From assembly GCA_013265495.1 (NCBI GenBank), contig MU058017.1, positions 186,001 to 250,000 of the forward strand: DNA of 64,000 nucleotides. Reading direction: 5' to 3'. The notes beneath the pieces are model-generated. The model searched no databases. It saw nothing but the letters and a program-made list of their open reading frames with translations, and was not told where the DNA came from. How positions within the stretch are numbered: the stretch's first letter is position 1; each line of letters opens with the position of its first letter. Made by a program: the position numbers and the translations under genes. This stretch comes from Vicugna vicugna. Lineage: Eukaryota. Below are positions 1 to 64,000 of the stretch, piece by piece.

Positions 1-620
1 CATGCACCCCAATGTTCATAGCAGCACTATTTACAATAGCGAAGACATGGAAACAACCTAAATGTCCATCGACAGATGACTGAATAAAGAAGTTGTGGTA
101 TATTTAAACAACAGAATACTACTCAGGCATAAAAAATAATAAAATAATGTCATTTGCAGCAACACAGATGGACCTGGAGATTATCATTCTAAGTGAAGTA
201 AGCCAGAAAAAGAAAGAAAAATACCATATGATATCACTTATATGTATAATCTAAAAAATGGACAAACGAATTTACTTACAAAACAGAAAAAGACTCACAG
301 ACATAGAAAACAAACTTATGATTACCAGTGGGGATAAGGGTGTGGGAAGGGATAAACTGGGAGTTTGAGATTTGCAGATACTAATATATATACAATAGAT
401 AAACAAGTTCATACTATATAGCACAGGGAGCTATATTCAATGTCTTGTGGTAACCTATGGCGAAAAAGAATATGAAAATGAATATATGTATGTTCGTGTA
501 TGACTGAAGCATTATGCTGTACACCAGAAACTGACACAACATTATAAACTGACTATACTTCAATTAAAAAATATATATACCATAAATAAATAAATAAATA
601 AAAGAAAAGAAGGAAAGAGG
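1..620 (+). mobile_element. LINE-1 3' end (ORF2 C-terminal remnant, 3'UTR, A-rich tail); continues upstream of the window
   Basis: Typical L1 3' motifs: catgcaccccaatgttcatagcagcactatttacaatagc, ggacctggagattatcattctaagtgaagtaagccag, tgctgtacaccagaaactgacacaacatt, gactatacttcaattaaaaa, then an (AAAT)/A-rich tail. Closely similar to the copies at 54240 and 61124. Confidence 0.95.
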
Positions 621-2319
621 TGATACAATATCTGACCCCTGGTAGACATATAAGGCAGAAAGAAGGAAGGTTAGTATAAACTTTATTCCTTTCTTAGGAA
701 ATATTGTTATGCGTCTAAACATCTCAGTTTTAAGGGTATGGTTAGACAAAAATTCACAGAGCTGGAAAAGACAGGAGACTTTTTTTTCCTATTTGTTTTT
801 TCAATTAATGAAATGGAGGCTCAGAAAAGTTAGGCTCCAAGTTCAGTCAGTGTAAAAGGAAGCCAAGTACCTAATTCTAGGAATGGAGTACAGTTAAAAA
901 TTCAGAAAGAAATGCCTTACCATTTCCAGGAGTATGATAATTAGAAAGGGAGAGTATCTCAGAACATGTTGGCAGAATGGTATTAGCAAAAGAGCCTCAC
1001 AAGATGGGTGGCAGCCCCATTTCTTTGAAAGCTACAACTCAGCCAGCCACTCAAATGCTTCTAATATTTCCTTCTACTAGCCCCTTCCCTCCACTCACTT
1101 TCCCTTTACTCTAAACTTAAAAAGAAATATATATTCTATAAATGATATATATCTGAGAAAAGAAGAGTGACATGAGATGGCTTTGGGTTGCCAAGCTTGA
1201 AGGCAACCTGGTTACCCATTTTGATCTGTACTCATCCTTGTTGGCAGAGATCATAACAAGACAATGAATTGGCAGGAGCTGTTTTTAGCTAGAGTAAGAG
1301 TGGATGAAGATTCTCCTCTAAATTTCTATACCAAGGGACATATTAGGAAGGAAAATCAAAACATTTTTAACACCGAAAAACCTTTTCACGGACTCTCAAA
1401 GTTAAATACAGAAGTCACTGAATCAAGGTCACTTGTGTCTGCTCTGCCATTGTCTCAATTCTAGCTGCTTTGGGGCTTGATTCAAAAAGGAGGTTGTCAG
1501 ATTTGGGCTCAGAGAACGAAAAGTGCCTGTTTTCCAGGAATGTTAGGCTGAGGTAATACATCGCACTTACACAGCCCTCCCCAAGTGGGGGAAATGTCAG
1601 GGTTTTACTAAGAAATAATTGCTTCTGAAATGGTAAGAAGGGAAGTTACTCTTGCATAAGCATGGCTGTCCTGACTGACTATAATTTTTGTTTTTAGTTT
1701 GCTCTTTGTTTTTAGTATGCTCAGATAGCATAAATCATCATATTCGGACAGTTTAACTTTGTTCAGCTATAGTTTGATTTTCTGGTATACTAAATCTAAG
1801 TTAAGTGTTAAAATAAATTGGAGCCAAGCTTTACATTCAAGCAAAGTCATAAAACTCTACCATATTTAAAAATAAGGTAGTTGCTTACCAGCATAAAAAG
1901 ACTGAGTATTGGTTTCATTTTCTATTGTTTCCTATAGGGAAGCATTGATATTAATGCCAAATTCCAAGAAAAAAAGAAATAAAATGAGTTTAATAGGAAC
2001 ATATGAATATATAATACTATAGAAATGTACCGAGTATGGTCACAAACAGCTGTCATTCCCTTAGGTTATACACATACTGTGTACATTATTGTACCCATGT
2101 TAGGAAATGATAAATATAGAGCCAGTTCTCATGACTGACTTTGGATCTTTCCTCTCTTTTGGTTTGTACTGAGTCTAATCAAAGTCGGCTTCTAATCCCA
2201 TTTCCCCCTGAATTGCTTCTCTGATTTAGAAAATATATCTTCCTTTCAAATCAAATCAGTTCTTAATTTTGTCCTCTTCCTTTCCTCTCTGCTTTCAGAC
2301 TTTGTATTATTTTTGTTCA

Positions 2320-2900
2320 AAATCATTCATTCAAAAATGTAGTATGGATCTACTCTGCACACTAACACATGCATATGATTATAGACACATGTGTATGTGT
2401 GCATAAAGAACATAAAGAATCTTAAACTTATGAGAACTCAGCTTATAAATTTCCAAACTTCTTTCAAGTCTTTTGCATAATACACAAGACTTTTCATGAT
2501 TTGGCATCTTCCTACTAAGCCATTTTTTCTCTTCTGCTTCTTCCTCTTCTCATATTTTAGACTCCAGAAACTCTGAGCTGATCATAGCACCTCTCTTCTG
2601 TTTGAACATGATCTACATCTTAACTGGAACAAATCTAAATGCTCTTTATCCGTGGGTTATTCCTGTCAGCCTTCAGTCTGAGTGCAATAGCCACATCCTC
2701 TGAGAAGCCTTCCATAAGCAATCTCTAGGGACTGAGACATTCCTTCTCCTAAGTTTTCATTCTTTGTCTCTCTCACCAAAAGTGTAACCTCCACAAAGGC
2801 AGTGACCATGACCAGGATCTTTATTACCTCTTTGTTTCCTCAGTCCCTAAGATAATTCCTAGCATACAATAGGTAGTCATAAACACCAGTTAATCAACTA
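2320..2900 (+). mobile_element. Degenerate L2 LINE fragment(s)
   Basis: CT-rich body with cacatcctctgagaagccttcc and L2 3'-like ctccacaaaggcagtgacc...cctagcatacaataggtagtc. Confidence 0.5.
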
Positions 2901-3369
2901 TCAAGGGAATAAACTCACTCAAAAATAATAACTGTTCAACTCAGAACACTGAAAGAATATATCCTCTGGTGAAATTCTTTCTGTATCCATGAGTTACTAT
3001 CCCAGCCGATTCCTAACAGAGACTATGCCCCCTCCAATGCCTCTTTCAGAAAAAGCATTGCTCGAGAGAAAAAGATGTATTGAGACTTGGTACAAATTTA
3101 TTGACAGAAATGATGGTATATACAATGGATAGATGCAGTCAAAATACAAGTGTTGCACTCAAGTCAGGATATACATTAAATTAAGGCTTATGAATTTGTC
3201 TAGGAATAGACATTCAGTTAGCCTTCATCTCTATGGTAAATGGATTGATTATAAGGCCAAAAAATGGACATAAAATTGAATTTTTGGAACCCAAGTGAAC
3301 TAGATGCCTTGGAAATACTAATGAATTGATGTCTATAGTAGCAGCGTATAAAAACATGAATTAATTTTC

Positions 3370-3900
3370 TCACTAGTTTTTCTGCTACATGTTTCCTAAG
3401 GTCAAAATCACGGTGTTAGCCAACTGGGTTGTTACCAAAAGACTGGGAATAAACCCTCTTACAAGTTCATTCAGGTTGCAGGCAGAATTCAGCTTCCTTC
3501 AGATTAGGACTGAGGTCCTTGCTCCTTTGCTGGCTGTTAGCCAAGTCCTGTCCTTAGCTTTTAGAAGCTCCCCTGTAGGTCTTGCATGTGACTCCTGCAT
3601 TTTAAAACATCAAAAGCATGTTGAATTGCTCTCACATTTGGATTCTTTTCTGATTCCTCCTTCTGACACCTTTCTTTTCTGCCTCTTGTGCTGCATGTCT
3701 CTTCTGCTTCCAACCAGAGAAATATCTCTGTTTTAAGGACTCATTTTATTAGACTGAGGAGACCTGGATACTCTATTTTATGGTCTATAATCTCTATTAC
3801 ACTTGCAAAGTCCCATTTGCCATGTAATGTAAGAAGCATTTTACAGGCTCTAAGAATTAGGAAACAGACGTATGGGGAGGCTACCATTCTGTCTACAACA
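3370..3900 (-). mobile_element. MaLR (MLT1-type) solo LTR
   Basis: Ends ...ggggaggctaccattctgtctacaaca, the reverse complement of the MLT1 start TGTTGTAGACAGAAT. Internal acttgcaaagtcccatttgccatgtaatgtaa is MLT1-like. Confidence 0.75.
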
Positions 3901-5194
3901 GTATCAATTCAAAACTAGTGTTTTAAAATATCTATTGTCCCTTTATTTACAGGGGCAAAAGAAAAAACTAATTTTATATTAAAAGTGTACACTTTTAATT
4001 TTTTTTCCTCTACTCCAAACAGGAAGGAAAACTTAAAATATTTCCTATGTTTTTGTTCTTTTTGTTTTTCTTCTGCAATTCTAGCTGGCTCATTCCTAGA
4101 TCCAGATTTGAACATAGTGCATCAGTAATTATGGAATTCTTCTCTGTGTGTTTGCTTCCTCAAGCATATATACAGAGATAAGAAGTTTGTTTATAAAATG
4201 TCCTTTCACAATTTACTGCTTGTGTGTTTCTCTTTGTTGGTTGTTAAACTGCCATGCATTAGGCAATAATACAAAAGAAAATAGCTAAACCCTATGTATC
4301 TCTAAAATGTCACTAGTCTCCCAGACATGTGGTCCCCACTCCTTCAGGAATTGTTTGTATAAGCGTCTGTGGCAGAAATTTATTGCCAACCTGCTGAATT
4401 TATGGAAAAGAATGTTTTTGTCTAGATGTGTATCAACATTCCAGGGTCTAGTGGTGTTCCTCGAGGCTAGCACTGTGCTAAGCCCATAGCCAATGCATGT
4501 TTGGTGCTAATATATTTATAAAATTTAAAAATGAGGAAGAAATAAAGAGCACGAATAGGATAACAGAAAGCAGAACAAATGAAAATTACATTTTCTTGGC
4601 TGTCATTAGAAAGACCTAAAATTAAATGTAAGGTATCAACTCATATAGTCATTATAAAGTTAAAATTAAGTAATTTGTATTTATGTATTAACTTAATTTT
4701 TCTTTAAAAGAGTAACCTATGCCTTATGGGCAAGGCCTTTGAGACAAGTTTTAAATGTTAATATTTTCATTTTTTATATCTTAAACTTGAACAAAAAGCT
4801 CCATCAGTGAGCTAAGCACTATATAGTATTAGCAGAGAATGAGCAAGATTGAATTTTACAGCACCTGGCTAGGGAAGATGCATGCTAATTTTAAAAAAGT
4901 AGCAAGGGAAGAAGCCAGGTCCCTTGAGGAAGGACACTGCAATACAATGGCAAGCATATACTTTAGAAATTTCCCCAGTCCTTCCTCAATAAGGCTTTTC
5001 TTGAGTAATTATAAACTGAGGAAACAGAATACATAGAAGTTTCTGAAGGGTGTTAGATACAAGGTCCAAGTAAACACTGAGTTAAATACCTAATGACACA
5101 AAGTGTGGGAAAAAAAAAGGGCATTTCAGCAGGGACACTGCTTTCCATGGACTAGGGAGCCATAAGAAAAATATATATACTAAAAAACAATCTA

Positions 5195-5575
5195 GATACT
5201 AACTACTATATGTAAAATAGATAAACAACAAGGTTCTATTGCATAGCACAGAGAACTATATTCAATATCTTTTAATAACATATAATGAAAAGAATATGAA
5301 AAGAATATATATATATACATATACATATAACTGAAACATTATGCTGTACACCAGCAATTGACACAACATTGTAAATAGACTATACTTCAATTAAAAATAT
5401 TTTTAAAAGCAATCTAAAAAAGAATATGAAAACAAATATATGTATGTATATGCATGACTGGGACATGGTGCTGTACACCAGAAACTGACACATTGTAACT
5501 GGCTGTACTTCAATAATAAATAAATAAATAAATAATAAATAAATAAATAAATAAATAAATAAATATTAAAGACAA
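5195..5575 (+). mobile_element. Two tandem, heavily 5'-truncated L1 3' ends (5195-5400 and ~5418-5575); the second has a (TAAA)n tail
   Basis: Both contain tgctgtacaccag.aa.tgacac..attgtaa...tacttcaat. (TAAA)n runs 5517-5564. Confidence 0.9.
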
Positions 5576-5817
5576 AATATTTTTTAAAAAGTAATCTAAT
5601 AAATAACATTAAGTTCAGATACTGGGAGGTTAAGTATATAGTGTATTTATATGCCAGACAGAAATGACTGTTACAAATTTTTAAATGTGTGGTCTCATGA
5701 CTGATAAATTTCAAATAATCTTTAATAAAAATATTCTCGTATCTCAAGTTCTTTTGAAAGTACTATTGTGTCTCTCAAAACTTTAGACACTAGATATCAT
5801 AATACCTATTTTCAACA

Positions 5818-6063
5818 TCATTTATTTATTTATTCAACAAATATTTATTCATTGTTTAAAATATATCAGGCTCTTACAGTCTAGGTAGAAAGACCATAAA
5901 CCTAACAAATAAGTGAATCATGTAGTATCTTAGAAGGCAGTAAGTGTTATGCAGAAAAGGAAAATTAAACCAGGTTAAGGGGTGTTAGGAGTGCTAGGAT
6001 GAAAAGGTGGGCTATACTTTTAAATAGGATGATTGGGGTGGGTCTCATTGTAAAGGTGACATT
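5818..6063 (-). mobile_element. L2 3' fragment, cut off by the downstream L1
   Basis: Starts catttatttatttattcaacaaatatttatt (L2 tail, reverse strand), then gctcttacagtctag and aaggtgacatt. Confidence 0.7.
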
Positions 6064-6064
6064 A

Positions 6065-8630
6065 GAGAGGCCAAGATGGCGGAGTAGAAGGAGCCAGAGC
6101 TCACTTCCTTTCATGAACACACCAAAATTGCAAATAACAACAGAACAATTATTGCTAAAAAAGACTGGAACCTAATAGAAAAGATCTTCCATAACTGAAA
6201 ACATAAAGAAGAAACCATAAGGAAATGGGTAGGAGGGCTGATTTGCAATATAATCAAATCCCCTACCTACCAGGTGGACGACCCAAACACTGGAGAATAA
6301 TTACATTGCAGAGGTTCTCCCCCGTAAGTGAGAGTTGAGAGCCCCACATCAGGCTCCCTAGCCCAGAGATTTGGCACTGAGAATAGAAGCCCCTAGAGTT
6401 ATTTGGCTTTGAAGGCCAGCAGGGCTTAACTGCAGGAGCTCCATGGGACTTGGGGAAAAAGAGACTTCACTCTTAAAGGACACATGCAAAATCTTGCACT
6501 CACTGGGACCAAGGGCGAAAGCAGTAATTTCATAGGAGCCTGGGTCAGACCTATCAGCTGTTCTTGGAAGGTCTCCTGGGGAGGTAGCTTGGTGGGGACA
6601 CATGTGGCTCATCCTAGGGATATAGACATGGTGATGGACAGATTAGGGAGTATTCATCTGCATGAACTTTCCTTCCTGGAGGCAGACATCTTGCTTGGGT
6701 CATTAGCACCAACACCTAGATCCACCCAACAACCATAGGATCCAGTGCTGGTACAACCCAGGCCAAATAACTAACTGGGTGGGTACACATACCCAACCAT
6801 CAGCAGAAAGGCTGCCTAAAGACTTTCTGAGCCCACAGGTACCTCTAAATATGTCCCTAGACACAGCCCCACCCATCAAAGGGCCAGGACCCACCTCCCC
6901 CCACCAGTGGGCAGATAGCAATCAGCCTCTCCCACGAGGAAACCTGTAAGCCTCTAGATAAGCCTCACCAACCAGGGGGTAGACACCAGAAACAGGAAGA
7001 CTACTATCCTGCAGCCTGTGGAATAACTCCACAAATGCAGGCCAGACTCTACCCTCGGAGCAGCCAGCCTCTGGCCCATGAGTAACAAGAGGGAAGTGTA
7101 CTGCTGTGACTCATAGGACATCTCCTACAGAGGGCCACTTCTTCAAGGTCAAGAAACATAACTAACCTACCACATACATAAAAATACAAATAGAAATTCA
7201 GACAAAATGAGGCAGCAGAGGAATATGTTTCAGACAAAGGAACAAAATAAAATCCCAGAAGAACTAAGTGATATGGAGATAGGCAATCTACCCAAGGAAG
7301 AATTCAGACTAATGATCATAAAGATGATCAGAGAATTAGAAGAATGGGTGCATAGAGTGAGAAATTACAAGTTTCTAGCAAAGAGTTACAAAATAGAAAT
7401 AACAACTTCCAACAGAGTGAAAAATACAATAACTTAAATGAACAATACAGCAAAAGGAACCAACAATAGACTAAATGAGGCAGAAAAATGGATCAGTGGG
7501 TTAGAAAACAGAGTAGTGGAAATCACTGCTGCAAAACAGAAAAAAGAAAAAATAATGCAAAGAAATGAGGACACTTTAAGAGACCTCTGAGACAACTTCA
7601 AGTTCACTGATAATTCACATTACAGGGGTCCCAGGGGGAGAAAAGAGAGAGAAAGGGATAGAGAACATATTTGAAGAGCTAACAGCTGAAAACTTCCCTA
7701 ACTTGGGAAAGAAACAGTCACTCAAGTCAAGGAAGTGCAACATCCCATACAGGATTAACCCTAAGAGGAATACAATGAGACATTTGTCAATTAAAATGAC
7801 AAAAATTAAAGCTACAGAGAGAATTTCAAAACTCCCAACAAACAAAATTCCAGGACTAGATGGCTTCATAGGAGAATACTACTAAACGTTTAGAGAAGAG
7901 TTAACTTATATTATTCTGAAACTATTACAAAAATTTGCAGAGGAAAGAATAGCTCCAAATTCATTCTATGAGGCCACCATCACCCCGATTCCAAAACCAG
8001 ACAAAGATATCATTTGAAAAATTGTAGGCCAATATCACTGATGAACTTAGATGCAAAAATCCTCAAGAAAATACTAGCAAATTGATGCCAGTAATACATT
8101 AAAAGGATCATATACCATGATCAAGTGGGATTTATCCCAGGGATTCAAGGATTTTTCAATATCTGTAAATCAATCAATGTGATACACCACATTAACAAAC
8201 TGAAAAATAAAACCCATATAATGATCTCAATAGATGCAGAAAAAGCTTTTGATAAATTATATTATCCATTTATGAAAAAAATCCTCCAGAAATTGGGCAT
8301 AAGGGAACATACCTTAACATAATAAAGGCCACATATGACAAACCCACAGCTAACATCATACTCAATGGTGAAAAGCTGAAAGCATTTCCTCTAAGATCAT
8401 GAACAAGACAAGGATGCCCACTATCACCACATCTATTCAATATAGTTTTGGAAGTCTTAACCACAGCAATAAGAGAAAAAAAGGAAACAAAAGGAATCTA
8501 AACTGAAAAAGAAGAATTAAAGCAGTCACTGTTTGCAGATGACAAGATACTATACATAGAAAATCCTAAAATCACCACCAGAAAATGACTAAAGCTCACC
8601 AATGGATTTGGTAAAATTGTAGGATAAAAA
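6065..8630 (+). mobile_element. LINE-1 5' portion: 5'UTR, partial ORF1, internal deletion at ~7826, ORF2 reverse-transcriptase region; decayed
   Basis: Starts gaggccaagatggcggag (YY1-site L1 5' end). ORF1 ATG at 7207 (MRQQRNMFQTKEQ...). ORF2 peptides PGLDGFIGEY and [26 protein letters not shown]; ctgtttgcagatgac (LFADD) at ~8530. Stops and frameshifts present. Confidence 0.95.
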
Positions 8631-10254
8631 CACATTTATTGTACCATCCAGCCAAGGGTTCAAACATAAAACATTTCAAAATTTAAGGAGAATATGAAAA
8701 CATCAGGCAATACCTAGAGTACTACTATAAATATAGCCTTTACCTATAGTAAAAAATTTAGCCATTCAACCATTTTGGTCATCATCCCAGTTTTTCTTCA
8801 CACTTGGAGGCTTGGGCTCACCAGCTGACTTTGCCATGATAATCTGATTCACTCTAAGTATAGTGACTGTAGCATTAGTAGCCAGTTTGATAGCCCAGTA
8901 TTTTCTCAGGTAAGTATCTTTAATGCCAGCTTTCAACATGTCCTTTACAGCAGGAACTTCAGCCTCAATATCTAATCCAAACATTTTTATTTCCTTCTTG
9001 ATGTACTGCATAAAGTTTAGAGATTATTTCATTGGCCTAAACTCCACAGTTTTCTGCCAGTACCCAGGAAATAGCTTTGAATGTCTCAGCAAACTTTTTA
9101 ATGGCATACTATTCAAGTCTCCATATGATGTGATCTGTTTGACTAACTCAACTTCTGTTGCTCCACCTCCAGGTACAAGATGTTTATCTCTTGTGAGAAC
9201 TTTGAAAGTATTAATACCATCATCTACTGCTTTTTCTATATTATCCATCATATTGTCTGTAGAGCCTCGAAGCACTATGATAAAAATGGCACCATCTCCC
9301 TTTTTGTGCTTAAAAACAACCACCTGCATATCTCCAACTCGGATAGGTCAACATTGCCAGAATGTCACATTTCTTCAAGGACAGAAGGAGTCAGCCTAGG
9401 AAGAGTGGTAGCACCAACTGTTTTACATAGTCTTCTGATATCCAATTTTGAGTTCTGCCTCACCAACATGATACTGTATTTGTTTGCAAAATGAAGAGTC
9501 ATGTCTGACATGTAAAACAGTTGGTGCTTCTCACACACAAGAGCAAATCAAAACCACTGCTGATACTGGTGCAAATATAACAGGTGGCAAAGTGTCAGAC
9601 ATGATTCTTCATTTACTAAAATTCATCAATCCTTCAGCAGTCTTTATCAGTACCATTCCCTTAGTTTCTGTTCTGCCATCAAAAGGACAAAAGTACACTG
9701 CTATTTTTCCATCTTTGACAGCTGTTACATTACCTTTGGTTTCCTTCTTAAAAACCATGCCATGCAATACCGAAAAGGAATAGATACCAGAACTGAGAAT
9801 CTTACAAACTCTGATGTCATCAACACTGAAATGGCAGGAATCAGGAAAAATAGATACATATGCCTGAGCAATAAGCTTGGCTGGAAACACTTTATTTACC
9901 ATACTCTTTACTCATTATGGAACTATGGAGGAGAGATGACACTCCATCAACATCCTGAAGGTTTTTTGCAGAACAACATACCAAGTCAGGAAGAATCTCA
10001 TGGGCTTTTCTGCAGGATATTTTAAAACTTTCTATGACTCTGAAACTCACAGGCCAACTCTCAGAAGCTCTTCAGCTAATTCCAAAAGAGCTCCAGCAAA
10101 AAGCAGAACAAAATTTCTGCCATCTCCAACTTCTTGCTCTTGTGTGTGAGAAGCTATTATGATCATTTTTGCAGCAGGATGCTGTACTTCTAGCTCACTT
10201 AAAATAGCTACTGCATTGATTGTTACAAACAACTTCTCCAAGTGGTTGATAATA
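8631..10254 (-). pseudogene. CCT8: Processed pseudogene of CCT8 (TCP-1 theta): 5'-truncated, frameshifted, internally rearranged
   Basis: Minus-strand peptides match CCT8 in order with no introns: INHLEKLFVT..LEVQHPAAKMI..QEQEVGDG.NFVL.FAGALLELAEELLR; HF.VD.IRVCKIL..G..SVLHGMVFKKET.G; QVVVFKH..DGAI..IVLRGSTDN; VPGGGATEVEL; GLDIEAEVPAVKDML.AGI.DTYL.KYWAIKLATNA..IIMAK..G.PKPPS.KK.WDDDQN. Stop at 8766-8768, 3'UTR, AATAAA at 8635-8640 (-). About the first 55 codons are missing. Confidence 0.96.
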
Positions 10255-10682
10255 GTGTCATTTGTAGCAGCATGGATGGACCTAGAGATTATCACACTAA
10301 ATGAAGTAAGTCAAAGACAAATATCATATGATATCACTTATACGTGGAATCTTAAAAAATGATACAAATGAACTTATTTAAAAAACAAATTCACAGACAT
10401 CAAAAACAAACTCATGGTTACCAAAGGGGAAAGGGGATGGGGATAAACTAGGAGTCTGGGATTAACAGATGCACACTACTATACATAGAACAGAGAAACA
10501 ACAAGGATCTACTACATGGCATAGGTAACAATATTCAATATCTTGTAATAACCTATAATGAAAAAGAATCTGAAAAAGTAAAAATATATATATATATGTA
10601 ACTGAATCACTCTGCTGTACACCTGAAACTAACACAACATTGTAAATCAACTATACTTCAATAAAAAATAAACAAAAATTTT
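10255..10682 (+). mobile_element. LINE-1 3' end (ORF2 terminus, 3'UTR, A-rich tail), followed by a short repeat of L1 3' sequence at ~10689-10745
   Basis: gtcatttgtagcagcatggatggacctagagattatcacactaaatgaagtaagtc ... tgctgtacacctgaaactaacacaacattgtaaatcaactatacttcaataaaaaat. Confidence 0.93.
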
Positions 10683-11004
10683 TAAACGCCATATGACATC
10701 ACTTATATGAGGAATCTAAAAAAAAGACACAAATGAAATACTTACTATTTATAACTTAGTTGACTGATTTCTTGAATATGTATAAGCACATTTGACTGTC
10801 CTTTATGATTGGATTACCCCATTCTGTTGATTCTTATTTTGTAGTTGGTTTTATTCCTTTGATAACTATGTAAGTTTAAAAAGCTAAAGCTCTAATCTGT
10901 TCCTAGAAACAATGATCAGTACATTTATGTAAACTAAAATATGTGCAGTATACTATATATATGTATTTACATGCAATATAATATATATGTGCAGTTAAAC
11001 TGTC

Positions 11005-13448
11005 TTCAGAGCTAAATACACAAATAGACTGAAAGTGAGGGGGGAAAAATAATTTCTTGCAAATGTAAATGACAAGAAAGTGGAGGTAGCAACATTCAAA
11101 TCAGATAAAGTATATTTGAAAAGAAAGTCTATAAAAAAGAGAGAAGGGCATTATAAAGACAAATGGATCAATACAAGAAGAAGATATTACACTTGTTAAT
11201 ATGACTGCTTTTAATACAGGAGCATCTAAATGCATAAAACAAATATTAACACACATAAAAGGAGAAACTGACAATAATACAATAACATCCCATATACATC
11301 AACAGAATGACTATCCAGACAGAAAATCAGTAAGAAAACAGTGGTCTTAAGAAGACCAGTTGGAATTAATAAATGTCTACAGGACATTATATCTAACAAC
11401 AGCAGAATACAGTTTTTGCAAGTGCATATAGAACGTTCTAGGATAGATCCTATGCTAGGACACAGAAGTCTCAACAAATTTAAGAGAAAAACAGTATCAA
11501 GCATCGTTTCCAATCACAATGGTAGTAAACTAGAAATCAGTCACAAGAAGAAAAATTGGAAAAACTCACACTTGAAGACTAATAAACACCATGCTAGTGG
11601 AAAAAAAGAAAAAACAGTCAGTGAAGAATTCCAAGAGGAAGTCAGAAAATACCTCAAGACAAATAAAAATGGAAACATACTTTCCAAAACTATGGAAGGC
11701 AGCAAATGTTCTAAGAGGGAAGTTTGCAGCAATACAGGCCTGCCTTAAGACACAAGAAAAATCTCAAATAAACAACCTAACCTGCTATCTAAAGGAATTA
11801 GAAAAAGGAACAATGAACAAGGCCCAAAGTCAGCAGAAAGAAAAAAATAATAAAGATCAATGAAACTGATTTGCTTTTTTTTTATTTTTGAAAAAATAAA
11901 CAAAATTGATAAACCTTTGCCAAGGTCATCCAGAAAAAAAAAAAGAGAGAGAAGTCATATAAAATACGAAATGAAAGAGGACAAAAAACCACCAATATCA
12001 CAGAGATACAAAAATATATATAACCAAATACTATGAAAAATTATATCCAACAAATTGGACAACCTAGAAAAAATGGACACATTTCTAGGAATTTGGCCTT
12101 CTACAAATTGGACTTCCAGAAATTTTAGATTTCTACAATTTTAATTTCTAGAATTTCAAGACTAAATCAGAAATAAACAGACATTCTCAACAGGACCAAT
12201 TACTAGTATTGAAACTGATTTGTAATAAAAACCTCTCAGGAAACTAAAATCCTGAACAGGATGGCTTCACAGGAGAATTCTACCAGACATATAAAGAAGA
12301 GCTAATATCCATCTTTCCCAAGCTATTCCAAAAAATTGAAGAGCATGGAACATTCTCAAATTCATTCTACAACTCACCATTACTCTGATACCAAAACCAG
12401 ACAAAGACACTACAAAAAAAAAAGGAAATTACGGGATAGTATCTCTGATGAACATAGATGTAAAAATTATCAATAAAATACTAGCAAACTGAATTCACCA
12501 ATATGTAAAAAGGATCATACATCATGATCAAGTGTGATTTATTCCAGGGATGCAAGAATGGTTCAGTATCCACAAATTAATCCATGTGATATACCACATT
12601 ACAAAAAGGATAAAAATTACATAATCATTTCAATAGACAGAGAAAAAAGCATTTGACAAAATTTAACACCCATTCATGATACAAATTCCCATTAAACTGG
12701 TATAGAGAAAACATATCTCAATATAGGAAAGATCATTTTTGACAAATGCATAGCGAACATCATACTCAACAGTGAAAAGCTTGAAGCTTTCCTTTTAAAT
12801 AAGAAACAAGACAAGGATGCCCATTCTCACCATTTCTATTCAACATAGTATTAAAAGTCTTAACTATAGCAATCAGACAAGTAAAAGAAATAAGAGGTAT
12901 TCAAACTGGAAAGACAGAAATAAATTTGTCACTATTTGCAGATAGCATGATACTATATACAGAAAACCCATAAAGTCTCCACCAAAAAAAAAACCCTTTT
13001 AGAATAAGTGAATTCAGTAAAGTTGTAGAATACAAGATTAATATCCAGAAATGTGTTGTTTTTCTATACACTAATAATGAATTATCAGAAAGAGAAAGCA
13101 GAAAAAAAGACCGTTTAAAACTGCATCAAAAACAATAAAATACTTAGGAGTAAACTTAAGCACAGGGTAAAAGACCAATACTGTAAAAACCATTAAACAC
13201 TGATGAAGGAAACTGATAATGTTGCAAAGAAACATCATTTCATTATAGGTGTTCCTTCCATGGGTTGGAAGAATTAATACTGATAAAATGGTCATACTAC
13301 CCATACAATTTACAGATTTAATAAAATCTCTGTCAAAATACCTATGACATTTTTCACAAAACTAGAAAAAATTATCATAAAATTTATATGAAATCACAAA
13401 AGATCCAGAATTGACAAAGTAATCATGGGTAAAAAGAACAAATCTCGA
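11005..13448 (+). mobile_element. LINE-1 ORF2 segment (endonuclease through RT), truncated at both ends, decayed
   Basis: agactgaaagtgagggg (EN domain), SRIDPMLGH motif, ggatggcttcacaggagaattctaccagac, ctatttgcagat. Ends abruptly at aaaaagaacaaatctcgag, where the next L1 5'UTR begins. Confidence 0.93.
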
Positions 13449-15624
13449 GATAATTCACAAGTGGCCACATAGGAAGATCCTAACCTCATCTCTTCTTACA
13501 AACACATCAAAATTACAACTAATTACCACAACAAAAGTTACAGAAAATTACAAACACATCAAAATTACAACTAATTACACAAAAAATTACTGTTGATAAG
13601 TAAGACTGGAATCTCCAGAAAAGATCTTCTACAATTAAGTATAAGGAAGGAACAACAATGAGGTGGAATGGAGGAGTGGAGTCACAGTTTGGTTAAGATC
13701 CGTAACTTTAAGTGGTGATCCACAAACAGGAGAATAATTACAATTGCAGAGATTCTTCTCAAGGAGCAAGGGGTCTGAGCCACACATCAGGCTCTCCAAA
13801 CTGGCAGTCCTGCACCAGGAAAACAAGCCCTGAGAACATCTGGCTGTGAAGGCTGGTGGGGCTTACTTTCAGAAGACCCGGAGGGCTGTGGGAAATAAGA
13901 CACTCCACTCTTAAAGGATGCACACAAAATCTCACATGCTCTGGGGCCCAGATCAGAAGGAGTAATTTGAAAGAAGCCTGAGTCACACCCACCTGCTGAT
14001 CTTGGAGAGGCTTTGAGAGAGGCAGGAGGAAACTGGAGGTAACACTGAGAACACAGACACTGGAGGTAGCCATTTTGGGGAGCTTATTCTACCATGTGGA
14101 CACTGGTGCTCACAAGCACTAGTTTGGAATCTTCCCTCTAGCTTATTGAACTTAGGTCCAAGCCCTACCACACACTGACCCCAACAGAGTGGGACACCTC
14201 AGGCCAAGCAACAAACAAGGTGGGGACATGGCCCCACCTACCAACAGGCAGGCTCCCAAATGACTCTTTGAGACCACAACCACCTCTGGACACTGCCCTG
14301 TCCATCACAGGGCCCAGAACTCAGTTCCACATATCAGAGTGCAGGCACTAGACTCGGCTGAATGAGGAGCCCGAAGTGTCAGGGCCCTGAAGCCAGATAC
14401 CCCATGACCCAGCTCCATTCACCAGTGGGTAGATAGCAGCCTAAGGACACAGTGGGCACCAGCTGTGCCTACCTGGGGACTGACACCAGCCCCAAGATTT
14501 CTGCTTTCCTGAAGTATATTACCAATAGACCCAGCCCACCCACCAGCAGGCTGGCACCAGCCCCAGGATCCCACTGGCCCCCACCCCAATCACCAGCAGA
14601 TCAAATCCAGCTCTGGGACACCTTGAACCCAACATCCAGTAGCCCCAGGATCTAGCTCCACTTATCAGCTGGCTGACAACAGCTTCAGGAACCCCTGGGC
14701 CTTGCCACTAGAGACCCTGGGATACATCTCCACCCACCAGTGAGCCATCAGTAGCCCTTGGATCACTTGGTCTCCAGCCCTGGCACCAGCCCACCAACAC
14801 CAGCTCTGAGAGACATTGGACTCCTCAGCCAGCTGCCTCACTAGGCCCACACGACCTTTCAGATATCTGAGACCTGCAGCCAGCCATATCAAGAACACTC
14901 CCACCCACCAGCAGGCTGAAGCTAGATCCAGGAACTCTGGTCCTTCAACTACCTACTCCAGAACCTGGCTCTGCTCACCAGTGAGGCAAAACTACCCAAG
15001 GCCCCCTCCACAGCCAGCTACATCATGACACAGCCCTACCAACCAGTGGTAGACAGAATCTGCACAAGGCAGGGCATAGCAACCAACCCAGCCAGTGCCC
15101 AGCCATGCCTGGAGACCACCCACAGCAATCAGCCCACCAAAACAGAAAAACTCATGCGGCCTACATAAGAGATGCCCCTAGAGAATATATCTCTGGTGAC
15201 CAGAGGGGGAGTTCTGGGATGCAGAGGATATCTCCTACAAAAAGTCACTTCTGCAAGATCAAGATCAGGTAGCATAACCAACCTACCAACAGAGAACAAA
15301 AGCAGCATATTAGGCAAAATGAGATGACAGAAGAACATTTTCCAAATGAAGGAACAAGATTAAAAATCCCAAAGAACTAAATGAAGTGGAGACAGACAAT
15401 CTATCCAACAAAAAGTTCAAAGAAACAATTGCAAAGATGATCAAAGAATTAGGAGAAGAATGGATGAATAGAGTAAGAAGTTAGACTTTTTAACAAGTAG
15501 TTATAAAATATAAAGAAGAATCAAGCAATAAAATGAGTAAACTAAAAAATACACAGGAAGAAATCAACAGTAGATTAGTTGATACAGAAGAACATAGTGA
15601 GCAGAAAATCACTGAACCTGAATA

Positions 15625-15723
15625 ACAGAAAGAAAAAGAAAGAAAGAAAAGAAAGGAAAGGAAAGAAGAAAAAAGAAAAGAAAAAAAGGAAAGAAAAAGA
15701 AAGAAGGAAGGAAGGAAGGAAAA
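15625..15723. repeat. Purine-rich (GAAA)n/(GGAA)n microsatellite inside L1 ORF1
   Basis: Directly visible agaaagaaaaagaaagaaagaaaag...gaaggaaggaagga. Confidence 0.9.
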
Positions 15724-16626
15724 TCAGGACAGTTTAAGAAACTTCTAGGATAATAACAGACATAGTAACAGTCTTATTATGGAGGTCCTAGAAGGTTAAC
15801 AGAGATAGAAAGTAGCAGAGAATATATGTGAAGAAATATTAGCTGACATCTTTCCTAACCTGGGAAAGCAAACAAACACCCAAGTCTGGGAAGCACAGAG
15901 AGTCTCAATCAGGATCAACACAAAAAGGATGACAGAAAAGACACATTGTAATTAAAATGGCAAAAATTAAAGATAAAGAGAATATAAAAAGCAGCACAGG
16001 AAAAGCAACAAGTTCCATATAAGGAAATTTCCTTAAGGCTACTTCTCAAATTGCAAGGGAAAGAACAGAAAAGGAAAGGAACAAAAAGAAACAAACAAAA
16101 GAACTACAACATAATCCCAGAATAATGAACAAAATGGCAGTAAGTACATGCCTATTAATAATTACTTTAAATGTAAATAAACTAAGTGCTCCAGTCAAAA
16201 AACAGACAGCAGATAAACGGGTACAAAATAAAAAAGCATATATATATTGCCTACAAGAGACTCACTTCAGACCTAAAAACATATACAGACTAAAAGTGAA
16301 GGGGTAGAAGAAGTTATTTCATGCAAATAGAAATCAAAATAAAGCTGGGTAGCAATACTTATATCAAAAAGATAGACTTTAAAATAAAGATGTAACAAGA
16401 GACAAAGAAGGTTATATAATGATCAAGGAATAAATTCAAGAAAACAATTATCAATATATCTAATATAGGAGCACCTAAGTACATAGAGCAAATATTAACA
16501 GACATAAAGGGAGAAATTGAGAGTAACACAATGACAGTAAGGGAATTTAACACTCCACTTACATCAATGAACAGAGTATTAGTAAGGAAACATTGGCCTT
16601 AACTAACAAATGAGACCAGCGGAACT

Positions 16627-16671
16627 AACAGACAGACAGAGACAGACACAGAGAGACAGACAGACAGAGAT
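16627..16671. repeat. (GACA)n/(GA)n microsatellite inside L1 ORF2
   Basis: aacagacagacagagacagacacagagagacagacagacagagat. Confidence 0.85.
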
Positions 16672-19600
16672 AAAGATTTCATCCCAAAGCAGCAGAATAC
16701 ATATTCTTTTCAAGTTCACATGGAATATTTTTCAGGATAGATCACATGCTTGGCCACAAAACAAGTCTCAGTAAATTAAACAAAGCTGAAATCATACTGA
16801 GCATCCTTTCTGACCATAAATCTATGAGACTAGTAATTAATCAACTACAAAAAACTGAAGAAGAAAACAAAAACACAAGGAAGTTAAACAGTACACTACT
16901 AAACAAAAAATGAACCACTGAAGAAAGCAAAAAAGAAATTAAAAATACTCAGAGACAAATGAAAATGAACACACAATTTGGGACACAGCAAGCAGTTCAA
17001 AGAGTGGAGTTCATACTGATACAAATCTATCTCAGGAAACAAAAAAACCTCAAACAACCTAACCTTACACCTAAAAGAACTAGAAAAAGAATAACAAACA
17101 AAACCCAAGGTTAGCAGAAGGAAAGAAATCATAGAGCAGAAATACATGAAATAGTGTCTAAATAAATAACAGAAAAGATAAATGGGACTAAGATCTGGTT
17201 TTTTGAAAAGAAACAAAATACATAAATGTTTAAGCAAGAGTCATCAAGAAAAATAAGAGAACATAGAGCAATAAAATCAGAAATGAAATAGAAGTTACAA
17301 CCAACACCACAGAAATACAAAGGATCATAAGAAATTACCATGAAAAATTATATGCCAATAAAATGGACAACTGAGAAGAATTAAACAAAATCCTAGAAAT
17401 GTTCAAGCTCCCCAGGCTAAACCAGGAAAAAAACAAAACAGAAAATATGATCAGATTAGTTACCAGTAAGGAAATGGAATTAGTAGTTTAAAAAAAACTC
17501 TGAACAAATAAAAGCCCAGGACCAGATGGATACATTGATGAATTTTACCAAACATTTTGAGAAGAGTTAACACCTATCCATCTCAAACTTTTCCATAATA
17601 TTGTAGAAAAAGAAATTCTGTTCATTCTATGAAGTCAGCATCACCCTGGTACTAAAACCAGACAGAGAAATCACACAAAAAAAGAAAATCACAGGCCAAT
17701 ATCACTGATGACCACAGACAAAAATCCTCAACACAATATTAGCAAACCAAATCCAACAATATGTAAAGGATTATGCACCATGATCAAGCAGGGTTTATTC
17801 CAAGGACGCAAAGATGGTTTGATATCTGTAAATCAATCAGTGTGATACACCACATTAACAAACTGAAGAATAAAAATCATAGGATAGTCTCAATAAATGT
17901 AGAAAAAGCTTTTGACAAAGCTCACTCTCCATTTATGATAAAAAAAAAAAAACTTTTCACAAAGTGGATGTAAAAGGAACATACCTCATCACAAAACAGG
18001 CCAAATATGTTAAGCCCTCAGTTAACATCATACTCAATAGTGAAAAGCTGAAAGTATTTCCTCTAAGATCAGGAACAAGACAACAATCTTCACTCTCATC
18101 ACTTTTATTCAACATAGAACTGGAAGTCCTAGCTATAGCAGTAAGACAAAAAAAAAAAAAAGATAAGTAAAAAGAATCCAAAATGCAAAGGAAGAATTAA
18201 AACTGTCACTATTTGCAGATGACATGATACTATATGTAGAAAATCCTATAGACACCATCAAAAAAATACTAGAGCTGATCAATGAATTTGGTAAAGTTGC
18301 ATGATACAAAATGAATAATTAATGTAAATAAATCTGTTGTACTCCTGTACACTAACAACAGACTATCAGAAAGAGAAGTTAAGGAAACAATCTCATTTAT
18401 AATCACATCAAAAAAAAATACCTAGGAATAAATATAAGCAAATAAAAGACCTGTACTTGGAAAACTATAAGACACTGATTAAAGCAATTAAAGATAATAA
18501 AAAGAGATGGAAAGACACATTACGTTCTTGGATTAGAAGAGTTAATGTTGTTAAAATGACCGTATTACCCAAGGCAATCTACAGATTCATTGCGATCCCT
18601 ATCAAATTACCAAAGGCATTTTTCACAGAACCAGAACAAATAATCTTAAAATTTATTTGGAAATATCAAGGACCCTCAAATACCAAGAGAATCTTCAGAA
18701 AGAACAACAATGCAAAAGTTATCATACTTCCTGACTTCAGACTATACTGCAAAGGTACAGCAATCATTACAGCATGGTTTTGGCATAAAAACAGACACAC
18801 AGATCAATGGAACAGAAAAAAGAGCCCAGAAATAAGCCAACATACTTATGGCCAATTAATCTATGAGAAACGAAGTAAAAATGTACAATGGAGAAAAGCC
18901 AGTCCCTTCAATAAGTGGTGCTGGGGAAACTAGACAGCTACATAGAAAAGAATGAAATTTGAAAAATATCTCACCATATACAAAAATAAACTCAAAATAT
19001 TTTAAAGATATAAATATAAGACTGGAAACCATAAAATTTTTAGAAGAGAATATAGTCAGAACCCTCTTCCACATAAATTGTAGCAATAATTTTTTGGATC
19101 TACTTCCTAAGGCAAAAGAAACAAAAGCAAAATAAAGAAATGGGATCTAATTAAACCTAAAAGCTACCCAGCAAAGGAACTCATTGACAAAATAAAAAGA
19201 CAACTTACTGAATGGGAGACAATATTAGCAAATTATATAACTGATAAGTGCTTAATATTCAAAGTATGTAAATAACTCATACAACTCAATATCAAAGCCT
19301 GATTGAAAATAGGCAAAAGACCTGAATAGATATTTTCCAAAGAAGATATACTCGAGAACAACAGACACTTGAAAAATGCTCAACATCACTTATCTTCAGA
19401 GAAATGCAAATCAAAACTATAGTGAGATATCATCTCACACCTCTCTGAATGGCTATCACCAAAAAGACCAGAAATAGTAAATGCTGGTGAGGTTGTGGAG
19501 AAAAGGGAACCCTTGCACACTGTTGGTGGGAATGTAAATTAGTGTAACCACTAAGGAAATCAGTGTGGACGTTCTTCAGAAAACCGAAAATAGAACTACC

Positions 19601-20254
19601 ATATGAACTAGCAATTATACTCTTGGTATATATCCAAAGAAAACAAAAATTCTAATTCAAAGAAAGATTCATGCACCCCAATCTTTATAGCAGCTTCATT
19701 TAACAATAGTCAAGATATAGAACTAATGTAAGTGTCCATCAGCAGATGAAAGGATAAAGAAGATACACATACACACACAGAGACAATGGAATACCACACA
19801 ACCATATAAAAGACTGAATTTTGCCATTTGCAACAACATAAATCGTCCTGGAGGGTATTATGCTTAATGAAATAGGTCAGACATAGAAAGACAAATACTG
19901 CATGTTATCACTAATATGTGGAATATAAAAAATAAAATAAATATAACAAAACAGAAACATACTCACAGATATATAGAACAAACTAATGGTTACAAGTGGG
20001 GAGAGTGAAGTGGGTAGGGGCAAGATATGTGCAATGGATTGAGATACAAATTACTATGTATAAAATTAATAAGTAACAAGGATATATTGTGAAGTACAGG
20101 AAAACATACCCATTATTTTGTAATAACTTTAAATGGGGTATAATCTATAAAAATACTGAATGATTATGTTGTACACCTGAAACTAATATAATACTATAAA
20201 TCAAATATACTTCAATTTTAATATTTCTAAATTCAAAAAATAAATTGTTAAAAA

Positions 20255-21110
20255 GAAAAAATGAGCAAGACCTTAAATAGATATTTGTCCAAAGATCTAT
20301 CAGTTCCCAATTGGCGCATGAAAAAGAATTCATCATCATCTATCATTAACAAAATGCAAATCAAAACCATAATGAGATATCATTTCACACCCACTGGGAT
20401 GACTTCAATCAAGAAAATGTAAAGTAACAAGTATTGGAAAGGATGTAGAGAACTGGACTCCTCATAGATTGCTGATGGGAATGTATCATGGTGCAGTTGC
20501 TGTAGAATACAGTTTTGCTATTCCTCCAAAAGCTAAATATAGAACTACCATGACCCCATTCCACTTCTAGATATATTTTATTTCAAGAGAAATGAAAACA
20601 TATGTCCACATAGCAACCTGGACACAGATTTTCATAGGAGCATAATAGCTGAAAGATAGAAATAACCCAAATGTTCATCTATGGACTAATAACTAAACAA
20701 ATTATGGTATATACAAACAATGGAATATTATTCAGCTACAAAAAGGAACAAAGTACTGTTACATGCACCAAGTTGGACAACCTCAAAAACATTATGGTCA
20801 GTGAAAGACGTCAGATACAAAAATCACATACTACATGATTTTTTTATACGATATACCCAGAATAAGCTAATCTATCAAGATATAAGGCACATTAAAATTT
20901 ACCAGGAGATAGACAGAAGAAATGGAGCATGATTACTTAAGATATTTGAAGTGTTTTATGGGGTGATAAAAAAAGTTTCAAAACTAAAAAGCACTGGTAG
21001 TTGTTCAACATTATGAATATACTAAATACTACTGCATTGTACCCTACCACTGAATAGCACACTTTAAAATAGTTAATTGTATATTATGTAAATTTTACCT
21101 AAAACAAAAA
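20255..21110 (+). mobile_element. Older L1 (L1MB/MC-like) 3' end
   Basis: aaatgcaaatcaaaaccataatgagatatcatttcacacccactgggatg; aatggaatattattcagctacaaaaaggaac; cactttaaaatagttaattgtatattatgtaaattttacct. Confidence 0.85.
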
Positions 21111-22540
21111 ACTTCCCCACAATAACACCAGAATAAGATAACTTTACAAAAAAGATTTAGGAAAAAAAATCCATGGAACAAGTAACACCCATGTATCACA
21201 AACTACTTCATTGAATAAGGAGAAAAAAATGTCCATTTTATTTTATAAGGCTAGGAAAAGCTTAATAACAAACCCCAAGTGGGACAATACAACTTAAGAG
21301 GATATTACAACAAACTAATTTTAAATATATGTTAATAGAGAAAAGATTACTAAGTTCAATACACCAGCTAATTAAAAATCTTCATCACAACTCTGAGTGC
21401 CTTAAAAAGGCTCATTCATTAACCTGACACAACTAACAAAAGAATCAATGATCATGAAGAGGAATCAGTAAAAATTACCCAAACTAAAGCAGAAAAATTG
21501 AACAGAGTAAATTAAACAAGGAAAAATAAAAGGACAGAACACCCCAGAGCTGTGGTACAAACCAAAAAGTATAAGCAAGTATAACTGAAATGTCAGAAAG
21601 AGAAGACAGAGAGATAGACAAAGAAATATTTAAAGAGGTTATGCTGAAAATTTTCCAAAATTATTGACAGTCACCAAACTACAATTTCAAAAAGCTCAAA
21701 AATACCAAAGAGGCTTTTTAAAAAGAAATTGACACCGCATGATTTTTTTGCTCAAAACCAAACACAGAAAAGCCTGAAGGAAGTCAGAGAAAAAGCCACA
21801 GGGAAGATATTTAGCCAAAATTCAGCAGGCTTCACATTAAAAACTATGAAAGCTGAAAACAGTGGAGACATCTTTAAGATGCAAAAGACAAAAACTATTT
21901 ACAAAGAATTCTATACACAGGGTAAACAGCATCAAAATGACAACTTCTGCTCCTCCAAGGACACAGTTAAGACAATGAAACAGCTAGATACAGAACAGAA
22001 GAAAATATTGCAAATTACATAGTTGATTAAGGACTTAGGTCTAGATTATATAAAGAACTCTCAAACTCACTGTTAAGAAACAATCCAATAAAAAATGGAC
22101 AAAATAGACACAACCAATGAAAGCAAATTTATATAGCAAATAACCACATGAAAATTACACTCACTGTCATTTTTGAAATGCAAACTACAATGAGATAATG
22201 CTACATGTTTCTTACAATAGTTAAAATTATTTGACAATGTAAAGTAATAACAAGGATTTAAGGCACCTGGAAATCTCATCTTATTAGTGGGAATGCAAAA
22301 TAGTTCAGGATGAAAAATGGTTTGGGGAGTTTATTATAAAGTTAAGTACAATTATCATATGACAACCTCCTTATGTTAATCCTAGAAAGTATACACTAAT
22401 AATTTTATTTATAATCAGTAACAATGTGAAATAACCCAAATATCCCTCAACTGGGGAATGGGTTAAAAAAAGTGATATACCCACACAATAGACAACAACA
22501 CAGCACTAAAATATATCGAATTACTGATACACACAGACAG
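21110..22540 (+). mobile_element. Highly decayed old L1 fragments (ORF2, ORF1 and ORF2 C-terminal pieces)
   Basis: ORF1-like aagaaatatttaaagaggttatgctgaaaattttccaaaatt; ORF2-like aacttctgctcctccaaggacacagttaag, aaagaactctcaaactc, gaaatgcaaactacaatgagata. Confidence 0.7.
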
Positions 22541-22589
22541 TATGTACAGTTATAGCAGAGTTTTTCAAGTCCTGAGAAACACACCAACG

Positions 22590-22810
22590 GCTGCTAAGAT
22601 ATAGAATAATTCTATCACCCCCCTCAAATTCCCTGTACCACTCTGCAGTAAACTCAGTCTCACATTCAACCCCTAGTAATCACTAAACTGTTTTTTTACT
22701 TCTGTAGTTTTGTCTTTGCAAGAATGTCATGTAATGAAAGCAAACAATATATAGCCTTTTGACTTCTTTCACTTAGTTAACTGTATTTGAAGATCATTTA
22801 TCTTTTAGCA
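22590..22810 (-). mobile_element. Old L1 (L1MC-like) 3'UTR fragment
   Basis: aagatatagaataattctatcaccccc..aattccctgtaccactctgcagt..tctgtagttttgtctttgcaagaatgtcat; same type as 50320-51260. Confidence 0.7.
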
Positions 22811-22819
22811 GTATTACAT

Positions 22820-25330
22820 ACACTTCCTCACTTTCTTTTTATATATTTTTCAAACTCTCTTTTCTCTTGGTTTCCATGATACACGTACAGTTTTCCTTTG
22901 ATCTCATGGTACTTTTTTTCAATCTCCTTTGCAAGATCCTTTCAATATCAAACCTTTGCAATTAAACTTTAAGACTTTAGAAATCAGTCCTGAACTCATT
23001 TCTTCTATGTTTATGGTCTCTCACTATGGTGACAATACTCATTTCCATGATTTTAAATGTTACCTATATGCTCGAGTCACAGATTTATATCTCTGTATCA
23101 TAAACCCAGATGTACTCATCCAATGTATCCACACTTATTCTTTCCTCACCAGGGCACTGATAGGGATTGGGAGTTTAGCATTCCTTTTTGAGGGGTTCAG
23201 CCAATTAAGCCCTCAGCTAGGTTCTGTGTTCTCCACTTTCCCCTCGTAAGAGGTTAGAAATTCTTTTTATGACTCCAACAAATCCCTCTAAAATGCTTAA
23301 TTTGTTTTCTGCACTCAGAGCGTCAACTGAACTTAACAATAGCCACCCAATTCTTAACGTTATTTTAGTTTCCATTTCCCAAATGTTTCTCAAATGCCTG
23401 ATACGTGAGCCCAGCTAATGGATTTCCTTACCCTGCTATACCTTCCCAATGCACCATCAGTAAAACTTTCAACAACTAGATGGTCATGCCAGGGTCCTCT
23501 GTGCTCTACCTGCCACCAGTGATGGAATGATCGTCAGATTCTAAGACAGTGTTTCACCTGCAGGATGCTCAACAGATGCCTTTGCAATCAATACTTGTAG
23601 AAAGCAGGTAAGAAAAGAGGGATAAGTAGGGCCAACAACACTGTTAGTTAAACCTATGACAAGCTGTAGAACTAGATGCCTCTTAAAGGTCTGTCTTCTG
23701 TTGGAACAAGATGGCCAGCCTTTTATTTGTCATTGGATGTACACACTCCCCCATATCAGAAGCAGTGTGACATTGTGTGATACGGCTTTCTGAAAGGATC
23801 CATAAAGGGACTGACAGACGAAGACCGTCTTCTATCACTGCTCTCACAGCTGGGGCAACAAATCCTTCACTGAAGGGGGATCCATGTGGTCAATCTCAGT
23901 ATCCACCACAATGTTCCAAACCAAACTCTTAAAATTCAACCAACAACCCCCTCCCCCAAATGTGATCCTTTTCCACTCTTCCCCATTTCAGGACTCCATC
24001 CAGCAATTCTAAAATTAGAAACCTAGGAGTTCTTCCTAATATCTTCTTTATTACCAACCACCCACAACATATATTACTATTAAATGTACACATTTTAACC
24101 TCCAGACTATCTCAAATTCTCCCTACTTGTCTTTCTTTAACCACTGCCATCAACCCAGTCTAAGTCACAATCATCTCTCACCTGGAGAATCCCTAGACTC
24201 CTTGCTAGTCTTCCTGTTCCCTCTCTTGCCTTTTTTCAACATATTCTCCACATACACGTCAACATAAACTTTGTGAAGTATAAACTGGATCACCTTACCC
24301 CTGACTTCAAACCTTTAAGGGATTCATATTGAATTTGGAATTGAATACTAACTTCTTCCCATCTTCCACTAGGCTTTGAGTGACTGGTATCCTCTTCAAT
24401 CTCATCATGGGCCCCCCTCTCCATTACTCATCACTCTTTATCCATAAAGAATTCTTGCCATTTCTAGAAGCTGCTAAAATTTTATTTCCCTGCCATAAAT
24501 AAAACATTTTCCATTTTCTTCTAACCTCTGGTTTTTTGCCTGGCGAGTTGTTATCTTCAGGTTATCAACCTTAACCTTACCTTCTCAGAGAGCTCTTTAT
24601 TGACCAGCAGTGACAATATATACATGTGTGACTGCTTAACATCTCTTCAATATTCTTTTATATTAATAGAAATTCTCAAAAGGTTGGTGATTCCTAGATT
24701 ATAAATTCTGCCTCTCCAAGGCAGATATCAAAATACAACTTCCCAGCTGTTGCAGCAGCTAGAATGCAGATCTGGCCAGAATCTGCCAGTCACTTGCACC
24801 AGAGTTAGCCTTCCACTGAGAAGGGACCAACATGAGAAACCAGTCTCACCATGACTTGTCTTTCCAAAAGCAGGTGAGAGAGATGACAAGCTCTTCAGAG
24901 AAGTAACTGTGGATATTCTGACAGCCCATCCTGAGCATTATTGGAGGACTGGAGGTTTGTTAAAGCTGTAGTTTGGGAGCCAAGGGATGGTGGCTAGCTG
25001 CTCTTGCTGCAGCAGCCCCCTTTTTTGTGGTTGGATATTGTTCTAGCTTCCTAATTTTCCCAAAAACTCAGTGAGACATTTTTTATATGTTGATAAATTC
25101 TTTTTCTACTAGAACCATCCACAGTGGATTCCATTCCAACCTAATACTTATAATCTCTCAGCTAAGGCAAATCTGTTCTATTCTCTATCTTAAATCTCAT
25201 TTTGTTTCCTTCATTGCATTAACACAACCTGCAATCATGTTTGTATATTGTTTATCTTCTCTACTAGATTATAAACTCCTTGAGGGCAGAGTTTCTGTAT
25301 TTTTCATTCAGCATGTGAATGAGGTCCTTT
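22820..25330 (+). mobile_element. Fragmented L2 LINE interrupted by LTR relics
   Basis: ctctcttttctcttggtttccatgatac, catttccatgattttaaatgttacctatatgct, aaacctaggagttcttcc, and 3' ctagattataaactccttgagggcag. Confidence 0.65.
23490..23910 (-). mobile_element. ERVL LTR16-like solo LTR relic
   Basis: cagattctaagacag..., agctggggcaacaaatccttcactgaaggggga and terminal atccaccaca resemble a reverse-strand LTR16. Confidence 0.55.
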
Positions 25331-25334
25331 TCTT

Positions 25335-25930
25335 GGTTCATTCAACAAACTATATGGAACCCTTTCTATGTGCAGACACTGACACAGTTAATAAGGAATA
25401 TAGCATTAATAAGATGATTCTCCTCTCAAAATGCTCAAATTTTAGTTGGAGGGTCATAGAAGTCAATCACTGAAATCTAAATATGGCCAACACACTGATT
25501 AAAATTGTCAAGGGTTTATATAAGTTTACCAAGGAGGAGCATTTAATACAACCTGTGGAAGTGAGATTAAGGAAAGACAAAGAATCAGGAGAGAGGAGGA
25601 AGAGTATGAATTTCGGGAAGAATTCTTGGAAGATGTAATGCCCAAGCTTAAATGTGTGAGCAAGAGTCTGAGAGGTAAAAGGAGGGGGGATAGGGGCTGG
25701 TATAGAAAAAGAGGATTCCAGGCAAAAGCAGAAGGTCCCACAGTAAAGAGCTAGATGGTAGAGAAAGGAGGGCCTTTCACAAGCGAGGGGCAGGAAAGAA
25801 GGCACAAGGTATAGAAGAGGCTGGAAAGGAAGGCAAAAGCTGCATCAGGAATGGACGTGTGCTCCATTGAAGATTTCTAAAATTATACCTGAATATGGAA
25901 AAGGCTTAGAAGGGCATGTAAAAAAAAATT
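25335..25930 (-). mobile_element. L2 3' fragment
   Basis: ttcattcaacaaactatatggaaccctttctatgtgcagacactg, then a GA-rich body (ggattccaggcaaaagcagaag). Confidence 0.7.
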
Positions 25931-27439
25931 AAACTAGGAGATTAGTTTGAGTTATTTTATTTTTCTTTCTCTCAACATTCCTTGTATCATCATTTTGTCA
26001 ATTAACTGAGGTTGGTAAAAAATCCTTTTCCAACTATCTTCAACACATATTAGTCATGCTTCTATTGTGTATTTCTCAGCACTGACGTATCATTTATATG
26101 ATATTATAATGTGTACATCTGGGTATATATATTTTATTTCTACATATAGACTACATTTCAGAAGTACATGTTATGTGTTAATCTCTTCAGATCCACATGA
26201 ATTTAAACTCCCCTGTAAGCATGCATCAGCATTTAATAAATGCTTATGGAAAGAATATGCCAAGATCATACTTAGGAAACAAATGTAAAAGGAACCTTTT
26301 GCTTTTCTATGAATGTTAATGTGTAATATGCACATTAAAAGTTCAAAATATTTCACTGCAATCTAGTCTATTCTGTAGCCTGTGCCTGCAAAATATTTTT
26401 TAAGAATAAATTATCTAGGTCAATGGTACACATCAACTCACAGCCAGCTTCTGCTAATGATGAAGCAGAACTCAAAGACTGAAATTATGAAATGAATCGT
26501 GATTCATAATCCTATCAGAGTTCACATAAATTTCCCCTCCAGGGCCCAGACAAATCACTTGTCTAAGTGATCTTCTCATCTTTTAATTCTCAGTGAAAAT
26601 GTCCTTAAGGCTCATACTCCAGGAGGAAGGAGGTTTCTCACGAGATCCTCACCAGTGTCATGCAAATGGAGAATGAAATGGGAACAGCAGAATGAAAAAA
26701 AGTTGGCTGGTTAAGAAAAGAAAGAACTTCCTAGCATCCCCTATTGATTCTTCACTCTACATAGACTCTGGATATACAACGCTCAAATAAAGACTGGTGA
26801 ACAAGCTTTGATAAATGTTATCACCAACAATGCCAAGTGTAGGCTGAATCTTCAGTGACTGCATCTCTGTAAAGCTTCTCTATCTTTGCTTCTCAGAGCC
26901 ACATGGGCCTGTTCTGCTTTCAATGGGTTAATTATCAAGGAAGCATTTTTCCTCTGTGGTCTAGACATAGAAATATCCAGATATTGTTTCCCTTGAAAGG
27001 CAGCCATCCTGCTGAATTTACTTGATCACCAATTCCCATGTTTTTCTAAGGCCAGATGGGGCTAAGCACAATTTTTGAAGATTTTTCTCTCTCCTTTTTT
27101 TCACCGATTAACAGCTTGTTTGTTTTCTATTGAGGACACTGCCAGGCAAACAGAAGAAAGGAGAAGAAAATTTCTTAATTTTTAAGGTGGGGAAATTCAA
27201 GAATGATGGATTAGCTGTAGCCAAGAGGAAACAATCCTTAGATCTAACATAAATAAGTGTGGGGAAAAAAAGTTATTCAATATTACATAATTTTAGTCGT
27301 ATGAGTACATTATGGGGATTTTGAGAATAATATTATTTTCTTAACTGAAACCCAAAGGTAGGTGTATGCTATAATTACAGGTAGGCAGAGAGCGACAGAA
27401 AAACAGAAATCTCAATCTTTGAAAAAATCTTAAGCCTGA

Positions 27440-27570
27440 CATTGCTAACCATCTCTAGGACGCTGGATAAGTCACTTAACTTATTTGAACCTTTGTTTCT
27501 ACACATATAAATTAAAAGACTTAGCTGATTTTTATATTCATGACCTTTCCTTCTTTAAAATTCTCTGACC
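27440..27570 (+). mobile_element. MIR/MIR3 SINE fragment
   Basis: ggataagtcacttaacttatttgaacctttgtttctacacatataaat..gacctttccttctttaaaattctctga. Confidence 0.65.
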
Positions 27571-28272
27571 TGCTGTGATTCTCAGCCAATAGAACTCCAC
27601 CCGGGAAGAGCACGGATTCTCCTCCTGTGTCTCCCTCACCCCTCCAATGCTATTTGGAGACGCAATCTGCTTACTTCTGTGAGAGTTATATAATAAGTGG
27701 GAAGTGAAGACAGCTGAGCCTGCTCTGAAACCATGATAAATAGCCCCGATGTCCTGATTGCGCCTTCCCTATTGGAGGCCAAGGAACTCCATACAGACAT
27801 GGGAAGGATTAACTGGTACTCCAGCTGAGTGCAAACTGGCACAAGGGCCAGGCACATGTAGGCCACGTGAGGTTACTCTGAGACATCTCCTTTCTGGGAG
27901 GACCTGGATTTCCCCTCTCCCATTACAGTGTCAGATTCCTGAGTCCCAGAGGCCCCCAGTGCAGCCACAACAAGCCAGGGTGCCAGACACAGTGGTAAGT
28001 AGCAGGAACCTAACCTTGACTGTATCAGGACTCACTCCAACTCTTAGTAACTCGGGCAACTCACTTGGCCACCAGCACTGTTTTCTCCCAACTTTGCTAA
28101 AACAGCCAAGTCTGTGATTGCTGATGCCTGGTAGCGACATTTCCATTCTAGGCCAGGGACTATGAAAGATAATGCTTAAAAAATATAAAAGAGACAATAT
28201 GATTAATGTTTTTGTTAAAAGTATTTGTTTTAGTGTTAAAACATCATTAAAGTGGCTGGAGTGGTAGATAAA

Positions 28273-29250
28273 TTTTGGGCACTCTGTGACTAAAGGGACA
28301 CACCACCCATGTCCCCAGCTGATGTGAGGCCAAACTCTTCAGATACCAGTTAACCATGTGGGAAGAATGAAGGCTGAAACTGGCAAATGACAAGAGTATC
28401 GCCTCTCACAGGCCAAACCCCACACCAGAGAGATGTACTGAGCCTTCCATGAAGTTACCCAGACTGGGCCTCTTGTTTCTTTCTGAAATGCGTGTTCCAA
28501 CAGTATTAGACACGTTCTGGAAACAAGTACATTTCCAAATGATGAGTTCTGAGGTGAAGATTTGTCAGTCGTATGGTAATGTGGATAAAAAACAAATATT
28601 TGGTGGTAAACTGCCTGGCCCTTAAAAAGACACTACAAAATTTGGTTTGACTGCAGACGAAGTTAATGATCAAGGTTTTGTGTCTAATTCATTGTCACAG
28701 AAGGGAAATAACCCTCCCTTATTTTTGTTTGTTTTTTCTTGCTGCATGTTTGATGCCACATTAAAGCATACCAAAATAGCAATTCAGCCTCAGAGATAGA
28801 TTTTTAATGCAAGACTCCTCATACCAGATTGCTCTCTTCCAACATCTGTTGGTATGTTTTCCAGCCTTATCTCCCCATCCAAAAAATAAAATAAAAAAGA
28901 GAGTTCAGGATCTAAACATACTTTAACTCTATCTCATTGAATAAAACCATTGAGTAAACACTATTCAAGTGTCCGGAGGGACTGATTACTTTTTGGCCTC
29001 TGTGACTTAAGGGATGTACCACCTGTGTCCCCAGCTGACATGAAGCCAAACTCTGCTCAGATACTGGTACTGAATTGGCAAATGACAGGAACATCGTCTC
29101 TCACAGGCCAAACCCTGCACCAGACAGTTACCCAGACTGGGCCTCTCATTTGTTTCTGAAATGCATGTTCCAACAGTATTAGACACGCTCTGGAAGCAAG
29201 GATATGTTTCTGAAGGGAGTTCAGGGGTGAAGACTTGTCAGTAGTATGGT
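28273..29250 (+). repeat. Diverged direct duplication: copy 1 ~28273-28577, copy 2 ~28991-29250
   Basis: Shared collinear blocks: ctctgtgact.aaggga, gtccccagctga, tggcaaatgaca, ctctcacaggccaaaccc, agttacccagactgggcctct, tgttccaacagtattagacacg, ggtgaaga.ttgtcagt.gtatggt. Confidence 0.92.
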
Positions 29251-29254
29251 GCTT

Positions 29255-32200
29255 TATGGTATTTTATTTTGTGATAATACCATAATTTATTAATCCATTT
29301 TACTCTTGGCAGGCACTCAGAGTTTTCAGTTTTTGACTATCATGAATAGAGTTACTAACATCATCTAATACATGGCTTTTGTTGAAGCTGTGTGCACGTT
29401 TCTGTCGGTATAGTTGTAGGTGGGATATGGTCTAGGATATCTTGTGAAGCTGTTTTCCAATGTGCGTGTATGAATTTGAACTCCCAGAAGCAGTGCCTCA
29501 TAATGATTCCTGCTGCTTCCCATCCTCACTAGCCTCAGTATTCTCCATCCTCCCGTTACACATTCTAGTCGACATGTAGTATTGTCACACGGGGGTTTCT
29601 AGTTTGCACCTCCCTGATAATGAATGAAGTTGATCCTCTTTGTAAATGTAATGGCTATTTGAATATCTTTTATTTTAAGCATTCTGCTCAAACCTGTTTA
29701 TTTTCTACTGATTTAGATGCCTTTTTCTTATTCATTGGGAGGAGTTCTTTTTCATTGTGGATGCCAAGAACTTTGAGGTTCTTATGGAGGTTCTTAATTT
29801 TGATATGAACTGAATAGTTATGACTTTTGTTTCATAAATAGTTCTTTACTATGCCCTGTTTAAAAGTCTTTGCCTCCTCCAAGATCATAATGATCATCAC
29901 TTGAGTTTTCCTCTAAAACCTTTACTATCTTTTACATTTAGGTATATAATTCATCTGCATTTGATTATTTTCTGTAGAATATGAGATAAAGTTCAAGCAC
30001 GTATTTTTTCATGGATGTCCAGTTGACTCAGCATCATTTGTTTGAAAGAGTATTGTTTCTTTACTCTACTTTTTTCATATTTTTTAAATCATAACTTAAG
30101 TTTAAGTCAGTTTGTCTATCCTATTTCCAAAGCCACACTGTTTTAGTTACTATGTATCATAATAAATTTTGATATCTAGTGAAGTTAGCCCTTCAGGTGA
30201 GTTCTTCTCCAAGAATGCTTTGTATACCCTTGGCCCTTTGCATTTCCAATTTTCATTTAACAAGAAGCATGCTGATATTTTTAATTAGGATTACACTAAA
30301 TCTGTAGACACATTAGGGCAGAATATCTTAACAATATTGAGTCTTCCATCCATGAACATCCATTTGTTTAGATTCTCTGTAATTTCTCTCTATAACGTTT
30401 TGTAGTTTGTAGAAGTATGCACATTTTTCACTACGTTAGTTGCTAGGTGCGTGGTTTTTGATGTTATAAATGATTTAATTTTTCATTTGCTTCTAGTATA
30501 TAGTAATATTTGTAAAACTTTGTTAATATGTTTTATTCATTTTGCAATGTTAATGAAAAAATTTGGTTTATAATTTTTCTGTATTATTATGTATTTCTCA
30601 ATTTTATAATCTTTGTTATGGTACCTCTTTGGTTAGGAAGTGTTCCCTCTTCTGTTCTCTGGAAGAATTTGTACAACACTGTTATGTCTTTCTTAAATGT
30701 TTGGAAGAATTCACCAGTGAAAGTATCCTGGCCTAAGAATTTGATTATGAGACTGTTCTAATTAAGAATCAAAAATTTAATATGTCTGATTTTTTACATT
30801 TATTTTATTCTTATGGCAAGTTTACAAAAGCATGCAAATAAGTTGTTGGGTTTTTGAATTATTAATCCATCTCATCCAAACCATCAAAGTTACTGGAGAA
30901 AATATTCATAGTATCATTTCATTTGATGTATTATGATCTATATATTTTTTCTGAAAATTGTTTTTCTTCATCAGTCTTGTCAGAAGTTTATCAATTTTAT
31001 GGATTTAATCAAAGTATCAACACTTAATTTGTTGATTTTCCTCTTTTTTATTAATTTTTGTGCTCTTTATTCTGTGTTTCTTAGATTTTATTTGCTTTTT
31101 GTTCTCTAGTTTTGAGTTGTAAATTTAAATAAATTGATTTTCAGTCTTTCTTCTTTTCCATTATACAGTTGACCCTTGAACAATGCAGGGATTAGGGATG
31201 CCAACCCACAGTCAAATCTCCATGTAAAATTTTACAGCTGTTTTTCCAAATCTGCAGTTCTGCCTCCACAGATTCAAACAAACATGGATTGTGTAGTAAT
31301 GTTGAAAACAATCTGCATATATGTGGACCCACACAGTTCAAACTCATGTTGCTCAAGGGTCAGCTATATAGAGAATACTCTGACCACAGTGGAATTAATC
31401 TAGAGATCAGATACCATTATGAATCGAATTATACTGGAAATATATCAAAAATTTTATTGCAGTTTCTAAGCACTCCATTAACTGCAGCAATATAATTTTT
31501 TGACATATTTCCATTATAATTCAGTTGAGATAAATATAATCACATCATAAGTATTGTTTTATATATACAGTCAATAGTCATTTTTATTTGCCCACATATT
31601 TTACTCCTCTGGAGTTCACAAATTCCTCCTGTATTTCCACACTCTATCTGGAATCATTTTTCTACTTGAAAAAAGTCCATTTAGTTTTATAAAAGTGGGC
31701 TTGCTAGAGGCAAATTCTCTTATTTTCACTTTGACCAAAACTATATTTCTTTCTATTTACAAAACAGTATTTCTTTATAAAATTGTAAGTTGGCAGTTAT
31801 TTTCAATATTTAAAAAATGTCACCCGATTATCTTCTAGCTTCAATAATTTCTGTTGAGAGGTTAGATAGCAGTCAGTAATTTTTTAAAAGGCAGTTATTT
31901 TAAATTTTTTCTCTTTGGGCTAGATTCTCATATTTTATAAAATACTTAGGTTTGGTTTTGTTTATCTTCAACTTGGGATTCCTAGACTTGCCCTAATCTC
32001 TCAGTCAACATCTTTTATCAGTTTTGTAAAACTTAAATATTGGTTTCCCTGATTTTCTTTTTCCTTCTATGACTTCTATTATATGTAAATGAGGCCTTAG
32101 ATAATTCTACGTATCTTTATTCACTTTTTTGCCAATGTTTTTCTATATTCTTAATTTTGTATATTTTTAATGACTTGTCTTTCAATTCACATGTCCTATA

Positions 32201-32560
32201 AACTTCTCTAATCTTAAATACACCCATTGAGTTCTTAACTTTAGATATATCTTGTTGTTTTAGGTTGTCCATGTATTACTTTTCTTTTTTTAAAGAGTAT
32301 AATTTACTGAAGAAATATTCCATACTTTCGTCTATTCTTTCCATCTTCTTCTCTAATTTATCAAATCTATTAATAACAGTTATTTCAAAGACCTTGGTTG
32401 GTAACTCCAATATCTAGATCATCTGTTGGTCTCCTACTAGATTCCATCTTTTTCTTCTTGATCATCAATCATATTTTCATGTCTTTTTGTATGTGTATAG
32501 TAATGTTTTACTGTGTGTCAGATACTGAGTGTAAAAGAAATGAAGAGGATCTGAATGATG
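29255..32560 (-). mobile_element. Old fragmented L1 (L1M-type) on the minus strand
   Basis: T-rich, with atggatgtccagttgactcagcatcatttg, taacaatattgagtcttccatccatgaacat, gaattcaccagtgaaagtatcctggcct, gggcttgctagaggcaaattctct. Confidence 0.8.
31166..31366. mobile_element. Tigger1-type non-autonomous DNA transposon (MITE) with TA TSD, inserted in an old L1
   Basis: Terminal inverted repeats cagttgacccttgaacaa (31166) and ttgctcaagggtcagcta (ending 31366), flanked by TA at 31164-31165 and 31367-31368. Confidence 0.9.
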
Positions 32561-34082
32561 TTATCTTTCACTAAAAAGGGTCACCACTTTCCTCTGTTAC
32601 ACAGCTTAGGTAAGAGGCTGATTATTCTATCTCATCAATAATTAATTTAGGTAAGAGCTGGATTGCAGAATAAGAATCAGTTTACATATGTTTCAGACCA
32701 CTTCCCTGGAAGTGGCCATATAAAGCTTACTGATAGCAAGCCAAATTGGTCTCAATTCTGAGATTCTTTAGGATTTCCAGCCCTGTCATCCATAAATTTC
32801 CAGCTTAGCTCTTCAACCTCCCATCTAGGCATCTTAGTCATCTAGTAAATGTCTTGACTGAGAAAGTAATGAAGTGACCTAAAAGCAGGCCCACTCTCCC
32901 TGGTGTGTCTTAGAATTCACTCTGAGTTTCTGAAGCTTTTAGATTTCCTCTGCTATTTCTGATGCTGCTGTAGACCTCTAGAATTGAGCCAATGTCATAA
33001 GAGGTAAATTAGCCATGCATTTGAAGAAGCCCCTCAAGTTTCCAATTTGTCTCTCTTACCTCCCACAACTGCTAAAATAACACAACATCACTTTGCTAGT
33101 TGTTTTTTTTTTTTTTTTGGTTTTTTGGGTTTTTTGTTTTTTGCCTGAAAGTGCAAATCAAGCCCAATCTGTAGGCTATGCCGTGAATCAAATTTCCCAA
33201 AGGGAAAAATTCTCAGGATCCAGCAAATGCCCCCAATGGAAAAAAATCAGCTCACCTCTGAAATTTCCCCCTCATTCTAGAGTCTTTAACTTCTTTCCCC
33301 CTGGGTAAATGGGATAGGCAAAGAGAAGAGGGCAATTGGTGGGGGGTGGGGGTGGGCAGGTTGGGGGAGTGACTGAACTGACTAGCCAAGTATTTTTCCA
33401 AATCTATTATGTAAACTAGATTCCAAGCCCTTGGAATGTCAAATTCTAAGAATTAGTCATTTTGCATTTCAGCTACAGCCAGAAGAAACCAAGGTTTAAC
33501 CCGAACAGGGTAAGGATGCTGTAAACAAAGGGCTTACAGAAATAAGAATAAATCAGGTTAATTCCTTCCTCATCGTCCTACAGCATTATCCGACTCCTGC
33601 CTATACTCAACTAAAATTTCACTCTCAAGTGTTCCCTCTCTAACTTACTCAATCTAATGAGCATTTTTCAAATTTTGCTTTTTATTTACCCTTCTACAGA
33701 ACCTGATATAGTGTCCCAGAGACATCAGAATCTAGGGGCAATCATTATGTTAATTTACTTTGAAGGCACTACCTTTCTTATTGGTCTTATCCACTTCTCA
33801 TGGAAAAATACAGTACATATTACAGTCTTAGTTATATAGTTAATCAAGATTATGATTGCATCCCCAAACAAAACACACCATCACTATAACTTATATTAAA
33901 TTTAAATATATCATAAGCATATTATTGTCTATAAAGCCTGCATAAATGTTACAGTTATAAAAAAGAGTGCATGTAATACTGAGGTGTTTTTTTTCAAGCA
34001 TGCAGCTACAATGACCAAAACGTTTCCAGCTTGCTAATTCATTCTGGATCATGGTCATTAGTTTATGCTTTTTTCCCAAAGG

Positions 34083-34226
34083 GTTTTTTTTTTTTTTGGT
34101 TTGTTTTTTGGGAGGGGGGAGGTAATTTGGTTTATTTATTTATTTGTTAGAGGCACTGGGGATTGAACCCAAGACCTTGTGCATGCAAAGCACGCACGCG
34201 CTACCACTAAGCTACACCCTCCTCCC
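34083..34226 (-). mobile_element. tRNA-Ala-derived SINE, Vic-1 type (camelid)
   Basis: Minus strand reads ggagggtgtagcttagtggtag..tttgcatgcacaaggtcttgggttcaatccccagtgcctc (A and B boxes) + aaataaataaataaaccaaattacctccccc + A tail. TSD tcccaaagg at 34074-34082 and 34227-34235. Confidence 0.9.
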
Positions 34227-34659
34227 TCCCAAAGGTATTTATCATCATAACACAGGACAAATTGAACTCACTTAACAAAAGTTAAGACCATAGCACTTCT
34301 GGCTCTTTGACTATCAAAAATTAGCTTGTTAAGTACTTAGGTAGGATTGTTAGCAATACTGCGATTGCATTTGATATTTTGACACATAGCACAATATAAC
34401 TGTAATAGGAAGAATAAGTTATTCTGAGCCCTGGGCATGTCTGAGTTGTGTTCAGATTTTAATAAATCCTTGACTCTAGTGTCAGAAAATAGAAATGGTA
34501 TTGGGATGGCAACAACCTATATCATTTTTATATGCCAGCATAAATGCATAAACTTGAGACTACACAATATTTTTTCTAATTGTAGGTAACGTAGTAGATA
34601 TTCCATAAATAAAAATGTTAGCTTTTTTTTTTTCATTACCCTATTTAAAGTCCACTTAG

Positions 34660-35060
34660 GATGTACCACACACTTCTTGGCCATGGCCTACAAAGACCAC
34701 CATGGTCAGACTCTTGCCTATCTTTTTAATTTTACCTCTCCCCAAACATCCTACACTTCAGCTACTTTAAATTACTTGACATTAAAGATTCACAATGCTA
34801 ATTATCATCATTATGCTTTAGCACAAATTATTTCTTCTACCTAGAATTTCTTTCTTCACCTTTTTTCCTTACACAGTGAGAAACGTCACCTTCACTGTGA
34901 AGTCTTTCCCGACCTCCTAAACACAGTTAGATACTTCCTTTTTCCTGTAGCATTCTATCCATACATGTATTAAGCCTCCATCTCATTACTCACTTTTGCA
35001 TCCTTTAGGGAAGGGAAAATACTATAGACACGGTGACTTCCCTAATAACTGTAGAGGCTA
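34660..35060 (+). mobile_element. L2 fragment
   Basis: ccatggcctacaaagaccaccatggtc, tcttctacctagaatttctttc, aacgtcaccttcactgtgaagtctttccc. Confidence 0.65.
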
Positions 35061-35788
35061 TAGTTAGTAAATGTAGAAGAAACAAAGAGACAGAAGGAAG
35101 GAAGGAAAGAAAAGACTTTAAGCTTTAAATATGACCCCCAAATTTTCCAGAGCCTAAATTTTCAATTAGTAAACCCATAGTAGTATTCATTGGAAGAGCA
35201 AAGAGTCCTTAAATATTCAAAATATTGTGCTTAACTTTCATGTAATGACTACACACACATACAAGGAATGTCGTTAGATTTTTCCATTCTGTAACCCAGT
35301 GCTGAAAGCTTTCAAAATGAATGGAGCTGGTGGGCAATTTCATTCTCTTTGATTTGATTATTTATCTTTCAGGGCAGGGAAAGTCAGACTCCTAGAAAAT
35401 AAACAATGGATACATAACTACTTAGCCAATAAGTTGCCAAGTTAGGGCTTAAAACTGGTCTTCTGACTTTGAGTCTTGTCTTCTTTTTTACTATACCAGA
35501 GTTATCTTCTTTTATATGCTTGTTCCCTAGCCCCCCTCAGCATGTCCATTCCTAAAAGAGTTATACTCAGAGTGCTGGCTGATCATCTGCCTCTTTAAAA
35601 AGCTTTGTGGCTACATCCAAGTTCATTTTCCTGTCCATGAGGAAGTCAACTCCCCAGAAGTACAGGTTGGAGTCCAGACGTCCTCTAGATGTCTGTGTGA
35701 GACCCAATGACTTGATGGATGAACTTCTAATTAAAATACACTTTAGCATTTGCTGGGTTTAAGTAAATTAGTATGAATTAAAGCTCAG

Positions 35789-36178
35789 TGTGGTGGTCAT
35801 TAATGGTGTCCACCAAATATTTTTAGTTCTTCTGGGAAGTGTCCGTAGGGTTACACCTCTACCCTTGGTATGGCCATGTAAATAACTTTCGCCAATGAAA
35901 TGTGAGCAGAAGTGATTTGTGTTACTTCCAAGAAGAAGCTTTATGAATCAGTGTATGATTTGGGCCCTGACTCCATTTTTTTTTTTCTGACTTGACACTC
36001 TGGCAGTGTGGGCACGTAGCCTCTCCTATCCTGTTTCCTGATGGAAGACAATGATCTTCCGTCACACAAAAACCAACCTACAATAAATGTGTAATGCAAG
36101 CAAATGTTTTAAAATTATAAAATTTTAGAGTTGTTACCAAGCATAACTTAGATAATTTAGCCTATCTTAACTAGGACA
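35789..36178 (+). mobile_element. MaLR (MLT1-type) solo LTR
   Basis: TG...CA ends (tgtggtggtc ... taactaggaca); core ggccatgta..gccaatgaaatgtgagcagaagtga..acttcc..gaagcttta. Confidence 0.75.
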
Positions 36179-39100
36179 AGTACTTTAAATATGTTATTCC
36201 AATTCAGCAGTAATGTTCAATGCCATAGGTCAATGGAGTCTTTTTGAATCTATGACATTTTGGTGTGGACTGCTCTTAATTAAGACTATTAAACAAAATT
36301 TTTCTGGGAAGGTATGTGTTGGTAATGTATTTTAAAAGCTCCATTTTTGGATTTAAACAGTTTTAAAGTGCTGACATCTTTTAATCAGTTTACAAATTTA
36401 TTACATTTACATATTTTAAAATATGGCAATAGGTTTTTTAATGAATCCTTTGAAAAATTATATTAAACTATGATTATACTCAATTAAATAAAAATCAAAA
36501 TAATGTCCACATTTGAGATAATAATACAAACTCTAAACGCCTCAGGCATGGAGTATAATTGATGAAAAGGCAGAATGAAGACATAATGGTAAGCACACTC
36601 ACAGGAATAACTTCAACTACCTTTCAGGCACACTATCCCTTTCTAAGTCACTTGAGATATACTGTTTTCATACTCTGGGAGGAAACAAAAAAAAAAAAGA
36701 AAGAAAGAAAACCACATCCATCATCCCTTCCAGGAAATAGCTCTGGAGATTCTCTCTGCTTGTGGCTACATCAGTTCTGCAACAGCTGGGTGTGTGGGTG
36801 GCGCACATCAGGTCTGCCAGTTTCCAAAGAGGAACCTGGGCCTCCTGAACTGTTACAGTACCTCCCAGCTTTGTGGGGGGTCCGTGGCTCCAGTCTATGC
36901 ATTGGGATGGAGACGAGGTGGGGTGCATGCGGAAGGAGGGAAGCACCTGAGAACACATGCCTGGATTTTGTGGAGACCACCAGTGTGTAAACCACTTATG
37001 TGACAAGACCAATTCCAAAGGGAAGAGGAGTGGCCATTTCCCCTTCAGTTCCAACAGCTGCAGCCCACCACACAGCTGCTACTCTGGGTTTAGGATAGAA
37101 GAAAAACAAAAGAGAAGTGGGACACTCTGTAGTGGTTTGGCTGCTTGGAAGTAGTAGGCAGAGTGTAAGGAAAGCCACCAAGAGAAGAGCAAAAGTCTCT
37201 CCACATGCCCCGGATTGTTCAGTGTAGGCTGTTAACACTCTCTGCTACCCCAACCAGTACCACAAAGGTTGACTTTTCTCTCATGCAAAAATCCTCTGTA
37301 GTCTGGAATTCTCTCCAAGCAACGGTGTCTCCTGTAGTGACGGTGTAATCCAGGCTTGCAGAGTCTCTGCTCCTCCCAGCTGCACAATCAAAAGCATGTA
37401 GCCCCCTTGGTCAGCATGGCAGTGGGAGAGAGAGCAGGAGAGTCCCACCACAGTCACAGGGACTGTAAGTGACACATGTCACTGCTGCTCACGTTTCACT
37501 GGCCACCTCCAGTCACCACTAGGCAAAGCCTGGCTTCAAAGGGCATGAGACTGCAGTCCCTGTGTATCTGTAGTCAAATGCTCTAGCTAGACTGAGCTAG
37601 ACCCCACCTCCACCCCTGTGTACCTGGAAGGGGATATTGATGAACATTAGAGCCAAGTGCCCTTACCCTCTGAAGCCCTAAAATGAAGTTCTAGGTATAT
37701 GTAGCCACAGCTTTCCAAGAGAATGCACCTGCCCATTCTCTGATGTCTAATTGTCTTTGTACTCACATCTGGATTCTAGTTTTCCTTCCAAAGTGACAGA
37801 GAAGAGGGAAATACTTAGTGTCTAGCCTGTGGAGTCTGAAAGCAGAGAGCTGGTTCTTAAAAGTCTGCAAAGGCAAAGGTAACCAAAAATGCATCACAGG
37901 CTATGGTTTTAAGCAGCTCTGCACCCTCCCCACCCCAATAATGTAATGTTTGGTAGGAAGTACTGACTTGTGTCTCCCTGGGCTTTACCTGTCTCTTTTT
38001 TATGACTGACTTTTCTTATTTGTTTCTGGTTCCTGGGTATTGATTCTAGTGGAAGGGAGAGAGGTGGGAGCTGGAGAGGCAGAAGGTAAGGGAGAGACAG
38101 AGAGAAAGACAAAGAAGAAAAGAGGGAGAGACAGAACAAAAGGAAAAGAAATTACCTTGTGAGATTATCAAGTTCTTTCAAAAACATCAGTTCATACAAG
38201 CTTCAAAACAGTCCTTAAAAGAACATATACATTTATCCCCAAGTTACCAGTGAAGAACTAAAACTCAGAAGGATACATAAAGTAAATTGAGGGCAGGAGA
38301 AGAAATAAATCTTAATCAAGGCAGTTTCCACTTATTTCAGGGCCTCTGGGAACTCCAAAGACAAGCAAGACCATGTTTTAACACACGCCCGGTCTCTTCG
38401 GAATGCCAGATGTCACTTACCTTTTATCCCAATGGTTATTTTACTTTTTGACATCGAGACTAGCTTTAAAAGCACTGCTTTCCCATCTCTGGTCTCCTCA
38501 CCTGCCTTTAATCCACCAGAACTAAATCTGTGAACTCAGATTGATTTGGATCATAGCCACAGCATTTTCACGAATCCCCAAAAGCCTTCTATTCTGGCCC
38601 TTCCATGCCAACTCACGCCCCATGGGCACTCAACTGATCACATCTCAAATCCCCACAAATGGGGCTCCAGTTCAAACCAGCACACTCCACGATGGTTTGT
38701 CTTGCACCTTGAGCCACGCCTTAGTGACTTCAGGTAAGCACAGGAGGAAGGAATGAAAGCCCTCCCTAGGGTGTGTGGGTCCACGGGCACAACAATGAAT
38801 GCTTCCTTCAGCCCAGAAATTAAAAGCCAGGCTTTTGAAACAGAGAGGCAAAGGCTCCCATTTGCCAAGTTACTACTTAGAAGAAGAATGTAAATTCCAG
38901 CAGTCTGGGCTGCCAGTAGGACTGCTGGAGGGTATGGGGACTTGCAGAGTGAGGCTGCAGCATCAAGATCGCTTGAAGAAAGGGCCAAGGAAGGGCAAGT
39001 ACTCTGTGAGAGGAACAGAGGGAGCAGGAATGCGTTTCCTGAAGGCATGTGTGAGAACAAGCAGTTATTATCCCCAGAGACATCTGTGAGACTCTCAAAT

Positions 39101-39689
39101 TGTGCCTGTTAAAGGGCAAGACGGAGAGAGAAAAGTGAATTACTGGAAAAAGCAGGTATCTCCCTGGGAGTTGTGAGGGCGGCAAAAAGACTGTCTACGT
39201 CTGTTAGTCTTGGCAGCTGTCTATCTGTGAATCTGGCCCAGTCAGAGTTTCCAAGGCCTTGCTTCTGAAAAATGTGGCAAGGGTTTAATGTGTACCAGAG
39301 ACTACACAGGGCTCTGGTGTGAGCAGGGTCAGAGGAAACTGAGGTCCCAGCCTCAGTCCCTTAGCATGTGGGAGTCACTTAGGTGGTGACATCATGATTA
39401 GCTTGGCCTTTGCTTACAGACTGTAGTTCTCTGAAGACTCTAGGGGAATGTGTCTCAAATTGGAATGGAATCTCCATCTAAGTTTTGTGTTTCTCTCTAC
39501 TGCATCCTGAGTAGTATTATGAAGTCCAGATCATGGGTGAGAACCTCCTCACTGACAAATGAGAGGCTTTTGGGCAAACACTTCTTCCATGCAACAGAGG
39601 GCAGATTTTCTGCCTGGAGCCATAGTACTTCCTCTCTGCTACTTAGTACTCTACAAGAAATACCTCTTTTCTTCATACTCCCCTGGTGC

Positions 39690-40707
39690 TGTCTTGTTTA
39701 GGAATGTCTTTGGTTGCAAGTAACAGAAAACCTACTTTACAGCAGCTCAAACAAATGCAGGTGTATTTTTCTCATATAACAAGATTTTGGATCTAGACAG
39801 CAGCTAGCATCTATTCAGAAGCTCGACGACATCAGGGAATTCTCTTATCTTTTCATTCATACTTGTTTTTTTCAGAGTCACAAGATGTCTGCTGATCAAT
39901 GGAGGAATGGATAAAGTTGTCATGTCCATGTGAATATACAACAGAGTATTATTCAGATTTAAAAAGGAAAGGAATCCTGCCATTTGCAACCACATAGAGG
40001 GACCTGGAAGACATTATGCTAAGTGAAACAAGCCAGACACAGGAAGAAAAATATTGCATGATCTCACTTCTACGTGGAGTCTACATAGAAGCAGAGAGTA
40101 GAACAGTGGTTACCAGGGGCAAGAAAGGATAGGGAGACATTGGTCAAAAGATGCAAAGGTGCAGTTCTGTGGGATAAACAAGTCTACAGATCTAATTTCC
40201 AGCATGACTATAGTTAGTAATACTACTGTATACTGGCAATTTGTTAGGATAGTACATTTCAGGTGCTCTGACAACAACAACAACAAAAGGATGGTAACTG
40301 TGTAAGGAGATGGATATGTTAATCAACTTGACTATATTAATCACTTCACTATGTATGGGTATATCAAAACATCATGATGTACACCTTAAATATATACAAT
40401 TTTATTTTTTAAAGATGGTTGCTGCATCATTGGGTATTAGGTTTGTGTTCAAAGTAGCAAAAAGGGAGAAGGGCAGTGTCCACTGTGATAATCCCTATTC
40501 ATCAGGACAGTGCTCCACTGGAATCCCCATCAGACCTCTGTGTGTGTCCCACTCATCAGATCTCTGTCCCATAGTCACACTTGGCATGAAGGGAGCCTTG
40601 GGGGCCCAGAATTTAGCTGGACACCCTGCCAGCCTGAACAAAATCAGGCTTCTGTCAATTACAAAGAGGGAGGAGTTACTGGGAAGGCAACTAACAGTGG
40701 CTGCCAC
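39690..40707 (-). mobile_element. MaLR (MLT1-type) LTR split by an L1 insertion
   Basis: Starts tttaggaatgtctttggttgcaagtaacagaaaacc, resumes aagatggttgctgca after the L1, ends ggaaggcaactaacagtggctgccaca. Confidence 0.75.
39895..40411 (+). mobile_element. 5'-truncated L1 (L1MA-like) 3' end with degenerate TSD
   Basis: aaggaatcctgccatttgcaaccacat..gacattatgctaagtgaaacaagccagacacag..tgtacaccttaaatatatacaattttatt. TSD aagatgtctgctg (39882-39894) / aagatggttgctg (40412-40424). Confidence 0.9.
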
Positions 40708-43254
40708 ACCCTGTGCACAGCACTGATCAAATTGCATCAAAATGTTCTGTTTTTGTCTCTGTCTCCTCTCCCATCAGAATTAACAGCACTTGGCAGACCA
40801 AGGTACCCAGTCATTCTTGTATTCCCAGCATCTGGCACATTGCCTGGCATAAAACAGACTTAATAAACATAACTCAAACTCAAAAAAATATTGGCTGAAT
40901 AGAGAGACAAAAGAACTGCATTTTGATCCATCTTTGTATGCAATTCTCTCTTTAAAGATAAAAGGAGATACTGATGTAAAAAGAAACATTAGTTATCCAA
41001 GAGACAGATATGCCAAGAAATTAGTGTATGATGCCACTTAAATGTACAATAGTTTCTAACCCAAATACAATGGGGGTAGGTAATAATACTACTAGCCACC
41101 ACAATGGAAATTTTCATGCTCTATTATCTTTAATCCTAATATCTCCCCAAGTATTACTTACCTCATCTTAGAGAAGTTGGGAAAGTGGCACAAAATCTAA
41201 GAGTTGCAAATGGTAGAACCAGAGTGTGAGCCTGAGTAGACCAATCTTTCTCCACTGTTCATCTGGCCTTCTGCATGAGAGTGTCCAGCACCCTCACTTT
41301 CTCAAGGGAAACACCAGTGCTGGGATGTCACATGAGGACTCCAACTAGAAATCGGGCTTCCTGTCTCCAAGGACACCTTTCCATCTTTACTCTCTGCCTC
41401 CCTCAACACTTCACTCAGCAGAGAGAGCACTGGGCTGTGCTCTTGAAGAACCAGTGGCGCTGCTGAGCATGGGGAAAGGATTATTGTTTTTTTCCAGCAT
41501 CCATGATAAATCCAGATAAGGAGAGAAGGGGAGAGAGCCAGAACAGGGCAGGCTCCTCTCAAGCCAACCCTATGCAGCATGTAAACCTAGCCCTACAAGT
41601 AGGAGCAGAAACTTCTATGGACTCTTCTTTTCAGCAGCAATCTGATGCCATTAGGCTGAGGTATGTGTATGTGGCTTTGGACCACTAGACAAAGCATGTT
41701 GTGAACTTCCATCAACTCCAGTGAGACAGTACAAACAAGGATGAAATGGCTACATTTTGGCTGATGGCTTCAGGTTGCCCACACTGGTTCACAAGTGACT
41801 GTAGTCCCCTGGCCACCACCTCTTTCTCTAACTGATTAATCAAGCTTTGTGCCAAGAGCTTGGAGTCAGGGATGCCTCCGTGGGGAAAAGTGATATTTCA
41901 ATCCTGACTTACCTAAAAGCCAGTATCATACAGCCTACAGTCTGTGAATGTGTCTAAGGCGTATCAGTTGCATCTCTCATGGCAAATACAATACAGATGA
42001 GGTTCTTCATCAAGAAATCAGAATCTAATTCAATAAAATCTACTCATGCAATTCAAGAACAGTTTTCTCTGAGGATTTCATGATGCCCAGGGGCTGTAAG
42101 ACAAGCCCATCCAAGTAGCATTCATGGCTTGTGCATTCCTAAAACACTCACTTCTGAGAATATGTGTACAAAAGAAAGGCAGAGTTAGAGGCAGAGAGAA
42201 ACCTCAGATAAGTCACAGCAAACCAAAACTGGCTTTTAAGGATCTCTAATTCAGCAGCAAGATACACACTGAGGTCTTACAATCCTTTGGATGAAATAAA
42301 GGGAATTCTCAATTATACTGGGGAAAAAACCCTCTTCTGAGCTCTTCAGGCACAGAGACTGTAAATTTTGGCAGGGAACACTGATCTGAGATTTAAAGCC
42401 AGAATTATAGCTCAAAATGAGAGAAAAGATGAACAAGGGTTGTCAGAAATAGAATCATTTTATGCTTCATATTTTCGCCAAGGTAACAATTATACATTTC
42501 AACAATGTTTCTGTAAATTGGTACCAAATGGATTACTCAGGAACCTCACATTTTGGTTTGATGAGAACAAGTATAACAATTGTTCAAATAAAGAGTACAG
42601 AGTTTACAATTGGGAAAGAATCAAAGGAAAACTTGTTGCGCTAGGCTGGGGGTCTCTCATGTACTGTCTCTTGTAGTTTTAACAGACTCTTTGCCCAAGT
42701 CCACGTGGCCAGGCGTTCCTGGGGCTGTACCCGGGACCTCCAGGGCAATTTCACTGAATCGTGGTTCCCCAGCTTGTTGTGGTCTGCAAATCTCTATCAT
42801 GTCACTCTAAACCAGAGGTAAATCCTGAAGTGGAACACCTGGGAACAGAAGTGGTTGCCCCAAAATTCACTTATCAGAATCTCAGCAATCTGGGGTTCTT
42901 GGTGACAGCCAGGGAAGAGAACGGGGGTAGGCTGGGAGTAGAAGGCCCTAACTGGAGCTCTGTCACTGGTTGCAAGTGTTGGAATAACTATCATATACAA
43001 GTAAAATGATTGGTTTGAGGTTTCTGCACCCACTGCTGCATCCTTTTATTATTTATATAATATATGTAATAAAGAGCATATTTATTATTCAAAAAACATG
43101 GTAGGTTATGGGAACAGAGGACAGAGGCTGGCCCAACAATGCCTCAGTCCCAATGAAACCTAATGAAACCACGACAAATGCCAATGGCAAAAGGCGTTGT
43201 GGGACTGCAGACACCACAATGACTCTAAGGGAAAAAACAACTTTTTAAAAAAAA

Positions 43255-44197
43255 TTTTTTTAACTTTTTTTATTGAGTTATAGTCCTTTTACAATGTTGT
43301 GTCAAATTCCAGTGTAGAGCACAATTTTTCAGTTATACATGAATATACATATATTCATTGTCACTTTTTTTTTTTGCTGTGAGTTACCACAAGATCTTGT
43401 ATATATTTCCCTGTGCTACTATACGGTATAATCTTGTTTATCTATTCTACATTTTGAAATCCCAGTCTGTCCCTTCCCACCCCCCACACCCTTGGCAACC
43501 ACAAGTTTGTATTCTATGTCTATGAGTCTATTTCTGTTTTGTATTTATGTTGTTTGTTTGGGTTTTTTAGATTCCACATATGGGCGATCTCATGGTATTT
43601 TTCTTTCTCTTTCTGGCTTACTTCACTTAGAATGACATTCTCCAGGAACATCCATGTTGCTGCAAATGGCATTATGTTGTCGGTTTTTATGGCTAGATAG
43701 TATTCCATGGTACAAATATACCACCTCTTCTTTATCGAATTCTCTGTTGATGGACATTTAGGCTGTTTCCATGTCTTGGCTATTGTAAACAGTGATGCTG
43801 TGAACACTAGGGTGCAGGTATCATTTTGAAGTAGGGTTCCTTCTGGATATACGCCCAGGAGCAGGATTCCTGGGTTGTATGGTAAGTCTATTCCTAGTCT
43901 TTTGAGGAATCTCCATACTGTTTTCCACAGTGGCTGCATCAAACTGCATTCCCACCAGCAGTGAAGGAGGGTTCCCCTTTCTCCACAGCCTCTCCAGCAT
44001 TTGTCATTTGTGGACTTTTGAATGATGGCCATTCTGACTGGTGTGAGGTGATACCTCATTGTAGTTTTGATTTGCATTTCTCTGATAATTAGTGATACTG
44101 AGCATTTTTTCATATGCCTATTGATCATTTGTATTTCCTCCTTGGAGAATTGCTTGTTTAGGTCTTTTGCCCATTTTTGGATTAGGTTGTTTGTTTT
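43255..44197 (-). mobile_element. Relatively young 5'-truncated L1 with open ORF2 C-terminus
   Basis: ORF 43520-44431 includes [49 protein letters not shown] (CCHC knuckle)..[14 protein letters not shown], followed by 3'UTR and A-rich tail on the minus strand. Confidence 0.95.
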
Positions 44198-44974
44198 AAC
44201 TTCTTTTGAATTTTTTTTAACAGGAACATATGTGCTATTACAATCATTAAATGAGGACATTAAGAAGAACAAGACAAGGTTTTGCATCATTACAAGTAAC
44301 AGAAGAATCTTCTTATTGGTAAGTAAGCTTATTTTCCCTGGTTCATTTTTTATTTTCAAATTAAGGGCTAAATTCTCTTCTCTGCCAAACATGAAGGGAG
44401 ATAGATGAGAAAAACGATTGACAATTATCATGAAGTACTATATACTGTTAAGTACTTTCATATTGTAAGAACTTATCACAAATTAAATAATAAAGGCATA
44501 TTAAGTATTATGAAAAACAAGTGTAATCTATAGCCTTCCCATGACACACTACACCTAACCCTAGGAGAACTAAACATGCCAGTCCTGCAGCCCTTACTCT
44601 GAGTATGCCACTCCATGGCCCACTACAATCAGTAGCCAGGGCTGGGCACAGCAGCAGAGGAATGAAAGTGTTAGAAATGGAAGTAGACTCCCCATGCAGT
44701 TGAAAGCTAAGAAAGGGAAACTGTGATATGTACTTTGCAGGTCAGATTTCTCTTCCCTCACTCAAAATTACAGCAAACAGAATCATATCTGGGTAATAAT
44801 AACCCACATTGCTGTAGCTCCTACAGTACACAAAGAGCTTTTACCTATGGGATCTCATTGAAAGAGCAACTCACTCCACTCTCTAAACAGTTTCTAGAGA
44901 GAGAAAATGTATATGTCAAAAGAAGATGCCTTGTTCTCATATTAAGGCTCTTCTTTATTGACAGTAGGTCAGCA

Positions 44975-45310
44975 AAAGCCCATGTGAGGTTCCAGAGGCA
45001 GATCCTCAGGCAGGACTCACTGACAAGCAGGGAATTTGGACAGGGAGGAAGGAGCAACCAAACAAAGGTGGGATTTCAGGCAGTCAGGCTTTAGCCTGAT
45101 CCCTAAAGGGAGCTGTGGAATATCAATTATGCTGCAGAGTTTATCCCAACCAGAGGGATGAGGGCTGGGGTTTCCTATTCCTGCACATACATTCACTGGC
45201 CATGGGTTCAGGGGGTGGTGGGGACAGGGAACATCAATCCTGAGCACTGCCTTCTGTCTGCACATGTGGGGCTCCAGGAGGGTGTCACGATGAGGGCTGT
45301 TACAAGAAAA
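44975..45310 (-). mobile_element. Probable ERVL LTR relic (LTR16/LTR33-like)
   Basis: ggttccagaggcagatcctcaggcagga, ttagcctgatccctaaagggagctgtgga, gagggctggggtttcctattcc. Confidence 0.45.
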
Positions 45311-48300
45311 CCCAGCACGCAGAAGAGGGAGGCTCACAGACAAAGAAGAAGGGATTCCAGAGAATCCAGGCTGAATAATGATATGATGCACTGTGAGTTT
45401 GGCTCTATGGACAACAGACTTAGAAAAACAGATTAAAAATTCAGAGTTCCATGCCAAAACTACTGAAACATAGGCAAAAAATGTCATGATCTAAGAGTGA
45501 AAAGTAGGAGGAGGAGAAGAACCAGGACCTCAAATTAAACCTCAAATTAAACTCTATTGAGAAAATCCCAGGGCTCTGATAAGGTCAGCATTACCTGTTT
45601 ACAAGAACACATTAATGTTCCCTCTTGAAAGTAAAGCTCCTTGAGGGCAAAAGCCACAACTTAGGTCTCTGTGTCACTGGGTCCTCACCCCAAGCCTGGT
45701 ACATGACAGCTACTCACTTTTATGGAAAAAATGGGTATGTAGGACTGAGCAGCACTGAGCATGCTCACCCATCTCCTTGAGTAGTAGAAGGCTGGGGTCA
45801 TGTATTGAGTGTCAAGATACACAGCTCCCAAGGACCCACCAAGGCTAATCCATCCTGTGAAAAGAAAACTTAAAATAAAATGTCAAGGTATGTGTATATA
45901 TTAGGTAGGACTAGAAATGTGTACTTTTGGAGCCCAGACTATCCTTATTCAAATTCAAACATAGAATAGATATTTACCTTTCTGCTATGGTTTTCAGATT
46001 CCACATACCCTCCTATAAATTCTCCCTAACCCACTCACTTGTCTAAAGATACACTCTCCAGTTCTCTTTCTTTAGTGTGGGGTTTAGGTTCAAATGTAAA
46101 TCCCTATGGAATAGGTAACACTTCAATTTAATTACAGCAATCATTTATACCTTAGCATGAATAAAAGCTTCCAGAACAGAATTTTTAGTAAAAGGTGTTG
46201 AGGAATGGAAGGGATCAATAAGTGAAATGAAAAAAGAGCAGTGAACTTTTCTGAAGACACATGTCATCTCTTCACTGACCTGCCTGGGCCTGGCCTGGAC
46301 TACAGCCAGGTGGCAGTCCCCTGTACCCACCTGTGCACAGCAGGACCCAACTCCTCTCAAATTCAGGACCTCAGACATCCTGTAACCCTCAACAGTTCTT
46401 CAATGAGCCCCAGGCACAGGCCTGTCTCCTCCTCAGTCTGGGGAATCATCTGAACATCACTAGATTAAGGAGAATAACTCAGCAAACCAAAATCTTAGAG
46501 AGCACAGACCGCAGACACATGACCCAGTCACAACTTCACAAGTCCTCAATTGTGAGTCACAGAGTGAGTAGGTCACAAACCTTAGCAAGTTATGTAACAA
46601 TCTGGAACCTGAGAGTCATGGGATCAGGGTGTGCCACCAATTAGCTGTGTAACTTTAAGGCTTTGGTTTCCATAAGAGTTGAGAAAAAAAAAAGGAGAGG
46701 CAAGAGATACTGAGATATTGCATAATCAAAAAATTAAAAATACATTTAAAATTATGTTAAAAATTTTTTTTCATTTTAGGACTCCTAAGGGAGTATAATG
46801 TTTTAAGTTGCACTGTGTATCTCTAGGAGGCAAAATAGAGTTCCATGTTTCCCAGACATAATTTATCTTGGAACCCTATTTTCAAATACCATTTCTAAGA
46901 ACCAGTATTCCACCGGATGCAATTTGGGAACTGCTAGACTAAAAGATTCCCAAATCCCTTTAAAGCAGTAACATTCTGCAATTTTACCCCATGAGTCTTT
47001 TTCTCTTTCCTCTAATCGTAGTAAGGACCTCCACTTAAGATTCTCAATATACAAACTCTGCAAATTCCACAATGCCAATTTTTTGCAACAGTGGTAATTA
47101 TAACAATATGACAACAACTCATAATTATAATGTAACTGTTATTATAACATGGAGGAGGACTTAGGGGAGATGGAGCACATCCTCCTGTCAACACGCTTGC
47201 TTTCAGGAAACTCCGAGTATCGGTAACTGACAGTCTCCACTAGAAAATCTCTGAACATTCTGAACTTCGAGCTTGTTTTTCTTTCTTTTTTTTTTTTTTT
47301 AAGAAAGCTTAACGACACACTTACAAAATAAACCCCCGGATGCCAGCACCACTTTGTTTAAGAAAATAATAAAATCCTTTGTTGTGCGTTAACAGTGTTG
47401 TAACTAATTAAGGGGGAAATTAGCTGCCAGGTTCCATGAAAAGACAAGGCTCAATTCCACTGACTTCATCTTTGCATCCATGAGAAGCAAGCTGATGGTC
47501 TGCTGCCTGTGTGGTGTTCAGCTCAGCCTCTGCCGACTGGGACTTATTACCTAAGGGTTACAAATATGTAACCAATGCTTTTTCCAGATATTCCACCACA
47601 AAGTAAGTACCACAGTGTCCATCGCCTCCCTTGAGGGCCTGGGTCTGAGCCACTCAAGATGCTCCCTGCAGCTCGGCCTGGAGCACAGGATTTTCATTAG
47701 ATTAGAGTTCCTTACATCCAAGCACATGCTGCTGTGGTATAAATGCTGCTCCTTTCTTAATGAGGAAGTGGGAAAGGGGACAAACACCCTAAATAAATAG
47801 CTACTTTTTAACTTTCATTTTCACTTTTTGGCTTTTTTAATGTTTAATAAACAACTGCATGTTCTACTTTCATTTTTCGTTAGGCTTGGGGAATTGAATA
47901 AAGCTTGCAAAAGCTTGTTCTCTTAATGGGAGTTTGTCCTGTTCTGTGATTCGGGAGGCTTATTCACAGGAAGCATTAATCGGAAGAGCCCTAGAACAGC
48001 TGACGCCCTGTGGGGCCCAGGAGAAAGAGATGTCCATGCAGACATTAGAGGCCGAACGATCACAGAAAGTTGCATATAACTCAAGAGCATGGTCTAAGTT
48101 TCACTGCTCTGGAACAAGGCGACCTACTGGCAAGCTCAAAGACAGGCGGGCAAGGGAGCCTCCTCTACAGTCTCACTTTGCCCTTAGAGACTTTCCTTTT
48201 AAGTCAGAGAGCAGTAGCCACTTTGCTGTCTCTAGACTGCTGCTTTTAAAATCTCTAAGTGTTCCTGGCCTCCCATTATCCCATCAGATTAAACTGGCCC

Positions 48301-50319
48301 CTTGAAAGAACTCAGAGAATGAGATCTGTCTAGGGAACATGATTGTGGGGAGTGAGAGGGGGCCTTGCCTGTACCTGAGTGACAGAGAATGGCAGGGACC
48401 ATCCACCAGGGCTGCTCGCAGGACAGTCACATTCCACTGGCACTGACTAACCACCAGAGTGGGAAAGGAGCAGAAAAGCAAGCGTGTCAAGGAAGAATTC
48501 CAAAAGAGAGCTTGAAAGAGTTTACTGTCAGCCAACTTCACCAACTGCTCATAAGAGAACCCCAAGTAAAATCAGATTCCCTTCCAGCAAGCCCTACCCA
48601 GGGCTCCCATATACGCTCCAATGAGAATTTGCCAGTCAAACAGGAAGCTATCCACACTCTCAACAGAAGACAAACCAAGAAAACAGTGAACCTCAATCAC
48701 TTTAACTGTTTAGCTCTTCCATGTACCCTGCAGACAAAATACATGTTTTTTCCTCAGCAACCAGAGGTCCAATTCAGCTTTAGCCTTAGCCAATTCAGCT
48801 CAAGGAGGAATTCAAGCCCAGGGATAGTGACTTATCCGGTCCCCCTCAAAAGAGAGGAAGGACAACATAAACAGGATTAACCTCTTATATTTGGCTGTTA
48901 AGAGAGGTGAAAACTAAAAACAACAATACATGTGTGGGAGACATTGCAAGGAAATGAATCAACAAGGTAAATCCACTTGAGGACCCAGAAGCTTCTTCTA
49001 GCAAACTCGTGGAGAGGAAAGGAAATAAATAACGGAGTTGAGTAGCCTTGTTTTTCTCCTGCTGAGACTACCTTCTCAAATATCACCCACTCATCCTCTG
49101 TAGTGACAACTCCAAACCTTGGTGGTTCTGTAGTTTTGCCACAAACTTAATTTTTTGAGAAGCCAAGAGCAGACAAAAACCTAACTGAACCTTTTCTTTT
49201 CTTTTCTTCTCTTTTCTTTTCTTTTGAGAGAGCTTTGAATTCCTTTCACAGAAATTTTCTAAGGACAAAGTAAAGTAGGCTTGAAGATAAAGGTGTTTTA
49301 AGAAAATCAGACTTCTCTACATCCAGGATATTCAGCCTGAACTGCAGTTACATTTCAACAAATACCTACATAAAATAAAATAAATCAAGAATCTTGAACT
49401 ACTGGGACCAACAAAAACCTTAAAGGAACCCAAATGCATGATCTTAGGGGAAAAGCGAAGAGCTACTTAAATAAGCCTCATTTTAATGAACTGCAGCATA
49501 GCTGATTGTTGATGCACCCTCAGAACTGCATATTTATACTCCTGTCTGCTAGCAGAATAGGTGGCTGGGCTTTTGTTTTGCTTTATCCAAGTGGAATGCA
49601 TTTCTCTAGGAGCACAGTGTATCTCAGACCTGGGTCTGGATAGAACCCAAGGAATGTGAGATCAGAGAGAGCCTGAAGTTACCAGATAATGGCCAACAGG
49701 CAATGAAGCTTTTGATTCTGTAAAATAAAGAACTGGACTAGATGAACTCTTAGGAGTTTTCCAGCTTGAACATTCTATGATTCCACCCCACATTCCATAT
49801 TCATTGACAAACAAGGAAAATCTGATCTGGACTGGTGGTTTTTGAAATCTCACGATTCCATAAAGTACCAGGAAAATGTGGTCATTCCAGACATATTTAA
49901 TTTGTGTGTACTTCACCATTGCTGAGCCCTTCCCGAACATTCAACTGGAACTAGGGTTCAAGGACATTTGGAAAAAGATCACAGAAAGTTTCTGGCTATT
50001 GGGTTTGTGTTATATTAAGGGATATACTAAGGGAAAGACTGTAAAGATTCTGAGCCATTCTTAACAGGTGACTCTTACCCTGAGGGTTGTAAGCATCTAT
50101 ACTTGAAAACTCCAAGGAGAGTGAAGTCCTTGAGGGAAGAGCTTGGAAAGAGTTCAGAATGGTCGGTTTGCTTTTTCCAGCTATTATTAGTGATATTTTT
50201 GGTTGAGGCTTGCCATGTTAGGAAAATTAAAAAGGCTTTGTTTTCAAAAAATGAAATACATTTGAATAACAAGAAAAAGTTACACAGCCACTTTTTTAAG
50301 GCTTAATTTAAATCCAGAA

Positions 50320-51262
50320 AATTTCCCTTTCATAGATATAATTCTGTAATTTGACAAACACAGATGATCATGTGTAACTACCTACCACTATTATCAAGTT
50401 ACAGAACAGTTCTATCAAACCAGAAGAATTCTCCCTCACCTCTCTGGAGTCAATCCCTCCCTCCTTGTCCAGCCAATGATAACCACCTATCTATTCTGTC
50501 CTTATGGTTTTGCCTTTGAAAGAATGTCATATCCATGGAATTATACAGTCATCAGCCTTATAAGCCTTGTTTCTTTCACTAGCACAATACATGTAAGATT
50601 CATCAACCTTGTTACATGTATCAATCGTGTGCTCTTTTTCATTGATGTGTAGTTTTCCATCACCTTGTTAGACCATAGGTGAGAGCCATTTGGGTTGTTT
50701 TCAGTAACTGGCAATTACAAATAAAACCACTATAAACATTCCCATTCAGGTTTTTGGGTGATGTAGGTTTTAATATCTTGAGAATAAGTACTTACGGAAT
50801 GAGATTGCTAGATTTGTATACTAAGTGTATGTTTAACATTATAAGAAACTGCTGAACTGATTTCAAAAGTGGCTGAACCACTTGGCATTTCCATTGGCTT
50901 TGTACTAAAGTTCAAGTTTCTCTATATCCTTGCCCACACTCAGTATCATCAGTTTTTGTTTATATGTTTGTTTGTTTAAGCATTTCTAATTAATGTTCAG
51001 TAATATCTTACATGGTTTTAATTTGCATGTACCAAATGACTAATTATGTTGAGCATGATTTCATGTGCTTATTTACCACCCATATATTTCATTGGTAAAG
51101 TGACAGTTCAGATCTTTTGCCTATTTTTAATTGGGTTATTTTCCTATTATTGCCTTTTCAGTTTCCTTTATATTCTGGGTATAAGCCCTTTATCAGATAT
51201 GCGATTTGAAAATATTTTCCCCTAGATTGTCTTTTCATTCTCCTAACAGTGAATTTGTAAGA
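50320..51262 (-). mobile_element. Old L1 (L1MC-like) 3' end
   Basis: ggttttgcctttgaaagaatgtcatat, tgtttaacattataagaaactgctgaactgatttcaaaagtggctg, ggttttaatttgcatgt..gactaattatgttgagcat, ataagccctttatcagatatg. Confidence 0.85.
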
Positions 51263-51699
51263 GTTACAGGCGTACATTTGAAGCCCACAATTTAGGGTTG
51301 AAAGATAATGGAGCGATGATAAAGATTCACACCTCTTATATGATCTCCATCTTCTCTCAGAATTATTATCATGCTGCAGACACTAGCAAGAGGGGACTGA
51401 AACTTTCAATGTTTTAATAACTTTAATAGAATATTTTGTTCTCTAAAAAGGAGCCTATAATTCTGTTAGAGGGGATATCATCCCCTGTGGCTAAGAAAAA
51501 TGCAAATATGAGGTGTGCCTGTGAAGTAATGAAAGACTAGAAGAGGAGGTAGAAGATTGCAGACCCATGAAACATCTTAGTTTGAAAAAGAAAAGGAGAT
51601 GGAATAGCACGTATCAAAGGACAGTGAACACACACCAATGCCAACAGGACTCCAGCATAGAGCAATATTGTGAGGACATGGACAGTTAATAGTTTCTAC

Positions 51700-52845
51700 T
51701 GGGAGTTAACTTGAGTGCATTAATAGATCACATCAGATTAACCCACTTTCCCTACTTTGGCAGGCAAAAAAAATGTAGATACAAAACATGCAATATCTGC
51801 ATTTTATGAAGTATTCTTTCAATAGCCTGGTTGATAATATGGGAAAATGGGGATGAGATGATCATTCAGTTAATTGCATTTGTAATTTTTTAAGAGACAC
51901 ATGCAATGGGTTCATGTAAAGCTAGAGAGAGCTGGCCTTGATTCTCTCATATCACATAATTTTATCAATGATTCATATAAAAATACGGGAGGTAGGCATT
52001 CTGAATTTGTAGAAAGATGGAAATGATAATAAATTCATACGTGATTATGAGTAATTTAGGGCCCAGTAAAAAGTAAAATCATCTTTACAAGTCAGGCTGA
52101 ATATAATAAGAGGAGTTTTAAAGGAGATATATTTAAAGTTCTGCACTGAGGCCCAGAAAACAGTTTGAGTTCTGAGTAGTGAAGGGCTCAATATGAAGAG
52201 GTAAGGACATGACTTAAGGCTTAAGTCAACAGTAAGCCTCCTATGAGTCAACAATGAAGTATAATGCCCTCAATTCCTAATATGCAATCTTGGGATTTAC
52301 TGATTGAAGTTTATCATGCTAGAATGAGGAAGGATGATACTTCTTTTGGGCACATCTGGAGTTTGTGTCCAATTTGGGGCACTATCCTCCAGAGAGACTA
52401 CAAACTGAAGCATGTTTCTAAGAGCAGTAGTCATCCAGATAATATCAGCAATGACCATAAGAATGGGAGAGGGTGGACTTGTGAGGGAAAAAGTAAAGAC
52501 TCTAGGGGCCAACCGTTGCTGACATAAAATACTGAAAGATTTACAAGTGATTGACTTGCTGAAAATAAAGGGGTTATAACTTTAAGACAATTCCAGAACC
52601 AAGACCAAGGGGAGAAAAGTTCTGGGAGGAGAAAATTTCTGAATAGCTGCTCAAATATGGAATGGATTGCTTTGAAAATTAGTAATTTTTCTTTTTTAAA
52701 AGGAGACATTCAAGAATAAGCCAGATTATCTCCAGGAGAGGATATTATAAAGGAGATTTAAAAATGCAATGAGTAGATGAATAAAATAACTATGAAGGTC
52801 TTATCCAACCTGATGAGTCTGTGTGTCAACGATCATATGATTCTT
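51700..52845 (+). mobile_element. Ancient L3/CR1 LINE relic (RT region to 3' end)
   Basis: CR1-like gggcacatctggagtttgtgtccaatttggggcac (52348-52382), ttttatcaatga, aaagttctgcactgagg, atgagtcaacaatg; terminus gaaggtcttatccaacctgatgagtctgtg (52794-52823). Confidence 0.7.
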
Positions 52846-54239
52846 GTTTAAACTCTCACTTTTCAGAAACTTAGGGGAAGAAAAATGAAAATTAACAAAT
52901 ATGTGGAGGAAAATGGGACTCAGAGCTACAAAAGAATATTTGGAATCAATCTGGAAATGTTTCCAAGAAGTTGCATTTGGACAGTTTGGTTGTTTTTGAA
53001 TTTTGTGTCAAACTGAAAATTAGATTTTAAGATTTTATGAGTTGCAGAGATACTGCATTTTTTACGTGATTTCTTCTACTTGACATTCAAAAGAAATCAT
53101 AAGCAACTGAAATGAAATTCATCAATAAATACAATGTTAAATAGGCAAGAATTTTTCACTAACTATAGTGGGAGCTGTTTAAAGTTTTGGCGAAACTAAA
53201 AAAAAGAAAGAAATATACGGAAAGAAAAAAATCTGTACTTCATAGCTGGGCTCAATATAGATCAACATAGTAATTAATTCCCCAGAACAATCAGGGGAAT
53301 TTAGGTGAATGAGAATTATCTTAAATGGAGTAACAGGTTGCATACAATAGAACACAATAAACTGAAATAACAAAGAAAAATGTATAGGGGTATAACTGAG
53401 CAACAGCAAAAAACATGCATGGTAGGGAAACTGAAAACCACTGAAACGTTGTCGGTATGATTAATCGCAAGCCTTCTCTAAAAAATGATTTACACTAAGT
53501 TTTGACAGGAAATCACCCTGGAATCAGTTTACTCTGGGTTCAGAGTTCAACCAGTTAAATGGCTAAAAACAAACAATCAATTCAGAAGCTGAAAAGTTCA
53601 TGTGTTCTGGAGGTGGAAAATGACAGTGCCAGACACAAAGAAAATAATGAACTGAATTAAAATTTTCCAGTTTTCTATGATTCTTGGCAACACAACCAAA
53701 CACCATTTAGTATAATAACATCTTATGTTATGTATAACACACACACTTATACATACACAAACATATTATATATGTGTATATTTATATATAAAAAAACCTT
53801 TTTTTCCTGTTATTCTTTTTCCTTTATCCTCATCACTCAAGTCTACATTGGGAATAAAAATGTAGAATTTTTACATGTATCTATAGGTCTCAAGTAGTGA
53901 GAAACTCTCATTCATGAGCTTTTAAAGTATAAATAATACCATGACTAGGATTTTGTAGTCATACAGGCTCTGTCTTTATAGCTCATCTGAAAATCCTAAA
54001 ATTCCTTTCCAGGAATTTTCTTTTTTTTTTTTATTTTTTGGTTGTAATCAAGAGTTAGTCTGACACCCAAGCAAAAGAGGTGTCTGTGACAGTGGCGTTC
54101 CTTTGAAAATATATATATATCTCTCTACCATCAAAGAGTCTTCATATTAGAAATGTTATCTTTCTTTATGGTTAAGCATAGTATTCCTCCTATAAATTTC
54201 TTTAACAACCAGAGCTCCGAGAGAAGAGGAAACTATTAA

Positions 54240-54570
54240 GAACTTATTTACAAAATAGAAACAGACTCACAAACATAGAGAACAAACTTGTGGTCACCAG
54301 CGGGGGAAGAGGGTGGGAAGGGATAAATTGCGAGTTTAAAATTTGCAGATACTAACCACTATATATAAAATAGATAAACAACAAGTTCATAATGTATAGC
54401 ACAAGGAACTATATTCAATATCTTGTGTCACTTATGGTTAAAAAAATATGAAAAAGAATATGCGTATGTTCCTGTATGACTGAAGTATTCTGCTGTACAC
54501 CAGAAACTGACACAACATTGTAAATGGACTATACTTCAATAAAAATATTTTTAAAAAAACAAAAATAAAG
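54240..54570 (+). mobile_element. 5'-truncated L1 3'UTR
   Basis: gaacttatttacaaaatagaaacagactcac..gggtgggaagggataaatt..tgctgtacaccagaaactgacacaacattgtaaatggactatacttcaataaaaa. Confidence 0.92.
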
Positions 54571-56149
54571 ACCAAGTTTCTATCAAAAAAAGTTTTTAAA
54601 ACTGATTGCCAATGAATTTGTCTACACCCTTCCTACCCAGCAAGGAGACAGAAGAACGGAGGAACCCCAGATACACATCCCCATGGTCAAGGGGAAGAGG
54701 TAAAGGGGTCAGGAAGGAAAGGGTACGAGAAGGTGAACTCCACAGAACACATCTCTGACAAACCCCACTTCTCTTCTCACCTTTGCTTCAGTAGACCCTG
54801 GTTTTCGTAATGACCGTTCTCAAGTCATCTAGCACAATGAAACTTGGTGGAGCTGATTTTACCTTAGCAATGATCAAAATATGTTTTTTCAATACCATTA
54901 AAAAAAAAAGACTGGATCTCCTCATTTCAGGTTGTCTTCAGGAGAATACTAAAGAAACTCCCCCTGTTGATCAATTCATTTGTTTTTTAAGAAAATTAGG
55001 AAAACTGTATATTCATTAAAGCCCCTGCGCTATTACAGATGCAATGCCATGTGGCTTTGTAGAAGAAATTCTCACAAATACCACCTCCTACATGAAGCCT
55101 TCTCTGATTTCACAAACTTGTTCCCTCTTCATCACATCTTCATGCTCTTCTAGGGCTCTGTAAGCCCTTCTCTTAGCACTTCCTTCATTCAAATGAATCA
55201 TTCAAATTCATCAGTCCAGCTAGAGAGCAAACTGTTATGTTCCCAGCATCTATGCTAGTACTTGGCACAAGGATGACACTTGATGACACTCTGACACAAG
55301 AATGATTAAATATGAAAATATTTGTTACAATATAAGTGCATGTTCCTTGCCTATCTCCTTAGACTATGAGCTCCTTGGCAAATACATTTAATTATAGGAC
55401 AGGGCTGCCCAGCAGTGATGCTTTCTTCCAAGTATCTCCTTTTGGATTATCTGAAATTATTTTTCCCTCATAACTTAGAAAATTTTAAATCTGTTACCTA
55501 ACCCTTAATAATTAGTAGGTGGTGATCCTGTACCACTAGAAAGACAGATTAGATGACTTACTTGGAATTTTTCTTTTTCACAGAACGATTAACAAGTAAA
55601 TATTACACTAACTGGCAATTCAGACTGCAGTTATAATGTCTTCTTTGTCATCACTGCCTTAATTTCATTCTTGTGAAAATATCAATGTGTTTGGGGAGGT
55701 CTCAGGGAAATGAACCAAATCTATTTAGCCAGAACAACTCAATCCTCCTTTCTTTTGAGTCCACAAACTTTTGGTCTGTGGACCAATGTATAAACCATTT
55801 CCCTCCTGCAAAGGAGCCTGGCTCTGCCAAGCCAAACAGCAGACACAAAATCAAGTGGAGTGGGTGCCCTGGCTCTGCCTCCAGGCCCTACCTTTGACTG
55901 GCAACAGGCGTTTTCTCCCTCCTCCCTACATCTTCCACAGGATGTTCACTGACCTCCAGTGGAAGTTCCAAATTCTCTGACAACTGCTCATGGAGGCCAG
56001 TTGGGTTTCTCTTGAGCAGTTTAAATTTCTCAACCCTACCACCTAGTCATGAATAAATTCAGAGGTTATGAAAGTTCTGAAATCAATGGCTTCTCTTTCA
56101 TAAAAAGAGGCTATCTTACTATGCAATCACTGACCAAAATAGCATATAC

Positions 56150-56250
56150 TTTTTTTTTTTACTTAAAATAATTTTTTTAATTATTTGAAGTACCATCAGT
56201 TACAATGGGTCAATTTCAGGTGTACAGCATGTTTCAGTCATACATATAGT
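56150..56250 (-). mobile_element. Very short L1 3' terminal fragment
   Basis: T tract + ttgaagtaccatcagttacaatg..caatttcaggtgtacagcat..tcagtcatacatata. Confidence 0.75.
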
Positions 56251-57799
56251 TTAAGTGAGAGTGAACGTCAGTGTTCAATTTGGGATAGTACTGGATTTAA
56301 GTACTTGTAGTAGGGCCGAAATACATATGCAATAACCCAGATACACACTACACCTTTTACTATTATCTGTAACTTATCTTTCTCTAGAACTCTGATTAAG
56401 GTAGGGGACAAAAAAAGCCCTTTTCCTCCAAGTTAAAATTATTTCCTTTGTGTTAATTCAGTCAATTGTAAGTTTCTCACTTTTATAGGGATTCTCCCCA
56501 ACTCTGCTTCACCTTCCAAAACTGGCACCTAGGTGCAGGGGAGGCTTACATACCCTTTACTGCTATTTTCTTCCCTTTCTAGTACATAGTGATTGATCTG
56601 GTCTTGTCCCTAGGAATCCTTCTATGGTAACTGCTGAGATGAAACTGGGCTCTGGCATGGCAATACTTTAACTTCTGCTGATTCCCTGTCCTGATTTAGT
56701 GCTTAGGTGTCTCCTCCCCAAGACACACAGAAATATTTAGATCCTCTAAAGGCCACATCCAGCCTATAGGTTACCAGCACATCAGGTCTAGTCTACTTGC
56801 CTTGACAGGCAGTTACCTGGTTGGCACCATAATGATACAACAAATACAGAAAGAAAAATTCTATAAGGGGTTGGCTTCAACACTCTGTCTGAAAAGCAAG
56901 GAGCAAGCGCCCCCTACACCAGGAATTGCCCAAAATTATGTAGGTATTTCTTCTTCTCACTTCTACTTCTTGGGGTTTTCTCCAAGAGAGGAAAACTAGT
57001 ACAAATATCTGACTTCTTGTTTCTCTTCCTCCTAACTTACCGTCTCCATGGGAAAACAAAACAAACCACAAAACAAAACACCTAAGTACCCTGATGGGAA
57101 ATTTCCTTACAACAGAATCCAACATTTCTTTACATGACTTATAATAACACTCTGTGAAGCAAGTGGGCCAGGCTTGGGTTTTGATATTTATAATGAAGGA
57201 GAATTAGAAATTTAATAAATCCTCTTCCTTCTCAAGAAAACTAAATTTCAAAACCATTATATAACTATGGACTCAAAATGTCATTTTTGAGACTCATTCC
57301 TGGGGCAAAAAACTTTACAGCTTAGCCTTAATAACAGGAAGCCTTCAGGAAAAGATGATTTAAAAAACAAAATGAAAAACACAACTGTTACATATGTTTT
57401 AAATACTGATATACTTTAGATGTCCTCCTGATAATATGAGAAACAACAGAAATATTATACTAAACCACACCTTCATTCTCTACAATGTGGTCTATTCTAG
57501 ACAGTTGATAAGCAGACAAAGAAAGGCATGACAAACTGCAAATAAGTATCATTTCTCTAAAATCATTTGTATGTGATGTTTTAAAGTAAAACTTGCAGTT
57601 TAAAAAAACAAACCCAACCAACACGTGTAGAGCATGCCATATGTCATGCACTGGAGATCAAGAAATGAATAAAGATTAGTCATATCATTGTCATTTTCTT
57701 GCTTATTCGCTGATATTATTCTTACTCCTTTTTAAACTATCTGTCTCTCTGTCTTATACACACATACCCATAAAGAGCTTATATCTATATTCTATAGCT

Positions 57800-58010
57800 A
57801 AGGCAAGGCAATGATAGTACTTTGCTGATTTTTAATTCTTATGACAAACTCTATGACAAGAAGAGAAAGTGTAAGCTCATACACAGATCATAAAATTGAG
57901 ATTCAGTAAGTTTAGGTAACCTGTGCAAAGTCACTCATTAAGAAGTAATAACTTGAGATTTAAATCTAACTCCTTTGACACTAAGTAGGCTACTTCTTCC
58001 ATGCACCATT
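57800..58010 (-). mobile_element. MIR SINE
   Basis: acagatcataaaattgagattcagtaagtttaggtaacctgtgcaaagtcactc..gagatttaaatctaactcctttgacactaag. Confidence 0.65.
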
Positions 58011-58229
58011 TACATCTCTTTGTTACCAGAATCTCTCCAAGGAATGGGCTAATTTCCCCTCAAGGGCCCCAGGAACATGTAGTTCAGAAGCCTGCATATG
58101 CAAGCCTAAAGGAACAAAGCCAGACACCCTATGTTAGTATATTCTGCATACTGCTGCCTACCAAGCTTGATAATTGTTCCCTAGTATTCTTTTCTATACT
58201 AACAAAACTGTTTTAGGTAAGCACCTGCC

Positions 58230-58488
58230 CTCCCCATCCCCCTTTCCTGCAGCAGACACATCAAAGTCAAGGCAATCCATCACGGACCATGTGGACAAGG
58301 ACAAGCCATAGGGATGGTGAAGCAACAAGGTCAGAGGGGTCCTGGAGCCTGATTCCGTGGAACCATACTGCCCATCTGAACTGCTTAACTCTAGACAGTT
58401 CATAAACAGAAATAAACTTCAATCTTGGTTAGCCACTTTTATTGTTGGTTTCTCTTAGACCAGCTGACCTTATACTTTAACTAATATG
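58230..58488 (+). mobile_element. MaLR (MLT1-type) LTR, 3' part
   Basis: agggatggtgaagcaacaag..cctggagcctga..agaaataaacttcaatcttggttagccact..taactaata. Confidence 0.65.
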
Positions 58489-61123
58489 TTGACCTTCCCA
58501 ATCACTCTTCGGCATATGTTCATATTTAGAAACTACTGACAGTTCTTCATTGCCTACAGAGTGGATACCCAAGCCTGGCTTTCAAGGGTTTTGACAATCA
58601 GGGCCCCATCTACCTTCCCCTCCTTACTTCCACTACTTCTTTTCACTCCAGCCAGACTGATGGACTGCTTGTTTCTTGGACGTGCCTCCATTATCCCTCC
58701 CCCCAAAGACTCTTCCGATTCACTTTCTAACACCCACATCTTTCTTCCTATGTACTGTTGACATTTCACCTTTGAATCCGCAGTATCCTTTGCCCAGAAA
58801 ATGCTTAACAAAGATTCTTTTGTTGAAAAAGAGAAAGCAGAAGAGGTGATTAGAGGAAGAGGAAGAAAAGGAGGAGGAAGAGGAGGAAGATTTAAGAAGA
58901 AAAAGCAGAAGGTGGAAACAGTGGAGAATGGGTGATTGTGTTTTGTTAATGACCATAATGGTGGAATAGTACCAGTGATGGGTTCAAAAAAGAAACTGTA
59001 AAGTTATGAATGCGTGGAAGGAAGCCCTGTGGCCGTAAGTATGTCTTGTATCTTTCATGAGCTTTCTATTTGTTTTTTATTCCTTGGGAAAGCAATTAGG
59101 CAAATAAGAAACATTAAGAAATTGGTTTCCATTCATTTACTGAGCTATTTTTTCCTGTGTAGAGTAATTTGAATAAACCACAAATTAATTTTCTATCAAT
59201 GGTGCCAAAACGTCTTAGAGCACTTTGGGCTATTCAGAGTGGCTATTTGAAACTGTATTTATTTTTCAGGGCAATCTTATTGAAAGTGAAAATCCAGCAT
59301 ATTGGTATATTTAAAAGAAATGCCAACCTGTTTTCACTTAGGACTTCGTGTCTTATTTTCCCCAAGTTGTATCTAGGCAGCATATTAAATTATCTCCCTT
59401 TTAAAGAAAACTTTATTTGTAATGTTGAAAAAGTTAAGGTAGGAAGAATTCACAAAAGAGTCCTATGAAAAAGTGTCAGTTCATTTGAAGGAAGATTGCA
59501 TAAGGTAGTGGTTAACTAAATGTTATTAACCTCAACCAGAGTGTAAGTAAGACTGAACACTGGGATTTTTCTTCTGACTTCAAGTTTCCATGTCTTATCC
59601 CCAAATCTGTATTTCTAAGCATTTCCAATATTCTTGATGGGTATTCCATCAAGGGTATTACTATACTGAACGATGTTTCCTCCAATATTTCCCAAAAGGA
59701 AAGGTAACAAGTGTTCCAGAGCAAAGTATTGTCTGTCCCTATATACAAAGAACAGGGTTCCCCGTGTTAAGCACTGGACCCAAAGCAACTGCTTGTGCTG
59801 TTTCCTTGGTATCAGGCATACCCAGAGGATAAATTTAGCCTGGAGATACTATGAGGCAGCTTGTGGGAGGGCCGCAGTGATCTTGCTTTCAGTGGCTAGA
59901 AAAGGGCAAGACCTTTGGAGAGTAGGACTAAACCAACATGTTTTGATGTGTAGATACCAAAGTCAGTCACAATATCTTTAAACTGGGTTATTTGCATTCC
60001 ACCTAGATACATTATCATCAAAAGCTGATTCAAGTCTGTATTTTCCAGGCCTCCAATATTGTACCATGAATTACAAATAAATTACAGATAAAAATCAGAT
60101 ACAAATACCCGACACTCCCTTACAAGATTAAAACTATAATTCAGGATTTAATATCAACAATTCTTGCACTGATACATCAAGTTCTTTTAGAGTAACAATG
60201 CTATCTTATACTTGTATCACATTTTGTATTTCACATTCATTATTTCATAGTGAGTTGTTTCTGTGATTATCTTGTTAAACTTTTGGAAAACGTGTGATTT
60301 CACATTGCCCATATTTTTATTTAATACATGTTTAATTCGGCAAGCACTAATTGAATACCCACTGTCTTCCAAACTCATGTAACACTCTGAACACACTAAA
60401 GTTAACCAAAATGCTTCTGCATCACCACCTTAGACAAATGATCCATTTTATCACAAATCTCATGTCTATCACACTAATTAACTATACTTTCTTACATATT
60501 TTCAGTAAAAGAAAGGAGGTTAAGAACATACCTAAATCAGTCAAGCTTTGGATGACTAAGATTTTCTTTGGATATGATTCTATAAACTGGTGTAAGCTTA
60601 CAAGCTTTTCTGTTTCAAGTAACTAACTGCCCATCTCAACTCACCAAACGTCATAGAAGAGCTCTGATCTCATGTTCAATGTAGATGAGCAAAATTGTGT
60701 GGCAAGAAGGGATCAGTAACACTGCTTCCTTTCACACAAGGGAGCATTTTCCCCTGATACATTGGGTTTGCATTCATCTGCGGGTGGTTCCCATAGCCAG
60801 AAGCTATCCTTATATGCCCTCAGCTTTTATAACTACTTGCTGCCCACTCTTCTTGTTCCACAGTCACGCCTTAAGGTCTTTTAACCAACTTTTGTCTCCC
60901 AGTTGACCCTTTGCCAGGAATACACCCTAGTCTCATCTTTTTCTCCTAGATAAGCTGCTCTTCTCCATAGACAGTATGTCCAAACAATACCAATTTGTAT
61001 TCCATGACTTTTCCAACAACCCACATCCTCTTAAATGGATGTTTTACTCATATGATCACGATGCTTTTGTTTCCATAGGATTCTCTGAATTGGAGAGTTT
61101 AGAGAGCAATGAGCAGTGCCCTG

Positions 61124-61892
61124 TTTTTCTGTTTTTTTGTTGTTTTGTTTTTAAATTGAAGTATAGTCAGTTTACAATGTTGTATCAATTTCAGGTGTAC
61201 AGCATAAAGTTTCAGTCATTCGTATACATATATATGTTCATTTTCATATTCTTTTTTACTATATGTTCCTACAAGATATTGAATATAGTTCCCTGTGTGG
61301 TATAATAGAAACTTGTTGTTTGTCTATTTTATATATGTTAGTACTTGCAAATTTCAAACTCCCAGTTTATCCCTTCCCACCTCCTTTCTCCTCTGGTAAC
61401 CATGTTTGTTTTCTATGTCTGTGAGTCTGTTTCTGTTTTGTAAGTTTATTTGTGTCTTTTTTTTTTTTAGATTCCACATACAAGTGATAGCATATGGTAT
61501 TTGTCTTTCTCTTTCTGGCTTACTTCACTTAGAATGACGATCTCCAGGTCCATACATGTTGCTGCAAATGGCATTATTTTATTCTTTTTTATTGCCAAGT
61601 ACTATTCCATTGTATAAATATACAGAAATTTAGGTTGTTTCCATGTCTTGGCTATTGTATATAGTGCTGCTATGAACACTGGAGTGCATGTATCTCTTTC
61701 AATTAAGGTTCCCTCTGGATATATGTCCAGGGGTGGGATTGCTGGATGATATAGTAAGTCTATTTTTAGTCTTTTGAGGAATCTCCATACTGTTTTCCAT
61801 AATGGTTGCACATTCCCACCAACGGTGTAGGAGGATTCCCTTTTCTCCACAACTTCCCCAGCATTTATCATTTGTGGACTTTTTAATGATGC
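61124..61892 (-). mobile_element. 5'-truncated L1 3' end with clear TSD
   Basis: ORF2 C-terminal peptide at 61602-61871 ([32 protein letters not shown]). TSD cagtgccctg at 61114-61123 and 61893-61902. Confidence 0.95.
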
Positions 61893-61924
61893 CAGTGCCC
61901 TGGTTTTTAAATCATAGGCTTAAG

Positions 61925-62125
61925 AGCTAAGATTTGTTGGATGCTTGCATTGTGCTAGGTGTCATGATAGGACTCTCATTTAAGCTCCATCATAATTTTT
62001 GGAGGACCTTATTAATATACAATATGGATGAGGAAATATCCTCAGACAGTTAAATCGCTTGCCCAAATGGCTTGCTCATGGTAGGTCAAATGTAGACTTT
62101 AACCTACATCTTGTAGACTGGGAAC
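61925..62125 (-). mobile_element. MIR SINE
   Basis: tttgttggatgcttgcattgtgctaggtg..atggatgaggaaatatcctcagacagttaaatcgcttgcccaa. Confidence 0.65.
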
Positions 62126-64000
62126 CATTCATGGTGCAGCCAGGAGACCAGGAGAATGTCTGTACCTGGTAATTCAAAAGATGAAGTCTGTCATGGGGTA
62201 TTTGTCCCAAAAGTGTTAGAAGGGCCCAAAGGGCAAGCATGGATGGGAAGCAACCAGGAGTTTCCAACTATAAGAGGCTTCTATCATCCCCAGAGTTGGC
62301 TGGACAAAGGGAGGGAGGGATGTAACCAGAGCTCAGGAGTCGAAGACATGGTAGATTCTGGAAACCAGCAGCTCAGACAATAAAAGTTTGGACCATGGAA
62401 GAACAAGCTGTCTGGCAGGGATTGGAGCTTTACAAGACACAGTCACAAGTAAAGATACCCCTGAAGCAGAGAGGTGGAAAGAAATACCCTGGATTACTCC
62501 TTCCTCTGTCCCTCATGTCTCCTGCCAGTGGCTCCCAGTGCCACTCCTAGGGAGAAGCTGATTGATGAAGAAGTCTTGGAAATAACAAGGATAGCTTCTC
62601 TGCAGCACAGAGAGGGGAGCAGAGGAAAGACAGAAAATGGGTTTGATAATAAACAGGCAACAGTCTACCTGACTCCAAAATCCATACTGACTTCACCAAG
62701 ACATGACTGCTGCCCTCCATGATTTGCATCCAGTACTGATAACTTAGTACAACCTGTAACTGAGACAGACTAGCCATCTACTTGTCAATGGAATAATGCC
62801 TCTTCTTCCTCCTAAGCACAGCCAAGCACTCTATACAGTGACCGGAACATAATGGGAACTCAGCGACTATTAGTGGTTTTTTCCCTCTCTTTCAAATGTT
62901 GTATAAGTTCAAGTGATCTACGATAGTGAAAAAATAAACAAAAGGCATGGATATCAAGTAACTAAATATTAAAAAGAGACATAATTCTTTCCTATGATTC
63001 AAAGAAGGTAAGAGAAGAGAATAATTTTTCAGTTTTGGCCTTTATGTGACATTATTTCACAAAATTCATTGCTAAGTGGCTCCATGGCTCAAATGACCAC
63101 AAGTTCAAAATACAAGCCAAAAAGCTGTCTAGGTAGCCTGGGAGGCCTTAGTGGAGCTGACTGTCACTTACTACTCAGCCCCCACTTCCCTCCTCCCAAA
63201 GGGAAGAGAATGCCGATACCACTTTCATGCCGTTGAAGTCACTTGCTCAGCCTCTTCGTTATACCAGTTGATATTATTGTTGGAATTCATTACTTCTCAA
63301 GTGTCCTCTATTTAATCTATTTCACATTCATAAGGAATATGAAATCCAAAACCAGCATAGACTAAATTATACTCATTATTTGATCTTAAAAGTAATTCCT
63401 TAACATATGGAAGAGGAAACATTTGGGGAAAACGTCAATGGGTCTGGAGCATCAGAGTGACAAAGTTCCTAATGCTGGCTACTCCCCCAAACATATTTAA
63501 TCCCTTCATTACAAAAATTACATGAGAAATTTCATAAGAACCATCTTACTAGCAGAATTCTAGGTATTTCCTGTTCCCAAGGGCAGAGAAATACTGCAAA
63601 ATCAACATTTTTTTTAATGACATTTCAGTACTGTCTCTCTTGGCTGAAAACATAAAAAGCAAGAGACACATATAAAAAGGAAAAAGGAAGAAAGTTAAAC
63701 ATTTTGAGCCCTTGAATAGTTGATTTTTATGTTAAACCTTTAATCCAATTTGTACTATCCAACCAAGTCTGCCCATCCCTGGTGACAACATAATGAATAA
63801 ATTAAAATAAATACTTCTGCTTCTTCTAAGTTTAATTCTTTCATGACTACTATAATGAGAAATAAATATTACCATTTCAGTGTGAATTCCAAGCACCACT
63901 TGATTGTTTGGCTGTTTGTATATTTTAAAATAAAATTCTATCTGCTACTGTTCATTTGGAATATAATCTTAGATAAGCTCGTTTGAACTAGTGGCAAATT

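Follow-up and report, generated by a model that had tools for sequence, protein, structure and literature searches.

The locus lies in a window of 64,000 nt from Vicugna vicugna (the whole stretch of DNA analysed here, to which all positions refer), and consists of a spliced minus-strand copy of CCT8 (8631-10250, 1620 nt, codons 57-547 and the 3'UTR) placed between pieces of a plus-strand L1 element. The features are listed below by position and strand.

6063-7827 (start approximate), plus strand: decayed L1 5'UTR and first part of ORF1, with the ORF1 ATG at 7207
7820-7835, plus strand: internal L1 loss of about 1.5 kb, where ORF1 abuts the reverse transcriptase (RT) region with an A-rich overlap
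7828-8626, plus strand: RT-region piece of L1 ORF2 (amino acids 473-727 of ORF2 protein P0134), with 5 stops and 2 frameshifts
8631-8768, minus strand: CCT8 stop codon (8768-8766) and 3'UTR, with AATAAA at 8640-8635 and no tail, assigned from the sequence
8772-9511, minus strand: CCT8 pseudogene codons 297-547, 80.4% amino acid identity, 2 stops and 3 frameshifts
9510-9528, plus strand: patch piece 1, inverted copy of 9410-9428 (codons about 324-330), 19/19 identical
9526-9546, plus strand: patch piece 2, inverted copy of 10134-10154 (codons about 89-95), 21/21 identical
9544-9614, plus strand: patch piece 3, CCT8 codons 279-303 inverted in place
9612-10250, minus strand: CCT8 pseudogene codons 57-270, 5'-truncated, 80.7% amino acid identity, 1 stop and 2 frameshifts
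10251-10682, plus strand: L1 3' piece with ORF2 tail, 3'UTR and A-rich remnant, AATAAA at 10660-10665
10690-10737, plus strand: short L1 fragment truncated at both ends, directly after the L1 tail

The top PDB matches of the insert are to TCP-1 theta (E 4.5e-150), and apart from the patch the copy is colinear with CCT8 codon by codon over amino acids 57-547, with no introns. It runs uninterrupted across both ends of the segment of amino acids 130-188, which is absent from 18 of 113 CCT8 proteins, and across the site after K528 where CCT8 isoforms diverge, and the lack of introns across these isoform junctions (130/188 and 528) indicates a spliced origin. With a decay of about 9% and a small deletion of 12-13 nt near 9190, the copy is an old, dead and decayed pseudogene, and the combined CCT8/L1 element gave no sign of function. 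A metagenome scan with the CCT8 protein P0012 returned 80 loci, none of which was mammal-like (top amino acid identities 84% and 81%), and a limited literature search gave no report of a CCT8 pseudogene in camel. Public RNA rows had word shares of 0.05-0.28, which are not evidence of expression.

The L1 pieces on either side of CCT8 are colinear. The 5' piece (6063-7827) is 68.7% (5'UTR) and 65.9% (ORF1) identical to a neighbouring L1 in the window, and its ORF1 contains a Pfam Transposase_22 match in 7607-7822 (E 1.9e-6) and no Pfam match in 7207-7599, while none of 189 candidates was a protein relative of the ORF1 piece at E 1e-10. The internal loss at 7827 corresponds to 15981 to 17494 of the neighbouring L1, and the RT piece that follows is 67.5% identical to P0134 over 252 codons. 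The 3' piece has 76% identity to the L1 sequence at 143-573 and 75.6% to that at 61137-61578, and in a 3'UTR tree it is placed between the older neighbour and younger copies, nearest to 5194-5400 (19%), with no tie to the 5' piece; a tblastn search of 120 L1 proteins against the pieces was unfit for subfamily assignment, as its summed scores double-count and the tails are too short. The fragment at 10690-10737 is 88% identical to 10325-10372 and matches another L1 copy at 47/56 positions, and for 10745-10990 there was no clear match elsewhere in the window. The old repeat upstream of 6063 is presumably an L2, and the search for its resumption downstream gave z-scores of -1.9 to 1.6 for five regions, where the positive control itself reached only z 2.0.

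At the left junction L1 ORF2 reaches GGATA at 8622-8626, the A-run at 8626-8630 can be assigned to either side, and CCT8 is present from 8631, in line with an initial annotation of this DNA that had placed antisense CCT8 directly beside L1 ORF2 near 8630. On the CCT8 side AATAAA is followed by TGTG and up to five T, and the copy terminates 4-10 nt past the signal with no poly(A), again as annotated; poly(A) tails usually begin 10-30 nt beyond the signal (PMC5110952). At the far end, where CCT8 had been described as joined to L1 3' sequence, the L1 does restart, at 10251, but the 'ataat' overlap proposed for this junction needs a gap: when five L1 relatives from the window are aligned without gaps, the overlap is 2-3 nt, either AA at 10251-10252 or AAT when codon 56 is counted as Ile. 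The equivalent points of the neighbouring L1 are 18308 and 19817, so that 1509 nt of L1 were lost for 1620 nt gained (the earlier estimate was about 1.5 kb for about 1.6 kb), a figure that is measured against that neighbour and presumes that both L1 pieces are one element.

No target site duplication (TSD) of at least 8 nt was detected on the flanks of the CCT8 copy alone, of the copy together with the L1 3' piece, or of the entire L1, in a search that recovered TSDs of 14-15 nt for two of four control L1s and none for the other two, and within that sensitivity the copy is TSD-less, as first described. A weak direct repeat, TTGTAG, is present at 8617-8622 and 10262-10267 (8/10 when extended), near the junctions but offset from them and inside L1 sequence. 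The right flank contains no YYYY/purine endonuclease site at 7-20 nt, only ATTT/G, a pattern present at 359 of 3606 positions of the neighbouring L1, which makes this flank a poor right-hand TSD copy. There is also no TTTT/A endonuclease site on the primed strand at the CCT8 3' junction: the left L1 end consists of GGATA plus A's on the top strand and is A-rich and T-free, making a top-strand TTTT/A nick impossible and pairing with a U-run possible. L1 relatives read GATAC/AAAAT here, which is a bottom-strand TTTT/G site.

The mutation loads of the CCT8 copy and the L1 5' piece are indistinguishable, with 67 of 348 invariant columns changed in CCT8 (0.19) and 25 of 137 in the RT piece (0.18, Fisher p 0.90), although this is a coarse test of age, since the confidence interval for the L1 is 0.12-0.26 and even the older neighbouring L1 differs only at p 0.09. 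In the L1 3' piece one invariant codon is changed, with only eight available.

Two features had escaped the initial annotation: a second loss from the L1, at 7827 and about 1.5 kb long, and the inverted patch at 9510-9614. This patch consists of reverse-complement copies of nearby DNA that were made from the aged locus. Its second piece includes a derived ACA at the invariant Met92, the last 22 nt of its third piece duplicate 9489-9510 (21/22 identical), CCT8 codons 271-278 are missing, and the three measurable jumps have overlaps of 1-3 nt. Patch and source copies carry non-parental bases at Met92, Ala298, Ala301 and Tyr304, all invariant in 113/113 CCT8 proteins, and differ from each other at only 1 of 62 nt, which has a probability of 0.002-0.00007 if the duplicates were equal in age to the insert. 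The shared pseudogene-specific mutations together with this single difference show that the patch had a DNA template and postdates the insertion by a long time, and template switching on aged DNA is its likely origin.

For the locus as a whole we favour, with a probability of about 0.5, a tail-less capture in which CCT8 mRNA was reverse transcribed from a DNA end left by a break in the L1, with the patch added later. A break and resection in the then-young L1 would have left the top-strand 3' end GGATA plus A's, which would have paired with the U-run just past the CCT8 AAUAAA rather than with the poly(A) of the mRNA. From there 1.62 kb, up to codon 56/57, would have been copied by a reverse transcriptase, L1 ORF2p being the most likely one, and the cDNA may then have rejoined the L1 1509 nt downstream through the 2-3 shared bases seen at the right junction, possibly during integration of the L1 itself. 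Much later, an order that follows from the shared mutations, a polymerase would have made four short jumps at 9510-9614, by which codons 279-303 were inverted and the 19- and 21-nt copies inserted from about 80 and 590 nt away. The lack of a tail, the lack of a detected TSD, the loss of 1.5 kb, the 2-3-nt overlap and the A-rich L1 end facing a U-run make break repair the best single reading, and to that extent the mRNA-templated repair suggested by the initial annotation stands, while the later rework at DNA level keeps trimming of an ordinary insertion viable. It is unlikely, though conceivable, that the whole 6063-10682 block represents a single germline event, in which top-strand synthesis during L1 second-strand synthesis skipped 1.5 kb, left the L1 cDNA for the CCT8 mRNA just past its poly(A) signal, copied 1.62 kb of it and returned to the L1 cDNA 1.5 kb beyond the point where it had left. 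Such a swap would explain why CCT8 is antisense and begins close to the end of its mRNA, and why the L1 pieces are colinear and the ages equal; if it took place, a cargo lying between the L1 promoter and the L1 poly(A) signal could itself have been copied on. A limited literature search on template jumping in second-strand synthesis gave nothing related.

Almost as likely as capture of the mRNA at a break is an ordinary TPRT retrocopy, with poly(A) and a TSD or target-site deletion, which inserted antisense in the L1 and was then trimmed by one or two deletions that took away the tail and TSD along with the final few bases of the mRNA and 1.5 kb of L1; the deletion on the left would have been joined over the shared A-run. 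Trimming gains from the far higher frequency of conventional retrocopies and from the tendency of homopolymer tails to break, as well as from the later DNA-level remodelling demonstrated by the patch, the existence of further deletions (at 7827 and near 9190), the ample time given by the decay of the copy, and the position of ATTT/G 13 nt into the right flank, a length typical of TSDs. However, trimming requires that a breakpoint in a stretch of 1.6 kb happened to lie no more than about 20 nt from where the mRNA ends, and its right-flank endonuclease site is a poor one, expected by chance at 10% of L1 positions, so that a second deletion is probably required. Given the rearrangement that followed the insertion (the patch, possibly the loss at 7827, and a TSD missing for the whole L1 as well), the absence of tail and TSD may be secondary, and this remodelling means that the outer junctions cannot be taken as original.

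The other explanations are less probable than either of these. Twin priming on two RNAs, also proposed in the initial annotation, would place a new 430-nt L1 cDNA (bottom strand) and a CCT8 cDNA (top strand) head to head in an older L1, and is improbable: while the geometry and the 2-3-nt overlap are compatible with it, and nine two-transcript insertions, some in opposite orientation, are on record (PMC11702581), the insertions published there retained TSD and poly(A), and the 12-18-nt TSD and the resumption of ORF2 past the L1 tail expected from that work are both absent here, with no ORF2 after 10682. The bottom-strand TTTT/G site in L1 relatives would suit such priming, but sites of this type are found by chance within about 5 nt at 441 of 3596 L1 positions, and the RT piece is not detectably older than CCT8. 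Similarly improbable is that the CCT8 stretch came by DNA-templated copying (SDSA or MMBIR) from a CCT8 pseudogene at another place that had already decayed, in one young event together with the internal patch; it would account for the shared derived bases without two events, and SDSA-like segments are described at some NCLI loci (PMC1920257), but it gives no reason for the end beside AATAAA and turns the equal loads of L1 and CCT8 into coincidence. That the junctions or the patch are assembly artefacts is very improbable, even though, of the three patch copies, two match nearby sequence at 100% identity: the flanking L1 is old and diverged, the one-base difference in the 22-nt duplicate is not expected from mis-assembly, and 14 of the 24 listed public runs (6 studies, 2 organism labels) contain 0.88-0.94 of the sampled words, shares that do not in themselves prove the junctions, as outer-junction and patch words are 3% and 4.6% of the total.

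Tail-less capture of an mRNA at a break would be a rare but known kind of event, and endonuclease-independent L1 insertions were reportedly described by Morrish in 2002 (summarised in PMC4859970). The NCLI loci surveyed by Sen et al. (2007, PMC1920257) share with the CCT8 locus the lack of a TSD, truncation at both ends, a target deletion and a short overlap, and of the 21 loci in that survey three were inside older L1s and one carried an 18-bp piece of GPD2 mRNA; in contrast, the CCT8 locus carries 1.62 kb derived from a spliced cellular mRNA and not from L1, it is old and reworked, and the NCLI calls, unlike the present one, were based on the pre-insertion allele. Class 2 TSIPs (Onozawa and Aplan, PMC5110952) likewise have a distant RNA-derived patch with no TSD or poly(A), a deletion and microhomology (at the CCT8 locus the 2-3 nt of the right junction), and TSIP donors in general include spliced cDNAs, but the class 2 examples are described as having no poly(A) signal, whereas the CCT8 copy retains AATAAA, and the experimental insertions of 73-414 bp reported there are far shorter than this old copy. 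The two-transcript L1-mediated insertions of Mendez-Dorantes et al. (PMC11702581) resemble the locus in their opposite-orientation mRNA and L1 pieces and microhomology joint; in those examples TSD and poly(A) were kept, whereas here no TSD was detected and a colinear sense L1 5' part comes before the mRNA copy. Repair of double-strand breaks by Pol zeta (PMC12065846) also uses mRNA as template at the break, but as described it involves a homologous transcript of the broken locus, with intron loss, whereas the homology between CCT8 and L1 is only a few bases. Patching of a break with neither tail nor TSD has been described for L1 RNA and for short patches (PMC1920257, PMC5110952), and our limited search of the literature on such insertions found no kilobase-long mRNA patch; if its junctions are original, the CCT8 locus would be a long and old germline case of a cellular mRNA patching a break without tail or TSD.

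That old retrocopies undergo rework is shown by the patch, which can be dated through the pseudogene mutations it shares, and at such an age missing tails and TSDs cannot alone establish an unusual insertion route. MMBIR and SD-MMEJ templated insertions are known kinds of event comparable to the patch. Its in-place inversion and new inverted repeat also resemble the four-point short template switch of Loytynoja and Goldman (2017, PMC5453318), from which it differs by two extra jumps (19 and 21 nt), one of them from about 590 nt off; multiple rounds are expressly excluded from that model. The hairpin predicted at 9400-9630 (z -3.28) is a by-product of the inverted copies and is no evidence of function.

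The CCT8 copy is an intron-less, decayed pseudogene set inside an L1 at 6063-10682, with the following order:

Plus strand, alignment reaching GGATA at 8622-8626: L1 ORF2, with an A-run up to 8630 that can be assigned to either partner
Minus strand, 10250 to 8631: CCT8 copy, codons 57-270 and 297-547, then the 3'UTR
Plus strand, from 10251: 3' L1 piece, where L1 sequence resumes

The copy has ~80% amino-acid identity to CCT8, with three stops and five frameshifts, and is uninterrupted by introns at either end of segment aa 130-188 (absent from 18/113 CCT8 proteins) and at the isoform divergence point after K528, which indicates a spliced source. Its 3'UTR carries AATAAA at 8640-8635, after which come TGTG and at most five T, and the initial annotation, which had L1 ORF2 meeting an antisense CCT8 3'UTR that ends near AATAAA, was correct on this point (GGATA to 8626, copy from 8631). 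In the older L1 at 13447-20240 the junction points correspond to 18308 and 19817, so that 1509 nt of L1 were lost and 1620 nt gained, in line with the proposed swap of ~1.5 kb for ~1.6 kb. An 'ataat' overlap had also been proposed at the right junction, but the ungapped alignment gives AA, or AAT at most. Colinearity suggests that the 5' and 3' L1 pieces are a single element. The same L1 has a second gap of comparable size at 7827 (7820-7835), where ORF1 directly abuts the RT region and ~1.5 kb is absent (ORF1 end and endonuclease region). Right behind its tail lies a 48-nt L1 fragment (10690-10737), truncated at both ends and with 88% identity to 10325-10372, followed by ~250 nt with no match elsewhere in the window.

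Searches for a target-site duplication (TSD) around the whole L1, and around CCT8 together with the 3' L1 piece, gave at best 8 nt including a mismatch; around the CCT8 copy alone they gave only an offset TTGTAG repeat, in line with its description as TSD-less; the same search recovered 14-15-nt TSDs in two of four control L1s and missed the other two.

At 9510-9614 the copy contains a patch of inverted and copied pieces that the initial annotation overlooked. Along the CCT8 sense strand the path leaves at codon 270, runs through codons 303 to 279 in reverse, picks up 21 nt of codons 95-89, whose source lies at a distance of ~590 nt, followed by 19 nt of codons 330-324, and re-enters at codon 297; codons 271-278 are absent there, and the three measurable jumps have overlaps of 3, 3 and 1 nt. 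Both members of the duplicates share non-parental bases at Met92 (ACA), Ala298, Ala301 and Tyr304, each invariant in 113/113 proteins, and the pairs differ at only 1/62 nt (P = 0.002 to 0.00007 if the duplicates were as old as the insert; 0.008 to 0.0006 on 50 nt), which together show that aged DNA was the template. By both measures the patch is a multi-jump, DNA-templated inversion much younger than the CCT8 copy. It resembles the four-point template switch described in PMC5453318, but has two extra jumps.

Decay was measured on codon columns with an invariance of 95% or more in the references. Of such codons, 67/348 are changed in the CCT8 copy (0.19, CI 0.15-0.24) and 25/137 in the RT-region part of ORF2 at 7828-8626 (0.18, CI 0.12-0.26; Fisher p 0.90). 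As the L1 figure also contains lineage change, the L1 is not much older than the insert, although the comparison is coarse. The 3' piece offers only eight scorable codons, which leaves colinearity as the basis for treating the L1 pieces as one element. Two neighbouring L1s have 38/141 and 33/141 codons changed. In simulation a load of 0.19 equals ~9% DNA change, which at an assumed neutral rate would put the age in the tens of millions of years. The copy lacks the five residues (161, 204, 231, 346, 388) that distinguish P0009, a dromedary CCT8 gene model with an odd N-terminus, from close relatives, and it has neither L121 nor K137, which are found in hippo, whale and ruminants, a pattern loosely consistent with an early origin. 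The youngest L1 piece in the window is 89% identical to an L1-derived stretch of a Camelus bactrianus protein entry, which marks the window as camelid.

In 14 of 24 listed public runs (six studies, two organism labels), 0.88-0.94 of 200 sampled words were present. Of the words of the stretch 81% are CCT8-only, while 3% belong to the outer junctions and 4.6% to the patch, so that these shares do not prove the junctions. The CCT8 copy is real and widespread, and an assembly artefact at the junctions or in the patch is highly improbable.

With regard to origin, in this geometry the CCT8 cDNA forms the top strand, with its priming site at the left junction. There, a canonical insertion would need a top-strand TTTT/A nick and poly(T), whereas the actual sequence is GGATA and A's, then the last mRNA bases. 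The A-rich left L1 end could pair with the U-run past AAUAAA of the CCT8 mRNA, and this suggests tail-less capture of that mRNA at the L1 end, to which we assign a probability of about 0.5. Its features agree with those of non-classical L1 insertions (PMC1920257) and class 2 TSIPs (PMC5110952). According to PMC9237045, L1 insertions that depend on RT and occur at breaks made by Cas9 show an enrichment of the 3' end of the RNA and join over 0-6 nt. A canonical retrocopy trimmed afterwards is a serious but less probable alternative: ordinary retrocopies are common, the copy is very old and remodelling after insertion is proven at the locus, although trimming needs a breakpoint no more than about 20 nt from the mRNA end, and the right flank makes a poor TSD copy, since all it offers is ATTT/G at 13 nt, which 10% of positions would show by chance. 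By rough prior arithmetic the two routes are similar, so the lead of capture is slim; the earlier idea of mRNA-templated repair inside an L1 is favoured in this tail-less form and to this extent.

In the boldest reading, which is improbable, everything arose in one event: during second-strand synthesis of the L1 the enzyme would have switched onto CCT8 mRNA and then back. Twin priming on two RNAs, also put forward initially, is a known route (PMC11702581), but neither the predicted TSD nor resumption of ORF2 past 10682 was seen, and we consider it quite improbable, with copying of the CCT8 stretch from an older CCT8 pseudogene slightly more so. Every candidate route is already in print; a literature search reaching few subscription papers did not find this locus as a camel CCT8 pseudogene. 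The copy itself is genuine, a neat fossil of an already known kind.

Elsewhere in the window, the near full-length L1 at 13447-20240 is nested in another L1 ORF2 (11004-13440), carries a 14-nt TSD (13430-13443/20249-20262, one mismatch) and has by eye a short tandem duplication of about 35-45 nt in its 5'UTR (13503-13585). An antisense, 5'-truncated L1 at 61114-61907 has a 15-nt TSD with one mismatch, and a tandem pair of L1 3' ends at 5194-5560 is followed by an (AAAT)n run. Self-alignment also gave a local direct duplication of ~300 nt (28239-28577 and 28956-29250; 72% identity, internal gaps) that is not L1-like, and a tRNA-like SINE, which we take to be of camelid type, lies on the minus strand at about 34110-34230.

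What the first reader, a model, noticed from the sequence alone, without database searches (positions are those of the whole stretch)
9489..9614. Inverted three-template patchwork inside the CCT8 pseudogene
Seen: within a minus-strand pseudogene, 9510-9614 reads as CCT8 on the PLUS strand (CKTVGA-SHTQE-QIKTTADTGANITGGKVSDMILH). It has three pieces. (A) 9510-9528 is the exact 19-nt reverse complement of 9410-9428. (B) 9526-9546 is the exact 21-nt reverse complement of 10134-10154, ~600 bp away. (C) 9544-9614 is the native segment flipped, and its last 22 nt (9593-9614) form an inverted repeat with 9489-9510 (1 mismatch). A/B overlap by gct and B/C by caa, and the GEENLMDA-coding stretch is missing. 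Inference: serial microhomology-mediated template switching (FoSTeS/MMBIR, polymerase-theta templated insertion, or RT jumping during cDNA synthesis). Copies and donors agree at residues that differ from human CCT8 as I recall it (SHT vs SHM, VSD vs VAD), which would date the event after the pseudogene began to mutate.
Basis: seen in the sequence. Interest (0 to 1): 0.75.

Follow-up and report, generated by a model that had tools for sequence, protein, structure and literature searches.

The report
Copying-error scar in old pseudogene
A 105-base stretch of a dead CCT8 chaperonin gene copy was rebuilt from three short backward copies of the same gene, most likely in a DNA copying or repair accident long after the copy was inserted; it is a neat, datable example of a known kind of mutation, with no sign of function.

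Summary
Positions 9510-9614 consist wholly of three reverse-complement pieces of the same CCT8 processed pseudogene (19, 21 and 71 nt), joined by overlaps of 1, 3, 2-3 and 2-3 nt. 24 nt of coding sequence are lost. Four template switches reproduce the observed sequence with one mismatch. The event is much younger than the pseudogene. The pseudogene differs from conserved CCT8 at 58 of 606 non-degenerate sites (9.6%), but copies and donors differ at 1 of 62 nt (11.9 expected, P = 3e-5) and share four non-parental substitutions. That supports DNA-level template switching after insertion and argues against reverse-transcriptase jumping on the parental mRNA. The structure matches complex microhomology-mediated templated insertions, which are common germline variants in human genomes (PMC8421209). 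The enzyme cannot be read from the sequence; a 71-nt tract fits polymerase theta poorly. The junctions were not checked in independent reads, so an assembly artefact is unlikely but untested. The scan has noted similar patchwork scars in other genomes. Verdict: real, ordinary, low interest.

The parts
8631..10252 (-). CCT8 (TCP-1 theta) processed pseudogene, 5'-truncated at about Val56, intronless, with stops and frameshifts; AATAAA at 8635-8640, no poly(A) tail, no target-site duplication found
   Evidence: tblastn, PDB matches to T-complex protein 1 subunit theta, Pfam PF00118, codon alignment, duplication search
9510..9528 (+). Piece A: inverted copy of 9410-9428 (codons of LCKTVGA)
   Evidence: 19 of 19 exact
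9526..9546 (+). Piece B: inverted copy of 10134-10154 (ASHTQEQ), carrying the non-parental Met-to-Thr codon (ATG to ACA, two changes)
   Evidence: 21 of 21 exact; codons; parent residue
9544..9614 (+). Piece C: native segment Gln268-His292 (P0004 numbering) flipped; lacks two Val codons; 8 of 40 non-degenerate conserved sites changed
9593..9614 (+). Right arm of the 22-nt inverted repeat made by the event (duplicated VSDM(T/I)LH codons)
   Evidence: 21 of 22 to 9489-9510
9489..9510 (-). Left arm of the inverted repeat: native sequence where the original template is resumed
9410..9428 (-). Donor of piece A (offset +156 to +174 from the Lys codon in the inferred pre-event strand)
10134..10154 (-). 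Donor of piece B (offset -542 to -522)
9612..9614 (.). Outer junction: end of the Lys codon (FSK) joined to inverted C, 2-3 nt overlap; the 24 nt coding GEENLMDA are lost here
6065..8630 (+). Host L1, 5' part (5' UTR, ORF1, part of ORF2); has its own internal gap of about 1.5 kb at 7820/7828. The 5' start at about 6065 is read from a recalled L1 start motif; the alignment begins at 6116
   Evidence: blastn to the L1 copy at 13553-20216; sequence
10251..10670 (+). L1 3' end; overlaps the pseudogene's 5' end by 2 nt; about 1.5 kb of L1 between the two L1 parts is absent
   Evidence: 8630 maps to 18310 and 10256 to 19822 of the reference copy

Best explanation
A neutral germline mutation scar. 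Long after a CCT8 cDNA copy had inserted and decayed, a stalled or broken nascent DNA strand left its template four times in one event, each time re-priming at 1-3 matching bases. Read along the plus strand: synthesis stopped at 9510, copied 19 nt from the opposite-sense template 82-100 nt behind (A, which can be a fold-back on the new strand itself), hopped to a site about 600 nt ahead for 21 nt (B), then to the segment around the stall for 71 nt (C), and returned to the original template 24 nt beyond the start of C's donor. The mirror order on the minus strand gives the same product. All three pieces were copied from the same strand. Net change +28 nt. It works like MMBIR / FoSTeS / serial replication slippage in trans. 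SHOWN: piece identities, junction overlaps, complete accounting of bases, young age relative to the pseudogene. INFERRED: one event, a replication-fork or break setting, direction. NOT KNOWN: the polymerase. All post-insertion DNA-level readings together (this one and the first two rivals): about 0.85.
For: Four switches rebuild 1208 nt with one mismatch, at 9605 (49 nt of C come from the observed sequence by construction, so only A, B and the 22-nt arm are real tests). Overlaps are 1, 3, at least 2 and at least 2 nt, where a random junction in this sequence has at least 2 nt in 17.5% and at least 3 nt in 6.3% of 200,000 draws. Age: 58 of 606 conserved non-degenerate sites changed (9.6%, 95% interval 7.4-12.1%) against 1 of 62 nt between copies and donors (11.9 expected if both dated from insertion, P = 3e-5; point estimate 8% of the pseudogene's age, upper 95% bound 39%). 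Four substitutions absent from the parent protein are shared by copy and donor (two in ATG to ACA; Ala to Ser; first base of Ala to Thr/Ile) against one private change. C alone has switch offsets 0, 25, 74, 95, the order that PMC5453318 calls type 1-3-4-2. Multi-template germline events of this kind made up 33 of 103 and 26 of 99 curated calls in two human genomes (PMC8421209).
Against: Junctions were not seen in independent reads or in an orthologue. No parental nucleotide sequence was obtained (best of 80 kept loci 81% identical at protein level), so silent sites and the third base of two overlaps are untested. B lies 520-620 nt away, beyond the 100-nt range of the classical signature. One junction has only 1 nt of exact overlap. 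Pieces A and B were delimited as exact matches, which biases the 1-in-62 count low, though no unexplained bases are left between pieces. One event cannot be told from two closely spaced events.
Confidence: 0.62

Rival explanations
1. Two steps. First a fold-back at a break in the GEENLMDA region made a perfect palindrome of about 71 bp or more (antisense C followed by sense C) with loss of 24 nt. Later the unstable palindrome broke or stalled a fork near its tip; 49 nt of the left arm were lost and replaced by templated patches A and B, leaving the 22-bp inverted repeat.
For: B joins C exactly where the palindrome's centre would be. It explains how a single broken end could template C. The only copy-donor mismatch is in the C arm, as expected if C were slightly older. 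Palindrome instability is established (PMC7999016, start of abstract).
Against: Needs two rare events at one site; 1 mismatch in 22 against 0 in 40 is not a significant difference; no intermediate was seen.
Confidence: 0.15
2. Polymerase-theta-mediated end joining of one double-strand break: the left end snapped back to copy A, the right end was extended with C and B, and the two new ends annealed at the shared GCT.
For: A and B (19, 21 nt) lie in the 3-30 bp range of theta scars, inverted-repeat insertions are frequent among them, and longer ones involve several rounds (PMC7165422 passages). The best-supported overlap (3 nt, both donors present) is the central A/B junction.
Against: Single synthesis tracts are 'rarely more than 10 bp' in that study; C is 71 nt. 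C spans the deleted native position, so it needs an intact template that a simple two-ended break does not supply (inference). B's donor is more than 500 nt away.
Confidence: 0.08
3. Assembly or library artefact (chimeric molecule or mis-joined graph).
For: No independent read evidence was obtained. An exact 25-nt pattern across the A/B junction had 0 matches in the metagenome contigs, a collection not expected to hold this genome. The 14 best DNA runs hold 77-85% of 283 sampled words of 8000-10800, and the missing share is large enough to hide the junction words.
Against: Four junctions within 105 nt built from 19- and 21-nt pieces are not what graph mis-joins give (own knowledge). C holds 49 nt found nowhere else in the window in either orientation, and the repeat arms differ at one base, as after real evolution.
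Confidence: 0.07
4. The insert is a second-hand copy: an already decayed CCT8 pseudogene (as RNA, cDNA or DNA) was pasted into this L1 in place of about 1.5 kb, and the middle was scrambled in that same insertion. Shared mutations then come from the source copy.
For: No poly(A), no target-site duplication, short overlaps with L1 at the ends and about 1.5 kb of L1 missing. Templated insertions and chimeric inverted cDNA/L1 junctions occur at L1-induced breaks (PMC11702581 passages).
Against: Target-site deletion (5 of 24) and a missing tail (3 of 24) also occur in first-hand pseudogene insertions (PMC3996531). The host L1 parts carry 10.9% (59 of 539) and 15.1% (53 of 350) private changes, compatible with an old insertion into an older L1. 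The same L1 has another 1.5-kb gap without any insert.
Confidence: 0.06
5. Reverse-transcriptase jumping or twin priming on the parental CCT8 mRNA at the original retrotransposition.
For: 21% (9 of 42) of somatic processed pseudogenes carry an internal inversion (PMC3996531).
Against: Those are single inversions; here the 5' part (9612-10252) keeps the orientation of the 3' part and there are four junctions. Copies would then have diverged from donors at about 12 of 62 nt and show 1, and four non-parental changes would have to arise twice.
Confidence: 0.02

Closest known systems
Complex microhomology-mediated templated insertions (complex MMB-TI), Osia et al. 2021, PMC8421209 (seen: passages; section 10 part 1)
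   Same: Insertion built from several nearby templates, reverse-complement copying, 1-3 nt microhomology or microhomeology at junctions, no larger rearrangement, present as a germline variant; up to five templates per event are reported.
   Different: All three pieces here are inverted (their worked example is one reverse, two forward); one donor is over 500 nt away, outside their 100-bp search; not a human genome; it lies in a pseudogene whose decay dates it; no read support here.
Four-point template-switch model, type 1-3-4-2, Loytynoja and Goldman 2017, PMC5453318 (seen: passages; section 4)
   Same: Piece C with the outer junctions has the order 1-3-4-2 and leaves an inverted repeat around an inverted spacer; that type was 23% of their human-chimp events.
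   Different: The model covers one switch and return and explicitly leaves out multiple successive rounds; here two more templates (B, A) are visited before the return.
Serial replication slippage in trans / FoSTeS (Chen et al. 2005; Lee et al. 2007; seen only as cited and summarised in PMC5453318)
   Same: Several successive switches of a nascent strand at 2-3 bases of identity, giving inversions with deletions and duplications.
   Different: Those cases were mostly disease alleles or long-range; this one is 105 nt, local and neutral.
Polymerase-theta templated insertions (TINS), Carvajal-Garcia et al. 2020, PMC7165422 (seen: passages)
   Same: Short direct or inverted copies of flanking DNA at a deletion, several rounds, joined at short microhomologies.
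   Different: Tracts there are 3-30 bp in all and single rounds rarely over 10 bp; C is 71 nt and B comes from over 500 nt away.
Twin-priming inversions in processed pseudogenes, Cooke et al. 2014, PMC3996531 (seen: passages)
   Same: An inverted part of the cDNA inside a processed pseudogene.
   Different: Twin priming gives one inversion made at insertion; here a short internal patch of three pieces, made after about 9-10% decay.

Membership tests
Complex MMB-TI (MMBIR-like templated insertion) | Insert is the reverse complement of nearby template(s) | tested here: met
   A 19 of 19, B 21 of 21, C arm 21 of 22
Complex MMB-TI (MMBIR-like templated insertion) | Two or more templates in one insert | tested here: met
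   Three templates at offsets +25..95, -542..-522, +156..174
Complex MMB-TI (MMBIR-like templated insertion) | Microhomology or microhomeology at junctions | tested here: met
   1 (4 with a bulge), 3, at least 2, at least 2 nt; chance of at least 2 nt is 17.5% per junction
Complex MMB-TI (MMBIR-like templated insertion) | First template within about 100 bp of the insertion | tested here: met
   A's donor is 82-100 nt from the 9510 junction and C's donor ends 95 nt from the other outer junction; the middle template B is 520-620 nt away
Complex MMB-TI (MMBIR-like templated insertion) | Junctions supported by sequencing reads against an unrearranged reference allele | not tested
   No reads or orthologue were laid across the junctions; word shares cannot decide it
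Complex MMB-TI (MMBIR-like templated insertion) | Origin in interrupted replication or break-induced replication | not testable with these tools
   Needs genetic experiments
Four-point template-switch mutation | Fragment 2-3 copied in reverse complement, return to the original template | tested here: met
   Offsets 0, 95, 25, 74 give order 1-3-4-2
Four-point template-switch mutation | A single switch and return | tested here: not met
   Four switches are needed; the model excludes multiple rounds
Polymerase-theta TINS | Templated tract of 3-30 bp, single rounds rarely over 10 bp | tested here: not met
   A 19 and B 21 nt fit the outer range; C is 71 nt
Polymerase-theta TINS | Dependence on POLQ | not testable with these tools
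   Needs knockout cells
Twin-priming inversion | One inversion that reaches the 5' outer end of the insert | tested here: not met
   5' part 9612-10252 has the same orientation as the 3' part
Twin-priming inversion | Made at insertion, from parental alleles | tested here: not met
   1 of 62 differences against 11.9 expected; four shared non-parental changes
L1-made processed pseudogene (host element) | Intronless copy of a spliced mRNA | tested here: met
   About 490 codons align within 1.5 kb with only small gaps; that the parent gene has many introns is recalled
L1-made processed pseudogene (host element) | Poly(A) tail | tested here: not met
   L1-like sequence begins within about 4-9 nt of AATAAA; 3 of 24 somatic cases also lacked a tail
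L1-made processed pseudogene (host element) | Target-site duplication | tested here: not met
   Longest word shared by the two flanks is 6 nt; about 1.5 kb of L1 is missing instead

The most novel reading that the evidence does not exclude
The whole 1.6-kb CCT8 insert is a repair patch: a transcript or DNA of an already decayed CCT8 pseudogene was copied into a broken L1 in place of about 1.5 kb, without poly(A) priming, and the three-template scramble arose in that same act. That would be a germline record of a pseudogene-templated break repair with serial template switching inside the patch.
Probability: 0.06. Interest if true: 0.45.

Novelty: new member of a known kind. Interest (0 to 1): 0.17.

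Why it matters
It matters little biologically: the scar is in a dead gene inside a dead L1 and makes no open frame. Its modest value is as a teaching-quality specimen. Because the parental protein is almost invariant, the pre-event sequence and the age can be inferred without an outgroup, which shows that an internal inversion in a processed pseudogene need not date from retrotransposition. Old retrocopies of conserved genes could serve as ready-made references for counting and dating multi-switch events in species without population data.

Tried and rejected
No whole genome is held for this window, so no search for other CCT8 pseudogenes, the parental exons or a source copy was possible. Run listing: 14 DNA runs under three organism codes hold 77-85% of 283 sampled words of 8000-10800; this shows the locus is widespread but cannot show the junctions, and the small shares (0.02-0.08) were not used. 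An exact junction pattern found 0 stretches in the metagenome contigs. A scan for parental-like mRNA with P0004 kept 80 of 524 confirmed stretches, none above 81% protein identity, so none was used. Target-site duplications were sought around the pseudogene and the host L1; the longest shared words were 6-8 nt, rejected as chance. The higher change rate in piece C (8 of 40 against 9.6%) was considered as a sign of error-prone synthesis and not claimed: three of the changes are shared with the native arm or ambiguous, and the comparison is post hoc. The Tyr-to-Phe change was dropped from the list of shared mutations because its base lies in the ambiguous overlap at 9612-9614. Folding the product as DNA gave -23.0 kcal/mol from the 22-bp arm, which is a consequence of the event; no shuffle control was run and no function is inferred. 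Pfam found a family for 1 of 15 open frames scanned, the CCT8 piece. PMC11724301 was seen only as a search listing. A search for CCT8 with pseudogene, inversion and template switching gave 107 papers with three of four terms; none of the 15 listed contains 'CCT8', so no description of this locus was seen, and that is not proof of absence. Supplementary files were not read.

Full report
1. What is there. The window is AT-rich mammalian-type DNA (37% G+C) with several L1 pieces. At 8631-10252 on the minus strand lies a decayed, intronless copy of CCT8: a 100-residue stop-free stretch matches T-complex protein 1 subunit theta in solved structures at E about 1e-42 and Pfam PF00118. The top-ranked ordinary hits are Camelus proteins at 79% identity, but many mammals score 79-81%, so the species is not established here.

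2. The observation. All three sequence claims are exact: 9510-9528 is the reverse complement of 9410-9428 (19 of 19), 9526-9546 that of 10134-10154 (21 of 21), and 9489-9510 pairs with 9593-9614 at 21 of 22. In 1000 dinucleotide shuffles of 8631-10254 the longest inverted exact match was 16 nt. tblastn with P0004 puts residues 268-292 on the plus strand at 9544-9612 between minus-strand matches that end at residue 259 and resume at residue 286. Eight codons (GEENLMDA) are gone, two Val codons are missing inside the flipped piece, and seven codons are present twice.

3. Anatomy. I inferred the pre-event strand from the window itself, with N for the 24 lost bases. With offset 0 at the end of the Lys codon, template C lies at +25 to +95, B at -542 to -522, A at +156 to +174, and the original template resumes at +74. 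Four switches give a 1208-nt product that differs from the window at one base, 9605, and the net change is +28 nt. Part of this is circular, since 49 nt of C exist only in the flipped copy; the tests are A, B and the 22-nt arm, and the fact that no untemplated base is left over. Junction overlaps: 1 nt at 9510 (GACA against GACTA gives 4 nt with one bulge), 3 nt GCT at A/B with both donors present, and 2-3 nt at B/C and at 9612-9614, where the Gln and Lys codons force two bases and the third depends on the unknown parental codon. Random junctions in this sequence reach 2 nt in 17.5% and 3 nt in 6.3% of 200,000 draws.

4. Timing. Of 120 CCT8 proteins, 110 read SHM, 2 SHV, none SHT, and 8 lacked the motif; 107 matched the KVAD motif and 13 did not match it. 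The dromedary-named protein has SHMQEQ and KVADMALHY. Against residues conserved in at least 90% of 70 aligned proteins (P0003-P0072, the top hits less the two longer Myotis rows), the two aligned parts of the pseudogene (10252-9612 and 9510-9045; the 3' remainder was not included) differ at 58 of 606 non-degenerate sites, 9.6% with interval 7.4-12.1%. Had copies and donors separated at insertion they would differ at about 11.9 of 62 nt; they differ at 1 (P = 3e-5; 5e-5 on 59 nt). The point estimate is the last 8% of the pseudogene's life, with an upper 95% bound of 39-41%. Four non-parental substitutions are shared: two in ATG to ACA (B and donor), Ala to Ser, and the first base of Ala to Thr/Ile (C and native arm). 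Caveat: A and B were delimited as exact matches, which biases the count low.

5. Mechanism. Because the copies carry the pseudogene's own later mutations, and need both strands of sites up to 700 nt apart as templates, the event took place on genomic DNA. The simplest reading is one bout of serial template switching by a stalled or broken nascent strand (0.62). On the plus strand the first hop is a fold-back 82-100 nt behind the stall, then B about 600 nt ahead, then C around the stall, then return; the mirror order on the minus strand cannot be told apart. A two-step history, fold-back palindrome first and patched loss of one arm later, gives the same product (0.15); B joins C where the palindrome's centre would be. 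Polymerase-theta end joining (0.08) fits A and B but not a 71-nt tract, as single rounds are rarely over 10 bp in PMC7165422. RT jumping on parental mRNA (0.02) is contradicted by the timing; also, during first-strand synthesis the antisense copy of B's region would not yet exist (inference).

6. Surroundings. The pseudogene sits antisense inside L1 sequence: the left L1 part ends at 8630, matching 18310 of another L1 copy in the window, and the right part starts at 10251-10256, matching 19822, so about 1.5 kb of L1 is absent where 1.6 kb of CCT8 stands. There is no poly(A) tail and no target-site duplication. This allows a second-hand origin from an older pseudogene, with the scramble made at that step (0.06). 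Against it, first-hand pseudogene insertions also show target-site deletion (5 of 24) or no tail (3 of 24) (PMC3996531), the L1 parts carry 10.9% and 15.1% private changes in three-way comparisons, and the same L1 has another 1.5-kb gap with no insert.

7. Real or artefact. Not directly tested: no reads or contigs were laid across the junctions. Fourteen DNA runs under three organism codes hold 77-85% of the sampled words of 8000-10800; the best may be the source sample, and the missing share could hide the junction words. A junction pattern had no match in metagenome contigs, where this genome is not expected. Internal evidence favours a real allele: four junctions in 105 nt from 19- and 21-nt pieces, and a mismatch between the arms. 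I leave 0.07 for an artefact.

8. Comparison with what is known. It works like, and meets all four sequence features I could test of, the complex MMB-TI class: 33 of 103 and 26 of 99 curated germline calls in two human individuals were complex, with up to five templates (PMC8421209). Its outer frame is the 1-3-4-2 type of the four-point model, but that model excludes multiple rounds (PMC5453318), so it is not a member. It is not a twin-priming inversion. None of the 15 listed papers of a search for CCT8 with pseudogene, inversion and template switching contains 'CCT8'. Earlier notes of this scan describe similar patchwork scars in other genomes (unchecked) and none near this locus.

9. Verdict. 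Observation confirmed, interpretation supported with the RT option removed. A new member of a known kind of neutral mutation. Interest 0.17.

Noticed in passing
window 8631-10252 and flanks 6065-8630, 10251-10670: The CCT8 copy lacks poly(A) and target-site duplication and stands antisense in place of about 1.5 kb of L1 ORF2; either insertion with target-site deletion, later deletion, or a repair patch.
   Followed up: partly
window 7820-7828: The host L1 has a second gap of about 1.5 kb (end of ORF1 to mid ORF2; 15981 to 17494 of the reference copy), joined in an A-rich run with no insert.
   Followed up: partly
window 13496-13590: In another L1 5' UTR, a 31-nt exact direct duplication (13496-13526 and 13548-13578) with short repeated pieces between the copies; looks like a serial-slippage or templated-insertion scar.
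   Followed up: no
window 3978-3999: Perfect 22-nt palindrome flanked by A-rich and T-rich runs, the only other short-range inverted exact match of 18 nt or more in the window.
   Followed up: no
window 9500-9512: The junction at 9510 creates a 6-bp hairpin with a one-base loop; the return could also be read as two tiny switches at 3 and 4 nt of overlap instead of one at 1 nt (sequence).
   Followed up: no
window 10690-10737: A 48-nt L1 3' fragment just after the host L1's A-rich tail, 87.5% identical to 10325-10372.
   Followed up: no
window 28239-28577 and 28956-29250: Diverged direct repeat of about 340 nt (71.7% with gaps, E 5e-53), copies about 700 nt apart; nature not identified.
   Followed up: no
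window 5288-5522: 127-nt tandem duplication at an L1 3' end followed by an (AATA)n tail.
   Followed up: no
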